64,000 nt of DNA from an uncultured Alteromonadales bacterium (GTDB lineage Bacteria; Pseudomonadota; Gammaproteobacteria; Pseudomonadales; Cellvibrionaceae): positions 12,147-76,146 of the forward strand of contig CALMJT010000190.1 in assembly GCA_937864365.1 (NCBI GenBank), in the 5' to 3' direction. Below the pieces are notes generated by a model that had not been told where the DNA came from, did not search any database, and saw only the letters and a list, made by a program, of their open reading frames with translations. Positions 1 to 64,000 of this stretch are shown one piece after another (position 1 is the stretch's first letter; every line of letters starts with the position of its first letter). The translations under genes and the position numbers were made by a program.

Positions 1-885
1 GATAGCGCGTCGAGGCGAGGTTTTACGTACCGACGCAAAGGTGTCCGAGTCATCTTCAAGACCTGCCATACTCATTAAGGAGTGATCGGCGCCTTCTCGA
101 ATTACGTCAACAACGTCGTCAATGGTGATACGTCCAATCAGTTTTCCTTCATCGTCGATAACCGGTGCCATTACCCAGTCTTCGCGTTCAAACAGACTGG
201 CTACTTCGGTGTCTTTCATTTCGCAATGAATTGCCGTCACGTCTGTATCCATGATCTCGCGCACGGTTAAACTCGGATCGCAGGTCAATAATTTGGTAAT
301 GGGTAACAAACCCAAGAAAATGTCCGATCGGTTGACGACAATAAGATAATAGGTCGAGTTGGGTAATTCTTCGTGTCGTCTTAAGTATCTAAGAACTACG
401 TCGAGAGTGATATCCGGCCGCACGGTGATGGTGTCGGTGTTCATTAAACCACCGGCGGTGTCTTCATCGTAGGACAGTATCGACTCTACAAGAGACCGGT
501 TTTGGCTCGACATGGTCGCCAAAACTTCTTGAATCACTTGGTCTGGGAGCTGTTGAAGAATATCCGCAACGTTATCGGCTTCCAGTTCTTCGGCCATTGC
601 TGCAAGATCGGCAGTATCCATCTCGTTCAAAAGCTGGCCGCGAACATTGTCAGGCAGTTCTTGAATTACCTCACCTTCAAGCTCTTTATCTACCCACTCC
701 CAAATTAACATCCGGCGATTGGGTGGTGAAGATGCTAATAAGTGCGCAATTGCGGCCGGTTGAAGGCCATTCAACATCCGACGTGTTGAATTAAACGCGC
801 CGCTATCGAGCGCCGATAATATCTCGGTTAATTTTGAATGGGATTCTAGAGTCAGTAGCTGCGTTTTCGATTTACTAGAGGCCAT
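1..885 (-). CDS. mgtE: Magnesium transporter MgtE, N-terminal part (runs off left edge)
   Basis: Manual translation from ATG at 885 is open to the window edge: ...SYDEDTAGGLMNTDTITVRPDITLDVVLRYLRRH...GRITIDDVVDVI, the MgtE N-domain/CBS signature. It is absent from the ORF track because its stop lies outside the window. Confidence 0.93.
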   Translation of the reverse strand, partial: MASSKSKTQLLTLESHSKLTEILSALDSGAFNSTRRMLNGLQPAAIAHLLASSPPNRRMLIWEWVDKELEGEVIQELPDNVRGQLLNEMDTADLAAMAEELEADNVADILQQLPDQVIQEVLATMSSQNRSLVESILSYDEDTAGGLMNTDTITVRPDITLDVVLRYLRRHEELPNSTYYLIVVNRSDIFLGLLPITKLLTCDPSLTVREIMDTDVTAIHCEMKDTEVASLFEREDWVMAPVIDDEGKLIGRITIDDVVDVIREGADHSLMSMAGLEDDSDTFASVRKTSPRRAI

Positions 886-1190
886 AAATTCCCACTTCAG
901 TTAATGATGGCTTATTCGTGCGGTGCTTTATCAACCAAAAAAGTTAACAATTCGGTTGAAACACGATTTTGTAGGCGGGTGAATCAATATTGTTAGTTTA
1001 GAGACTAGGCAATGTTCATGACAAGTCGGTGTGATAAAGATTTCTTTTTTAAAGACTTTTTGGGGCAGGCGATTTCGGATGATTAATCTTGTTATTAATT
1101 AGCTTTCAAATAAAACGAAGGTTTTATTAATTATTTGTGCGAAATATTAGCGGAAATATAAGTCTGAAAATAAATGGCAGTGAAAAGGGT

Positions 1191-1460
1191 TCAATTGTCT
1201 TCTTCAAATTTATCGGCAAATAAAGCTTCAATCGCAGTAAGCGCAGCTTGTTCATCGCTGCCATCTGCACAGATGGTTACTAAAGTGCCCGCAGATGCCG
1301 CCAATAACAGAATCGACATAACGCTTTTGCAATCTGCTTTTTTTCCATTGGCTTCAATAGAAAGTGTCGCGCTAAATTGCATTGCCAATTTGGCGAGCTT
1401 AGTAGCGGCACGAGCATGCAAGCCTTTGGTGTTGGAGACCAGGATATTCTTTTCGATCAT
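1191..1460 (-). CDS. ptsO: HPr-family phosphocarrier (NPr of the nitrogen PTS)
   Basis: GLHARAA (His15) and KSVMSILLLAA (Ser46) motifs; lies at the end of the rpoN operon. Confidence 0.92.
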   Translation of the reverse strand: MIEKNILVSNTKGLHARAATKLAKLAMQFSATLSIEANGKKADCKSVMSILLLAASAGTLVTICADGSDEQAALTAIEALFADKFEEDN

Positions 1461-1698
1461 TGTGTAGGCGCTTGGAATAGTAATAAAAAGTGATTGAGTG
1501 ACTTTTAATGAGTTAACTTAATCGCGATTTATGAAATTATTGTTGAGTTCTTTTGTTGTTATTATTGTATTTCGATGGCTAATAATAGAACGTTTATCGT
1601 TATTATTGTCGCTATTTTAGAAAATTATCGAAATTTTAAAAAAAGAATGCTCTCTGTAGTTTACCGCTATGACGGTTTACTACTATAACCGTACACGG

Positions 1699-2568
1699 CT
1701 ATGACGTTTTTGAGCGATTCGGCACCGCCAGATCGCGATGGCGGACGAGTATATTTTCGAAATCTTCTTTTAATTGGTCGGCGAGCGCATTACAGACATA
1801 TACAGAGCGATGTTGCCCACCGGTGCAACCGATAGCAATGGTTATGTAGCTGCGATTGCTTTTTTCGTATTCAGGTAACCATTGTTTTAAAAAGTTTTGT
1901 GTCGAATCGATCATAGCGTGAACCATCGATTGACTCTTTAAAAACTGTACAACTTCTGGATCATTACCCGTACAGCCGCGCAACTTGGGAATCCAAAATG
2001 GATTGGGCAAGCAGCGCACATCGAAGACTAGATCGGCATCAGCTGGCAACCCGCGTTTAAATCCGAAGGACTGAAACTGCACCGCCATGTGCGGTGCTCC
2101 TGAACCTGTCACCCATTTATGAACCAGATTTCGAAGGTCATGCACACTTAAATTACTGGTGTCTATAACTCGGCTTGCACGGGTTTGAATGGGTCTTAAA
2201 AGCTCAGACTCCGCCAAAATAGCGTCTTTCAGATCCACATTATCGGATGTTAGCGGATGTTTGCGGCGAGTCTCACTAAAACGCTGAATGAGAACATCGT
2301 CTCGGGCATCCAAAAAAATGATTTGTGTCTTGCGGCATAAACTTTCTAGCTGTGGAAACAAACTATCGAAAGCTTCTAACTCTTGTAGGTTACTGCGCGC
2401 ATCAATGCTTACGGCGAATTGTTTGGACTGATCCGTTTGTGATGTGACCAGATATTTGAGCAGGGTAATTGGAAAGTTGTCGATACAAATCATTCCGGCG
2501 TCTTCCAGCGCACGTAAAGCACTGCTGATGCCTGAGCCTGATCTGCCGCTAACAATGACCAACTCCAT
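1699..2568 (-). CDS. rapZ: RNase adapter RapZ (YhbJ/YvcJ family), atypical Walker A
   Basis: SGRSGSGxS, DNFP, RRKHPL, FGFKxG, DVRCLPNP and IGCTGGQHRSV motifs; position in the rpoN operon. Confidence 0.95.
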   Translation of the reverse strand: MELVIVSGRSGSGISSALRALEDAGMICIDNFPITLLKYLVTSQTDQSKQFAVSIDARSNLQELEAFDSLFPQLESLCRKTQIIFLDARDDVLIQRFSETRRKHPLTSDNVDLKDAILAESELLRPIQTRASRVIDTSNLSVHDLRNLVHKWVTGSGAPHMAVQFQSFGFKRGLPADADLVFDVRCLPNPFWIPKLRGCTGNDPEVVQFLKSQSMVHAMIDSTQNFLKQWLPEYEKSNRSYITIAIGCTGGQHRSVYVCNALADQLKEDFENILVRHRDLAVPNRSKTS

Positions 2569-2591
2569 TTTATGCTCCGCGAAACGAAAGA

Positions 2592-3047
2592 TTACTGCTG
2601 GGTAATAACTTGGTACAACTCTTCATCACTTTTGCAGTTGCGCAATTTTTTTACCAGCTCGGTTTGGGACAAAACCTCAGCGATTTTCGCCAGAGTTTTA
2701 AGGTGGGAGTCATCCGCTTCCTCGGGGACTAGCAGCGTAAAGATCAGATCTACGGGCGCGTCATCGATGGCGTCAAAGTCCAATGGCGTATTAAGTTTAA
2801 ATAACGCTCCCATGACGCCGGTACAGTTTTCCAGTCGGCAATGCGGAATTGCAATTCCTTGCCCGATTCCGGTCGAGCCGAGCCTTTCGCGGGCCATCAG
2901 GCGGCGAAAGAGCTCATCAGCGTCAAGAACTGGGAATCCTTTAGTAATGAATTGCGCGACATTTTCTAATGTTCGCTTTTTACTTGATCCCTCCAAGCCA
3001 CATTTAACGCGGCTGGGAGTAAGAATGCTGGAGAGGTCCATAATCAA
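2592..3047 (-). CDS. ptsN: PTS IIA(Ntr)
   Basis: RERLGSTGIGQGIAIPHCR motif; follows hpf. Confidence 0.95.
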   Translation of the reverse strand: MIMDLSSILTPSRVKCGLEGSSKKRTLENVAQFITKGFPVLDADELFRRLMARERLGSTGIGQGIAIPHCRLENCTGVMGALFKLNTPLDFDAIDDAPVDLIFTLLVPEEADDSHLKTLAKIAEVLSQTELVKKLRNCKSDEELYQVITQQ

Positions 3048-3334
3048 CGGTGGCTGGTTGCTTTCTCTTTATGTTTGAGCAATTGCCGATCTAATTTTAC
3101 GGCCATTTCATCGATGGCAATATACAGATCGTCAGATTCACTCTCGGCAAATATATCTTTGCCACTTATGTGTACGGAAGCTTCTGCTTTTTGTCTTTGT
3201 TTTTCAACCCTTAATACAACATTGATTGTAGTGATTTGCGGGTTGTGCTTGCCGAGTTTTTCAAATTTAGTTTCAACATAATTTCGAATAGAGTCGGTGA
3301 CTTCGACGTGGTGCCCACTGATGCTAAGAGTCAT
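3044..3334 (-). CDS. hpf: Ribosome hibernation promoting factor (short HPF)
   Basis: ISGHHVEVTDSIRNYV...DLYIAIDEMAVKLDRQL; 4-nt overlap with ptsN. Confidence 0.95.
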   Translation of the reverse strand: MTLSISGHHVEVTDSIRNYVETKFEKLGKHNPQITTINVVLRVEKQRQKAEASVHISGKDIFAESESDDLYIAIDEMAVKLDRQLLKHKEKATSHR

Positions 3335-3364
3335 TGTTATTCCTCATGTCAGAGTTAAGTCATT

Positions 3365-3393
3365 GATTACACAGGTTTTAAACCCGTGTAATC
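3365..3393 (-). terminator. Stem-loop between rpoN and hpf (terminator or processing hairpin)
   Basis: Minus strand GATTACACGGG-TTTAAAA-CCTGTGTAATC, 11-bp stem with one G-U pair; no clear U-tract. Confidence 0.35.
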
Positions 3394-3432
3394 GGGTATG
3401 AATTAGGGTCGAGATCACCGAGTCATGGCTGG

Positions 3433-5034
3433 TCAGACCAGTCTTTTACGTTCGTTCGAGGCTGGAATACCCAAGGATTCGCGATATTTCGCAATGGTTC
3501 TCCGGGCGACTTGAATGCCTTGATCTGCCAGTAACGCGGTAATTTTGCTGTCACTTAAGGGTTTGCGAGCGTCTTCTGCGGCAACCAGCTTTTTGATAAT
3601 GGCACGTATTGCGGTTGAAGAGCATTCGCCGCCATTGTCTGTGCTGACGTGGCTTGAGAAAAAGTATTTTAACTCAAAGATGCCTTGAGGCGTGTGCATG
3701 TATTTTTGCGTTGTTACCCGTGAAATTGTCGACTCATGCATGCCTACGTCTTCGGCAATGTCGTGAAGTACTAGAGGTTTCATGGATTCTGGGCCGAAAT
3801 CTAAAAAGCCCTGTTGTTTTTCAACAATGCAGCTTGCAACCTTCAGTAGAGTCTCGTTGCGGCTTTGTAAACTTTTCAAGAACCAGCGCGCTTCTTGTAA
3901 ATTATCTCGCAAGAAGGTGTTGTCTTCACTGCTATCGGCACGCTTTACAAGACTGGCGTAATTGTTGTTGATGCGAATTTTAGGGGCTATTTCTGGGTTC
4001 AGTTCTACGATCCAGCGACCTTCTTGCTTGCTCACAAAAACATCGGGAACGATATAACTGGTATCGCTGCTGCCGATAGTAGCGCCGGGATGAGGTGTTA
4101 ATTCCTGAATTAAATCGATCGCAACTTTGAGTTCGGGCTCTTTAACGCGACATTTACGCATTAACTGTTTGTAGTCACGACTGCCAAGTAACGCTAGATG
4201 CTCTGCAACTACCGCCTTGGCGGTTTCCAGTCCGGGTGTTTCTTTGGCGTATTGATTGAGTTGTACCATCAAACATTCAGACAAATCGACGCTGCAAGAG
4301 CCGATAGGATCAAACAGTTGAAGTCGGTGTTGAACCGCAATCACTTCGTCTAGGCTTAGGTCTTCGTCTGTATCTGCGTCTTCGTTTAGAAGTTCAGAAG
4401 CTTCAAGCTCACCGCTTTCTTGTTCGGCATCTTCGTCATTCTCACGCCAGTCACCGCGTAGGCCGTGAAAAATCTCCTCGATACTGCTTGAGAGCAAACC
4501 GCTGGGTTCTACCGAGTCTATGATCGCTAAAGCAATGGTTCGATCGGTTTCTGACATTGGAGTCAAATTCAATTGCCACAGTAAGTATTCTTGAAGGGTC
4601 TCGGTGTTGTCGATTTGGCTGTCGAAAAAGCTGTCGTCTCGTTCTACAGCTGATGACGAGGAAGAGTTGCTACTGCCTTGGTAAATGTCGTCCCACTGGG
4701 TATCAACGGGTAAATCTTCGGGAATGTTTTCCTGCCACTCACCTTCTTGGGCGTCGCCAGAATCGGATTCGGATTCGGATGCGGTTGCGGTAACTTTTTC
4801 TTCGCTGAAGTTGTCGGAAATTTCGTTGGGTTGTTCGCTGTTGTCGCCAGACTCACCGCTATCAAGGTGAGAGTCATCGGATTCGCTAACTTCGAGCATG
4901 GGGTTAGACTCAAGAGCTTCTTGAATCTCTTGTTGAAGATCGAGTGTTGAGAGTTGTAGCAGACGAATGGCTTGCTGCAACTGAGGGGTCATCGTTAATT
5001 GTTGACCCATTTTTAGCTGTAATGATTGTTTCAT
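3433..5034 (-). CDS. rpoN: RNA polymerase sigma-54
   Basis: Gln/Leu-rich region I ([14 protein letters not shown]), HTH (MHESTISRV) and RpoN box [10 protein letters not shown]. Confidence 0.98.
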
Positions 5035-5136
5035 AACTTGACACTACTTCCAAAAACGGTGTCAGAATCGGAGCTGATTCTGATCAAGCTTAGTGTCAGT
5101 GTAGACTTGAAAGGGGCGTTTTTGCAACAGCTATTA

Positions 5137-5152
5137 AGCAAAAAATATGCCC
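5137..5152 (-). promoter_or_regulatory. Sigma-54 -24/-12-type site upstream of rpoN
   Basis: Minus strand GGGCATATTTTTTGCT has GG-N10-GC spacing; about 100 bp upstream of the rpoN ATG. Confidence 0.5.
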
Positions 5153-5416
5153 AACCTTGAATTTTCTTTAAATAATGTTTTGAGGGGAAAAATAAAAGAA
5201 CAGCGAGTGCTTTAGCGGAGGGGATTACTTGTTGATCACTTAACAGTAAGACCAATGTTCGCCTATTTCAACAGCAAGGTAAAGCGGTTTTTTAATGTCG
5301 CCTAAAATGTCTTTTGGGTGGTCTTGTAGGCTAAAAAAGAGTCTTTCTGTGGGTTCTTTGATAGGTGTCGAGGCTTTTGTTGTTTTATTGAGGGTCGGTT
5401 GAGGTGGCCGCTCAAT

Positions 5417-6142
5417 TTAGAGCTTAAAGCCTTCACCCAAATAAGTGTCTCTGACTTTTTGATTGGATAAAACCGTCTCAGCGTCGCCTTCGGCGATGAT
5501 AAACCCGCCGCCCACAATATAGGCTTTCTCGCAGATATCTAAAGTCTCGCGAACGTTGTGGTCGGTAATGAGTACGCCAATTCCTCGTGATTGAAGGTGT
5601 TCAATAATTTGCTTGATATCACCAACGGATTTTGGGTCCACGCCGGCAAAGGGTTCGTCAAGGAGGATAAAGCGTGGTTCTGTCGCTAGCGCGCGAGCAA
5701 TTTCGACGCGACGACGCTCACCACCGGATAGGGCGATGCCTTGGCTGTCTTGTACGTGGGTGATGTGAAATTCTTCTAAAAGTTGTCGCGCTCGGTCTTT
5801 GCGATCTGTTGCAGATAAATCGGATCGAGTCTCTAAGATTGCTAAAATATTGTCTTTGACCGATAGCTTTCTAAATACCGATGCTTCTTGTGGGAGATAG
5901 CCAAGTCCGCGTCTAGCGCGGCCATGCATGGGAAGATTGGTAATGTCTTCGTCGTCGATCCAAACGCTGCCGTGATCGGCTTTAACAATTCCTGCAATCA
6001 TGTAAAAGCACGTGGTCTTTCCCGCACCATTTGGGCCGAGTAAGCCAACAACTTCTCCCGTTGACACAGAAAATGAAACGTCGGATACGATTTGTCTCGA
6101 TCCGTAGCTTTTGGCCAAATTTTTAGCGCTCAGTCGACTCAT
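5417..6142 (-). CDS. lptB: LPS export ABC transporter ATPase
   Basis: [35 protein letters not shown] and [10 protein letters not shown] motifs. Confidence 0.98.
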
Positions 6143-6186
6143 AACTCTTAGTGCTGGTAGTGATTAATTGAAAGATTCAACAAGGT

Positions 6187-6747
6187 TTATTGGTTGGTGT
6201 TTGTGGTGTCTTTATTTTGAGGTTGAATAATCAACTTCACTCGATTCTCTCCCGATGCTACGGCATAGGAGTCTTTAAGGTCGTAATCGATGGTATCGCT
6301 GTTGATTTTCGAGCCGTCGCCCTGATCAATTTGCGCATTTACGGACAGTTTGATTTTCTCATTGATGACAGAGTAGTGAATGCGTTTAGCTTCGGCTTTA
6401 ACCGTGGGTTTGTCGATTTTGGGTTTTTGTTCAAGCGTTGCTGGATTTCCTGTCGCTGTAATACTTTCTACGCCTTCGGGTTTATGATGAATGGTGATGG
6501 TATCTGCGACGATTACCAAGGTGCCTTGTTTGAGTTTGGCGTTGCCAGAGAAAATGGTTACTCCGGTTTTGTCATTTCGCTCGGCTCTGTCGGCGTCAAT
6601 ATTTATGGGTTGATCGCTGTCGCTTGGCAATGCCACGGCGGTATTGATTGATAACAATAATCCAATAACAACCACGACCATTTTTACTGCCGAGGCGAAT
6701 GGTTGTGGCTGGGCGCTTTCGTTTTTACGGTGCAGGTTGAGTTTCAT
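6187..6747 (-). CDS. lptA: LPS transport periplasmic protein
   Basis: Signal peptide, then LPSDSDQPINIDAD...FSGNAKLKQG (OstA fold); lies between lptC and lptB. Confidence 0.9.
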   Translation of the reverse strand: MKLNLHRKNESAQPQPFASAVKMVVVVIGLLLSINTAVALPSDSDQPINIDADRAERNDKTGVTIFSGNAKLKQGTLVIVADTITIHHKPEGVESITATGNPATLEQKPKIDKPTVKAEAKRIHYSVINEKIKLSVNAQIDQGDGSKINSDTIDYDLKDSYAVASGENRVKLIIQPQNKDTTNTNQ

Positions 6748-7333
6748 AAATGCCTGTAACTTGAGAAAGTAGTTCGGTTATGTTGGTAATCATGTTCAGA
6801 CGCATACCAACAGAGTCGGCAATGCCTTCAGGGCTGGTAATGGACACAGGACTTTCTGATTCAGCGATTTGTTCGACAGGTTTTACGTCCAATTTATCGG
6901 TTGTGAGTCGATATTCTCCACCGGTCTCTAAGTCTTTTCTGACCACCACATTTCCCCAAAGTGTAATCAATGAGCCATTATTTTCTGCTCGCCCATGATC
7001 GGCGGTGATTTTCCAGGGAGTTTGATTGGGTTGTTCGGAAAACAGCGTCAGGAAAGGATTGCTTAAGTCGGTGTAGCCTCGTTTGGCTTCGAGCGGGCGG
7101 TTTTGTGCGTTATATCTTAGGTATTGCTCGGCTTTATCGACAACTAATAGATACTGTAGCCGACCAGTTGCGGCGAATTGACGAGTTTTGGAGTTTTGTA
7201 TATTTGCCGCTGGCGCCTGCGATTGCGTTTCAGTGGCGGGTTTAGTCTGAGTAATTTCAGGGTTTTCCCACAGTAGTATGACAAGCACAAACAGGCCTGC
7301 AATGATGGAAGTTGTTAAGATTTTTTTTAACAC
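6725..7333 (-). CDS. lptC: LPS export protein LptC
   Basis: N-terminal TM anchor; PWKITADHG...LWGNVVV and LTTDKL motifs; synteny. Confidence 0.85.
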   Translation of the reverse strand: MLKKILTTSIIAGLFVLVILLWENPEITQTKPATETQSQAPAANIQNSKTRQFAATGRLQYLLVVDKAEQYLRYNAQNRPLEAKRGYTDLSNPFLTLFSEQPNQTPWKITADHGRAENNGSLITLWGNVVVRKDLETGGEYRLTTDKLDVKPVEQIAESESPVSITSPEGIADSVGMRLNMITNITELLSQVTGIYETQPAP

Positions 7334-7414
7334 GGCTACTGTGGATAACTTTAAGCGAGTGGGCGTTATTGCATGTTGCTAATGACTGGAAACTGTTGGT
7401 TTACAAACTCTACC

Positions 7415-7966
7415 TTACTGGAGATAAGGACTTAATGCAGTATCAAAAGTGCCTTGCACCTGCATAATAAGATCGCAAGTTTCTCTAACCGCGCCTTCGC
7501 CACCATTACGAGTTGTTTGCCAGTGCGCATGTTCAACCATGACGGGTAAAGCATTTGCCACGGTTACCGCAAAACCTACCTTAGTCATAACGGTTAAGTC
7601 TGGGTAATCATCGCCAATAAATGCAATTTGGTTGAGTGCAAAATTATGTTCAGCCAGTATTTCTTTTAGTGCGGTGTACTTGTCTTCTCTGCCTTGAACT
7701 AAAATTTCGATGCCGAGATCTCTGGCTCGTTTTTCAACCAAAGCACTTTTACGTCCCGTTATAATGCCAACCTTAACACCCGATTTTTGCAAGATTTTTA
7801 TACCGTGACCATCTAGCGTGTTAAATGCTTTGTATTCGTTACCATCGTTACCGAAATACAGTTTGCCATCGGTTAAAACGCCGTCTACGTCTAGAAGCAA
7901 TAGTTTTATTTGTTGGATATTTTCTTTTAATTTTGTCGACAATTCTTTCAGGCAGGTAGAGGTCAT
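7415..7966 (-). CDS. kdsC: KDO 8-phosphate phosphatase
   Basis: HAD motif LDVDGVLTDG, DGHGIK, GIITGR, GGEGAVRE. Confidence 0.96.
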   Translation of the reverse strand: MTSTCLKELSTKLKENIQQIKLLLLDVDGVLTDGKLYFGNDGNEYKAFNTLDGHGIKILQKSGVKVGIITGRKSALVEKRARDLGIEILVQGREDKYTALKEILAEHNFALNQIAFIGDDYPDLTVMTKVGFAVTVANALPVMVEHAHWQTTRNGGEGAVRETCDLIMQVQGTFDTALSPYLQ

Positions 7967-8023
7967 AATTACTTTAGCTATTGAGTTAACGGTGGCGCGA
8001 TTAGGCGGTTCAATTTTGGTTCT

Positions 8024-8995
8024 TCAAATCACGCCCGCGCGTAATATGTCGTGCAAGTGCAGAATTCCAACCAGTTTTTGATGTTCGTCGGAGACAATCA
8101 CCGCGGTAATTTTTCGGGTTTCCATAAGGTGTAACGCTTCGGCAGCCAACATATTTGGCGAAACCGTTTGCGGTTTAGGCGTCATGACTTGGCTCATCAC
8201 CGCCGTTGACAAGTTGGTGCCGAGATCAACATGTCTGCGTAAATCGCCGTCTGTAAATACGCCGCAAAGAGCACCTTCGGTATCGGCAACGGTGGTAATG
8301 CCGAGACCTTTTTCAGTCATAACAACAAGGGCTTGTGTTACTGGTGTGGTTGTTAATACCACGGGAATTTCGTCGCCTTTGTGCATGATGTTTTCAACTT
8401 TGAGCAAAAGCTTGCGACCGAGTGCGCCACCGGGATGAGAAAAGGCAAAGTCTTCGGCGCTGAATCCTCTCGCCTCTAGTAACGCAACCGCCAGTGCATC
8501 GCCCATCACTAGGGTTACCGTGGTGCTGGAGGTTGGCGCTAAATCTAGAGGGCAGGCTTCTGTCTCAACGGAAATATCTAAATGAGCATCAGCGGCGGTT
8601 GCCAGAGGCGACTCTGGATTTCCCGTCATGCTGATTAGGGGTATATCCATGCGTTTAAATAACGGCAGGAGTGTTAATACCTCAGCGGATTTGCCGGAGT
8701 TGGATATAGCAATGACAACGTCTGTTGGTGTGATCATTCCCAAATCACCGTGGCTTGCTTCACCGGGGTGAACAAAGAATGCTGGCGTGCCTGTACTGGC
8801 GAGAGTTGCTGCAATTTTGCGACCTATGTGGCCTGATTTTCCCATGCCTGTCACAATAACTCGACCTTGTACAGATAGGATTAATTCACACGCTTTTTCG
8901 AAGCTATCATCAATGCGGGCTTCGAGTTTTGCGACAGCTTCGCATTCCATTCTGACGGTTCTTTTTCCGGCATCAACAAGTGAAGTGGGTGACAT
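8024..8995 (-). CDS. kdsD: Arabinose-5-phosphate isomerase (KpsF/GutQ family)
   Basis: GMGKSGHIG, HPGEASHGDLG, APTSST and HPGGALG motifs; C-terminal CBS pair. Confidence 0.96.
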   Translation of the reverse strand: MSPTSLVDAGKRTVRMECEAVAKLEARIDDSFEKACELILSVQGRVIVTGMGKSGHIGRKIAATLASTGTPAFFVHPGEASHGDLGMITPTDVVIAISNSGKSAEVLTLLPLFKRMDIPLISMTGNPESPLATAADAHLDISVETEACPLDLAPTSSTTVTLVMGDALAVALLEARGFSAEDFAFSHPGGALGRKLLLKVENIMHKGDEIPVVLTTTPVTQALVVMTEKGLGITTVADTEGALCGVFTDGDLRRHVDLGTNLSTAVMSQVMTPKPQTVSPNMLAAEALHLMETRKITAVIVSDEHQKLVGILHLHDILRAGVI

Positions 8996-9126
8996 GGAAA
9001 ATAATTCTCTCTTTTTTAAAACTTAAAAACTCAACAATCACTAACAACGAAAAATGGATTTCACTGCGTTGTGATCTAGAACTCTTTAATTAAGCCAGGA
9101 TGGTTTAATTGAGAGTCTCTGTAATG

Positions 9127-10101
9127 TTATACGGTAAATAAGGAAACGCAGTAGGTGACATAAGCGGCTAATAGCAATGCGCCAATGATTCGACCGAGTT
9201 TTCCAGAGCCGTGTTTTTTGGACGCAATGGTATAGTCAATGATCAGCACTACCGCTAAAAATACCGTGATGGCTGCCATGGCTAAATAATCGCGATTGAA
9301 TACCTCGGTATCCATACTTAACGGACCCAAAATTCCGGGTACAGACATAACCGCGAGAATGTTAAATATATTTGAGCCAACCACGTTGCCAAGCGCAATG
9401 TCGTGGTGACCTCTGATGGCGCTCATTACCGATGCAGCCAATTCTGGCAAGCTGGTGCCAATAGCGACGATGGTTAAACCAATAATTAGCGGGCTAACAC
9501 CAAAATGTGTGGCTGCGGTGGTGGCTCCCCAAACTAAAACCTCTGAACTGCCAATCAATAATGCTAGGCCAATGACAAACCACATAATTGCTTTGCTGTT
9601 CGGCATAGATTCAATTTCAGTTTCTTCTTCCTCGGGAGAATGATGATTTTTTTTGCTAATGATCATCCAGCTGATCAGAGGCACGACCGTTGCGGCCAAT
9701 ATGATGCCTTCATAGACTTCGAGTTTTGCGTCGAACAGGAACAGACCCGCAAGCGCAGTCACCACCAGAAGAATGGGCAGTTCTTGCGTTAAAATATGTC
9801 TGAAAATAGGTATGGGTGAAATCAAAGCGGTTGCCGCGAGTACCATTCCGATGTTGGCTAGGTTAGAACCCAGCGCGTTGCCAATGGCAAGTTGCCCTTC
9901 ATCTTTTAACGACGCGCTAACAGAAACAACAATTTCTGGTGCTGATGTACCCAAGGAGACAATAGTTAAACCAATGACTAATTTGGATAAACCTAGATTT
10001 TCGGCGAAAGCCGCGCTTCCTTCTACAAATCGATCCGCGCTCCATACAAGCCCCACAAAGCCGAGTAAAATGGCTCCCCAGGCAATCCAAATATCAGGCA
10101 T
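9127..10101 (-). CDS. yrbG: Calcium/sodium antiporter (YrbG family)
   Basis: Two alpha repeats, GTSAPE...GNALGSN and GTSLPE...GNVVGSN. Confidence 0.93.
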   Translation of the reverse strand: MPDIWIAWGAILLGFVGLVWSADRFVEGSAAFAENLGLSKLVIGLTIVSLGTSAPEIVVSVSASLKDEGQLAIGNALGSNLANIGMVLAATALISPIPIFRHILTQELPILLVVTALAGLFLFDAKLEVYEGIILAATVVPLISWMIISKKNHHSPEEEETEIESMPNSKAIMWFVIGLALLIGSSEVLVWGATTAATHFGVSPLIIGLTIVAIGTSLPELAASVMSAIRGHHDIALGNVVGSNIFNILAVMSVPGILGPLSMDTEVFNRDYLAMAAITVFLAVVLIIDYTIASKKHGSGKLGRIIGALLLAAYVTYCVSLFTV

Positions 10102-10338
10102 TTTTTAATCCTTGTTCATGAAAACGCAATTTAGCGCAACCTTTTCGTAGAGTTTGTGGTCAGATTAGGCGAAATGGTCGGCAATGGTATAGTCTCATTC
10201 AGTCTTTGTCACTTTGAGCACCGATTTATACGATTGTTCGCACGGTGCTAAGTCGTTATCATCACGGCGTATTGAACTTGGGCTCATAGCAAATGACTTG
10301 CTCGGCGTATCAAGGTTCGCATGGGAGTATTTTTAACA

Positions 10339-11046
10339 ATGAATAAATTAAATTTTAAACCTCTTTTTTTAGCTTCTGCCTTGGTTTTAAGCGCGGGCTC
10401 ATGTTCTGTCTTTGCGCAAGAGAACGCTGCGGATGCATCTGTGAAAATCGATAGCGCGGAAGCTGTAGACAAAGCTTCCACGGTGAATCTTTCAATTGCA
10501 CATGATGCCGATGAAGTAAGTGCGCACGACGTGGTTAAGTCGGTGACTGAATCGGTATTAGCAATGATTCATAAATCTCAAAATGATCCACAATACGATC
10601 AGGCAACCCTGTCCAGTCAGCTTGATGCTTTGTTAACCGAGGTGGTGGATTTTAATTTTATCGCTCTGAACGTCATGGGTGTTGATAACGCTCGATCTAT
10701 TTCGCGTGAAGAGTTCGACCGTTTTGCATCTGTATTTAAGCAAAATTTGATCAGTACCTATGCGAAAGGTATGACCAGCTTTTCAGACTTCAATGTTGAG
10801 GTGATCCCGCCAGAGAACAGTATTGAAGGTCAGCGCAATGTCACGGTTCGCCAAAAAGTGGAGGCTCCTACCGGTACGAGTCTGGTTACTTACACCATGG
10901 CTGTGAATAAATCCGGCCAGTGGGTATTGCGGAACATGAACATCAATGGCATCAATCTTGGTGTTACTTTTAGGGATCAATTTAGAGTCGCCCTAAAACA
11001 AAATGATGGCGATGTAAAAAAAGTCATCGATAACTGGGACGTCTAG
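10339..11046 (+). CDS. mlaC: Phospholipid-binding periplasmic protein MlaC/Ttg2D (orphan)
   Basis: Signal peptide; VVDFNFIA...F..VF...L..TYA and W.L.N.NINGINL..TFRDQF motifs. ATG at 10339 chosen (GGAG upstream); the ORF track starts at 10321. Confidence 0.85.
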   Translation: MNKLNFKPLFLASALVLSAGSCSVFAQENAADASVKIDSAEAVDKASTVNLSIAHDADEVSAHDVVKSVTESVLAMIHKSQNDPQYDQATLSSQLDALLTEVVDFNFIALNVMGVDNARSISREEFDRFASVFKQNLISTYAKGMTSFSDFNVEVIPPENSIEGQRNVTVRQKVEAPTGTSLVTYTMAVNKSGQWVLRNMNINGINLGVTFRDQFRVALKQNDGDVKKVIDNWDV

Positions 11047-11064
11047 TCATCGCTGATTTTCTGT

Positions 11065-11099
11065 TCTGTGCAAAGTGGGAATTAGCCACTTTGCACAGA
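11065..11099 (+). terminator. Probable terminator hairpin after mlaC
   Basis: Perfect 14-bp inverted repeat TCTGTGCAAAGTGG-GAATTAG-CCACTTTGCACAGA; weak U-tract. Confidence 0.5.
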
Positions 11100-11403
11100 G
11101 TTATTAAGGTTTCTCTCCTGCAAATTTCTCTTCGTATTATTGTCGTTTGATTTCACGTTCTATTCATGTTGTCTCTCTTTTAACTCTAATTGTCTGGCGT
11201 GTTTACGTTTGTGCCGAGAAATCTCTGTAACATACTGTGGTTGAGAGTATGCTGGAGATTGGAGTTTTATCTTAGAAATTAAATCGAATTTGGGTGAATT
11301 TAGAGTCTGTCTTCTTTAGAATAGCGGGCCTTTTTCGCCAAGAAGCGGTTAGATTGTGAGCTGGCGTGGCTAGCTCACTCCAATTAACAAATTTGTAGCA
11401 AAA

Positions 11404-11658
11404 GTGAACACAATGATTCAAGCCGAAGAAATTAAGCAGAAGTTAGAGCAGGGCATTGATCAAGCAGAAGCCGTAGTTGAAGTATCTGGTTCTAATGTTA
11501 ATGCCGTTATCGTCAGTCCAGCCTTTGCGGGCTTAAACCCAGTGAAAAAGCAGCAATTGGTTTACGGTGTGTTAGACGAGTATTTCAAATCCGGCAGCAT
11601 TCATGCCCTCAATATGAAGACCTTCACGCCTGATCAATGGCAAGCACAAAACTCGTAG
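11404..11658 (+). CDS. ibaG: BolA-family protein IbaG/YrbA
   Basis: IVSPAFAGL..VKKQQLVY...IHAL.MKTFTP; directly upstream of murA (ATG at 11413 is an alternative start). Confidence 0.9.
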   Translation: MNTMIQAEEIKQKLEQGIDQAEAVVEVSGSNVNAVIVSPAFAGLNPVKKQQLVYGVLDEYFKSGSIHALNMKTFTPDQWQAQNS

Positions 11659-12954
<1,296 letters not shown>

Positions 12955-13029
12955 GCATCTGCTTAATAATTCGCCTCGGCGAAATCCAATCATTCCCAGT
13001 TTTTTCTGGCAAAGCATTAAAAAAGTACC

Positions 13030-13668
13030 ATGACAGAGTTAACCATAGCCCTTACCAAAGGGCGAATTTTAGAAGAAACCTTGCCATTGCTGGCGGCCGC
13101 TGATTTATATCCCCTTGAAGATATTGAAAAAAGTCGCAAATTAACCTTTGAAAGCAATCAGCCAGGTGTACGTTTTGTTGTGTTACGAGGCGTAGATGTT
13201 ACCACTTATGTTGAATTTGGCGCCGCTGATATTGGCGTTTCTGGTAAGGATATGCTGCTAGAGCATGGTGGCAATGGTATTTATGAACCTCTCGATTTAG
13301 GCATTGCTCGTTGTCAGTTGATGACGGCAGGTATTAAGGGTCGTGAGACGCCAAAAGGTCGCATTAAGGTCGCAACTAAGTTTGTGAACGTCGCAAAAAA
13401 ATACTACGCAGAAAAAGCTCAGCAGGTAGATATTATTAAGCTTTACGGTGCTATGGAGCTTGCGCCGATTATTGGTTTGGCCGATGAAATCGTAGATATT
13501 GTTGATACGGGTAATACACTTCGTGCTAATGGTTTAGAGCCCAGAGAGCACATTGCGGATATCAGCTCTCGGCTGATCGTTAATAAGGCTTCTATGAAAA
13601 TGAAGCACGCAGCGATCAGTTCGATTATCGAAAAGGTTGCGTCTGCAGTTGCTTTGCGTGACAAATAA
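13030..13668 (+). CDS. hisG: ATP phosphoribosyltransferase, short form (HisZ-dependent)
   Basis: [32 protein letters not shown]; 212 aa with no C-terminal regulatory domain. Confidence 0.96.
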
Positions 13669-13726
13669 TATGCCCCAGGATTAAAACCCACTTTCTTCTT
13701 AGTTGTATTTCTATAAAGAGTATGTG

Positions 13727-15037
13727 ATGACACAAGATTTATTGATCAAAAAACTGAATTCTCAAGATGTTAACTTTCAAGCAGATCTAGACGCTCTGCT
13801 GCATGTGGACTTGGTTTCAGATCATGATGTAACTCGTGTTGTCGATGACATTATCGCCACCGTTCGCCGAGATGGTGATCAAGCTTTGGTTGCTTATACG
13901 CAAAAGTTTGATCGTTGGACGCCTGAAAATGCTTCCGATTTGGAAATCTCCAGACAGCAATTAGAAGAAGCATTGGCGCGAATTTCGGACGATGCGCGCA
14001 AGGCACTGCAACAAGCCGCAGATCGTGTAAAGCAATATCATAAACATCAAGCACAAAGTTCTTGGCAGTACACCGAAGCTGACGGAACCGTTCTTGGGCA
14101 AAAAATTACGCCCCTAGACACCGTGGGCGTCTATGTTCCTGGCGGTAAGGCAAGCTATCCTTCTTCAGTTTTAATGAATGTCATGCCTGCAAAAGTTGCA
14201 GGTGTTGAAAATGTCATCATGGTAGTTCCTACGCCAGACGGTGAGATCAGTGATCTTGTTTTGGCGGCGGCTGCTATTGCCGGAGTAGATCGGGTCTTTG
14301 CTATTGGTGGGGCTCAGGCTGTTGCAGCTTTGGCCTATGGTACCGAGCTTGTGCCCAAAGTTGATAAGATCGTTGGCCCAGGTAATGTGTTTGTGGCGTG
14401 CGCTAAGCGTGCTGTGTTTGGCCAGGTTGCTATTGATATGATTGCCGGCCCTTCAGAAATTCTTGTGGTGTGTGACGGCAAGACTGATCCCGACTGGATT
14501 GCAATGGATTTGTTCTCGCAGGCTGAGCACGATGAAATGGCGCAATCAATACTTATCTCTCCCGATGCAGATTTCTTGCTTCGAGTGGAGCAAAGCATCG
14601 AAAAACTGTTACCTACTCTAGATCGAAAAGAGATTGTAAAAACCTCTTTGCAATCGCGCGGTGCGCTGATTACTGTCTCTTCACTAGAAGAAGCAATTGA
14701 GATCACCAATCACATAGCCCCAGAGCACTTGGAGTTGTCGGTAGAAGATCCAGAGCAATGGTTGCCGAGTATTCGACATGCTGGCGCCATATTTATGGGG
14801 CGCTACACAGCAGAGGCTCTGGGTGATTATTGTGCGGGCCCTAACCATGTTCTGCCAACATCGGGTACGGCGCGTTTCTCTTCGCCTTTAGGCGTTTATG
14901 ATTTTCAAAAGCGCAGCTCGATAATTTACTGCTCTGAACAGGGCGCCTCTGATTTAGGCAAGGTAGCTTCGGTTTTGGCCCGAGGTGAGTATTTAGAAGC
15001 TCATGCTAGATCGGCGGAATATCGCATTAAAAAATAA
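13727..15037 (+). CDS. hisD: Histidinol dehydrogenase
   Basis: [32 protein letters not shown] and GPNHVLPT motifs; ATG at 13727. Confidence 0.97.
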
Positions 15038-15075
15038 TGCGGTTGCGGTCATATCCAGCTAACAGCGATTGAGTT

Positions 15076-16224
15076 TTAGCTGGATATGACCGGTTTCTCG
15101 GCAAGTAATGCCGACAGTCTGAAATGCTGGCCATTACGAATAAGATCTACAAGTACGGCTTCATTCGGTTTTTTACCGGCAATCTGATTCATCCCATTGC
15201 GGCCATTACCTACAGGCGCATCATCAATATGGGTAATGATGTCACCCGGTTTTAGGCCGGCAATATGCGCTGGTCCATTTTTATAAACTCCCACAACTAC
15301 GACACCATTACCGCCTAAACCCATAGAGTCCGCAATTTGAGGGTTTAATGGTTGAGCTTCGATACCAAGCCAGCCTCGTATTACGCGACCGTTTTCAACA
15401 AGATTGCGCATCACTTGCATGGCTTGGTCTGCTGGAATAGCAAAACTGATCCCCACCGATGGGTTGCCGTCGTCAAGAATGGCGGTGTTAATACCGAGTA
15501 GTGCTCCGTTAACATCTACAAGTGCGCCGCCTGAATTGCCGGGATTGATCGCAGCATCCGTTTGGATGTAATTTTCATAGTTACTTAAATCTAACCCGTA
15601 GCGACCTGTGGCGCTGATGATTCCTTGAGTTACCGTCTGGCCAACGCCAAAAGGGTTGCCGATGGCCAGCACTACATCACCAATATTCGCTTTGGCAGGC
15701 TCTCCAAGTGTGGCTGGGGTGAGTCTGTCTAAATCAACTTTTAATACCGCAAGATCCGTTTCTGTATCGCGACCAACAACTTCGGCCAAGGCCTCTCGAC
15801 CATCGTGAACCAATACGACAATTTCCACGGCATCATCAATGACATGGTTATTGGTAAGAATGTAGCCGTCATCACTAACAATCACGCCTGAACCCAACGC
15901 GGATTGAAGTCTGCGCTGCATTAGGTTGTTTGCATTGTTGAAATAATGTCGGAAAAGAGGGTCGTCAATAAAAGGATAACGGCGTTTACTTGGGAGTTTT
16001 CTGGCGTAAATATTAACAACCGATGGTGCAGCAGTTTTTACGGCAAATGAGTAAGATGCTGGGCCGCTCCATCCTTCATAAGGATTAGCGGCGCTAACAA
16101 CTCTATTGAGCTTATCGTTGTCCGAGTCGGTTTTAGTAAGCGAAGGCGACGCGAAAATCGCAATGGCAGCAGCGAGTAGGCCTGTAAAGGCGGGCCATAT
16201 GAGATAGTCGATAATTTTTTTCAT
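15076..16224 (-). CDS. degS: DegS/AlgW-type serine protease (trypsin + one PDZ)
   Basis: N-terminal TM anchor, LTNNHVI, DLAVLK, TDAAINPGNSGGAL and a single PDZ domain. Confidence 0.9.
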   Translation of the reverse strand: MKKIIDYLIWPAFTGLLAAAIAIFASPSLTKTDSDNDKLNRVVSAANPYEGWSGPASYSFAVKTAAPSVVNIYARKLPSKRRYPFIDDPLFRHYFNNANNLMQRRLQSALGSGVIVSDDGYILTNNHVIDDAVEIVVLVHDGREALAEVVGRDTETDLAVLKVDLDRLTPATLGEPAKANIGDVVLAIGNPFGVGQTVTQGIISATGRYGLDLSNYENYIQTDAAINPGNSGGALVDVNGALLGINTAILDDGNPSVGISFAIPADQAMQVMRNLVENGRVIRGWLGIEAQPLNPQIADSMGLGGNGVVVVGVYKNGPAHIAGLKPGDIITHIDDAPVGNGRNGMNQIAGKKPNEAVLVDLIRNGQHFRLSALLAEKPVISS

Positions 16225-16534
16225 TGCGCTTTTAGCATTACCTGGTTGCGTAGTCGGCGTTTACCGATGAAAACAATCTGTAAGTAGCTTATCTAACGGT
16301 ATAAACCACTATATCACAGAGCAGAGCGAGTTTATTTTCGTCTACTCTGTAGATCTTTCTAGTATAGAAAAATCTGGTTAACCAAGAGTTTCTGGTGACA
16401 CGAGTTGTGCCGCTAATCCCAAGAACAGTAAGTGACTGAAATTGTTAAGAAACTGGAAATCGCGTTGTCAATTTCTTCTCTTTGATTTAAGCATGGCGGA
16501 GTTGATCAGAGCTGCCAACAAGTATCTTGAGCGA

Positions 16535-17035
16535 TCAGATTTTGCTTGTTTTTTGATCGATGATTTCGCCTTCTTTATCCGATAGAGTTGAGTCGATCTC
16601 CGATGAGGATTCAAGTCCAAATGATTCACTGAGAGTGCCATTATTAGGCGCCCAGTCTCGTGGTGGCTGAACCTGTGTCTCGTCGGCTAAAAGGTCACGA
16701 TGATGGTCTGACTGAGCCCATTGCTTTGATGCACTATCGAGTAAATCTCTGCCAATATCGGCGTTGGCAAGTTTAATCGCGCCAGCTGCCAAATGCTCGT
16801 GTACATCTTTGTAGTTTTCAGTGAGCTTGTTAACTAATACAGAGGTTTCTTTGAAGTGTTCGGTAACGTCATTTTGAAACTGTTTTAATTGCTCTTCGGC
16901 TTGGTTGGCACGAGCTTCCATGGCTCGGAAGCCTTTTTTATCAGTGCTAAAGAGTCTGCCCGCGAAGTATCCAGCAACACCTCCAAGAACCAAGCAAACG
17001 ATACTGACAATAATTAAGACGGATAGAGAATACAC
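16535..17035 (-). CDS. zapG: Z-ring associated protein G (YhcB/DUF1043)
   Basis: N-terminal TM, coiled coil, V.EHF..T..L...L...Y.DV.EHLA.GA and QPPRDWAP motifs. Confidence 0.88.
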   Translation of the reverse strand: MYSLSVLIIVSIVCLVLGGVAGYFAGRLFSTDKKGFRAMEARANQAEEQLKQFQNDVTEHFKETSVLVNKLTENYKDVHEHLAAGAIKLANADIGRDLLDSASKQWAQSDHHRDLLADETQVQPPRDWAPNNGTLSESFGLESSSEIDSTLSDKEGEIIDQKTSKI

Positions 17036-17322
17036 ATGAAGCTCCTGCAGGTTTAAAATCGTTCAGCTAAGCGCTGAAAACTTCTTTCGTAGAGTTAATT
17101 CTACGCGAAAAATAGACTTTGTAGGTTCGATGTAATCTGTCTACATGGGTGTATTAGATTACCATTGACTACCAAAGCCAGAAACGAATAAGGGTTTGCA
17201 AAGAAAGAAAAAACCGCGAATCGTTGTTTCAATCACAAATTTTACGCTCTTAATTGGTTCTGTTTAAAACAATAAATGAGCGCCAAAGAATATTTTCTAA
17301 ATGGTGTTTGGAAAATACGCTT

Positions 17323-17331
17323 TGGTATAAT
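17323..17331 (+). promoter_or_regulatory. Extended -10 promoter element for zapE
   Basis: TGGTATAAT matches TGnTATAAT, about 95 bp upstream of the zapE ATG. Confidence 0.45.
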
Positions 17332-17425
17332 CCATTTTCTAAAAATCCTTGTCGCCATTGTATGAGGTGATAGGTGAGGGCTTTCTCCTAATATTTCAAT
17401 TAACAACAGATGTATGGTGTAGATA

Positions 17426-18541
17426 ATGGAGAATACTCCTCTTGCTCGTTATCAGCGTGATTTAGAGCGTGATGATTTCAATTATGACCCTGCTCAAGAG
17501 ATGGCGGTAAAGCATCTTCAAAATTTGCACGATCAGCTGATTCTTGCCATTGAGCAGGCTAATCCAAAGACTTCTTTGCTCAATAAATGGTTTAAAGCGA
17601 ATCGCAAACCGGTCACTCCCGTTCGTGGTCTGTATTTTTGGGGCGGTGTTGGGCGAGGTAAAACCTATTTGATGGATAACTTTTTCGAAAGTCTTCCGTT
17701 TGATCAAAAAATGCGGGCGCATTTTCATCGCTTTATGCGGCGAGTGCATCAAGAACTTAAAACGCTTGATGGACAGAAAAATCCCCTAGAAATAGTCGCA
17801 GACAGAATTGCCTCTGAGGCTCGTGTTATATGTTTTGACGAGTTTTTTGTAACCGACATAACAGACGCAATGATCTTAGCTACCTTGTTGGACGGGTTAT
17901 TCCGACGTGGTGTGAGTTTGGTGGCAACCTCCAATATTGTTCCTTCTGGTCTCTATAAAGACGGGCTTCAACGCGCGCGCTTTTTACCGGCTATTGCGTT
18001 ATTGGAAGAGCATACGCAGGTTGTTAATGTTGATGGCGGTGTCGATTATCGGTTGAGAACACTTGAGCAGGCAGAGCTTTATTACACACCTTTAGGTGAG
18101 GCTGCGGACGAGAGCTTAAAGTCTAGCTTTGAACGTCTGGTACCAGAAAAGTCCGAGATCAGGGCAGATGTTCAAATAGAAATCGAAGGACGTATGCTCA
18201 ATGCACTTATGGAAGCCGATGATATTGTTTGGTTTGAGTTTTCAGAGGTTTGTGAAGGGCCGAGATCTCAAAATGACTACATAGAAATTGCCAAGGAATT
18301 TCATGCGGTGCTTGTTTCTAATATTCCGCAAATGAATCGAGATTGCGACGATTCTGCTCGCCGATTTATTAATTTAGTGGATGAATTTTATGATCGCGGC
18401 GTAAAGCTTATCGTGTCTGCTGCGGTACCTTTGGCACAAATCTATGCAGGTGGAAGGCTAGAGTTTGAGTTTCAGCGTACCACCAGCCGCCTTTTAGAAA
18501 TGCAAAGTTACGAATACCTAGCGCGCGAGCACCGTCCTTAA
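17426..18541 (+). CDS. zapE: Cell division ATPase ZapE (AFG1 family)
   Basis: GLYFWGGVGRGKT, CFDEFFV, ATSN and RRFINLVD motifs. Confidence 0.95.
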   Translation: MENTPLARYQRDLERDDFNYDPAQEMAVKHLQNLHDQLILAIEQANPKTSLLNKWFKANRKPVTPVRGLYFWGGVGRGKTYLMDNFFESLPFDQKMRAHFHRFMRRVHQELKTLDGQKNPLEIVADRIASEARVICFDEFFVTDITDAMILATLLDGLFRRGVSLVATSNIVPSGLYKDGLQRARFLPAIALLEEHTQVVNVDGGVDYRLRTLEQAELYYTPLGEAADESLKSSFERLVPEKSEIRADVQIEIEGRMLNALMEADDIVWFEFSEVCEGPRSQNDYIEIAKEFHAVLVSNIPQMNRDCDDSARRFINLVDEFYDRGVKLIVSAAVPLAQIYAGGRLEFEFQRTTSRLLEMQSYEYLAREHRP

Positions 18542-18636
18542 TTGGGTGATGCGCTTAGCGGTCTTTAAGAGTTTTATTGGGTTAATTACTGCGGACAATT
18601 TTTAATGGTTATACGCTAATAATTAGCCTTCTGAAC

Positions 18637-18665
18637 TTGTTATTTTATGCAGGAGGCCTTAGAAT
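18637..18665 (+). promoter_or_regulatory. Sigma-70 promoter of rplM-rpsI
   Basis: TTGTTA-17 bp-TAGAAT followed by a GC-rich discriminator CCGCGC, typical of stringently controlled promoters. Confidence 0.7.
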
Positions 18666-18960
18666 CCGCGCTCCTTTTTTCAAGTGCGCTGATAGAAACA
18701 AGTTATCAGAGTCAACAAGTTGGTTCTACGAAACAGTTTTAGTTAGTGCATGAATAAGCCACACAATTTTGAATTGAAATTTGTTTGGTTGGTGATTGTG
18801 TTGGAGTTATCTAACTCTATTACCTTTTTCAGGGCTCGAATTGAGCTTAGCCGTATTTGGCAATTGGATGTATGAACTCATCCGCATTTATTACCGCTGA
18901 GATGATTTTTCCAAATCTTGACTCAGCTTTAGTTTTTATACAGGTTATAGGCAAAACAAC

Positions 18961-19389
18961 ATGAAGACTATCAGTGCCAATCCTGCTACCGTAAAACGTG
19001 AATGGTACGTTGTGGACGCAGAAGGCAAAACTCTTGGCCGTATGGCTGCAGAAATCGCCAGTCGTTTGCGCGGTAAGCACAAGCCAGAATATACACCTCA
19101 CGTTGATACCGGCGATTACATCGTTGTGATCAACGCAGAAAAAGTACATGTAACCGGTCGTAAAGCTACCGATAAAATGTACTACCACCACACTGGATAC
19201 ATCGGCGGTATTAAGTCGATCAGCTTTGATAAGTTGATAGAAAAAGCCCCTGAGCGCACCATTGAAATCGCAGTTAAAGGCATGTTGCCAAAAGGCCCAT
19301 TAGGCCGCGCGATGTTCAAAAAGCTAAAAGTTTACGCTGGTACTGAGCATCCACACACTGCTCAGCAACCGCAAGAACTGAACATATAA
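18961..19389 (+). CDS. rplM: 50S ribosomal protein L13
   Basis: [13 protein letters not shown]...[12 protein letters not shown]...[10 protein letters not shown]. Confidence 0.99.
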
Positions 19390-19401
19390 TTGGGGGAAAT
19401 A

Positions 19402-19794
19402 ATGGCTGCAACACAATACTACGGTACCGGACGCCGTAAAACCTCTACTGCTCGAGTATTCATTACTGAAGGCTCAGGCAACATTGTTATCAACGGTCGC
19501 ACTCTAGACGATTACTTCGGACGTCAAGTAGCTCGTATGATCGTACGCCAGGCGCTTGAAGTTGCCGAGGCTGTTGATAAATTCGACATCAAAGTTACCG
19601 TTAAAGGTGGTGGTAGCTTCGGTCAAGCTGGTGCAATTCGTCACGGTTTAACTCGTGCATTAATGCAATACAACGAAGAATTGCGCAGACCGCTTCGCGA
19701 CGCTGGTTTCGTTACCCGTGACGCTCGTGAAGTTGAACGTAAGAAAGTTGGTCTACGTAAAGCTCGTAAAAAGCCACAATTCTCAAAACGTTAA
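19402..19794 (+). CDS. rpsI: 30S ribosomal protein S9
   Basis: [10 protein letters not shown]...GQAGAIRHG...RKKPQFSKR; ATG at 19402 after a GGGGG RBS. Confidence 0.99.
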
Positions 19795-19831
19795 TACAAA
19801 AGCCCGTTTTTGGTTGCTTGTTGTGGTTATC

Positions 19832-19864
19832 AAAAAGCTCGGGCACTTGCTCGGGCTTTTTTTT
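19832..19864 (+). terminator. Rho-independent terminator after rpsI
   Basis: AAAAAGCTCGGGCA-CT-TGCTCGGGC followed by a T8 tract. Confidence 0.85.
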
Positions 19865-19909
19865 GGTTTGTAATCCAAGACGCCAACAACTTGCGAATCT
19901 AAATTGTTC

Positions 19910-19923
19910 TTGACCAATATCAA
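19910..19923. promoter_or_regulatory. FNR/ANR-like box upstream of petA
   Basis: TTGAC-CAAT-ATCAA versus consensus TTGAT-N4-ATCAA (one mismatch). Confidence 0.5.
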
Positions 19924-19962
19924 TGATTTTGAGTTAGGAAGGCATGTGTATATAAGCTTATC

Positions 19963-19991
19963 TTGTCTCAAATTGGCAGGTTCTATACCAT
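19963..19991 (+). promoter_or_regulatory. Candidate sigma-70 promoter of the pet operon
   Basis: TTGTCT-17 bp-TACCAT. Confidence 0.45.
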
Positions 19992-20091
19992 GTCGCGATT
20001 TACAATCATGCCTAATAATTCAAATTTTAAATCTTAGTGATTCACCCGGTTATCTGTAAGTAAAAGAGTACCTGGAATGGGAGAAAGCCTC

Positions 20092-20685
20092 ATGAGTGAA
20101 GACGGTGTTAATACCGGACGGCGCAAGTTCTTAACAGCGGCGACCTCCGTAGTTGGTGCTGTAGGAGCAGTGGGTGCAGCAGTTCCTTTTGTTGGATCTT
20201 GGAATCCAAGTGCAAAAGCAAAAGCGGCTGGTGCGCCTGTAAAAGCAAATCTTGAAAAGCTTGAGCCTGGTCAGATGGTCACCCTAGAGTGGCGCGGAAA
20301 ACCGGTTTATGTGGTTCGTAGAACCCCAGAGATTTTAGAAGGTATTCGAAAAATGGACGGTGAGGTCCGCGATCCGAATTCCGAAGTTCCTCAACAACCT
20401 GAGTACGTCAATAAAGAGTACCGCTCTATCAAAAATGAGTTCTTGGTATTGCTAGGTCTATGTACTCACCTTGGTTGTGCTCCTCTATTCCGTCCTGAAG
20501 TGGGCGCCGCTGATCTCGGTGGTGATAAATGGCAGGGTGGTTTCTTCTGTCCTTGTCATGGTTCTAAGTTTGATTTGGCCGGTCGCGTATTAAAAGGCGT
20601 TCCTGCTCCTATTAACTTAGAGGTTCCTCCTCATTCCTTTGAGGGAGATTACATTCTCACCGTAGGTGTTGATCAAGAGGCGTAA
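20092..20685 (+). CDS. petA: Ubiquinol-cytochrome c reductase Rieske subunit
   Basis: Tat-type signal anchor GRRKFL; Rieske boxes CTHLGC and CPCHGS; ATG at 20092 after GGAG. Confidence 0.98.
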   Translation: MSEDGVNTGRRKFLTAATSVVGAVGAVGAAVPFVGSWNPSAKAKAAGAPVKANLEKLEPGQMVTLEWRGKPVYVVRRTPEILEGIRKMDGEVRDPNSEVPQQPEYVNKEYRSIKNEFLVLLGLCTHLGCAPLFRPEVGAADLGGDKWQGGFFCPCHGSKFDLAGRVLKGVPAPINLEVPPHSFEGDYILTVGVDQEA

Positions 20686-20690
20686 ACACA

Positions 20691-22907
20691 ATGAGTAAAA
20701 TTGCGGATTTATGGAGTTGGGTTGACTCACGCTTGCCGGTTCAGCGCGCGTGGGATACCCACATGGGAAAATATTACGCTCCTAAGAACTTCAACTTTTG
20801 GTATTTCTTTGGCGTTCTATCCATTTTAGTTCTGGTTAACCAATTGTTAACTGGTATTTGGTTGGTGATGAGCTTTGTTCCAAGTGCAGAACAAGCATTC
20901 GCCTCCGTTGAATACATCATGCGTGACGTTGATTATGGTTGGATCATTCGTTACATGCACTCAACAGGTGCTTCGGCGTTCTTTATCGTTGTGTACCTAC
21001 ACATGTTCCGTGGTTTGATGTACGGATCTTATAAAGCACCTCGCGAGTTAGTCTGGATTTTTGGTATGACCATTTATCTAGCGCTAATGGCAGAAGCTTT
21101 CATGGGCTACGTATTGCCATGGGGTCAAATGTCATACTGGGGTGCACAGGTAATTGTTTCGCTATTCGGTGCGATTCCTGTTGTTGGTGATGATCTTGTT
21201 CAGTGGATTCGCGGTGACTTCCTAATTTCTGGTATCACGCTAAACCGATTCTTCTCATTACACGTTATTGCCCTTCCAATTGTTATTTTAGCGTTGGTTG
21301 TGCTGCACATTTTGGCACTTCACGAAGTTGGATCTAACAACCCAGACGGCGTTGAGATTAAGAAAAATAAAGATGCTAACGGCATTCCTTTAGACGGTGT
21401 TCCATTCCATCCTTATTACTCTGTACACGATTTGGTTGGTATTACCGTATTCTTGTTTGTGTTCTGTTTTGTATTGTTCTTTATGCCTGAAATGGGTGGT
21501 TTCTTCCTAGAACACGCAAACTTCGAACAAGCAAATAACTTAAAAACTCCACCACATATCGCACCGGTTTGGTACTTTACGCCTTTCTATGCGGTACTTC
21601 GTGCAGTAACCATTGATATTGGCCCGCTTAGCTCAAAATTCTTAGGCTTGGTTGCCATGGGTGCTTCGATTGCAATCTTGTTTGTATTGCCTTGGCTGGA
21701 TAAGAGCCCTGTTAAATCAATGCGCTTTAAAGGTTGGTTGCCTCGTATTCAGTTAATGAACTTCGCTGCGATGTTCGTGGTATTGGGATACTTGGGTGTG
21801 CAAGCGCCGACCGATGGTCGTACTTTATTAGCTCAGATAGCGACTCTGTTCTACTTCATTTACTTCATTCAAATGCCAGTGTTTACCAACCCAACTAAAA
21901 ACCAGATGACTCCGGTGAATTTAGTTGTGGCTGTGATCTTAGCTGGATTGATGATTTATATGTCTCTCGGACAAATGGATGCTGATATTCCAGTTATGGT
22001 TCGAGTGTTGGGCTTTTACTTAGCGATTCTTACACTTCTTACTCCATGGTTAACTAACCGTGACGGTTACACTCCAGAGCCAACTCGTGTACAAGCAAAA
22101 GGTTTACCTGCGCACATTGTTTGGGGTGGTGTATTACTGTTTGCAATCTTAGCAATTGTTCCGATCAAATCAGTTGCTGCGACAGGTGGTGAATGTGGTC
22201 ATGTTACTTGTGATCATATGGAGCCAGATTTACACGACAAAGAATCGTTACAACGTGGTGCAAAGTGGTTTGTTAACTACTGTATGGGTTGTCACTCAGC
22301 GCAATACTCGCGCTGGGAACGTGTTGCCGATGATTTGGAAATTCCTCATGAAGATATGATGAGTAACCTTGTTTTGGGTAAAGACAAGATTGGCGATCTC
22401 ATGACAATTGCTATGCCTGCCGCAGAAGCTAAGGCTTGGTTTGGTGCAACGCCTCCAGACCTAACATTGGTTGCTCGCTCACGCAGCCCAGAGTGGTTGT
22501 ACACCTATTTACGTAACTTCTATAAAGATGAGACTCGTCCAACGGGCGTGAACAACAAGGTGTTCGAAAAGGTCGCTATGCCTCATGTTTTAATGGAGTT
22601 ACAAGGTCTAGCTGAGTGTGCACCAGGACCTGCCCTTGATGAGCATGGTCATGTTATGCGTAATGCGTTGGGTGAAGCTCTTCAAGATGAAGAATGTGGC
22701 AGTTTAAAAGTTGGGGCTGTCAAAGGTTCTATGACTACCGAAGAGTTTGATCAAGCCATGTATGACTTGGTTAACTTCATGGAATACATAGCAGAACCTT
22801 ATGCTCTTGATCGTCAACGTATCGGTGTTTACGTATTATTGTTCTTAGTTGTTTTATACATCTTCGTGACTTTATTGAATCGTGAATACTGGCGTAACAT
22901 TCATTAA
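20691..22907 (+). CDS. petBC: Fused cytochrome b / cytochrome c1 (738 aa)
   Basis: Cytochrome b with heme His motifs (RYMHSTG, YLHMFRG, SLHV, VLHI) and a PVWY Qo motif, continuous in frame with cytochrome c1 (CMGCH at 22281-22295, PPDLTLVAR, C-terminal TM anchor). Confidence 0.95.
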   Translation: MSKIADLWSWVDSRLPVQRAWDTHMGKYYAPKNFNFWYFFGVLSILVLVNQLLTGIWLVMSFVPSAEQAFASVEYIMRDVDYGWIIRYMHSTGASAFFIVVYLHMFRGLMYGSYKAPRELVWIFGMTIYLALMAEAFMGYVLPWGQMSYWGAQVIVSLFGAIPVVGDDLVQWIRGDFLISGITLNRFFSLHVIALPIVILALVVLHILALHEVGSNNPDGVEIKKNKDANGIPLDGVPFHPYYSVHDLVGITVFLFVFCFVLFFMPEMGGFFLEHANFEQANNLKTPPHIAPVWYFTPFYAVLRAVTIDIGPLSSKFLGLVAMGASIAILFVLPWLDKSPVKSMRFKGWLPRIQLMNFAAMFVVLGYLGVQAPTDGRTLLAQIATLFYFIYFIQMPVFTNPTKNQMTPVNLVVAVILAGLMIYMSLGQMDADIPVMVRVLGFYLAILTLLTPWLTNRDGYTPEPTRVQAKGLPAHIVWGGVLLFAILAIVPIKSVAATGGECGHVTCDHMEPDLHDKESLQRGAKWFVNYCMGCHSAQYSRWERVADDLEIPHEDMMSNLVLGKDKIGDLMTIAMPAAEAKAWFGATPPDLTLVARSRSPEWLYTYLRNFYKDETRPTGVNNKVFEKVAMPHVLMELQGLAECAPGPALDEHGHVMRNALGEALQDEECGSLKVGAVKGSMTTEEFDQAMYDLVNFMEYIAEPYALDRQRIGVYVLLFLVVLYIFVTLLNREYWRNIH

Positions 22908-22932
22908 TGAATGTGTTACAACGATGATTCTG

Positions 22933-22962
22933 AAGACGCGGCCTTAGGGTCGCGTTTTTTTT
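22933..22962 (+). terminator. Rho-independent terminator after petBC
   Basis: AAGACGCGGCC-TTAG-GGTCGCG followed by a T8 tract. Confidence 0.8.
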
Positions 22963-23355
22963 AGTGATTTATTTAACTGCTCACCAGAATCGCAGTGCAA
23001 TTGCAGTTTCTAGAGAATTCGATTGGCGTTAAATTTTTATATTAGCTGTGTATGGTTGATAAGCATTTAAAAGTAAAGGCACTAATGCTGATAATTTTGC
23101 CTCTCAAGGTTGAAAATTTCTTATCTATTCCCGCCGTAAGTTTTATTTTCAGGTATAATGGTCGGCTTGGCTAAGAGGTTTTGATCAGATTTAAGGTTAG
23201 CGTAGGTGTTGCGGCTTTTCAGATGCACACATTGCAGAAAAGACGTTTTTCTACAGAGAATTTCCACAACCTTTCCTGATTTTATATAAATGCATCAAAC
23301 CCTCAGTTATTCCACTTGTCGTCCCAGTTTATAGTAAATACTCGAGGTGCAATCA

Positions 23356-23988
23356 ATGGGAGTTGTTGCGAAACGCTCATCCATGACATATTTTTCCGAT
23401 GGCCGTGATCATTACAGTCATCGTGTTCGTATCGTTCTGGCAGAGAAAGGAGTGTCTGTTGATGTTATCGATACAGACCCAAATAACCTACCTGAAGAAC
23501 TTGCTGATCTGAATCCTTACGGAACCTTGCCAACGTTGGTTGATCGTGAGCTCGCGCTTTACGAAACCAAAGTGATGATGGAATATCTTGATGAGCGTTT
23601 TCCTCATCCACCACTTTTGCCTGTTTATCCGGTTGCGCGTGCCCAAAGTCGTTTGTGGATGCACCGTATTGAAAAAGATTGGTCGCCATTAGTTGATGCT
23701 ATTGTTTTAGGTAAGAGCAAAGAGTCTGTGAATAAGGCTCGTAAAGAACTAAAAGATAGCTTATTAACCGTCGCGCCAATTTTTGAAGAAATGCCATTCT
23801 TCATGAGTGAAGAGTTCAGCATCGTAGACTGTTGTCTTGCGCCAATTTTGTGGCGTTTAGATGTATTGGATATTAAATTACCAAAAACACGTCAAGCTAA
23901 ACCTTTATTCGATTATATGGATCGTCTTTTTGCTCGTGACTCCTTTAAAGAGAGTCTAACCGAAGCAGAAAAAGAAATGCGCCAATAA
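23356..23988 (+). CDS. sspA: Stringent starvation protein A (GST fold)
   Basis: [47 protein letters not shown]; ATG at 23356 after GAGG. Confidence 0.96.
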
Positions 23989-24107
23989 TTGCGTTGGCAT
24001 GTGAGCATTCTCATGTCTTTTATTGGCTTGAGAGTGCTTATTGCTAAAGTTCGCAAAATAGCGGTTTAAGAGCTAGCACGTCAAAAGCATTCGCACCGGG
24101 TATAGAT

Positions 24108-24542
24108 ATGTCGATGACCTCCAACAAACCATATCTGATCAAGGCCATTTATGATTGGATAGTTGATAACAAATGTACTCCGTATATCGTTGTCGATGCT
24201 TACGCACCTGAAGTTAGTGTTCCTCAGCAATATGTAAATAAAGATGGCCAAATTACCTTAAACATTTCTCCTAACGCAGTGTTGTCCCTAAATTTAGGTA
24301 TTGAAGCCATTGTTTTTAATGCAAAATTTGGTGGTGTGCCCATGGATATCCATGTGCCGAGTTTTTCGGTATTAGGTATTTATGCGCGAGAAAATGGTCG
24401 TGGGATGATGTTTGAGCCAGAATCTCCCCCAGAGCCACCTAAACCGTCCAAACCGAAAATTCAGGTTGCACCGGCACCTAAAAACGAGAGTTCCAAATCA
24501 GGGCAAGAATCATCACGCCCGACTCTGCGTGTCATAAAATAA
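24108..24542 (+). CDS. sspB: ClpXP adaptor SspB
   Basis: KPYLIKAIYDWIVDNKCTPY, FNAKFGG and the C-terminal ClpX-binding tail RPTLRVIK. Confidence 0.96.
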   Translation: MSMTSNKPYLIKAIYDWIVDNKCTPYIVVDAYAPEVSVPQQYVNKDGQITLNISPNAVLSLNLGIEAIVFNAKFGGVPMDIHVPSFSVLGIYARENGRGMMFEPESPPEPPKPSKPKIQVAPAPKNESSKSGQESSRPTLRVIK

Positions 24543-24956
24543 AGCTATTCATGTTATTTGGGCCAGCTCACGTGTTATTAGTGAGTTGGCTACTCCTGTC
24601 GTCAAAATCATTATATTTTCCAGAAAAAACGTAATTCTTGACTAAAGTGTTAACTTGGTCTCGTTATGTGTTATTCGTTCGAATCTAAATCAGTTTAGGC
24701 AAAGATGTTGCGAACATTTGTTCGAGCGTAGCGAATTTTGTTCGGTTTTTCGAGATTACGAAGATCAGCACTTATTTCTATTCTGTCGAATAAGCTCTTC
24801 ATATTTTTATTTTTTTGTCTGAATAGTCAAAAATTAGACTTGGTCTGACTTAAAACGAAAATTTTAATGAGAAGAACTTATTGGAGGGAGAGTCATTCCT
24901 CGCTAATACTGAGTTAGTTGTAAACCATAAAATGCTTTCGACAATTGGAGGGGCTT

Positions 24957-25580
24957 ATGGCCATCTTGGAGCATACACTTGGAATAATGATTCACCCTGA
25001 CAAAGAATGGCAGGAAATTAGAAAAGAAAAACATTCCTTCTTGCAGGTCTTTATCAGTCACGTTCCTTTTTTAGCGTTAATTCCTGCCGTATCTGCGTAT
25101 ATCGGCGTTACACAAGTCGGTTGGTCGTTCGGTGCAGGCGGCGTCACTAAGCTCACACCTATGAGTGCTGCGAGCCTGTGTTTAATCACGTATTTTGCAC
25201 TCATTATTGGTGTTTACATGCTGGGTGAGTTCATCAATTGGATGTCTAAAACCTATGGTGTCCGTGATGGTGACGAACAGCGTCATTACGAAGGTACAGC
25301 ATTGGCTGTTTATGTTAGCACTCCAGTATTTTTAGCGAGTGTTGTGCATTTATATCCTGATATTTACCTAAATGCTGCGGTTGTAGGAATCGCTGGAGCT
25401 TATGCGATTTATCTAATTTACGAAGGTATTCCGATTTTAATGAATATCTCTAAAGAACGCGCATTTATGTACGCAACTTCAGTGGTCACAATAGCACTGG
25501 TTCTGGCTGTGATGGTGCGCGTGGGGTCGGTGATTTTGTGGACTGTTGCCGTGCATCCTGTTTATATAGATGGAATATAA
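24957..25580 (+). CDS. Yip1/DUF1282-family inner membrane protein
   Basis: HPDKEWQEIR N-terminus, about 5 hydrophobic helices, Y.IY.GIP.LM motif. Confidence 0.75.
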   Translation: MAILEHTLGIMIHPDKEWQEIRKEKHSFLQVFISHVPFLALIPAVSAYIGVTQVGWSFGAGGVTKLTPMSAASLCLITYFALIIGVYMLGEFINWMSKTYGVRDGDEQRHYEGTALAVYVSTPVFLASVVHLYPDIYLNAAVVGIAGAYAIYLIYEGIPILMNISKERAFMYATSVVTIALVLAVMVRVGSVILWTVAVHPVYIDGI

Positions 25581-25636
25581 TTTGGGTATCACCTCCTAAA
25601 GCACAGTTTATTTAACCTCCATTTAAGCTCTACACT

Positions 25637-25658
25637 CCGCGTAAAAGGATTTGCGCGG
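25637..25658 (+). terminator. Possible terminator hairpin after the Yip1 gene
   Basis: CCGCGTAAA-AGGA-TTTGCGCGG stem; no U-tract. Confidence 0.35.
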
Positions 25659-26184
25659 TGATCTCTTCAAGATGAAAGCCTCATTTTCAATAGTCAATAA
25701 ATCCGCTCTTTTCATTGAATTGGCTGGTTTTCAAATCTGAAATTTTATTTTCCAGCTTAATCCTCGCCAATTCTTAAGGTTTGATGAAACGAAATAAATT
25801 CTCTGCTGACAAAATAACTGATTCGATTTCGCTTCATTATTGTTATTAATGTCTAATATTAATTAAAAATAGATTGTTTATTTCTAATGTGGCTTAGAAA
25901 CTGATTCATTTGGTTGAATGTTTTATTTAAGCTTTTAACAATTAACCGACCTGAAAAACTGGCATTTAGGCGCTGATTTTTCAAGTGATTAGAGTGTAAA
26001 ACGATCTATTCAGAAGCATTCTAAATTTCTCGTTTAATAAATGATCTGTATATTGTTTAAATCAAATCTACAGTTTTGCTTTGGTATTTAATACTCAAGG
26101 CATTTCGGAATTTTTTCAGATAACCCAAAATGACACGTTTTAACTAGACAATAACAACAACAAGTTAGTTTTTCGGAGGATGAT

Positions 26185-27360
26185 ATGAGTACATCAGTGG
26201 TAATTGTTGGCTTTGCACGTACCCCAATGGGCGGCTTGCAAGGTGATTTGAGTGAAGTATCAGCAACTGAGTTAGGTTCCACTGCGATTAAAGGTGCTCT
26301 AGCCGATGCTGGTATTGAAGGCAGTGATGTTGATCAAGTTTATATGGGTTGTGTTTTACCTGCTGGGCTAGGGCAAGCTCCAGCGCGTCAAGCATCATTG
26401 GGTGCTGGAATTCCCAACTCAGTGCCAGTTTCTACCATTAACAAGCTCTGCGGCTCAGGTATGAAAACCGTACAAATGGCTTGCGATATCATCCAAGTAG
26501 GACGAGCAAAAGTCGTTGTTGCTGGTGGTATGGAGAGTATGACTCGTGCCCCGCATATGTTGACCAAAGCGCGACAAGGTTATCGATTAGGTCACGGCGA
26601 GCTTCTCGACCATATGTACACCGATGGTTTACAAGATGCTTACAGTGGTGCGTTGATGGGTGCTTACGCAGAAAACTGCGCTGGTAAGTACGAGTTTTCT
26701 CGTGAAGAGCAAGATGCTTACGCGATTGAATCTTTGGCAAGAGCAAACAAAGCAATTACCGAAGGTAAGTTCAAGCGTGAAATCGCAGCTGTTACCATTC
26801 AGACTCGCAAGGGCGAAGTTGTCGTTGATACGGATGAACAACCTAGCAAGGCTCGTCCCGAAAAAATTCCAACGTTAAAACCTGTGTTTAAGAAAGACGG
26901 CACAGTTACAGCCGCTAATGCTAGCTCAATTTCTGATGGCGCAGCCGCCTTGGTTTTAATGAGCGAAGAAGAAGCCAATCGTCGTGGTTTGAAAATTCTT
27001 GCCCGTGTCAAAGCTCAAGCTGAACATGCTCACGAGCCAGAGTGGTTTACAACTGCACCTGTTGGCGCTATTCGTAAAGTACTTGATGAAACCCAGTGGG
27101 CTGCTAGCGATGTCGATTTATACGAAGTTAACGAAGCTTTTGCAGTGGTTACCATGGCGGCAATGCGTGAGTTCGATTTAGATCATGCTAAGGTCAACGT
27201 TCATGGCGGTGCTTGTGCTCTAGGTCATCCGCTTGGTGCATCTGGTGCGCGCGTTATGGTTACTTTGCTTGGCGCTATGGAAGCCTACGACAAGAAAACC
27301 GGTATCGCAGCTCTATGTATTGGTGGCGGCGAAGGTATTGCAATTGCTCTAGAGCGCTAA
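26185..27360 (+). CDS. Acetyl-CoA C-acyltransferase (thiolase)
   Basis: NKLCGSGM (catalytic Cys), NEAFA, GHPLGASG and LCIGGGEG motifs. Confidence 0.96.
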   Translation: MSTSVVIVGFARTPMGGLQGDLSEVSATELGSTAIKGALADAGIEGSDVDQVYMGCVLPAGLGQAPARQASLGAGIPNSVPVSTINKLCGSGMKTVQMACDIIQVGRAKVVVAGGMESMTRAPHMLTKARQGYRLGHGELLDHMYTDGLQDAYSGALMGAYAENCAGKYEFSREEQDAYAIESLARANKAITEGKFKREIAAVTIQTRKGEVVVDTDEQPSKARPEKIPTLKPVFKKDGTVTAANASSISDGAAALVLMSEEEANRRGLKILARVKAQAEHAHEPEWFTTAPVGAIRKVLDETQWAASDVDLYEVNEAFAVVTMAAMREFDLDHAKVNVHGGACALGHPLGASGARVMVTLLGAMEAYDKKTGIAALCIGGGEGIAIALER

Positions 27361-27402
27361 TTCGTTATTCAACCACCATTTTTTTATGGCGGTTTTCGAG
27401 CT

Positions 27403-27438
27403 AACAAAAAAGGCAGTTTAATAACTGCCTTTTTTGTT
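27403..27438. terminator. Bidirectional intrinsic terminator between convergent thiolase and dolP
   Basis: Perfect 16-bp inverted repeat AACAAAAAAGGCAGTT-TAAT-AACTGCCTTTTTTGTT with A/T tracts on both sides. Confidence 0.9.
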
Positions 27439-27462
27439 ATTGCTACTTTATGTTAGTTCCAA

Positions 27463-28050
27463 TTATTCGACGTACTCGAAAACCCGAACAACCTTTATTA
27501 CACCGCTGATACCGGCAACGGCAGTGGTAACTTTCTCTGCTTGGGCGTGGCTTAATAATCCCATTAAAAATACCGAACCATTTTCAACTCGATATTTTAC
27601 TCTTGAGCTGTCGATGTCTTTGTCTTGGATCAGCTTGGCCTTAACTTTTGTTCCTATCCATTGATCGTTTCTATTCATCCAGAAAGTTGCATTGCTACGA
27701 ATTTCTAGCTCATTATGAACTTGGCGAATACGATTAATACTAGAAACTACTCTGGCAGCTTGGGCGCGAATAGCTTGATCAGGTACTTGTCCGGTCAGCA
27801 ATGCCACGCCGTTGTATACAGTAATCTGAATGTTGGAAGCTTTAAGTTTGTCACTGGTTTTTCTAAGGTTTACTCGAGCAATGGTTTCTAGTTGCTGATC
27901 ATCAATATAGGTTCCCAAGGTTCGTTTGGTTGGATCGGGATCGATGGGCTCTTTTGTGGTTGCATCAACAAGTGCTGTACAGCCAGTGATTAACGACAAT
28001 AAAACAAAAAACCATGTAAGTCTGAGAAGGTTTTGAAAAGCTAACGTCAT
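27463..28050 (-). CDS. dolP: Dual-BON-domain lipoprotein (DolP/YraP)
   Basis: Lipobox ITGC; RTLGTYIDD, LLTGQVP, VHNEL and D.WI.TKVKAKL motifs. Confidence 0.88.
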   Translation of the reverse strand: MTLAFQNLLRLTWFFVLLSLITGCTALVDATTKEPIDPDPTKRTLGTYIDDQQLETIARVNLRKTSDKLKASNIQITVYNGVALLTGQVPDQAIRAQAARVVSSINRIRQVHNELEIRSNATFWMNRNDQWIGTKVKAKLIQDKDIDSSRVKYRVENGSVFLMGLLSHAQAEKVTTAVAGISGVIKVVRVFEYVE

Positions 28051-28664
28051 GTTTCTAATGGTCCAAACAGTTGGTTATCAATTAGGTCACAGAGACAGAA
28101 AGTACACAGTAAGTGCACTTCGTGAATTCTTGCTCGCGAATCAACAGGCACGCGAATTTCCATATCGTTGTCATAAAGTAGCGAAGGAATGTTACCTCCA
28201 TCTCGACCGGTAAAGGCCACTACAGACATATTACGGTCATGAGCAGCAGCGACAGCTTGAATTAAGTTACTGGGATTACCGCTGGTGGTAAAAAGCACCA
28301 GAACATCGCCATCTTGACCCAGTGCAAGTACTTGCTTGGCGAATATATCGTTAAAACTTTTATCGCTGGCAAATGCGGTTATCGCCACCGGGTTAGTTGC
28401 GAGTGTGTAGGCAGCAAAACCCGGACGCTCTCGCTCGAAGCGATTCATTAAACAGGCGGAGAGCACTTGACCATTAGCCGCAGAAATTCCGTTACCAGCA
28501 ATCAGTATTTTTCTTTCGTTTAACAGCGCATCGACAACGAGATGGCTGGCATCGACTAAAGCCGGTGCGAGTATTTCTCCGGACTCCATTTTGGCTTCAA
28601 GACTGCGATGAAAGAGCGTAATAACCCTTTCTTCCAAGTCTTGATTGAGTTCTTGATCTACCAT
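28047..28664 (-). CDS. diaA: SIS-domain protein of the GmhA/DiaA family lacking GmhA catalytic residues (DiaA-like)
   Basis: GNG.SAAN, NRFERERP, TSGN and TGRDGG motifs; yraO position; metal/catalytic His, Glu, Gln and His are replaced. Confidence 0.6.
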   Translation of the reverse strand: MVDQELNQDLEERVITLFHRSLEAKMESGEILAPALVDASHLVVDALLNERKILIAGNGISAANGQVLSACLMNRFERERPGFAAYTLATNPVAITAFASDKSFNDIFAKQVLALGQDGDVLVLFTTSGNPSNLIQAVAAAHDRNMSVVAFTGRDGGNIPSLLYDNDMEIRVPVDSRARIHEVHLLCTFCLCDLIDNQLFGPLET

Positions 28665-28759
28665 AAAACGAAAAAAAATCCTGTAATCTCTAAGGTGTAT
28701 TGCTGGCGATTAGTTACATATAACTACTTTTTTTAAAAAGCAGTCGTGATGTTTCATTT

Positions 28760-29191
28760 TTATTCCAGTAAAAAGGCGTTTTTAATCCAATTTACTTCAA
28801 TTTTTGCCGCTGTTTTTTGCAGCGCGATAACATCAAATCGACAGTCGTAATTTTTGTATTTTGGGTGTTCAATTAAAAAATATTGGGCAGCTCTTATAAT
28901 TTTCTTTTGTTTGCTGAGTGATACCATCTCTTGAGCATATCCGTAGTCACTACGGCTGCGAAATTTCACCTCAACAAAGAGCAAACAATTAGATTTTTCT
29001 AAAATTAAATCGATTTCTCCGCCACGACACGCGTAATTTCGCGCCAGGTATTTTAATCCATTTTGGACTAAATAGGCTTCTGCAAATTGTTCGGCGCTTT
29101 TACCATCGGTTACATTAATTGCATCAGGATCGACTGCATTCGCCTTTTTCTTGGTGTTTTGATTTTTTCGTGTAAAAAAATCAAAATTCAT
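28760..29191 (-). CDS. yraN: YraN (UPF0102) PD-(D/E)xK nuclease-like protein
   Basis: RNY.CRGGEIDLI...FVEVKFR...RFDVI. Confidence 0.92.
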   Translation of the reverse strand: MNFDFFTRKNQNTKKKANAVDPDAINVTDGKSAEQFAEAYLVQNGLKYLARNYACRGGEIDLILEKSNCLLFVEVKFRSRSDYGYAQEMVSLSKQKKIIRAAQYFLIEHPKYKNYDCRFDVIALQKTAAKIEVNWIKNAFLLE

Positions 29192-29210
29192 CAAACTCTC
29201 CAAAGATTGA

Positions 29211-31172
29211 CTAACGCGAACCTAAGACAAGACCATTGGCGACGCTGGGTAGCACTTTTGCTTGGCCGTTGATAATCGTCGCCCAAGTTTGTACCCGTTT
29301 CATTTTTCCCATGTTGTCTAATTGCAAGCTGCCGGTTGCTCCGTAGAGCTTGGTGCTGTCAATGGTTTCGAGCTGTTTTAATCTCGGATACAACCTAAAT
29401 GCATCAACACCCAAAGCATGCAAGCTCTGTAGCGACTCGGGTGTTTTTAGATTCCGTTCTAACTGGTCTTTTAATTCAGGATCGTAACCGAAGTACCAGG
29501 GTAAAGAGATAAAGCGTATTCCGTTTAGGTCACCATTTGCCCCTGCGCTGTCAAAACCGTTGTAAAGATGACTTGTAGCGTAGACGGGTACATCACCTGC
29601 GTAGTGGAATGCCAGTGTGGGCTTTAGCTGTTTAGCGTCACGATTGTTGGCAACCATGAATATCATATCGATATCATCGCGCGAGCGAGGTTCGAATTCG
29701 ATATTTTTACCAATAACTCGTCTCAAGTCTTTCATTCGTTGCTTGCTGCGATCGACCAATAGAGACGTTTCGATGATGTTTGAGAACTGCTGTTGTTCCG
29801 CAAACTGAGTATCGGCAGCGACTTCACCGCCTAACTCTAGCCAATGGGCCTTGAAAGCTTCCGCGGCACGTTGTCCCCAATCACGATTAGAGGCAAGAAT
29901 CATGACTCGACGCTTTCCGTCTAGCCAGGCTCGTTCTGCAATCTGATAACCTTCGTCTTCAGCCGATAAGCCGAATTGGAATAGATTTTCGGTGAGTAGT
30001 TGTTGGTCATTGAGATAGTTAAGGGCCAATGTTGGAACCGGTAAAACAGGTCGTAAATTCAACTCTTCAAGACTTTCTTTTTGCAGCGGGCCAATGATCG
30101 CTCCTGCGCCCTCGGCTACCGCCTGATCATAAACGGTGTTGATATTCGCACCTTCAGTGTCATAAATCTTAATTTGAATAGCCGAATCAGATTTGTTCAA
30201 TGAATCAAAATAAGTCGCCAAAAAACCATCTCGAATTGCACTGGCGGCACTGGCGTAACGTCCGGATAACGGCAAAAGTAAAGCGACTTGTTTGGGTTGA
30301 TTTACCACCAATTGCTGTAAGAGTTGTAGGTCTTGAGGAAGACTTCGGTTGGCTGGGTGATCTCGCCATTGCAGCCTCCAACCATTAACCTGCTGTAATT
30401 GTTGATCAAGAGATAAGTCGTTATTTTTCGAGATAGCCGCTAAGGCATACCAGCCTTTTAACAAACTTGAGGATTCACTTGTACTTAGCTCAACCAAAGA
30501 TGATTCCGGTAATGCGGTCAGCACTGCCCACAGTTTCTCGCTGTTTTCCTGTTCTTGTTCCGGCGTTGTTAATAGCGGAGTAATTGCCAAGTGTTCATGA
30601 ATGGCTTTTATAGATTCATCCAGCAATGCGTAAAGTAGCGCTCGGTGTTGGCGCAGCTTTAATTCGAGATCTGGCTCGAGTGTTGTTATTAAAAGATTGA
30701 GTCTGTTGCTGTTGAACAGGCGATTTGCAATAAAGTATTCGCCCTTGTTGAGGGCCAGTTCGCCATAACTGATTGAGTAATCAACAAAATTATTCTCATC
30801 TAAAAACTCAGGACGAATCTCATCATAAAGACGGAAAGACGCATCAATGTTGAGTTGATTGTAAAGAGCCTTAGCAGCAGCAAGTTTAAAGGCTTGAGCT
30901 TGATCTTGGGCACCTTGTTGCTCGGCAAACTGAGCTTTATCGAGCAGCGATTGAATGGATTCGCTGGTGTTTTGTGACGGGTTCAAGCTTTGATTTTGTG
31001 GTTTTTCGTTACCGCCACAACCAACAAGTACTCCGCATAAGCTCACCGCTAACAGAGATATTTTGAGTGTCTGAGTCGGGACCCGTATACTTGCTCGCAA
31101 ATTATTGAACGAACCTGCAATAAATTCTTCTGTTTTAGCTTCGTTGTTGAATGATGATGGCTTTGAACGCAT
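29211..31172 (-). CDS. lpoA: Penicillin-binding protein activator LpoA (LppC family)
   Basis: Lipobox LVGC; VALLLPLSG, IIGPLQK, LALN and FGLSAEDE motifs. TTG at 31100 is a plausible alternative start giving a normal-length signal peptide. Confidence 0.9.
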   Translation of the reverse strand: MRSKPSSFNNEAKTEEFIAGSFNNLRASIRVPTQTLKISLLAVSLCGVLVGCGGNEKPQNQSLNPSQNTSESIQSLLDKAQFAEQQGAQDQAQAFKLAAAKALYNQLNIDASFRLYDEIRPEFLDENNFVDYSISYGELALNKGEYFIANRLFNSNRLNLLITTLEPDLELKLRQHRALLYALLDESIKAIHEHLAITPLLTTPEQEQENSEKLWAVLTALPESSLVELSTSESSSLLKGWYALAAISKNNDLSLDQQLQQVNGWRLQWRDHPANRSLPQDLQLLQQLVVNQPKQVALLLPLSGRYASAASAIRDGFLATYFDSLNKSDSAIQIKIYDTEGANINTVYDQAVAEGAGAIIGPLQKESLEELNLRPVLPVPTLALNYLNDQQLLTENLFQFGLSAEDEGYQIAERAWLDGKRRVMILASNRDWGQRAAEAFKAHWLELGGEVAADTQFAEQQQFSNIIETSLLVDRSKQRMKDLRRVIGKNIEFEPRSRDDIDMIFMVANNRDAKQLKPTLAFHYAGDVPVYATSHLYNGFDSAGANGDLNGIRFISLPWYFGYDPELKDQLERNLKTPESLQSLHALGVDAFRLYPRLKQLETIDSTKLYGATGSLQLDNMGKMKRVQTWATIINGQAKVLPSVANGLVLGSR

Positions 31173-31202
31173 GAATTATCTTGCCCTGATTTCAGGAAAT
31201 TT

Positions 31203-32051
31203 ATGACTTCTAATACAAATTGGGGGCAATTGTACATTGTCGCCACCCCAATCGGTAACCTCGCAGATATGGCTCCGAGAGCTCTAGACGTTTTGAGTCG
31301 AGTCGATTTAATTGCCGCAGAAGATACACGTCACAGTATTAAGTTGCTAGAACACTTCCAAATCAGTACAACGATGACTGCCTATCACGACTTCAGTGAC
31401 AACAATTCTACCGAAAAGCTCATTGATAAACTCAAATCTGGGTTAAATATTGCGCTTATTTCTGATGCTGGAACGCCATTGATATCTGACCCTGGATATC
31501 GATTGGTGCAACGTGCTCGCCAAGAAGGTCTATCGGTAACGCCCATTCCTGGGGCTTGTGCATTAATTGCTGCACTTTCGGCATCTGGCCTCGCTACAGA
31601 TCGTTTTCACTTTGAAGGCTTTCTACCCGCTAAAACTGTGGCGCGCTCAAAAATATTGTCTGATCTGAGCAAGGTGACCGCGACCTTGGTTTTTTACGAA
31701 GCTCCACACAGAATTCTTTCAAGCTTACAAGACATGGCAACGGTGTTTGGTGGTGAGCGGCAAGTCGTTGTAGCCAGAGAGCTATCTAAGACCTTTGAGA
31801 CATTTCTTTCCGGCTCGTTGGATGAAGTTATTACCACTGTGAGCTGTGATTCAAATCAGCAACGAGGCGAAATTGTTGTGATGGTTTCTGGAGCCGTATT
31901 TGACGCTACCGAAATTGATCCTGATGCGCAAAAACTGCTCCTATTACTCATTCAATCATTACCACTTAAACAAGCAGCGTCGATTGTGAGTGAATACAGT
32001 GGTATCAAAAAAAATAAGCTCTACGACTGGGGCTTGTCTCAAAAAGATTAG
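31203..32051 (+). CDS. rsmI: 16S rRNA C1402 2'-O-methyltransferase
   Basis: LYIVATPIGNLAD, AEDTR, SDAGTPLISDPG and ARELSKTFE motifs. Confidence 0.97.
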   Translation: MTSNTNWGQLYIVATPIGNLADMAPRALDVLSRVDLIAAEDTRHSIKLLEHFQISTTMTAYHDFSDNNSTEKLIDKLKSGLNIALISDAGTPLISDPGYRLVQRARQEGLSVTPIPGACALIAALSASGLATDRFHFEGFLPAKTVARSKILSDLSKVTATLVFYEAPHRILSSLQDMATVFGGERQVVVARELSKTFETFLSGSLDEVITTVSCDSNQQRGEIVVMVSGAVFDATEIDPDAQKLLLLLIQSLPLKQAASIVSEYSGIKKNKLYDWGLSQKD

Positions 32052-32085
32052 TCCAATCTTATAATAAGCTTGGTATTCATTCGGC

Positions 32086-32114
32086 TTGCTTCGCGATCTA
32101 TAAAAAAGTAACCT
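32086..32114 (+). promoter_or_regulatory. Sigma-70 promoter of rnpB
   Basis: TTGCTT-17 bp-TAACCT plus GC-rich discriminator ACGCGC; predicted +1 (32121) coincides with the 5' end of the RNase P RNA. Confidence 0.75.
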
Positions 32115-32120
32115 ACGCGC

Positions 32121-32464
<344 letters not shown>

Positions 32465-32711
32465 AATTTTATTTCTCGCCAAATCTCTTTTCTCTATTGA
32501 GCACTTTTCGCACATTGATATCTTTGAGCGTTAAGAACCGCTTAAGTATTTTCTAATAATAAGCTTTTATCTTCGAATAGAACTTATTCCTACAAATCTA
32601 AATCGAAGTTATCTCTTGGATTTAAATAAATATTAATAACAAAACTCGCACAATAGTTAGCATTTATTTGAACTACTATTTTATTTGTTAATTTAATGCG
32701 ATATTCGCTGA

Positions 32712-32999
32712 TTAAAGATGTTCTTTTTGAATGGCGTTTAGCAGCTCGGCGAGTAAACTTTGAGAGACCTGCTCAACATTCATGACAAAAAGCAGTTGTA
32801 ATAATAGGTCGGCGCCCAAAATTCCTCGATTAATCTTATTTCGAAGATTGGCCGCTGTTTGCACGGTACCGTGTTTAGCGAGCAGTTCGCTTAGGTCATC
32901 GTATTTGAGCTTTTTCTTGCTCATTTCGGCTTTTATGAGTCGGCTAACCAACTCGCGCCATTGAACATTGGGTTTTGCATCGTTGCTAATAGTATTCAT
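32712..32999 (-). CDS. DUF6471-like small putative DNA-binding (HTH-like) protein
   Basis: W...V.RLIKAEM.KKKLKYDDLS.LL...G...TAANLRNKINRG...AD.LLQ.L resembles DUF6471 (recognised from memory); ATG at 32999, divergent from yjfI. Confidence 0.7.
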   Translation of the reverse strand: MNTISNDAKPNVQWRELVSRLIKAEMSKKKLKYDDLSELLAKHGTVQTAANLRNKINRGILGADLLLQLLFVMNVEQVSQSLLAELLNAIQKEHL

Positions 33000-33000
33000 G

Positions 33001-33018
33001 TGTAAACCATTTTTTACA
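33001..33018. promoter_or_regulatory. Perfect palindromic operator TGTAAA-N6-TTTACA (TyrR/PhhR-box consensus)
   Basis: TGTAAA CCATTT TTTACA in the 117-bp divergent spacer. Confidence 0.5.
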
Positions 33019-33116
33019 AAAAAACATTTTACAGACATTTTAAATGTTATATGATGTGCACGCTAGCTAGTAAAACCGTGCCAAAATAAATTAATTAACT
33101 TAGGAGAGAGCTTGGT

Positions 33117-33506
33117 ATGGGTTGTAATCTCACACAAGTAGAGGAAATGTTAAAGGAGAACGATCATTGGGCAGTGCACACAGAGAACGGAGTTCTGTGC
33201 ATTACCAATGCTGATGGCATTGATGCCTTCCTCGCCGTAAGTGGTGAGCAAATAGTGGTTGAATCTATTTTATTTGCTAAAAGTCAGGTCAAAGATGTGG
33301 CTGGACTGAATGATGAAATCCTAAAAACGCATCAAGTTTTCCCTCTGACAACGATAGCAATTTCGACCATAGATGGGCAGGAATATTACGTCGCCTTCGG
33401 AGCGCTTTCTTCTCAATCCGACAAAGAAAGCATCAAAATCGAAGTGGAAACACTTTTCGATAATATTGAAGGTTTTTTAGACGCTTACGAAAATTATTTG
33501 CAATAA
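33117..33506 (+). CDS. yjfI: YjfI/DUF2170 family protein
   Basis: GEQIVVESILF, ILKTHQVFPLT, YYVAFGALS; first gene of a yjfI-J-K-L-M-C-like cluster. Confidence 0.8.
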   Translation: MGCNLTQVEEMLKENDHWAVHTENGVLCITNADGIDAFLAVSGEQIVVESILFAKSQVKDVAGLNDEILKTHQVFPLTTIAISTIDGQEYYVAFGALSSQSDKESIKIEVETLFDNIEGFLDAYENYLQ

Positions 33507-33554
33507 ATTTTGATTCCACGACATTAGCTGTCGTGAGAAAAATGAGGTGTTCAT

Positions 33555-34238
33555 ATGAGTGTTTGGAGAAAATTAGTGACCGCAGTGAAAGGCGGTGTGA
33601 ACGAAGTTGCTGAGACTGTTGCTGATAGTCAAGCATTGCGTATTCTAGATCAAGAAATTCGTGAGGCAAAAGAAGAGCTGCGCCGATCAGATACTGCACT
33701 GACTCAAATTATGGCCAAACGTAAATTGGCTGAGCAAAAGGTCGCAAGCCTAAAACAATCTGTGTCTGAGTATGAATCTCATGCCATTACAGCCAACGAA
33801 AAAGGTGACCAGCAATTAGCGTTAGATTGCGCACAACGTGTGGTTGATTTAAGTGGCCAGCTTGAGAACGAGCAACAATTTGTTGATCAATTCAATCAGT
33901 CTGAAAAAGCACTTAGAGCTAATATTGAAAAAGCGAAGAATAATCTTCGTAAAATGGAACAACAAGTGGATATGGTAAAAGCCACTGAGTCTGTTCAAAA
34001 AGCACAAACTGCTGTGTCTTCACGCCATATGGGCGCAAACAGCAAGATGAAAACCGCAGCAGAATCGCTGAGTCGAATTCAAGATCGTCAAAAAGAACGT
34101 CAAGCTCAGCTTGAAGCTGCCGGCGAGCTTGCGGAAGCAGAATCGGGCGATGCACTCGAAAAACGTTTACGTGAAGCCGGTATTAATGGCGGCAATAAGT
34201 CTGCTAGCGATGAACTCGCGAGGATTTTGGCAAAATAA
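33555..34238 (+). CDS. PspA/IM30 (ESCRT-III-like) family protein, YjfJ type
   Basis: Amphipathic N-terminus MSVWRKLVTAVKG, ILDQEIRE, and a long coiled coil. Confidence 0.9.
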   Translation: MSVWRKLVTAVKGGVNEVAETVADSQALRILDQEIREAKEELRRSDTALTQIMAKRKLAEQKVASLKQSVSEYESHAITANEKGDQQLALDCAQRVVDLSGQLENEQQFVDQFNQSEKALRANIEKAKNNLRKMEQQVDMVKATESVQKAQTAVSSRHMGANSKMKTAAESLSRIQDRQKERQAQLEAAGELAEAESGDALEKRLREAGINGGNKSASDELARILAK

Positions 34239-34241
34239 CAA

Positions 34242-35291
34242 ATGCACGTGTTTAACTATTTACGAAAATTGTTAATCCGGCATTTTCTAGAGCTGCGCTG
34301 GCAAACCTTTGTGTTGGTCATCGCGGCTTATTTTTTTATAAGCTGGGTACTATTACGACTAAGCGGTGAGGCAGCTATCACCGATCTTAGTGTTTTTTTT
34401 TACTGGATGATGGTTACTGCATCGACCGTAGGTTACGGTGATTTTTCACCAACAACTGTTGCCGGGCGTTATGCAGTATCGCTGTTTGTTATTCCCGTTG
34501 GACTTAGTCTCTTTGGTTTGGCGGTTGGACGTATTGCGGCGTTTATTTCTTTTCAGTGGCATCGTGGCGTAAAAGGGTTAAAAACTTTGCATTATCAAGA
34601 TCATATTGTCGTAATTGGCTGGAATGGAGCTCGCACGTTGCAGTTGCTGCGATTGTTGCTGCGTGAAATGGAACACCAAGACAAACCTAAGAATATTGTT
34701 CTTTGTGTACGAGTCGATATTGAAAATCCACTACCAAACGATATTGGATTTGTTCGAGCTGAAAGCTTTACCAGTGATTCGGATATGGAGAGAGCCTCCA
34801 TCGATAAGGCTGCTACCATAATTATCGATAATCCAGACGATGATATTACTCTTACCACGGCACTGTATTGCCACAGCAAAAATCCCACCGCACATTCCAT
34901 CGCGTATTTTTCAGAAGAGTCTTTAGGGTTGTTGCTCAATAAGCACTGTCCTAATGTGGAGTGCCTCCCCTCTGTTGCCGTCGAAATGATGGCCAAAGCT
35001 GCGGTCGATCCCGGTTCTAGCTTTTTGCATCATGAATTATTGAATGTCGATAAAGGCATGACTCAATATTCGTTACGCTTTAATTTTGAACGAGAATTAA
35101 GTGTTGAAGACTTATTTTTGTATTTAAAACGATCTTTTGATGCAACGCTCATTGCTATTGCCGATCCGTCTAACTGGCAAATTTCTTTAAACCCAAAACT
35201 CAATGAACAAGTCAAACCTGGGTATGTGATTTATTACATTGCGGATGAGCGTATTCAATTTATTGATTGGAGCGGTATAAATGTTCAGTAA
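34242..35291 (+). CDS. 2-TM potassium channel with RCK domain
   Basis: Selectivity filter TASTVGYGDFSP between two TM helices; Rossmann-like RCK start HIVVIGW. Confidence 0.9.
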   Translation: MHVFNYLRKLLIRHFLELRWQTFVLVIAAYFFISWVLLRLSGEAAITDLSVFFYWMMVTASTVGYGDFSPTTVAGRYAVSLFVIPVGLSLFGLAVGRIAAFISFQWHRGVKGLKTLHYQDHIVVIGWNGARTLQLLRLLLREMEHQDKPKNIVLCVRVDIENPLPNDIGFVRAESFTSDSDMERASIDKAATIIIDNPDDDITLTTALYCHSKNPTAHSIAYFSEESLGLLLNKHCPNVECLPSVAVEMMAKAAVDPGSSFLHHELLNVDKGMTQYSLRFNFERELSVEDLFLYLKRSFDATLIAIADPSNWQISLNPKLNEQVKPGYVIYYIADERIQFIDWSGINVQ

Positions 35292-35931
35292 ACTGTTTGG
35301 AAAATCTAAAGAAAAACCCGCCCAAAGCTTGGTTCCTGAAATTATGGGTTTACGATTGGGCGGCGCATTTAATTTAGATGAACTAAGAATGCGTTTAATA
35401 GAGCCAAAGTTAACCGTAGAAGGTGTTGCCAGAACTCAGTTTATTCAAGCAGTTGGCCGCGTCGTGATGGATGACGACTCTGTTATTTTGCGTTTTTACA
35501 CCGACGATGATGGATTTTTACAGGTTGTCCTTTCCGGTGGCGAGTCCGAAGAAAATATTACCAATGTTCAACTTTGGTATTTTTACGATACTCAGGGTAT
35601 CGGGAGTCAACGCGATTGGGATCAGTTATTGAAATCGAGCGTTAGCCAAGAATCTTTCAGTTTAGAAGGTGAGCAATTTTCTCGCTTGTGGACCAGTACC
35701 GGGTCAGAATCTCCGCCGGTGGCAATGACAGAAACAACCTACATGGAAAAGGGCAAAACCTCTGAAACTGATCAGTTTGTTATGCTGTACGAGCGCGTTA
35801 TTGAAGATGGGTTGGTTGAATATGCAATGATTTCTGCCGAAGAAAAAATCATTGATAACAATTACGATCGCTGCGTAGTAAAAAGCACTGGCTTTGATTT
35901 AATGGTTTCGGATATTGATATTGTTGGGTAG
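35281..35931 (+). CDS. yjfK: YjfK/DUF2491 family protein
   Basis: LGGAFNLD, I.AVG.V.MD, LRFYTDDDGFLQV and PPVAMTE motifs; 11-nt overlap with the channel gene. Confidence 0.8.
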   Translation: MFSKLFGKSKEKPAQSLVPEIMGLRLGGAFNLDELRMRLIEPKLTVEGVARTQFIQAVGRVVMDDDSVILRFYTDDDGFLQVVLSGGESEENITNVQLWYFYDTQGIGSQRDWDQLLKSSVSQESFSLEGEQFSRLWTSTGSESPPVAMTETTYMEKGKTSETDQFVMLYERVIEDGLVEYAMISAEEKIIDNNYDRCVVKSTGFDLMVSDIDIVG

Positions 35932-36252
35932 CGCACCATTTTTTACAGAATAATTATTTTAAAATGCATCTTAAAACACAGTGTTTATTGAATAGTCCCG
36001 TTTTATATTGGGCGGGGTTTCTAAGGCTGTTTCAAAAAATTACTGGTTGATTCTCTTTTGATTCATTCAGTGGTAAGAAATGAAAATATAATTTCAATAC
36101 CATCTCAATGACGTATCATTGCCAGAATTGGTGGCGTATTTTTACATCGCCGGGTGCTCTGGGTTAATTATTCTCAATAAATTAGAGTCACCTCAAAATT
36201 TAGTTTGATTGATGATTAAAAATTATTTTTAGAATGAATTCGGGATAAGTGT

Positions 36253-36669
36253 ATGGAAGCTTTGCAAAACTCTCTACTCGGTCTGGGTAATTTTGCCCTT
36301 TATTTTGCGATCTCTTTGGTATTTCTCTTCTTATTTAAAGCAATTTACGCTTGGTTTACCCCTCACGACGAATGGAAGCTTGTTAAAGAAGAAAAAAACA
36401 TTGCCGCTGCTGTGGGTTTCTCAGGAGCAATTATTGGGTTTTGTTTAGCGTTAGCCAGTGCTGCAAGTAATTCTGTATCGATCATTGATTACACTATTTG
36501 GGCGGTTGTTGCATTAATTGCGCAGTTAATAGCTTTTGTAATTGTACGCTTTGTGTTTATGCCCAAACTCGTTCAACGTATTAATGATAATGAAATCTCA
36601 GCGGGTATTATGCTAGGCGGTACATCTATCGCCGTAGGTTTATTAAACGCGGCCTGCATGACCTATTAA
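36253..36669 (+). CDS. yjfL: YjfL/DUF350 4-TM membrane protein
   Basis: FTPHDEW.LV...NIAAA and NEISAG internal repeat; four hydrophobic helices. Confidence 0.85.
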   Translation: MEALQNSLLGLGNFALYFAISLVFLFLFKAIYAWFTPHDEWKLVKEEKNIAAAVGFSGAIIGFCLALASAASNSVSIIDYTIWAVVALIAQLIAFVIVRFVFMPKLVQRINDNEISAGIMLGGTSIAVGLLNAACMTY

Positions 36670-36683
36670 TTGGAGCGTGAATC

Positions 36684-37352
36684 ATGAAGAGAACTCGTTC
36701 AATTAATTTGCAGCGAATGCGCAAGCTCGACCAATCTACTATTGGCTCAATACTTACTACGCACTTAAAACCAATTGTTGTGTCTGTTGCGGCAGCGACC
36801 TTAGTTGCCTGTTCAGATGGCGGTGAAAAAGGGGTTGTATACAGCGATGCCTCCGACTGCATCAGTCAAAATCCCGAACAAGCTGAAACCTGCCAGGCCG
36901 CGTATAACGAAGCTCTTGGTAAAGCCAGTGAATCCGGCCCCAAATACTCCACGCTTGAGTCCTGCACCTACGAGTTTGGTGAGCGAAACTGTGTTCCTTA
37001 CCAAGCGCCAAGTGGGCAGAGTTGGTTTGTTCCAGCCATGGCTGGCTTTATTTTAGCGAATGTTATCGACGACATTACCGATCGTAGACGCTATCAAACC
37101 GCGCCACTTTATACCTCTTACTCAAGGCACTCTCCATTTTACGGCCAATGGTCTTCTGTTGATGGCTACGTGTATGGCCCGAGTCGGTACGGATCAATCC
37201 GGGTAGATGATTCTGCATTTAAACCAAAACCTAAGGTTACTAAGACAATCGCTCGCGGTGGTTTTGGATCGACTGTTGCCGCCAAGTCGAATTGGAGTAG
37301 TAGCTCGTCGAAAAGTGGTTGGGGTTCATCTAAAGGCGGTTGGGGCGGTTAA
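36684..37352 (+). CDS. yjfM: YjfM/YgiB (DUF1190) lipoprotein
   Basis: MKRTRSINL.RMRK N-terminus, lipobox LVAC, four further Cys, WFVPAMAGF, ARGGFG and a Gly/Ser-rich tail ending GG. Confidence 0.85.
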   Translation: MKRTRSINLQRMRKLDQSTIGSILTTHLKPIVVSVAAATLVACSDGGEKGVVYSDASDCISQNPEQAETCQAAYNEALGKASESGPKYSTLESCTYEFGERNCVPYQAPSGQSWFVPAMAGFILANVIDDITDRRRYQTAPLYTSYSRHSPFYGQWSSVDGYVYGPSRYGSIRVDDSAFKPKPKVTKTIARGGFGSTVAAKSNWSSSSSKSGWGSSKGGWGG

Positions 37353-37354
37353 TT

Positions 37355-38539
37355 GTGCGTCGAATTAAGACGCGGGAGCGAAATGACTGGCAAGGCTTGG
37401 CATTAGAGTTTGGATTTAAATTCCACACCATGTATGGCCAAGCCTACTGGGACGAGACGGCGTATTACGAGTTCTCCCTAGAGCAGATTGAGCGCGATAT
37501 CGAATCTCCCACCGAGGAGATTCACCAGATGTGTTTGCAGGTTGTCGATCGAGTCGTTGACAGCGAAGAGCTTATGGCTTTATTTCAAATTCCATGCGAT
37601 CAGTGGGATTTGGTTCGAAATTCCTGGAAGCAAAAAGAACCGAGCTTATATTCTCGGCTCGATCTCGCATACAACGGCAGCTCACCGGCCAAACTCTTCG
37701 AAAACAACGCAGATACACCGACAAGCTTATACGAATCAGGCTTTTGGCAATGGTTATGGCTAGAGGATAAGATTCGTTCTGCTGAGTTGTCCAATCAAAG
37801 CGATCAATTCAATTCTATTCAGGAAAAGCTAATCGATCGTTTCCGATTTTTATCGCAGCACTATCAACAGAATCTGTTTCATTTTTCCTGCTGTAAAGAC
37901 ACCGATGAAGATCGCGGAACCGTTCAATACCTAGAGGACTGTGCTAGAGAAGCTGGTTTAGATAGCGAGTTTGTTTATGTAGAGGATATTGGCTTGGGCT
38001 ATCTAGAGTCTGAGCAACGGTCGGTTTTTACGGACTCTTCTGATCAAGTCATTGATGTGTTGTTTAAATTGTATCCTTGGGAGTTTATGCTCAGGGAAGA
38101 TTTTGCCGAGCATCTGGATGAGGCAGGTGTTCGTTGGCTAGAACCAGCCTGGAAGGCGCTCGTATCTAACAAAGCACTACTTCCATTATTGTGGGAGATG
38201 TTTCCCCGTCACCCGAATCTACTGCCTTGTTTTTTTTCGGAGCAAGCGGCGATCGATGCGGGACTGAGGCATTTTGTTAAGAAGCCGATTTTTGCCCGCG
38301 AAGGCGCTAACGTGAGCATCGTTAATGATGGAAAGGTTACCTTTCAATCAGATGGCCCTTACGGGGACGAAGGCTATATTTTTCAGGCTTACGAACCTCT
38401 CCCTCAATTTGACGGCAATTACACACTGATTGGTTCGTGGTTGATAAATGATCAGGCTGCGGGAATTTCGGTTCGCGAAGATACCCAAATCATTACCCAG
38501 GATCTATCGCGCTATCTTCCACACTGTATAAAACCTTAG
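37355..38539 (+). CDS. yjfC: Glutathionylspermidine-synthase-like ATP-grasp ligase (YjfC/YgiC)
   Basis: YWDE, YSRLDLAY, FENNADTPTSLYE, FKLYPWE, EPAWK...SNK and KPIFAREGAN motifs; no amidase domain; GTG at 37355. Confidence 0.92.
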   Translation: MRRIKTRERNDWQGLALEFGFKFHTMYGQAYWDETAYYEFSLEQIERDIESPTEEIHQMCLQVVDRVVDSEELMALFQIPCDQWDLVRNSWKQKEPSLYSRLDLAYNGSSPAKLFENNADTPTSLYESGFWQWLWLEDKIRSAELSNQSDQFNSIQEKLIDRFRFLSQHYQQNLFHFSCCKDTDEDRGTVQYLEDCAREAGLDSEFVYVEDIGLGYLESEQRSVFTDSSDQVIDVLFKLYPWEFMLREDFAEHLDEAGVRWLEPAWKALVSNKALLPLLWEMFPRHPNLLPCFFSEQAAIDAGLRHFVKKPIFAREGANVSIVNDGKVTFQSDGPYGDEGYIFQAYEPLPQFDGNYTLIGSWLINDQAAGISVREDTQIITQDLSRYLPHCIKP

Positions 38540-38592
38540 TTTTTATCTAAGTATTTACCCGCCTTATATAATCTCTATCTTGCGCGTTGTTC

Positions 38593-38688
38593 TCAGAGCC
38601 TTTTTTGGCGTATTTTTGATCGGTTTTGATTCCTTTCCTAGAAGATTTTTTAAAAACTAATTTGTTTTTGTTATAAAAAAGGCTCTGA
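38593..38688. repeat. 14-bp perfect inverted repeat bracketing 68 bp
   Basis: TCAGAGCCTTTTTT (38593-38606) and AAAAAAGGCTCTGA (38675-38688). Confidence 0.8.
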
Positions 38689-39144
38689 TTTTTCTAACTA
38701 TCGATATAAAAACACCAAAATGAGTGTTTTTAATCGGCGTTCTAATACCAAAATTTGGTTAAATTACGCTCTTTTAATCTCCGCACTGAATGATCGAGAG
38801 CGCTTCCTTTGCTGGCTGCGATTCAACTGTAAGTTAGTGCATACAAACTTTTAGATTGATTTTTAATCAAATTAAATTTGTTGCTTTTTTTATCAGCATA
38901 TTAGTGAAAGTGTGTATTCACTTTTACTCTTGTTTACATTTTTGCGAAATTATCGCAAAAATTCTTTAATAATTTTTTTCTTCTTAATCCCAAATTTTAA
39001 TGATGGTTCTAACTTGTTGTTTTTAAAGAAAAATAGAACAAGCTAATGGACCCCTAATTTATTTAAAATTTTCCTGTTATGTCGTTTACTCCTCAAATTT
39101 GAATTTTTCCAATGCAATCAACGCGCTAAACAATTCTACCCAAC

Positions 39145-39172
39145 TTGACTTTAAGTAGATGCCACTTATAGT
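39145..39172 (+). promoter_or_regulatory. dcw cluster (mraZ) sigma-70 promoter
   Basis: TTGACT-16 bp-TATAGT. Confidence 0.6.
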
Positions 39173-39215
39173 GTGCATTAGTGGGAAAAAGTGGTGAATA
39201 GTGTATTTTTGTGGA
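39171..39215 (+). promoter_or_regulatory. MraZ-binding boxes (five GTG-initiated pentamers with exact 10-bp period)
   Basis: GTGTG/GTGGG/GTGGT/GTGTA/GTGGA at 39171, 39181, 39191, 39201 and 39211; matches the known GTGGG-N5 MraZ operator architecture. Confidence 0.8.
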
Positions 39216-39238
39216 GTTAGCGACTCTCTCGGTGGTAA

Positions 39239-39679
39239 ATGTTCCTCGGCAACCAACTCATCAATATGGACGCGAAAGGCCGGGTGGCTATTCCTACCCG
39301 TACGCGTGAGTTATTGAATGACGTTTGTGCCGGTAACATTGTGCTAACAGCGCATACCCAAGATCGATGTTTGCTGATGTACCCAAAACCTCAATGGGAT
39401 GAAATCTTACCGAAGATCGAAGCTCTGCCAACATTCAATAAGACGGCTCGTAAGGCTAAGTTATTGATGATTGGTTATGCCAGTGAGTTCGAGTTGGATG
39501 AAGGTGGTCGGATCTTGATTCCACCGACATTACGAGATTACGCGGGCTTGGAAAAAAAAGTTATGTTGATTGGTCAAGGTAAGAATCTTGAGTTGTGGGG
39601 TGAAGAGCAATTCTTTGAGCGATTGGACTCTGAAAGTGACGACGCTATGCCCGAAGAAATGATGTCGTTGAGTTTCTAG
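39239..39679 (+). CDS. mraZ: Transcriptional regulator MraZ
   Basis: [10 protein letters not shown] and [11 protein letters not shown] SpoVT/AbrB repeats. Confidence 0.97.
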
Positions 39680-39690
39680 GTAAATCTTAT

Positions 39691-40617
39691 ATGTCTCAAG
39701 AACACTATTCGGTGCTTCTTAAAGAAGCCGTAGAGGCATTGGTTATTACCGATGATGGTTATTACGTCGATGGCACCTACGGTAGAGGTGGCCACTCCGA
39801 ACAAATTCTATCAAGACTCAATTCGCAAGGTCATTTACTTGCCATTGATAAAGATCCGCAAGCAATAACCGACGCTCGAAAGTTTTCTGAAGATAAACGG
39901 TTTGAAATAGCACATGCCTCCTTTGCCGAAATGCAACCGTTGCTTGCAGAGCGTTCAAAAGTTGGTGAAGTGCAGGGTGTTTTACTCGATTTGGGTGTGT
40001 CTTCGCCACAACTAGACCAGGCTGAACGAGGTTTTAGCTTTACTCACGATGGCCCTCTGGATATGCGAATGAACACCACCTCAGGAATGAGTGCCAGTGA
40101 CTGGGTTAACTCTGCTTCTGAGCAAGATATGGTCTGGGTGTTTAAAACCTACGGTGAAGAGCGTTTCGCTAAGCGAATTGCCCGAGCGATTGCCCAGCGC
40201 AGATTAGAAACACCATTTACTCGAACCGCAGATCTTGCCGAGGTAGTTGCTGCGGCGAATCCGGCTTGGGAAAAGGGTAAGAATCCAGCAACTCGTGTGT
40301 TTCAGGCGATTCGTATTCATGTTAATAACGAATTGGGTGATCTAGAGGCTGCGTTAAATCAAGCCTTGGAAGTATTAGCGGTTGGTGGCCGTTTGGTGGT
40401 GATCAGCTTTCATTCTCTAGAAGACCGGATTGTTAAACAGTTTATTCGCAAACAAGAGAAAGGCGAGCAATTACCTAGGGGCTTACCCATTAGAGATGAG
40501 CAACTAAACAAGCGCTTGAGATCAATTAGTAAAGCGCAAAAAGCCAGTGAGCAAGAGTTGAATGAAAACATTCGCTCACGCAGCGCGATTATGAGAGTTG
40601 CAGAAAAATTAAAGTAA
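39691..40617 (+). CDS. rsmH: 16S rRNA m4C1402 methyltransferase
   Basis: [27 protein letters not shown] and [12 protein letters not shown] motifs. Confidence 0.98.
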
Positions 40618-40722
40618 ATCTGCTTTCTTTTTTACCTGTCATACAGCAGGTCAGGTGAGTGAAATTTGCTCGATGGAAGTAATCAGTAACTCGATAAAAG
40701 TGTTTCGGTAACGGAATTTGAG

Positions 40723-41040
40723 ATGGATACACCGATTAAACCAAATCCAAAGTTAGACACTGTTAAGCCCGGTACTTGGATGGTTACGTTGGTGTGTTTA
40801 CTTTGGTTGGCCGTATTGGCTTCGGCGTTTGGGGTGATTTATTCAACCCACATAACGCGCATGAATACCAATATCTTGGCGCAAGAACAGTCCAAGTCGT
40901 CGGAGTTGCAGTTGCAGTGGGGGCGATATCTCTTAGAAAAGAGCACCTGGGCTGCATACGCGAGAGTTGAAAAAATTGCATCGGACGAGCTCAAAATGTC
41001 GGCACCTGATGCAAAAGAAATTGTGATCGTGGCTCGATAA
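40723..41040 (+). CDS. ftsL: Cell division protein FtsL
   Basis: Short cytoplasmic tail, single TM, coiled coil with W.RYLLE.STWA...RVEKIA..LKM. Confidence 0.9.
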   Translation: MDTPIKPNPKLDTVKPGTWMVTLVCLLWLAVLASAFGVIYSTHITRMNTNILAQEQSKSSELQLQWGRYLLEKSTWAAYARVEKIASDELKMSAPDAKEIVIVAR

Positions 41041-41083
41041 TTATCGATCACTGAAAAAACCTATATTTTATAAACGGATAACT

Positions 41084-42850
41084 GTGGCTAAGCAAGCAAC
41101 TCAAAAAATTAGGGCTCAAGCGGTACCAGTCCTAGTGCCAAAGTGGCGTTTTTACGTCACGGCGGTAGTATTGCTTGGTTTAGTTGCGGCATTGGCCAGT
41201 CATCTTATTCGCTTACAAATTCTTCCCGGAGAAGAACGTGGTTTCGAGTTTTTGCAGTCTCAAGGCGCTGCGAGAACCTTGCGTTCAGAACCTGTTCTTG
41301 GATACCGAGGTGCCATAACCGATCGCAATGGCGAACCTTTGGCTGTGAGCACGCCGTTGCTCTCTATAGAAGTCAATCCAAAAATTCTTTATCAGCACCC
41401 AGAAACTTGGGCGGATTTAGCTACGGCCAGTGATTACAGTTACAGCGAATTGAAATCCAAACTTGAGCGATATAAAGACAAACTTTATATGTCGCTCAGG
41501 CCCAGGTTACCGCCTGATGAGGCGCAAAAAATATTAGATCTAAAAATTCCTGGTGTGTACTCGCAGCAGGAATTTTTGCGATTTTATCCCTCCGCAGAAA
41601 TCAGTGCTCACCTCGTTGGATTCACCGATTTTGACGACCATGGTTTAGAGGGTTTAGAGCTCGCTTACGACAATCACCTATCTGGCGAGTCTGGCTGGCG
41701 GCACGTCGAAAAAGACTTAAAACAACAAGTTATTCGCGAAGTTGGTTTGATTAAACCCGCAAGTGCTGGCAAAGAGTTGCAATTAAGTATCGATTTACGC
41801 TTGCAGTATTTCGCGTACAAAGAATTAAAAGCCGCGGTCATTGAGAATAATGCACGCTCTGGATCGGCAATTGTTCTAGACAGCAAAACCGGAGAGGTAT
41901 TAGCCCTCGTTAATCAGCCTTCATTCAATCCGAATGATCGTAGCGAAGTGGAAAGTGACGAGATTCGAAATCGCGCACTTGTTGATCCCTTTGAGCCGGG
42001 TTCAACCATGAAGCCTTTTAGCATAATGGCTGCGATGGAAAAGGGTGTTGTTAATATTAATTCTGTAATTGATACCAATCCTGGTTATTTGCACGTTGGT
42101 GGCAAGACCTTTTTGGACCCAGTGAATTACGGAATTATGGATTTAACGAAAATTATTACTAAGTCCAGTCAGGTTGGTACTACAAAAATTGCGCTTAAGA
42201 CAGGGCCTCAACCTATTCGAGATATGTACTACCGGGTGGGGCTTGGTCAATCCCCCGGCACAGGTTTTCCCGGAGAAACGCTTGGCCAGTTGCCTCAGTA
42301 TGATCGGTGGCCGAAAGTTACCATTGCTAACTATGGATTTGGTTACGGATTTACCGCGAGTGTTTTGCAGTTGGCCCAAGCCTATAACGTGATTGCCAAT
42401 GATGGAATTAAAAAGCCGGTCTCACTCTTAAAGGTTCAAGAAGAGCCTGTGGGAGAGCGGGTAATTTCTGAAAAAATCGCTCGCGATATGAAAGCTATGT
42501 TAGCCACGGTAACAAAAAAAGGTGGTACAGGTTCACGCGCAGAGCTCGAAAATTATTTAACTGCCGGTAAGTCAGGAACGGCGCATTTAATTGGCAAAAA
42601 TGGTTATGACGACGATCGCTATCGAGCATTATTTGCGGGTTTTGCACCACTAGATGATCCTAGAGTTGTAGTTATTACGGTTATTTCCGAGCCAAAATCG
42701 GGTAAATATTTTGGTGGTGAAGTAGCTGCGCCTGTGTTTGGAAAAATTACCGAAGCTGCGCTGCGAATTTTAGATGTGCCTCCAAGTAAATCTGCGCAAC
42801 TGCACGCGCGCTCGGAAAATCGTTCTGATAAAGGAGGCTTTTCTTCATGA
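41084..42850 (+). CDS. ftsI: Penicillin-binding protein 3
   Basis: RGAITDRNG, EPGSTMKP (SxxK) and KSGT motifs; SxN motif reads SSQ. Confidence 0.97.
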   Translation: MAKQATQKIRAQAVPVLVPKWRFYVTAVVLLGLVAALASHLIRLQILPGEERGFEFLQSQGAARTLRSEPVLGYRGAITDRNGEPLAVSTPLLSIEVNPKILYQHPETWADLATASDYSYSELKSKLERYKDKLYMSLRPRLPPDEAQKILDLKIPGVYSQQEFLRFYPSAEISAHLVGFTDFDDHGLEGLELAYDNHLSGESGWRHVEKDLKQQVIREVGLIKPASAGKELQLSIDLRLQYFAYKELKAAVIENNARSGSAIVLDSKTGEVLALVNQPSFNPNDRSEVESDEIRNRALVDPFEPGSTMKPFSIMAAMEKGVVNINSVIDTNPGYLHVGGKTFLDPVNYGIMDLTKIITKSSQVGTTKIALKTGPQPIRDMYYRVGLGQSPGTGFPGETLGQLPQYDRWPKVTIANYGFGYGFTASVLQLAQAYNVIANDGIKKPVSLLKVQEEPVGERVISEKIARDMKAMLATVTKKGGTGSRAELENYLTAGKSGTAHLIGKNGYDDDRYRALFAGFAPLDDPRVVVITVISEPKSGKYFGGEVAAPVFGKITEAALRILDVPPSKSAQLHARSENRSDKGGFSS

Positions 42851-44346
42851 CTAGCCCTCTGAATCTTAGCGAATTGTTGGCTGATATTTCCAATTTGGTT
42901 TTGCCAGAAGCTACCGCGAAAATTTGCCCTAAAGACTTGGTTTCTGACAGTCGAAAAATTAGTGTCGGAGATGTTTTTGTTGCCCTAGCAGGTCATCAAT
43001 TTGATGGCAGAAATTATATCGAGCAGGCAATTCACTCCGGAGCTGTGGCGGTATTATCTGAGGCCGATACCAAGGAACGTATCAAAGATGTTGGCGATGT
43101 TTCGGTGATCGAAATTCCCAACTTATTGCAAAAAATCTCATTTATTGCTGCGAAATTTTTTGAATTTCCGGCGAAGAGTTTATCAATATTTGGTGTAACC
43201 GGCACAAATGGAAAAACTACCTGCTCGCAACTTTACGCAAATGCTAGGAATTTGTTGAAGCAGCCTTGCGGCGTTATTGGAACATTAGGAGCGGGTATTT
43301 TTGGTAACACATTAACATCAACGGGTTTTACAACACCGGATGCTATTAGTGCCCAACGATACATAGCGCAAATGAGTAAGAACATAAGCTTCCTTTCTTT
43401 GGAGGTTTCTTCTCACAGTTTGGATCAGTATCGAGTAGATAGTTTGAATTTTACTTCAGCACTATTCACCAATTTAAGTCGTGATCACTTGGATTATCAC
43501 GGCTCAATGGAAAATTATATTGCCGCTAAACAAAAGCTATTTTTAAGACCGGAACTCCAGAACGCAATTTTCAATATTGATGATTCTGTTGGTGAAACGC
43601 TAGCTGCGCACTACCAAGGTAGTGCCACCAGGTTGACCTATTCTGTAGAGAACCCCAAAGCCGACGTTTATGTAAAAAATGCTCGTTATCACTCTTCAGG
43701 TGTTGAGGGCGTTTTAGTAACACCAACAGGACAATCTGCTTTTTCGTCTGCATTAATTGGCGAGTTTAATTTAAGTAATTTATTGGGTGTTATAGCTACC
43801 TTGTTGGCTGAAGATGTTAGCTTCGAACAGGTTCTGAGCGTAATTCCTGAACTTCGGCCCGTCGCCGGTAGAATGGAAGTGGTTGATAACGACTTACGTT
43901 TACCAACGGTAATTGTTGATTATGCGCATACACCCGATGGCTTAGCGAAAGCATTAGCCGCTATGCGAGTGCATTGTAATGGCGAATTAATTTGTATTTT
44001 TGGTTGTGGCGGTGATCGCGATCGTGGCAAACGAAAAGAAATGGCTGCTATCGCCGAACAATATAGCGATCAAATTATCGTTACCAATGACAACCCAAGA
44101 ACAGAGTCTCCACAACAAATTGTTGGCGATATTTTTGAAGGTTTTCAGTATCCAGAAAACGTTATCGTCGAATTAGATCGCAAATCGGCAATTAGAAAGG
44201 CCATCGAAATAGCGCAAGTTCAAGATACCGTGTTAATTGCCGGAAAAGGACACGAAGATTATCAAATTGTCGGGACAGAACGTTTAAATCATTTAGACAG
44301 TGCTGTTGCTCGTGAAATTTTATCGCAGAGGGCAATGGCATTATGA
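42847..44346 (+). CDS. murE: UDP-MurNAc-dipeptide:DAP ligase
   Basis: GVTGTNGKTT, TTPD, EVSSH, DYAHTPD and DNPR (DAP specificity) motifs. Confidence 0.97.
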   Translation: MTSPLNLSELLADISNLVLPEATAKICPKDLVSDSRKISVGDVFVALAGHQFDGRNYIEQAIHSGAVAVLSEADTKERIKDVGDVSVIEIPNLLQKISFIAAKFFEFPAKSLSIFGVTGTNGKTTCSQLYANARNLLKQPCGVIGTLGAGIFGNTLTSTGFTTPDAISAQRYIAQMSKNISFLSLEVSSHSLDQYRVDSLNFTSALFTNLSRDHLDYHGSMENYIAAKQKLFLRPELQNAIFNIDDSVGETLAAHYQGSATRLTYSVENPKADVYVKNARYHSSGVEGVLVTPTGQSAFSSALIGEFNLSNLLGVIATLLAEDVSFEQVLSVIPELRPVAGRMEVVDNDLRLPTVIVDYAHTPDGLAKALAAMRVHCNGELICIFGCGGDRDRGKRKEMAAIAEQYSDQIIVTNDNPRTESPQQIVGDIFEGFQYPENVIVELDRKSAIRKAIEIAQVQDTVLIAGKGHEDYQIVGTERLNHLDSAVAREILSQRAMAL

Positions 44347-45698
44347 AATTACTGTTGAGTGAAATTGCAGCCGCAACCGGTGGAAAACTTGTTGGAGACG
44401 ACATTACGGTAACAACAGTTTCTACAGATTCGCGATCTGTTAATGAAGGCGATTTTTTTGTTGCGCTTGTTGGCAAAAATTTTGACGGCCACAATTTTCT
44501 ATCACAGGTAGAAAAGTCCGGTGCGCAAGCATTATTGGTCGATCGAATGGTCGATACGACTTTGCCTTATTGTTTGGTTGAAAATACCACTTTAGCCTTT
44601 GGTAATATGGCCAGTTTGGCAAGAGAAAAGTGGGCAAAACCTTTGGTGGCTATCACCGGCAGTTGTGGAAAAACCACAGTAAAAGGGATGCTTAGCCGTA
44701 TTTTATCAAAAGCAGGTAATACCCTAGCAACAGCAGGAAATTTTAATAACGAAATCGGTGTGCCGATCACATTGCTGCGTTTGGAATCAGATCATGAGTA
44801 CGCAGTTATTGAAATGGGCGCAAACCATCCCGGTGAAATTGATTACTTATCATCGATAGCAAAGCCGGACGTGGCGTTGGTAAATAATGTTTTGCCATCG
44901 CATGTAGAAGGTTTTGGCTCTGTGGATGGAATTGCTAAAGCCAAAGGCGAGATATTTTCTAATTTAAAAGCTGGCGGTCTAGCCATTGTAAATTTTGATG
45001 ACGACTACGCTGACTTTTGGCTAGCAAATCTAGGTGATCAACCTCGTTATTTGTTTAGCCAAAATAATGCAGCGGCGGATTTTTACGCAAGTAATATCGA
45101 ATTCAAAAAAAATGGCTGTGCACGATTTAAGTTAAACACGCCTGTTGGTCAAGTTGCTGTTGAGCTCGGTGTATTGGGTGATTCGAATATTACCAATGCA
45201 GTCGCTGCTTCAGCATGCGCGTTGGCTGCTGGTGCCAGTTTAGAAAATATTGTTGCTGGTCTCACCGAGTTCACCGCTGTTAATGGTCGATTAATGCTAA
45301 AGGCAGGACTCGGTGGTTCAGTTGTTATTGATGACACCTACAACGCTAATCCGGGCAGTGTTAAGTCAGCTATTAAGGTGCTCGCAAGTTACGCGGGAGC
45401 TAAAATTTTAGTACTCGGTGATATGGGGGAGCTCGGTGAAAATGCCGTAACTTGGCATCAAGAGGTGGGTGCATACGCAAAGCAGTTAGGCGTTAGTTCG
45501 CTTTTGACTTGCGGTATTTTAAGTCGTTTTGCAGCGCAAGAATTTGGTGAAAATGCCCAGCATTTCGAAAGTAAACAGATGTTGATCGATTATTTGATGG
45601 GTATTTTGAAAGAAAATTATACAGTTTTAGTTAAGGGTTCACGCAGTACCAAAATGGAAGACGTTGTAAAAATCATTGCTGGTGGGAGTATCAACTGA
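44343..45698 (+). CDS. murF: UDP-MurNAc-tripeptide:D-Ala-D-Ala ligase
   Basis: [29 protein letters not shown] and VKGSR motifs. Confidence 0.97.
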
Positions 45699-46780
45699 TG
45701 CTAGTGTGGCTATTTGAATACTTGCAAAGTTTTGCCAGAGGCTTTTCGGTTTTCCAATACATAACCCTACGTGCGATTTTAGGCGTTTTAACGGCGTTAG
45801 CGATTTCGCTGCTGCTAGGTCCTTGGATGATTCGCAAATTAAATTTGTTACAAATAGGTCAAGCAGTTCGAAATGATGGTCCGCAAAGTCATTTAAGTAA
45901 ATCAGGAACTCCCACCATGGGCGGAACCTTAATTCTTGCGGCTATTTTCATTAGCACATTACTTTGGGCCGATTTAGACAACCGATTTATTTGGGTGATT
46001 TTAGTTGTGACTGCCATTTTTGGTGCAGTTGGTTGGGTAGATGATTATCGAAAAGTTGTTGAAAAAAATTCTAGAGGCTTACCTGCGCGTTGGAAATATT
46101 TTTGGCAATCGGTCGCAGGTATTGGCGCGGCGGTATTTTTATACGTAACAGCGCAGGTACCAGCAGAAACTCAATTATTCGTGCCTTTTTTTAAGAATGT
46201 AGCGCTTGATCTAGGCGTTTTCTACGTTGTACTTACTTATTTTGTCATTGTCGGTTCGAGCAATGCGGTGAACCTTACCGATGGCTTAGACGGCTTGGCG
46301 ATTATGCCGACGGTGATGGTCGGTTCTGCTTTGGGTATTTTTGCGTACTTAGTTGGCCACGCCGAGTTCGCAAATTATTTGCACATCGCAAGTGTTCCCG
46401 GTTCTGGTGAGCTGGTTGTGTTTTGCGCGGCTTTAGTTGGCGCGGGACTCGGTTTTTTATGGTTTAACACCTATCCGGCACAAGTATTTATGGGTGACGT
46501 GGGCGCTCTGGCTTTAGGTGCGGCACTTGGCACCGTGGCGGTAATTGTCCGCCACGAAATAGTCTTTTTTATTATGGGCGGTGTTTTTGTAATGGAGACC
46601 GTGTCGGTTATTTTGCAAGTTGGTTCTTACAAATTAACCGGTCGTCGTATCTTTAGAATGGCGCCGCTGCATCATCATTTTGAGTTAAAAGGCTGGCCTG
46701 AACCGCGCGTTATTGTCCGATTTTGGATTATTACAGTAATGCTGGTGCTATTTGGTTTGGCGACATTAAAACTACGTTAA
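45698..46780 (+). CDS. mraY: Phospho-MurNAc-pentapeptide transferase
   Basis: [25 protein letters not shown] and APLHHHFE motifs. Confidence 0.98.
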
Positions 46781-46801
46781 GACGGTATACAAATAATTAT
46801 C

Positions 46802-48184
46802 ATGACTATGATTGCGACCAATAAATTAACAGCGATCGTTGGGCTTGGCTCAACGGGGTTGTCTGTTGCTCGCTTTTTGAAAAGTCGTGGTGAACGATTT
46901 GTAATTTTTGATACGCGCGAAACTCCACCCGGAATTAACGAGTTTTTGGCTGAGTTTGTTGATCACAAGCCGGTACTTGGGAACATAAAATCAAAAGATT
47001 TTATTGATTTTGCCCAGCTTATTGTCAGTCCAGGAATTTCTATTGCTGATCCGATGTTTGATGATGCTCGTCAACACGGAGTCGATATTATTGGTGATAT
47101 CGACTTATTTGCGCGTCATGCAAATGCTCCGATAGTTGCAATTACGGGTTCCAATGGAAAAACCACTGTTACTACACTGGTTGGTGAAATGGCAACTGCT
47201 GGTGGACTAAAAGTTCATGTTGGCGGCAACATCGGTATTCCCGCTCTAGATTTATTAAGTAAAGAAAAACCTGACTTCTATATTTTAGAGTTGTCGAGTT
47301 TTCAGCTTGAAACCACAAAAATTTTAAACGCTCATGCGGCAGCGGTTTTAAATGTGAGTCGTGATCATCTAGATCGCTACGATAATTTTATGGGTTATCA
47401 CGCAGCCAAAATGAGAATTTATTTTGGTGCTAAAAATCGCGTTGTTAATCGTGAAGACGTTTTAACCCAAGGCCCCATAACAGAGGGCGTTAAGCAGTAC
47501 AGTTTTGGCTTAAATAAGCCGGATTTTAATCAGTTTGGAATTTCTGAGTCACAAGGTGAGAGATTTTTAAGTGAGGGCTCACATTTTTGGTTAAATACCA
47601 AAGCACTTAAAATTGCTGGTTTACATAATGCTGCAAATGCCCTCGCAGCTATGGCGCTCGTAAAAACTATGGGTGTGTTAAATGAACAATCCATAGAAGC
47701 GTTGAAAAGCTTTACGGGTCTTGATCATCGTTGCCAAGTCGTAAAAGAAGTTGCCGGTGTTAAATACATTAATGATTCGAAAGCGACTAATGTTGGCGCG
47801 ACTCTAGCTGCCGTAAAAGGGTTACTGCCCGAACTTTCAAATGAATCTAAGTTGATTGTCATTCTTGGTGGCCAAGGTAAAGGCGCTGATTTTAAAGAGT
47901 TGCTGCCAATTGTTATTCCTCAAGTGAAGGCATTTATTTTAATTGGCGAAGACGCTGACAAAATTTCGGCGGCCCTGCGTTTGGGTTATTCATCCGATCA
48001 AGATTTTTCTCAATCGGTTACCAAACAAGATTCGCTAGAAAGTGCAGTGATTTACGCATCAAAAATAGCAAAGACAGGTGATTGTGTTTTGTTGTCACCG
48101 GCTTGCGCCAGCTTTGACATGTTCTCGGGCTATCACCATCGAGGCCAAGTGTTTGCCACTGCGGTGGAGGCCCTCGATGATTAA
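46802..48184 (+). CDS. murD: UDP-MurNAc-Ala:D-Glu ligase
   Basis: TGSNGKTT, ELSSFQL, NDSKATN and SPACASFD motifs. Confidence 0.97.
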   Translation: MTMIATNKLTAIVGLGSTGLSVARFLKSRGERFVIFDTRETPPGINEFLAEFVDHKPVLGNIKSKDFIDFAQLIVSPGISIADPMFDDARQHGVDIIGDIDLFARHANAPIVAITGSNGKTTVTTLVGEMATAGGLKVHVGGNIGIPALDLLSKEKPDFYILELSSFQLETTKILNAHAAAVLNVSRDHLDRYDNFMGYHAAKMRIYFGAKNRVVNREDVLTQGPITEGVKQYSFGLNKPDFNQFGISESQGERFLSEGSHFWLNTKALKIAGLHNAANALAAMALVKTMGVLNEQSIEALKSFTGLDHRCQVVKEVAGVKYINDSKATNVGATLAAVKGLLPELSNESKLIVILGGQGKGADFKELLPIVIPQVKAFILIGEDADKISAALRLGYSSDQDFSQSVTKQDSLESAVIYASKIAKTGDCVLLSPACASFDMFSGYHHRGQVFATAVEALDD

Positions 48185-49355
48185 TGCCTTGTCAGTTGGT
48201 AAAAATAAACTCCAAATAGAGAATCCTCTACAAGGTTTATTTGCTGATAAACAACTACTGATTTTGACTGCAATTCTAGTCAGTATTGGAATTATTATGG
48301 TTGCATCCGCATCCATAAGTTTTGCCAACGAAAATTATGGCGACCCTTGGTATTTCTCACGGCGTCACATTATTTTCACTGGATTAGGAGCTTTTGCCTG
48401 TTTGGTGGTTGCTCTCATTCCTTTAAAGCTATGGCGAGATTTTGGCTGGCTTATGCTGATTGTCGGAATTGCGTTGCTAGTGTTGGTGTTGTTGATCGGC
48501 GTCGAGATTAATCACGGACGACGATGGTTAAGACTTGGCTCGATCAATATTCAAGCATCTGAACTGGCTAAGTTTTGTTGTTTGATTTTTTTCGCTAGCT
48601 ATTTTTCTAAGTGGCAAGAAAGTATCAGAGCAAATTGGGCAGCGATATTTAAACCGCTCGCCGTATTAGCAGTAATTTCAGCATTAATTTTGGCCGAGCC
48701 CGACTTGGGTACTACAGCAGTTTTGGTAATGGCCATTATGGCGATGATGTTTATTGCAGGAATTCGCCTGTGGCAGTGCTTTTTGATGTCGTTTATTGCC
48801 TTGGGTGCGTTTGCTTTATTGGTATGGCAAACACCGTGGCGATTAGAGCGAATCAAAACATTTTTAGACCCTTGGGCCGATCAGTTTTCGAGTGGTTACC
48901 AGTTGTCGCAATCTTTAATTGGTTTTGGTCGCGGTGAGTGGTTTGGTTTGGGGCTTGGCAATAGTATCCAGAAATTGTTTTTTTTGCCTGAAGCCCATAC
49001 GGATTTTATCTTTTCCATAATCGCCGAAGAATTTGGTTTTGTTGGCGCTATTTGGGTTATTTTAGTTTTTGCTGCACTGGTGGCTAAAGCCTTTATGTTG
49101 GCGAGAGAAGCTATCAATCAAGACGCCGATTTTGCTTGTTTTATTGCTTACGGTGTTGGCGTGATGATCGCTTGCCAAGCATTTATTAATATTGGCGTAG
49201 CCGCTGGTTTTTTGCCCACCAAAGGATTGACACTTCCTTTTATTAGCTACGGCGGCAGTAGTTTGGTAGCGAGCATGATGCAAATTGGCTTGTTGCTTCG
49301 TGTGCAAAAAGAATTAAAGCAACCGTCGAAAACTCTTGCTGAGGTTCAAGCGTGA
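48177..49355 (+). CDS. ftsW: SEDS peptidoglycan glycosyltransferase FtsW
   Basis: RRWLRLG, Q.SELAK, EPDLGT, LPEAHTDF and PF.SYGGSS motifs; ATG at 48177. Confidence 0.97.
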   Translation: MINALSVGKNKLQIENPLQGLFADKQLLILTAILVSIGIIMVASASISFANENYGDPWYFSRRHIIFTGLGAFACLVVALIPLKLWRDFGWLMLIVGIALLVLVLLIGVEINHGRRWLRLGSINIQASELAKFCCLIFFASYFSKWQESIRANWAAIFKPLAVLAVISALILAEPDLGTTAVLVMAIMAMMFIAGIRLWQCFLMSFIALGAFALLVWQTPWRLERIKTFLDPWADQFSSGYQLSQSLIGFGRGEWFGLGLGNSIQKLFFLPEAHTDFIFSIIAEEFGFVGAIWVILVFAALVAKAFMLAREAINQDADFACFIAYGVGVMIACQAFINIGVAAGFLPTKGLTLPFISYGGSSLVASMMQIGLLLRVQKELKQPSKTLAEVQA

Positions 49356-50461
49356 TGAATAGTAATAACAATCACGCCGTAATTATGGCCGGTGGCACGG
49401 GCGGGCATATTTATCCTGCGTTAGCCGTTGCGAGGGAATTAATTGCCAGAGGTTGTTCGGTAACTTGGTTAGGTACTGAGCGCGGATTGGAATCGTCTTT
49501 AGTTCCTAAAGCTGGCATTGAGATCGATTACATAAAAATAGAAGGCGTACGTGGCAAAGGTTTGAAGAGTTTACTCAAGGCGCCTTTGTTAATTTTACAA
49601 GCCGTTTTACAAGCAAAGAAAATTTTGGCAAAGCGACACGCGAATATTGTTTTAGGTTTTGGAGGATTTGCTGCAGGCCCAGGTGGTGTGGCGGCAAAAT
49701 TATCCGGGATTCCATTAATTATTCACGAACAAAATGCTGTCGCTGGAACAACCAATAAGTTGTTGTCGCGAATTGCCAATAAAGTATTTACCGCTTTTCC
49801 GGGAGTATTCGCAAAAGCAAGTGTTGTTGGCAATCCAGTACGTGCTGAGATTTGCCAAGTTGATGATCCAAAACATCGTTGGGAAGCTTACCCGCCGGAA
49901 GAATTTCACTTGTTAATTCTTGGTGGCAGTTTAGGCGCGACAGCGTTAAATGAACAAACCGCCCAGGCTTTAGCGATTTTGACTGAACAAGACCCAGGCT
50001 TCTGTAAAAAGATTCGAGTTTTGCATCAGTGCGGTGGTAAAAATTTTGACGAGACGGTAAAAGCCTACGAAAAAGTCAATCTTTCGTTGGGCGAAAGTAT
50101 TCAGGTGCAACCATATATCGACGATATGCCGCAGGCCTATGCTTGGGCACATTTTATTATTTGTCGTTCGGGCGCATTAACTGTTTCGGAATTAGCCGCT
50201 GCTGGTTGTGCTGCTTTGATGGTGCCATTTCCTCATGCGATAGATGATCATCAAACTCAGAATGCAAAATGGTTGGTAGATGCGGGCGCTGGAAAATTGT
50301 GTCAGCAAAAAGATTTAAACCCAGAACGATTTGCGCAAGAAATTAAGTCTGCATTTAGCGACTTTAAACAATTATTAGAAATGGCTAACCGTGCGCGACA
50401 ACTCGCACAGGTTGATGCAGCCGAAACTTTAGCGGTTGCAAGTTTAGAGGAAGCTCGATAA
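49352..50461 (+). CDS. murG: Undecaprenyl-PP-MurNAc-pentapeptide GlcNAc transferase
   Basis: [31 protein letters not shown] and DDHQ..NA motifs. Confidence 0.97.
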
Positions 50462-51891
50462 TGCCGGCAGGAAACTCCACCTTAATTAATCAGGTACCAG
50501 AAATGCGCCGTATTCGACGTATTCATTTTATTGGTATCGGTGGTGCGGGCATGTGTGGTATTGCCGAAGTACTATTGAATCAAGGTTATCAGATAACGGG
50601 CTCTGATTTAAAAGCGTCTGATGTAACTCAGCGATTATCCGATTTGGGCGCAAAAATATTTATCGGGCATCACGGTGCTAATGTGGTTGGTGCCGACGTT
50701 GTTGTTAATTCCACGGCGATTGATTCATCCAACCCAGAATTAATCAGCGCCCGAGAATACCGCATTCCTGTGGTTAGACGTGCTGAAATGTTGGGCGAAT
50801 TAATGCGCTATCGCCACGGTATTGCTGTGGCGGGAACTCATGGAAAAACAACCACTACCAGTTTTGTTGCGTCTATATTCGCTGCCGCAGAACGCGACCC
50901 CACATTCGTTATTGGTGGATTATTAAATAGCGCAGGTACTAACGCCCAATTAGGTCAGAGCCGCTACTTAATTGCAGAGGCAGACGAAAGTGACGCGTCA
51001 TTTTTACACTTGCAACCGATGGTTGCGGTTGTAACCAATATCGACGCCGATCACATGGATACTTACGAAGGTGATTTTTCTCGTCTAAAAAAGACCTTTG
51101 TGGAGTTTTTACACAATTTACCGTTTTACGGTTTAGCGGTTTTGTGCGGTGACGATGACGTTGTCAGCGAAATAATTCCAGACGTCGCAAGACCAGTGTT
51201 GACCTATGGCTTAAATGCAAACTGTGATTTTCGAGCTATCGATATTCAGCAAGAAGCGATGACAACACGGTTTAAGGTAGAAATTCCTGATCGTAACGAA
51301 CCGTTAGAAATATTTTTGAATATGCCTGGCAAACACAATGTGTTGAATGCTTTAGCTGCAATTGCGGTTGCTGTAGATGAAGGCATTAGTGATGAAGCTA
51401 TTCAAAAAGGATTATCGGGATTTTCCGGTGTTGGTCGTCGCTTCCAAGTTTTCGGCGAGCTAGAGATCAACGAAGGGAGTGCGATGTTGGTGGACGATTA
51501 TGGTCATCACCCTCGTGAAGTACAGGCGACTATTAATGCCGTTCGTTCAGGTTGGCCAGAACGTCGATTAGTAATGATTTATCAGCCACATCGATACACG
51601 CGCACACGCGATTTATTCGAGGATTTTGTAGAAGTTCTTTCTACGGTAGATGTGTTGATTTTGTTAGAAGTGTACAGCGCCGGAGAAGAAGCTATTACCG
51701 GAGCCGATGGACGACATTTAAGCCGCAGTATTCGACTCCGCGGTCAGGTAGACCCCATTTTTGTAAAAAGTATTGAAGGTGTTCCAGAAGTTATCAGAGA
51801 AATTGTTCAACCCGGAGATATTGTAATTACTCAGGGTGCAGGAAATGTTGGAACACTGGCTAAAGAATTAGTGAAGCGCAAGCTGAAGTAG
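50461..51891 (+). CDS. murC: UDP-MurNAc:L-Ala ligase
   Basis: [26 protein letters not shown] and DDYGHHP motifs. Confidence 0.98.
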
Positions 51892-51904
51892 GCGTTTGAA
51901 ATTT

Positions 51905-52828
51905 ATGTCTGTTGAACTGCAAAATAAATTTGGTCGCGTTGGTGTTTTGTACGGCGGTATGTCTGCTGAAAGAGAAGTTTCTCTTGAAAGCGGACAGGCC
52001 GTTTATAAAGCATTACAAGGTTTAGGATTAGATGTTGTCGCGATCGATGTGCAAGAAAAAGCCGTAGAAAATATTATGGCAGCGGCGATGGATCGAGCTT
52101 TTATTGCACTACATGGTAAAGGTGGCGAAGACGGAACCATTCAAGGTTTGCTGGAGTTTTTAAATATTCCCTACACCGGTAGCGGTGTACAAGCGTCTGC
52201 TCTTGCGATGGATAAATTGAAATGCAAACACATTTGGCGATCGCTAGCGTTACCAACTCCTATTTTTGTCGAATTAAATGAGAATAGCGATTGGCAGGTA
52301 ACAATGGAGGCGTTAAACGGCGCAGCCATGGTTAAACCGGCTCACGAAGGCTCTAGCATCGGAATGTCATTGGTACATTCGGCGGAAGAATTAAAAAACG
52401 CCTATGAGTTGGCGAGCAAATTCGATTCTAAAGTATTTGCTGAGCAATTAATCGTTGGTGCGGAATATACGGTTGCTATCTTATCGGGTCAGAGTTTGCC
52501 GGCAATTAAACTTGAGACAGACAATGTATTTTACGACTACGACGCAAAGTACATTTCGGAAGATACGCGATATTTAATTCCATGCGGTTTGTCTGATGAG
52601 AAACAGTCTGAGTTATCACAGCTGAGCGTTAAAGCTTTTGAAAGTATTGACGGTAAAGGTTGGGGCCGAGTTGATTTTATGGCCGATGACAAAGGTAATT
52701 TTTATTTGTTAGAAGTCAATACAGTTCCCGGTATGACCAGCCACAGTTTAGTGCCAATGGCTGCTCGCGCTTCAGGAAAAGATTTTGGACAATTGTGTCT
52801 TGCTATTCTCGAAGAAACATTGAGGTAA
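51905..52828 (+). CDS. ddlB: D-Ala-D-Ala ligase
   Basis: GG.SAEREVS, LHGKGGEDG, GSSIG, DYDAKY and EVNTVPGMT motifs; ATG at 51905 (track starts at TTG 51896). Confidence 0.97.
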   Translation: MSVELQNKFGRVGVLYGGMSAEREVSLESGQAVYKALQGLGLDVVAIDVQEKAVENIMAAAMDRAFIALHGKGGEDGTIQGLLEFLNIPYTGSGVQASALAMDKLKCKHIWRSLALPTPIFVELNENSDWQVTMEALNGAAMVKPAHEGSSIGMSLVHSAEELKNAYELASKFDSKVFAEQLIVGAEYTVAILSGQSLPAIKLETDNVFYDYDAKYISEDTRYLIPCGLSDEKQSELSQLSVKAFESIDGKGWGRVDFMADDKGNFYLLEVNTVPGMTSHSLVPMAARASGKDFGQLCLAILEETLR

Positions 52829-52834
52829 AAACGA

Positions 52835-53695
52835 GTGACGACTGCAGTTCTGGATAGAACGTCACAAACACATTTTAAGCGTGAAAGCTCTCGTGTAAAA
52901 AATAAAACTGGAGCAACGCGAAAGAAACGTCGTTCTACAAGTAACGGCGAAAGCTCTTTTAGTGGAGCTGTATTGTTAGCATGGATCATTCGCATTTGCG
53001 TGTTTTCTATGCTTATAGTTGGTGCGATATTTATTGGTGTTTTTATACGCGAAAAGGTCACGGAGATTACAGATAGGTCGGTGACAGCGGTTTTAATCGA
53101 TGGTGAATTAAAACAGGTATCCGTCGCGGATTTAGAGCGTTTAGTTGCGCCATTGGTTGATGAAAGTTTTTTAAGCTTGGACTTGAATGCCCTTAAAAAA
53201 CAACTAGAGCAAGACCCTTGGATTGCGCAGGTAACACTGTCTAGGCAATGGCCGGATAAGCTTCGTGTTGCTGTTGTTGAAGAAACCGCAATCGCGCGCT
53301 GGGGAGACACTGGTTTTTTAAACCCAGCAGGTGAAAAAATTATTATTGGTGATAACTCCGCGTTGAGTAATTTACCTCGTTTAAGTGGACCTACAGACTC
53401 GGAAATAAAAGTCGCTGAGGCGTTTATGAGCTTCAGTAAAATATTGTCCAATGAAGGTTTGCATCCAACTCAGCTTGAGTTAACCATTGACCACAGTTGG
53501 CAAATGATTTTAAGCAATGGTCTTAAAATTAAATTAGGGAAAAAAAATCTGGAATCTCGACTTGAAAGACTAATTACTGTCTACCAAGCTGATTTAAACG
53601 ATAAAGTAGAAAATATAAACACCATCGATTTACGTTATACCAACGGTATCGCGGTTAGTTGGAATGAAAAGCGAGATAATTCTCTCGAACGCTAG
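52835..53695 (+). CDS. ftsQ: Cell division protein FtsQ
   Basis: Basic cytoplasmic tail, TM, POTRA domain (PWI..V...RQWPD.L.V.V.E) and IDLRYTNGIAV. Confidence 0.95.
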   Translation: MTTAVLDRTSQTHFKRESSRVKNKTGATRKKRRSTSNGESSFSGAVLLAWIIRICVFSMLIVGAIFIGVFIREKVTEITDRSVTAVLIDGELKQVSVADLERLVAPLVDESFLSLDLNALKKQLEQDPWIAQVTLSRQWPDKLRVAVVEETAIARWGDTGFLNPAGEKIIIGDNSALSNLPRLSGPTDSEIKVAEAFMSFSKILSNEGLHPTQLELTIDHSWQMILSNGLKIKLGKKNLESRLERLITVYQADLNDKVENINTIDLRYTNGIAVSWNEKRDNSLER

Positions 53696-53740
53696 TAGTT
53701 TCTTGTTTAGAAAAATTATTTACACAAAGGTTTATTAAAG

Positions 53741-54973
53741 ATGGCGCAAGCCCACGACAACCGAATGATTGTTGGTCTCGATATTGGCACCTCGAAAGTG
53801 GTGGCAATCGTGGGTGAAGTATCGCCTGATGGTGACCTAGAAATTATAGGTATCGGCTCTCACAGATCTAACGGATTGAAAAAAGGCGTTGTAGTTAATA
53901 TTGAGTCTACAGTGCAATCAATTCAGCGTGCTATTGAAGAAGCTGAATTAATGGCGGGTTGCCAAATACATTCCGTATACGCAGGTATTGCTGGCAGTCA
54001 CATTAATAGCTTGAATTCACACGGCATTGTTGCCATTAAAGATCGTGAAGTTTTAGACCAAGATTTGGAACGTGTTATCGATGCAGCTCAGGCTGTGGCA
54101 ATTCCAGCGGATCAAAAAATCCTGCACATACTGCCGCAGGAATATTTAATCGACGATCAAGAAGGTGTTAAAGAACCTTTAGGTATGTCGGGAGTTCGAC
54201 TCGAAGCAAAAGTACACTTAGTAACCTGTGCAGTAAACGCGGCACAGAATATAGAAAAATGTATTCGTCGCTGCGGATTAGAAGTCGAAGATATTATTTT
54301 AGAGCAGCTTGCATCCAGCTATTCGGTATTAACTGAAGACGAAAAAGAGCTTGGTGTGTGTTTGGTTGATATTGGTGGCGGCACTACAGATATCGCAGTA
54401 TTTAGTGAAGGTGCAATTCGTCATACCGGTGTTATCCCTATTGCTGGTGATCAGGTAACTAACGATATTGCGATGGCGTTACGCACTCCAACACCTCACG
54501 CTGAAGAAATTAAAATTAAATACGCTTGCGCGCTCGCTAAACTCACAGGCGATGATGAAAGCATAAAGGTACCAAGTGTTGGCGATCGCAAACCTCGTGA
54601 TTTATCTCGTCAGGCTTTAGCCGAGGTTGTTGAGCCTCGCTACGATGAATTATTTACCTTGGTGCAAGCGGAGCTGCGACGCAGTGGTTATGAAGATTTA
54701 GTAGCGGCGGGAATCGTTTTGACCGGAGGTACTGCCAAAATGGAAGGTGCTGTGGAATTAGCCGAAGAAATTTTCCATATGCCTGTACGTTTAGGTGCAC
54801 CACAAAATATTCGCGGTTTAACGGATATTGTTGATAACCCAATTTATTCCACCGGTGTTGGACTTTTATTGTACGGATTAAAAGCTCAAGCCAGTGGCGG
54901 AGAGCGCGTTGCGGAAAAAAATTCCAATAATTTATGGGGCAGAATTAAAAAGTGGTTTGATTCAAATATGTAA
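53741..54973 (+). CDS. ftsA: Cell division protein FtsA
   Basis: GLDIGTSK, DIGGGTTD, VLTGG and the C-terminal amphipathic helix WGRIKKWF. Confidence 0.98.
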   Translation: MAQAHDNRMIVGLDIGTSKVVAIVGEVSPDGDLEIIGIGSHRSNGLKKGVVVNIESTVQSIQRAIEEAELMAGCQIHSVYAGIAGSHINSLNSHGIVAIKDREVLDQDLERVIDAAQAVAIPADQKILHILPQEYLIDDQEGVKEPLGMSGVRLEAKVHLVTCAVNAAQNIEKCIRRCGLEVEDIILEQLASSYSVLTEDEKELGVCLVDIGGGTTDIAVFSEGAIRHTGVIPIAGDQVTNDIAMALRTPTPHAEEIKIKYACALAKLTGDDESIKVPSVGDRKPRDLSRQALAEVVEPRYDELFTLVQAELRRSGYEDLVAAGIVLTGGTAKMEGAVELAEEIFHMPVRLGAPQNIRGLTDIVDNPIYSTGVGLLLYGLKAQASGGERVAEKNSNNLWGRIKKWFDSNM

Positions 54974-55047
54974 GTACCGAATTTGTTTTTGAAAAAGTTC
55001 ATCAGGGCAAAGCAAAAAAATTTAATTAAAATTAGAGAGGGGACGTT

Positions 55048-56256
55048 ATGTTTGAGCTGGTTGACAGCATTCCTCAGAATGCAGTGATTAAAGTGATTGG
55101 AGTTGGTGGCGGTGGCGGTAATGCCGTCAAGCACATGATTCAAAGCGATATTGAAGGCGTAGAATTTATTTGTGCAAACACCGACGCTCAAGCACTTAAA
55201 AATGTTGACACTAAAACAGTCTTACAGTTAGGTCAGGGTATGACCAAAGGTCTTGGCGCTGGTGCGAATCCAGATGTGGGTCGCCAAGCTGCAATGGAAG
55301 ATCGTGATCGAATTGCTGAAGTGTTAAATGGTGCCGACATGGTATTCATCACCGCTGGCATGGGCGGTGGTACTGGTACCGGTGGTGCTCCAGTGGTAGC
55401 AGAAATTGCTCGCGAAATGGGAATTTTAACGGTTGCGGTTGTGACCAAGCCTTTCCCATTTGAAGGTAAAAAGCGCATGAAAATAGCCGAGCTAGGTATT
55501 GCCGAGCTTGAAGAACGAGTGGATTCGCTGATTACCATTCCAAATGAAAAATTATTGTCTGTGTTGGGTAGTTCAACGTCTTTGTTAGACGCTTTCAAAG
55601 CAGCTAACGATGTTTTATTAGGTGCTGTGCAAGGTATCGCAGATTTGATTATTCGTCCTGGAATGATCAACGTCGATTTTGCAGACGTTCGCACTGTAAT
55701 GTCTGAAATGGGTATGGCAATGATGGGTACCGGTTTTGCGAAAGGTGAAAACCGTGCTCGTGAAGCCGCCGAAGCTGCCATCCGTAGTCCTTTATTGGAT
55801 GACATTAATCTTGAAGGCGCCCGAGGCATCTTGGTTAACATCACCGCAGGTATGGATTTATCCTTGGGTGAATTCTCCGAAGTGGGTGACACCATTGAAG
55901 AATTTGCATCTGGTGATGCAACTGTGGTTGTTGGAACTGTTATCGATCCAGATATGTCTGGTGAGCTTCGCGTTACTGTTGTGGCAACTGGTTTGACGAA
56001 TATTTCTGAGGTCGCTGCCGCGAAACCTGCGCAAGTAAGCAAAGTTATTGATAACTCTATTGCAAATACTTTAGCGAAACCCGATTACAACAGCTTAGAT
56101 CGTCCTACTGTTATGCGTAAGCAACAGTCAACTCGTGTTTCTGCGGGTAACGGTCAGTCGGCAATGGGTGCTGCGGTTCAGAAACCAAAACCAATGGATG
56201 ACAAAGATCTCGAATATCTTGATATTCCAGCATTTTTACGTCGCCAAGCAGATTAA
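55048..56256 (+). CDS. ftsZ: Cell division protein FtsZ
   Basis: GGGTGTG tubulin signature, NVDFADV and the C-terminal core [12 protein letters not shown]. Confidence 0.99.
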
Positions 56257-56451
56257 AACTCGCTTGATTTGACAGGGAAGGCGTATTTCTGCCCAACTTA
56301 TCCGAACTAAGCAATTTATATTCGGTCTGTTGGGCTGGCATTCAGGTGTTTGTTGTCACTATAACAACTCTGGTAACATTGCCGTCAATTTTTACTTAGT
56401 ACCAAAATTACAATCATGGTTTTGGTACGCTATTGGAGTTTCGTCTTCTCG

Positions 56452-57366
56452 ATGATCAAACAGCGAACTTTAAAAAACGCAATTCGCGCAACAGGTGTTG
56501 GTTTACACACCGGTGAAAAAGTCTATTTAACACTTAAGCCTGCTCCTGTTGATACGGGGATTATTTTCCGCAGAACAGACATAGAGCCAAATGTTGATAT
56601 ATTGGCAAATGCAGAGAACGTAGGCGACACGACCCTCTCTACCACCCTGATGAAAGGTGATGTTCGTGTTTCTACAGTTGAGCATTTATTGTCTGCGATG
56701 GCAGGCTTAGGTGTAGACAACGCAATTGTGGAAGTGAGTTCGTCAGAAGTTCCTATTATGGACGGTAGCGCTGGCCCGTTTGTATTTTTAATCCAGTCGG
56801 CTGGTATACAAGAACAGCCTGCGGCGAAAAAATTCATTCGTATCAAGCGTAAAGTCTAGATATCTGAAGGCGACAAGGTTGCGGAGTTTTTGCCATTTGA
56901 TGGCTTCAAGGTATCTTTTAGTATCGATTTCGATCATCCGGTCTTTAAAGATCGCGTTGCGCGAGCAGAGGTTGACTTCTCTAGCACCTCATTCGTTAAA
57001 GAAGTTAGCCGAGCTAGAACGTTTGGCTTTACTCGAGACTTTGAATACCTTCGCTCTAAAGGTTTGGCCAAAGGCGGTAGTGTCGATAACGCCATTGTTG
57101 TTGATCAGTACCGAATTCTTAACGAAGACGGTTTGCGTTACGAAGATGAATTCGTAAAACATAAAATATTAGACGCCATTGGTGACTTGTATTTGTTGGG
57201 TAACAGTTTAATTGGTGAATTCCGAGCTCATAAATCGGGCCATGCTTTAAACAATAAGTTACTGCGCGAATTGTTGAAGCAGGAAAACGCTTGGGAAGTT
57301 GTTACGTTCGAAGAAGAGCAAAGTGCTCCAATTTCGTACATTAAGCCTATCATGGCTGCTTCTTAA
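56452..57366 (+). pseudogene. lpxC: LpxC (UDP-3-O-acyl-GlcNAc deacetylase) interrupted by one in-frame TAG at 56857-56859; pseudogene, read-through or base-call error unresolved
   Basis: The two track ORFs (56416-56859, 56890-57366) are in the same frame and read ...[26 protein letters not shown]...; VEHLLSA, HKILD and KSGH motifs are intact. Confidence 0.9.
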
Positions 57367-57382
57367 CGGATTTTTTTGAAAT

Positions 57383-57412
57383 TGGGGTAGGTTGATCATC
57401 ACTACCCCATTT
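57383..57412 (+). terminator. Probable terminator after lpxC
   Basis: TGGGGTAG-11 nt-CTACCCCA followed by TTT. Confidence 0.5.
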
Positions 57413-57896
57413 AATGGAATACACTCAGCTAATTCACTTCAGATGATTTCTCCACCAGAGCACGCTGTCTAGGTTTTTCAGTTGCACACTTCAATGGTTT
57501 TCTCAGGTTCAGCCATATATTAGGCGTTGAGAATGATAACCTTGTCACAAATAAAAACATTGCTACACGATATCTCGTAAACTCTTGAGATTTCTTTAGA
57601 GATTTGAACCTGTATTGACCATAATTTCATGTCATAGATAAATTTTGCTGGAAATTTATTCAAGTATTAGTTTTCACGAATTTCTATAATACCGATTTAA
57701 TACCATCGGAGTAGTTGTCACTGGCAACACCTTTTGGCATTATCTCAGGCCATAAATGTATGGCTGTTTCAGTATCAACCGTTATAAGTATCGTTAACAC
57801 GCAGAAATTTCTGTAGTTAACGTTAGTTTTATTGCATATACCTTCGGTTGAATAGGTAATTGGTTTCTTGATTAGGGTTTTTCAGCTTTGTAAGTT

Positions 57897-58835
57897 ATGA
57901 AAATTATTGTTGTCGGAAAAAACAAAGCCACGAAAACCTATACAGTGAGTGGTTGGACTCGCGCGGTTTTATCGATTTGCTTGCTCGGTATGCCTTTAGG
58001 TGTTGGCGCTTATCTGGGCAACCTAGTATCGTCTACTAACGGCTCCGACATTTTAGATCATGAAACTACCGCCGCTTGGAAAGCCTCCCTCGATCAACAA
58101 AAAGAATCTATTGAAGAAAGTAAGCGTGAAGCCAGTGAAAACATAGCGGCGCTTACTTTACGAATGGCTGAACTCCAAGCTCGACTGGTTCGCTTAGATG
58201 CTCTTGGTGAGCGACTGACTACGGTTGCTAGTCTTGATGCCGGTGAGTTTGATTTTAGTCAGCAACCCGCACTGGGTGGTCCCGAACTTCCGGGTGATGA
58301 AGGTAACAGCACATTTGTTCCCCCCAGTTTTGTCGATGTTATCGACGACCTAGCCAAACAAATTGAAGATCGAGAGCAACAGTTAGAAACATTAGAAGCT
58401 CTGATCGCAAATCGAAAAATTCAAAACGATGTCTTTATTGCTGGCCGACCTATTAAAAAAGGTTGGATGTCTTCCCGCTTTGGCAGACGAACAGATCCCT
58501 TCAATGGCGGCATTTCTTGGCACAGCGGCGTTGATTTCGCCGGTCAGTTAAATTCTGAAGTTGTAGCGGTCGCCTCTGGTGTTGTAACTTGGTCCAGTGA
58601 GCGCAGCGGTTATGGCCAGTTGGTTGAAATTAACCATGGCTCGGGTTTTTCTACCCGCTACGCGCACAATAGCGAAAATCTCGTAAAAGTTGGCGACGTC
58701 GTCAAAAAAGGACAGACAGTTGCCTTAATGGGAAGCAGTGGTAGGTCAACAGGTCCCCATGTGCATTTTGAAGTGTACAAAAATGGCCGCGCTGTTGACC
58801 CTTCTTCTTATATTCACCGAACTCATCGGAAGTAA
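57897..58835 (+). CDS. M23-family metallopeptidase with N-terminal TM/coiled coil
   Basis: HSGVDF (HxxxD), YAHN and STGPHVHFEV (HxH) motifs; conserved position before secA. Confidence 0.92.
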   Translation: MKIIVVGKNKATKTYTVSGWTRAVLSICLLGMPLGVGAYLGNLVSSTNGSDILDHETTAAWKASLDQQKESIEESKREASENIAALTLRMAELQARLVRLDALGERLTTVASLDAGEFDFSQQPALGGPELPGDEGNSTFVPPSFVDVIDDLAKQIEDREQQLETLEALIANRKIQNDVFIAGRPIKKGWMSSRFGRRTDPFNGGISWHSGVDFAGQLNSEVVAVASGVVTWSSERSGYGQLVEINHGSGFSTRYAHNSENLVKVGDVVKKGQTVALMGSSGRSTGPHVHFEVYKNGRAVDPSSYIHRTHRK

Positions 58836-58929
58836 CCCTCCCTTTCGCTTGCTAACGTAAGCACCTTCCTGTTTACTGGCGCCCTTTGCTGGCCCATGTC
58901 GCCCTAATGGATTTTTTACGGAAATTGTA

Positions 58930-61665
58930 ATGATAGGTAATGTCTTTAAAGCCGTATTTGGCACGAAAAACGATCGTGAAATTAAGCGCATGAGGCGCAT
59001 AGTCACAAACATTAATGCGTTTGAAGACGAATACATAAAGCTCTCAGACGAGCAGATCAAAGAAAAAACAGTAGAATTTAAGCAGCGTTTTCAAAACGGT
59101 ACAACTCTCGATAGCTTGCTTCCTGAAGCTTTTGCTTTAGTGCGAGAAGCGGGTAAGCGAACCCTAGAGATGCGTCACTTTGATGTTCAGATGATTGGTG
59201 GAATTACGTTGCACGAAGGGCGTATTGCTGAAATGCGTACCGGTGAAGGTAAAACCCTAATGGCTACTCTGCCGGTGTATTTGAATGCATTGTCTGGCAA
59301 AGGTGTTCACGTCGTTACCGTGAATGATTACCTTGCTCGCCGTGACGCGGAATGGATGACTCCTCTTTACAACGCGTTAGGTATGGAAGTCGGCACAATC
59401 TATTCGATGCAAGACCCAACCGAGAAAAAACTAGCCTACGCGGCCGATATTACCTACGGAACTAACAATGAGTTTGGTTTCGATTATTTGCGCGACAACA
59501 TGGCATTGACGCTTTCCGATAAGGCTCAACGACCTCTTAATTTTGCTATTGTTGACGAAGTTGACTCTATTTTAATCGACGAAGCGCGAACACCACTGAT
59601 CATCTCCGGCGCTGCTCAAGACAGTTCGGCAATGTATCGCGCCATTAACCTTTTGATTCCTCTGCTTACACGTCAAGAGGAAGAAATCACAGAAGAAATG
59701 GATGCACAAGCGCTCGCAAACATTGGCCATTACTTTGTTGATGAAAAAAGTCGCAGTGTTGAATTGACTGAAGTTGGTCATCAGGAAGTTGAAAACCTTT
59801 TGGTTAGCAATGGTTTGCTTCAAGAAGGCGATAGTCTTTATTCACCGACCAATCTTGGCTTGTTGCATCATGTACACGCTGCGTTACGTGCACATTCTAT
59901 TTTCCAGAAAAACATTCATTACATCGTTCAAAACGGTCAGGTGATGCTAATCGATGAGCACACAGGTCGAACCATGCCTGGGCGTCGTTTATCGGAAGGC
60001 TTGCATCAAGCACTAGAAGCGAAAGAGGGTCTGCAAATTCAGGCAGAAAGCCAAACTCTTGCTTCGACAACCTTCCAAAATTATTTCCGTTTATACAACA
60101 AATTGTCGGGCATGACCGGTACAGCAGATACGGAAGCGGTTGAGTTTCACCAAATTTACGGCTTGGATGTGGTTGTAATTCCAACCAATAAACCCATTGC
60201 ACGTCAAGATTTGAACGATTTAGTCTTTTTATCGTTGGAAGAAAAGTACGATGCAATTGTTGAAGATATTAAAAGTTGTATCGAGAAGAAAGCACCTGTT
60301 TTAGTTGGTACAGCATCTATTGAAACCTCTGAAATTATGTCGGCTCGTTTGAAAAAGGCAGGAATTCAACATCAGGTTTTAAACGCCAAATTCCACGAAA
60401 AAGAAGCGGAGATTATCGCGCAAGCGGGTCGTCCGGGAGCCGTTACCATCGCTACTAACATGGCCGGCCGCGGTACCGATATTATGCTGGGTGGTAACTG
60501 GGAAGCAGAGGTTGCTCATTTAGAGAATCCAACCCAAGAGCAGATTGATGCGATTCGAGCAGATTGGCGAGAGCGTCACCAACAGGTTTTAGATTCTGGT
60601 GGCCTTCATATTATTGGTACAGAGCGTCACGAATCGCGTCGTATCGACAATCAGTTGCGTGGTCGTTCTGGTCGTCAAGGTGATCCCGGCGTAACCCGTT
60701 TTTATCTATCTCTTGAAGATAACCTAATGCGTATTTTTGCGTCCGATCGTGTACGCAGCATTATGAAAGCGATGGGGATGGAAAAAGGCGAAGCCATTGA
60801 AGCAAAAATGGTTAACAACGCCATTGAAAAAGCTCAGCGTAAAGTAGAAGGTCGAAACTTTGATATTCGTAAAGCGCTTCTGGAATACGATGATGTTGCT
60901 AACGATCAGCGTCAGGTTATTTATCGTCAACGTGATGAAATCCTTTCAGCGGATTCTATCTCTGACACAGTTAATGCGATTCGTGATGATGTTGTTGCCG
61001 ATTTATTCCGTACCTCCGTGCCGCCGCAAAGCGTTGAAGAGCAGTGGGATATTCCCGAGCTGGAGCGTAATCTAGAAGTAGAGCTCGGCATTAAGTTACC
61101 TGTTCAACAATGGCTCGACGAAGATAAGTCTTTGCATGAAGAGTCTTTGCTAGAGCGTATTCAAGCAACCGCAGAACAAGCCTGGAAAGAAAAAGCTGAG
61201 CTCTTTGGCGAGATCGTGGTGGATATTGAACGCCGAGTTATGCTGCAAGTATTGGACACTCTTTGGAAAGAGCATTTGGCGAATATGGACCATCTTCGTC
61301 AAGGCATTAACTTAAGAGCCTACGCTCAGCGTAATCCAAAACAAGAATACAAGCGTGAGTCTTTCGAGCTGTTCCAATCTTTGTTGGATAATGTGAAGCT
61401 TGAAGTCACTAAGATGCTTTTTAGAATTGAGCCTATCTCTCGTGAGCAAGTTGAGGAGATGGAGCGTCGCCAGCGAGAAATGCAAGAAAGTATGGCGATG
61501 TCCATGGAACATGCCGAAGCTAACGCTTTAGCCGAAGAATCCTCAGCTGATGATGCTTCAGGAATAGAGACGATGCGAAGAATGGAACCCAAAGTTGGTC
61601 GTAATGATCCTTGCCCTTGTGGTTCCGGCAAAAAATACAAACAATGTCATGGTCGATTAAGCTAA
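58930..61665 (+). CDS. secA: Preprotein translocase ATPase SecA
   Basis: [32 protein letters not shown] and C-terminal [13 protein letters not shown] motifs. Confidence 0.99.
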
Positions 61666-61696
61666 AATTAATAGCTATTGATCACAGCAAACTCAG

Positions 61697-61725
61697 TAGG
61701 GAAGCTTGATAGCTTCCCTATTTTT
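61697..61725 (+). terminator. Rho-independent terminator between secA and argJ
   Basis: TAGGGAAGCT-TGAT-AGCTTCCCTA followed by TTTTT. Confidence 0.8.
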
Positions 61726-61780
61726 GTTTGTGACCATCGAAATTATTCAGCCGAAGCGTTAGATAAATAGGTAAGAAATT

Positions 61781-63013
61781 ATGGCCGTTGATGGATTCGA
61801 ATTTCCTGAAATGCATACCGTTGCAGGTTTTAAAATGGGTTGTGCTTTTGCCGATGTGAAGGGGCGCAAACCTGCTGTAATTGAAAAGGACGACTTAGTC
61901 TTAATGACTTTCCCAGAGGAGTCCACGGTAGCAGGCGTTTTTACCAAAAACGCATTTTGTGCTGCACCAGTGATTGTTTGTAAAGAAAATTTGAGCGAAA
62001 ACATACGGGCTCTAGTCATTAATTCTGGTAATGCCAACGCCTGCACTGGCGATAGGGGCTTAACCGACGCCCGAACCATCGATCAAAAGGTGGCAGAAGT
62101 TCTATCGATACAAGAGAAACAAGTTTTACCGTTTTCTACTGGCGTGGTTGGTGAGCATTTGCCAGTCGAGCGAATTACCTCGACTATTCAAGCCGCAGCC
62201 GACGATCTGAAGGAAGCCAATTGGACGCGTGCAGCACGAGGTATTATGACAACCGATACACGTCCAAAAGGTGCGAGTGTCACCATCGACGTAGGCGGTG
62301 AAACCATTACCATTACTGGAATCAGTAAAGGTTCTGGCATGATCAAGCCGAACATGGCAACCATGTTGGCTTATGTTGCGACCGATGCAAAAGTTGAAAA
62401 GCAATTACTTCAACAATTATTGGTAGATGCGGTTGATCAAAGTTTTAACCGCATTACGGTTGATGGTGATACTTCTACCAACGATTCGTGCATATTGGTA
62501 GCGACTTCGCAAAGTCGTGCCTCCGAGATAAAAACAGAAAACTCCGAAGCTTATCTGGCATTTGTTGCGGCATTAAACTCTGTGATGCTGATGTTGGCGC
62601 AGGCGATTGTTGCCGATGGCGAGGGTGCTACCAAGTTGGTTGCGGTAAAGGTAGAGCATGCTGAATCTAATAAAGAAGCTTTACGTGTAGCTTACTCAAT
62701 TGCACATTCACCTCTGGTAAAAACCGCATTATTTGCTAGTGATCCTAACTGGGGCCGTATTGTTGTGGCTATCGGTTACGCAGGTGTTCAGGGTTTGGAC
62801 GTTTCTAAAATTGATGTTCATATTGGCTCTGTCTTGATTGTCGAAGCAGGCCAAAGAGCGCCAAGTTATTCCGAAGCACTGGGTCAAAGTGTATTTTCTC
62901 AAGATCGCATTGATATTACGGTTGATTTAAAGCGTGGTGACAGTAACGAAACGGTGTGGACCTCCGATTTGAGTTACGATTACGTAAAAATTAACGCTGA
63001 ATATCGCTCATAA
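61781..63013 (+). CDS. argJ: Ornithine acetyltransferase / N-acetylglutamate synthase
   Basis: NSGNANA, STGVVG, IMTTDT, KGSGMIKPNMATML, DGEGATK and SDPNWGR motifs. Confidence 0.97.
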   Translation: MAVDGFEFPEMHTVAGFKMGCAFADVKGRKPAVIEKDDLVLMTFPEESTVAGVFTKNAFCAAPVIVCKENLSENIRALVINSGNANACTGDRGLTDARTIDQKVAEVLSIQEKQVLPFSTGVVGEHLPVERITSTIQAAADDLKEANWTRAARGIMTTDTRPKGASVTIDVGGETITITGISKGSGMIKPNMATMLAYVATDAKVEKQLLQQLLVDAVDQSFNRITVDGDTSTNDSCILVATSQSRASEIKTENSEAYLAFVAALNSVMLMLAQAIVADGEGATKLVAVKVEHAESNKEALRVAYSIAHSPLVKTALFASDPNWGRIVVAIGYAGVQGLDVSKIDVHIGSVLIVEAGQRAPSYSEALGQSVFSQDRIDITVDLKRGDSNETVWTSDLSYDYVKINAEYRS

Positions 63014-63030
63014 CTATACCCTCTATTTTT

Positions 63031-63432
63031 ATGAAACGAGTAAACGTAGCCGTTGGTGTTATTACCAACGGTTCTCAAGTCCTAGTTGCAAAGCGTGCAG
63101 ACCATCAGCATCAGGGTGGTTTGTGGGAATTTCCAGGCGGAAAAATCGAAGAGGGTGAATCTACGGAGTCGGCGTTGATCCGCGAGCTTTCTGAAGAACT
63201 TGGTATTGTTCCAACACAATGCCAGCCTTTAATACAGATAAATCATGATTACAGCGACAAATGTGTACATCTTGATGTGTATTGGGTTTTGGCGTTTAGC
63301 GGCATACCTGAAGGCAAAGAAGGTCAGCCGCTTCGTTGGGTGGCAGTCGAAGAATTATCTTCGTTGCAATTTCCAAAAGCTAACGAACCAATCTTAAACG
63401 AGATTTGTAAAAGTCATTCTTTGCTCAAATAA
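63031..63432 (+). CDS. mutT: 8-oxo-dGTP diphosphatase (stand-alone Nudix)
   Basis: WEFPGGK.E.GE....AL.RELSEELG Nudix box; FP.AN motif. Confidence 0.92.
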   Translation: MKRVNVAVGVITNGSQVLVAKRADHQHQGGLWEFPGGKIEEGESTESALIRELSEELGIVPTQCQPLIQINHDYSDKCVHLDVYWVLAFSGIPEGKEGQPLRWVAVEELSSLQFPKANEPILNEICKSHSLLK

Positions 63433-63448
63433 ACCTCTTACGCACAGA

Positions 63449-63682
63449 TCAGTGAATATTTTTACGGTTCGTGAAATCTGCTATCAAATCGTCAGACAGG
63501 AGGTCATCATAAACGGAGCTGCCAGGAATCCGCTGATTTTCTGATGCCCATTCTCCCAAATCAATTAACTTGCACCGCTCACTGCAAAATGGTCTGTGTG
63601 GGAATTTATCACTCCACTCAATTTCTTTTTTACAGGTTGAGCAGGGTAATTTGATAGGTTTTTTGGAATTCTGTTTGGTCAT
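63449..63682 (-). CDS. yacG: DNA gyrase inhibitor YacG
   Basis: C..C...RPFCSERCKLIDLGEWASE zinc finger. Confidence 0.95.
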   Translation of the reverse strand: MTKQNSKKPIKLPCSTCKKEIEWSDKFPHRPFCSERCKLIDLGEWASENQRIPGSSVYDDLLSDDLIADFTNRKNIH

Positions 63683-63744
63683 GATGAGTCTTTAAAAAAC
63701 GTAGGTTCGTTGATGGTGTGGGCAGCATTAACACTGATAAAAAT

Positions 63745-64000
63745 TTATTCGCTCAGCTTAAGATAGCGTTGATGCAAATCATCAACTTGATGGTACAGAT
63801 AATCTAATTCTTGATCATTTGTAATAACATCGTCGGCAATGCTCAGTCGTTGTGCTCTGCTTGCTTGGTTCGCCAATATAGATCTGGTTAAGGCTAAGCT
63901 TATGTTATCGCGAGATTGAGTTCTTTCAAGTTGAACCTCTTCGGGTACATCAATAACCAAAACTCGATCAACGATATTGTGTTGTTGCGTTTCAAATAAT
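63745..64000 (-). CDS. coaE: Dephospho-CoA kinase, C-terminal part (runs in from right edge)
   Basis: Manual translation LFETQQHNIVDRVLVIDVPEEVQLERTQSRD...ADDVITND. Confidence 0.9.
   Translation of the reverse strand, partial: LFETQQHNIVDRVLVIDVPEEVQLERTQSRDNISLALTRSILANQASRAQRLSIADDVITNDQELDYLYHQVDDLHQRYLKLSE

Follow-up and report, generated by a model that had tools for sequence, protein, structure and literature searches.

The cytochrome b and cytochrome c1 of the sole bc1 complex of a marine Cellvibrionaceae genome are encoded as one protein in the window, the whole 64,000-nucleotide stretch of DNA analysed here. The gene, petBC (20691–22907, + strand), is a stop-free frame of 738 codons in the ORF translation. 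Inserted between its two cytochrome domains is a hairpin of two additional membrane helices, which, together with matched residues on one face of cytochrome b helix G and on helix H, makes it the 'long' form of the gene. Taken as a whole, the explanation that we consider probable is that petBC is the only bc1 gene and encodes an FbcH-type polyprotein, that it would have arisen by a local fusion, that its product would be cleaved at an internal signal, and that it carries the long version of a G/H-hairpin cassette exchanged by homologous recombination. The b–c1 fusion itself is neither rare nor new, being a published family trait with well over a thousand database copies; the added helix pair and its patchy, cassette-like distribution appear to be the only part not yet described. 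The features of the locus are:

19832–19861, + strand: terminator-like hairpin 3′ of rpsI, a 13-bp stem with a T run behind it
20077–20685, + strand: petA, Rieske iron-sulfur subunit, with CTHLGC and CPCHGS motifs and the N-terminal transmembrane helix FLTAATSVVGAVGAVGAAVPFVGSW
20691–22907, + strand: petBC (fbcH-type), 738-residue cytochrome b–c1 precursor, assigned from the ORF, Pfam, the PDB match and a same-genus genome
20691–21890, + strand: cytochrome b domain, residues 1–400, eight canonical helices, with conserved heme ligands H90, H104, H191 and H206 and conserved PVWY
21735–21884, + strand: cytochrome b helices G and H, residues 349–398, holding all ten residues that separate long from short genes
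21891–22064, + strand: inserted two-helix hairpin, residues 401–458, from hydropathy, alignment and AlphaFold2
21912–21968, + strand: hairpin helix X1, residues 408–426
21993–22058, + strand: hairpin helix X2, residues 435–456
22074–22091, + strand: PEPTRV, putatively the old C terminus of cytochrome b (unfused relatives have PVPERVT(G/S) and then a stop)
22110–22178, + strand: internal transmembrane helix, residues 474–496, putatively derived from the c1 signal peptide, with predicted cleavage at A496/A497 (22178|22179)
22179–22904, + strand: predicted mature cytochrome c1, residues 497–738, 27.5 kDa without heme
22194–22211, + strand: c1 Cys pair C502/C507 (CGHVTC)
22281–22295, + strand: c1 heme site CMGCH, residues 531–535
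22803–22877, + strand: C-terminal anchor helix of c1

The terminator-like hairpin sets petA and petBC apart from the ribosomal protein genes. Genome searches returned petBC as the single bc1 locus of the window's genome, with one locus per genome, and a same-genus genome (G001) has the same unbroken petBC frame, 87% identical to that of the window. A homologue search found 1749 proteins, of which 119 were listed and, with the window's own protein, make up the 120 sequences of alignment A2 (fragments included); alignment A1 comprises 22 full-length homologues. The original prediction of one unbroken 738-residue b–c1 frame was borne out by the translation, by the same frame in G001 and by the 119 further listed homologues. 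Translation and hydropathy also confirmed its order of cytochrome b, two added hydrophobic helices, PEPTRV, a signal-like helix ending K-S-V-A|A and c1, with PEPTRV, CGHVTC and CMGCH at the positions given above and S-V-A|A-T-G-G at approximately 22170–22190. An assembly or sequencing artefact presenting two separate genes as one frame deserves almost no weight, given that the frame recurs in the independent same-genus assembly and throughout 149 of 151 family genomes, and that databases hold the 1749 homologues. Moreover, unfused relatives lack the 57-residue hairpin altogether, so that a single indel in them cannot yield the petBC sequence.

The N-terminal part of petBC is identified as the cytochrome b of a bc1 complex by its domain scores (PF00033, 220.8 bits, cut-off 27.2; PF00032, 124.2 bits, cut-off 20.7; cytochrome b domains at residues 27–389) and by its heme ligands and Qo motif. 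Its best PDB match is Pseudomonas aeruginosa cytochrome b (8smr_I; query residues 8–408, E = 2e-206), with which the heme-ligand histidines and the PEWY-type Qo motif, here PVWY, align. H90, H104, H191, H206 and P292-V-W-Y295 are invariant in the 22 homologues of A1 and at least 90% conserved in the 120 sequences of A2, fragments included. The C-terminal part is identified in the same manner as a complete cytochrome c1, with CxxCH, distal Met and membrane anchor all in place (PF02167, 67.5 bits, cut-off 22.8; best PDB match P. aeruginosa 8smr_J, query residues 507–735, E = 1e-65); CMGCH (531–535) and M630-P631 are invariant in the alignment.

The P. aeruginosa bc1 complex (PDB 8SMR/8SNH; PMC10556555) is the closest solved structure, with 74% identity in cytochrome b and 48% in c1. 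The window's c1 has a β-hairpin extension at approximately residues 639–678, and the same extension in P. aeruginosa c1 contacts the cbb3 oxidase (PMC10556555). In P. aeruginosa, by contrast, petB and petC are separate, cytochrome b stops at PVPERV without extra helices, and the c1 N terminus is without C-x4-C. The c1 Cys pair of petBC had been taken as an addition that came with the fusion; this did not hold, as an unfused c1 (L058) has the pair and a fused c1 (L050) is without it, and the pair is evidently not fusion-specific.

The gap between the two P. aeruginosa matches defines a linker of approximately 98 residues. Of the 120 aligned sequences, which include the window's own and otherwise come from the matches listed out of 1749, 116 are near full length, and 98 of these retain the two-helix form of the linker. 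Kyte–Doolittle peaks (19-residue windows) lie at residues 409–427 (2.21), 433–451 (1.99) and 474–492 (2.30), with the c1 anchor at 711–729, and AlphaFold2 places helices at 408–426, 435–456 and 474–496, with pLDDT values of 85–97 for the block. In the predicted topology X1 and X2 are joined by a short acidic periplasmic loop, QMDAD, and the hairpin closes with the conserved motif P-W-L-T-x-(K/R)-D. The G–H hairpin and the inserted hairpin are each 57 residues long and each end in P-x-(W/F/L)-T, and hhalign pairs them in register across 49 columns. The insert is conserved, 57–71 residues long, and found in about half of the Cellvibrionaceae; among the 120 aligned proteins insert lengths fall into two classes, 59–71 residues or 7 residues. 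Ten linkers scanned contained 0, 2 or 4 hydrophobic segments and never an odd number, and the charge distribution around the petBC helices agrees with the positive-inside rule, which supports the earlier proposal that an even number of inserted helices leaves c1 periplasmic.

Co-variation of the hairpin is confined to helices G and H of cytochrome b; it was also looked for with the Rieske transmembrane helix and the c1 anchor, the subunit IV site in Rhodobacter sphaeroides, and none was found there. The petA transmembrane helix is identical in long- and short-form genomes in the Simiduia set, the Pseudoteredinibacter set and the g43 pair, and not in the g46 or Teredinibacter pairs. Positions 350, 354, 357 and 361 fall within 60° (±40°) on a helical wheel, and mutual information, noisy at an Neff of approximately 51, offers no more than a hint that X2 contacts G and H. 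Judged from the co-variation, the likeliest packing surface for the hairpin is one face of helix G together with helix H. The likeliest role of the hairpin would be that of extra peripheral membrane mass stabilizing or shielding the G/H face of cytochrome b.

Additional membrane helices at the periphery of the three-subunit core are also found in R. sphaeroides, where subunit IV, a protein in its own right, is positioned across the helices of the Rieske protein and of c1, and in Aquifex aeolicus, where an extra N-terminal helix of c1 is a fused element (PMC10041115). Unlike subunit IV, the hairpin is covalently attached, follows cytochrome b helix H and keeps its co-variation to G and H. When 21 hairpins were combined into a profile and 1.84 billion representative proteins were searched with it, six matches resulted, each a fragment or full copy of a fused b–c1 protein; no free-standing homologue of the hairpin and no sequence relationship to supernumerary bc1 helices were found in that set. 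Capture from a free-standing small membrane protein or supernumerary subunit was rejected on the same search, which returned no separately encoded homologue. An origin as a tandem duplicate of the G–H hairpin is unproven, with an hhalign probability of 4.9% and a score of 15.8 that was not above those for other helices or a reversed control. The cbb3 oxidase gene ccoN occurs in 144 of the 151 family genomes, in carriers of the long and the short form alike, and is so nearly universal as to be uninformative on a link with the hairpin. The suggestion that the extra helices stand in for a subunit or form a supercomplex interface is weakened by the lack of a free homologue, the G/H-only co-variation and the presence of cbb3 regardless of form.

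Fusions of this kind have been reported in Teredinibacter turnerae and other gammaproteobacteria ('13 gamma-proteobacteria'; Degli Esposti 2014, Genome Biol Evol, PMC4986455), and the passages of that paper on the subject ascribe them to vertical descent from Planctomycetes; these passages treat the fusion only, mentioning neither a two-helix insert nor two length classes nor a mosaic distribution. Such proteins carry the NCBI name 'ubiquinol-cytochrome c reductase' in Simiduia, Marinimicrobium, Pseudomaricurvus, Teredinibacter, Eionea and Agaribacterium. Teredinibacter-type fused proteins belong to the same protein family and organism family as the window's, are 55–87% identical to it, and share its junction, PEPxRVQxKGL, as well as the signal-derived helix and the PIKAV(A/G)A that come after it. 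In the family sample, 149 of 151 genomes have the genes, apparently fused in every case, and in the order sample about a third of genomes (44 of 132, over approximately 19 families) have the fusion. The novelty that the original prediction saw in the fusion is thereby removed.

The junction itself points to where the fusion arose. In unfused relatives petB ends PVPERVT(G/S) with a stop codon overlapping the petC ATG (TAATG, TGATG or ATGA in seven such relatives), and the junction in fused short forms reads RV(T/Q)-M-(K/N)-G. Because of this overlap, a deletion of approximately 2 nucleotides would put both genes in one frame with the c1 signal peptide intact, and the fusion would accordingly have been born inside the gammaproteobacterial lineage; the Sec signal peptide of c1, retained through the fusion, would have turned into an internal transmembrane helix. 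In the tree, one branch within the order separates fused from unfused genes. The junction thus points to a local origin at overlapping stop and start codons, contrary to the published descent from Planctomycetes.

The FbcH protein of the alphaproteobacterium Bradyrhizobium japonicum likewise has cytochrome b followed by c1 in one gene with the c1 signal sequence internal, and its precursor is reportedly cut at that signal sequence into two proteins. The window's cytochrome b is approximately 47% identical to alphaproteobacterial cytochrome b, compared with the higher value for P. aeruginosa given above. Common descent with the Bradyrhizobium event is contradicted by the junction shared with unfused members of the order, by the single fused/unfused branch and by both domains being closest to Pseudomonas. 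As far as can be read from these sequences, petBC works like FbcH yet owes its origin to a fusion of its own; the independent gammaproteobacterial fusion originally proposed is likewise favoured by the overlap of petB stop and petC start codons that unfused members of the order show.

The processing of the precursor can be considered from the same region. No in-frame ATG, GTG or TTG occurs between residues 441 and 509, so c1 with its signal peptide is not separately translatable; one frame, a c1 signal sequence between the domains and no independent c1 start together agree with the FbcH-type precursor that had been predicted. The signal-like helix also retains a signal-peptidase motif, as predicted, in all 120 aligned sequences, with Pro at −6 in 120, Ala at −3 in 117 and Ala or Gly at −1 in 120; in the window these positions are Pro, Ser and Ala. 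In the proposed course of insertion, the eight cytochrome b helices would enter the membrane, followed by the added hairpin, with X1 running from inside to outside and X2 from outside to inside. After a short basic cytoplasmic loop, the signal-derived helix would export the c1 domain, to which heme would be attached at CMGCH, and the C-terminal c1 anchor would go into the membrane. Signal peptidase I would then most likely cut after A496, giving an 11-helix cytochrome b of approximately 56 kDa and a c1 of approximately 27.5 kDa.

Cleavage at the internal site into separate b and c1 proteins is, from this motif, the most likely outcome. If the polyprotein stayed uncleaved, the signal-derived helix would be a covalent tether in a single 83-kDa, 13-helix b–c1 subunit, with c1 anchored through a helix at each end; we regard this as doubtful, and equally so the resulting make-up, which would include eight cytochrome b helices, two hairpin helices, one signal-derived helix and the c1 anchor. 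The small residues at −3 and −1 and the Pro at −6 in every aligned sequence argue against it, and in B. japonicum FbcH the equivalent site is said to be cleaved. In the internal helix, however, conservation of the h- and c-regions goes far beyond the needs of signal peptidase, with P-I-K-A-V at least 90% conserved as against c-regions that vary in unfused relatives, where the signal peptide is cleaved off. This conservation shows the helix to be a structural part and fits an uncleaved tether too, although it is equally expected for a helix that ends a cleaved cytochrome b. A tether would also be in keeping with the AlphaFold2 pLDDT of 88–93 for the internal helix and with the extra N-terminal transmembrane helix retained on Aquifex c1 (PMC10041115).

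Long forms, with the hairpin, and short forms, without it, alternate among closely related species. They are distinguished by ten diagnostic residues (349, 350, 351, 354, 357, 361, 384, 387, 394 and 397), and all diagnostic columns lie within 349–397. Trees of the G–H segment conflict with trees of the remaining gene: the flank tree requires at least six switches between long and short, and a single clade of long forms is rejected for it (ΔlnL 726, p-AU 1e-4), whereas in the G–H tree all long forms lie on one side of a single branch. Because the hairpin travels with the ten G/H residues and the two sets of trees disagree, the segment behaves as a cassette. Long and short forms as paralogues were rejected, as no genome with both was seen among 151 sampled (two of them with three matches), and the forms are allele-like.

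The most likely cause of the alternation is homologous exchange of a 0.2–0.4-kb segment, although the synonymous excess that would accompany it is only marginal: synonymous differences are 0.44 in G–H versus 0.32 in the flanks for the two closest genus pairs (p = 0.035), and 0.48 versus 0.43 for five genus pairs (p = 0.19). The fuller proposal, in which the G/H helices and hairpin form two old, co-adapted alleles that homologous recombination has moved between species and between genera in at least eight marine gammaproteobacterial families, is put forward tentatively. A history without recombination, in which the hairpin was lost (or gained) independently many times and parallel compensatory G/H substitutions followed each time, seems unlikely. 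The lack of a clear G–H excess across the five genus pairs would suit it, as would the strong divergence of the hairpins between genera (37 of 59 residues differ between Simiduia and Pseudoteredinibacter), which argues against recent transfer of the whole cassette. But the same approximately ten substitutions, in either direction, would have been needed at least six times, short-type G–H resembles that of unfused outgroups, G–H data reject genus monophyly in four genera (p = 0.003–0.015), and the excess in the two closest genus pairs also speaks for exchange.

If the exchange of a cassette is true, the membrane periphery of the bc1 complex would be under balancing or niche-dependent selection, and cassette-like inheritance within an essential, highly conserved gene would, if confirmed, be unusual. 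The junction shows with what ease a polyprotein can originate, through the collapse of an overlapping stop and start. Relatives whose cytochrome b bears 0, 2 or 4 extra helices, along with matched changes on the presumed contact helices, constitute a natural experiment and a tractable system for addressing why respiratory complexes gain supernumerary membrane mass.

The petBC gene lies in the order zapE-like ATPase–rplM–rpsI–petA–petBC–sspA–sspB and is the sole bc1 locus of the genome. The terminator-like hairpin 3′ of rpsI suggests that petA–petBC is a separate transcription unit.

20691–22907, plus strand: petBC, a stop-free open reading frame of 738 codons

Both Pfam cytochrome b domains fall at residues 27–389, and a cytochrome c1 domain is also matched. 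Among solved structures, the P. aeruginosa bc1 subunits come nearest, with cytochrome b (8smr_I) aligning to residues 8–408 and c1 (8smr_J) to residues 507–735. The b-to-c1 linker of approximately 98 residues contains three strong hydrophobic peaks (409–427, 433–451 and 474–492). Translation located each motif named in the original prediction at its coordinates. The observation as a whole is confirmed; its interpretation was supported in part, for topology and fusion origin and not for novelty or the cysteines.

The nearest named relatives of the organism are Sessilibacter corallicola and Marinibactrum halimedae, which places its genome in Cellvibrionaceae. A search limited to long proteins yielded 1749 fused homologues, annotated just as ubiquinol-cytochrome c reductase; those named among the matches listed belong to Simiduia, Pseudomaricurvus, Marinimicrobium, Teredinibacter, Eionea, Agaribacterium and Exilibacterium. 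Genes for b and c1 are present in 149 of 151 sampled Cellvibrionaceae genomes, as a single open frame wherever the contig permits judgement. Across the order, Pseudomonadales, 132 genomes gave a match; 44 of these, spread over approximately 19 of approximately 57 families, contain an open frame of 640 residues or more, and the remainder carry a separate petB of approximately 420 residues. Fusions of b to c1 had been reported by Degli Esposti (2014; PMC4986455) for Teredinibacter turnerae and its free-living relatives and for ‘13 gamma-proteobacteria’. On these counts and that report, the fusion is real, ordinary in this lineage and already known. In genomes of other families (G031, G214, G255, G269, G241, G190 and G289), cytochrome b matches beyond approximately residue 410 cross two or three stops and were rejected as alignments running into out-of-frame petC. 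A typical Cellvibrionaceae long-form petBC (L021, CAXQRU010000086.1), placed inside the family on the tree, comes from a Bacteroidota bin labelled ‘MAG: Polaribacter sp.’, for which a binning error is the likeliest explanation.

In unfused relatives within the order, cytochrome b ends in ...MPFYTRMEKTKPVPERVT(G/S), and c1 begins with MKK and a hydrophobic stretch, followed by ...FAA|GG. The petB stop and petC start overlap in 7 of 7 unfused relatives examined, by one base (TAATG or TGATG) or four (ATGA), and a two-base deletion there would suffice to join the frames. Fused short forms, which lack the hairpin, read ...RV(T/Q)-M-(K/N)-G... across the junction, the old start methionine being still in frame; the window’s petBC has alanine at this position. 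The overlap in relatives, together with a single branch dividing fused from unfused genes in the tree of conserved parts, points to an origin of the fusion inside this gammaproteobacterial lineage, independent of Bradyrhizobium fbcH, as originally predicted. This junction evidence disagrees with the descent from Planctomycetes that PMC4986455 proposes for the gammaproteobacterial fusion.

Alignments of 22 and then 120 homologues both revealed two length classes of petBC. In short forms (683–685 residues) the end of helix H runs directly into (R/K)E..PEPxRV, whereas long forms (738–751 residues) contain an insert of 59–71 residues, variable in sequence but constant in pattern: T-N-P, helix X1, a short acidic loop, (V/I)-P, helix X2 and P-W-L-T-x-(K/R)-D. 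Among long forms P452 and D458 never vary and L454 hardly varies. AlphaFold2, run with the 120-sequence alignment, predicted helices at 408–426 and 435–456 with block pLDDT of 85–97, exceeding much of the canonical protein. Selection acts on the hairpin, a conserved membrane element. Less common variants in Cellvibrionaceae have four hydrophobic segments or an enlarged periplasmic loop: L046 (G051:C169) and L048 (G096:C61), of 789 and 815 residues, carry four extra segments between helix H and PEPxRV, and L047 and L049 have the usual two with a periplasmic loop larger by 30–40 residues. The linkers scanned showed no odd count of segments, and loop charges match the positive-inside rule. The argument that an even number of added helices preserves topology holds.

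The ten columns most diagnostic of long versus short forms fall within residues 349–397 (helices G and H), with none elsewhere in the protein; plotted on a helical wheel, positions 350, 354, 357 and 361 share an arc of 60 degrees (±40). Short-type G–H residues resemble those of unfused outgroups, which makes the long type the derived one. Between the long form of Simiduia sp. 21SJ11W-1 and the short form of S. aestuariiviva, identity is 100% for residues 1–285, 56–73% for 345–400 and 97–100% directly past the insert, and a local identity dip at G–H is also seen in the DNA of five genera. In Pseudoteredinibacter, G015 and G119 (both titled Pseudoteredinibacter isoporae) differ from G075, G101 and G135 in hairpin presence; across this set the PetA transmembrane helix and cytochrome b residues 1–335 are almost identical in protein (0–2 differences in 331 residues). 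Where long and short forms pair most closely, which is in three genera (Pseudoteredinibacter, Simiduia and the genus-level set g43), the Rieske transmembrane helix does not change with form. None of the 151 family genomes, almost all single-locus, was seen to have both forms, so long and short behave as alleles rather than paralogues.

The tree of the flanks follows genera and requires at least six long/short changes; forcing long forms together on it costs 726 log-likelihood units (p-AU 1e-4). In the tree of residues 336–400, a single branch sets long forms to one side, and the G–H data reject four genera as monophyletic, Simiduia and Pseudoteredinibacter among them (p 0.003–0.015); these groups were chosen after the alignment had been viewed. 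With diagnostic columns confined to G–H and the trees in conflict, G, H and the hairpin behave as one co-adapted module, with a history unlike the remainder of petBC. Recombination is the somewhat favoured source of the patchy pattern: in the two closest genus pairs synonymous differences are higher in G–H than in the flanks (0.44 versus 0.32, p = 0.035), which speaks against repeated parallel change. That excess is not significant over all five genus pairs (p = 0.19), and repeated parallel change is the less likely of the two explanations.

The hairpin may itself be a duplication of the G–H hairpin: both span 57 residues and share an end motif, which is suggestive, but their alignment lacks statistical support. 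A profile search of 1.84 billion representative proteins found no free-standing hairpin homologue. Nothing found so far directly supports the proposal that the hairpin substitutes for a supernumerary subunit or a supercomplex interface. Subunit IV of R. sphaeroides sits on the Rieske and c1 helices, not on G/H (PMC10041115); in P. aeruginosa, membrane contact with the cbb3 oxidase is made via the c1 anchor and c1 β-hairpin (PMC10556555); and cbb3 occurs in nearly all family genomes with either petBC form. For the hairpin, packing against the cytochrome b face formed by G and H would be the best-supported placement.

Downstream of the hairpin, the 120 homologues are aligned over a putative internal signal peptide, numbered from the predicted cut.

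Residue 491 (−6): proline in 120 of 120 homologues
Residue 494 (−3): alanine in 117 of 120; serine in the window
Residue 496 (−1): alanine or glycine in 120 of 120
Residue 497 (+1): alanine or serine in 116 of 120

Residues 494 and 496 form a candidate site conforming to the signal peptidase I −3/−1 rule. Residues 441–509 of the window’s petBC contain no in-frame ATG, GTG or TTG, and therefore separate translation of c1 with a signal peptide is impossible. FbcH of B. japonicum is a b–c1 precursor that is reported to be cleaved (Thony-Meyer et al. 1991). Cleavage of petBC is predicted with reasonable confidence; by analogy with FbcH, a cut after A496 would be the likeliest outcome, giving products of 55.8 and 27.5 kDa. 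The signal-derived helix and its P-I-K-A-V end are conserved far above the signal peptides of unfused relatives, which shows that the helix has been kept for a structural role, whether as the final helix of a processed cytochrome b or as a tether that is never cut.

C502 and C507, invariant in the 120 fused proteins aligned, had been described as an added pair. They are also found in L058, an unfused c1 from a related family, and are missing from the fused L050. The pair is a lineage feature of the c1 N terminus and does not result from the fusion. A second conserved pair, C643/C669 (window 22605–22700), brackets the c1 β-hairpin extension, is shared by fused and unfused relatives and probably forms a disulfide at the base of the extension; in P. 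aeruginosa this extension is the cbb3 contact element (PMC10556555).

No description of the hairpin or its cassette-like distribution was found in the full-text literature outside subscription journals, and both seem undescribed so far. The finding is of modest interest. The b–c1 fusion is its known and common part, and the hairpin with its cassette-like distribution is seemingly the new one.
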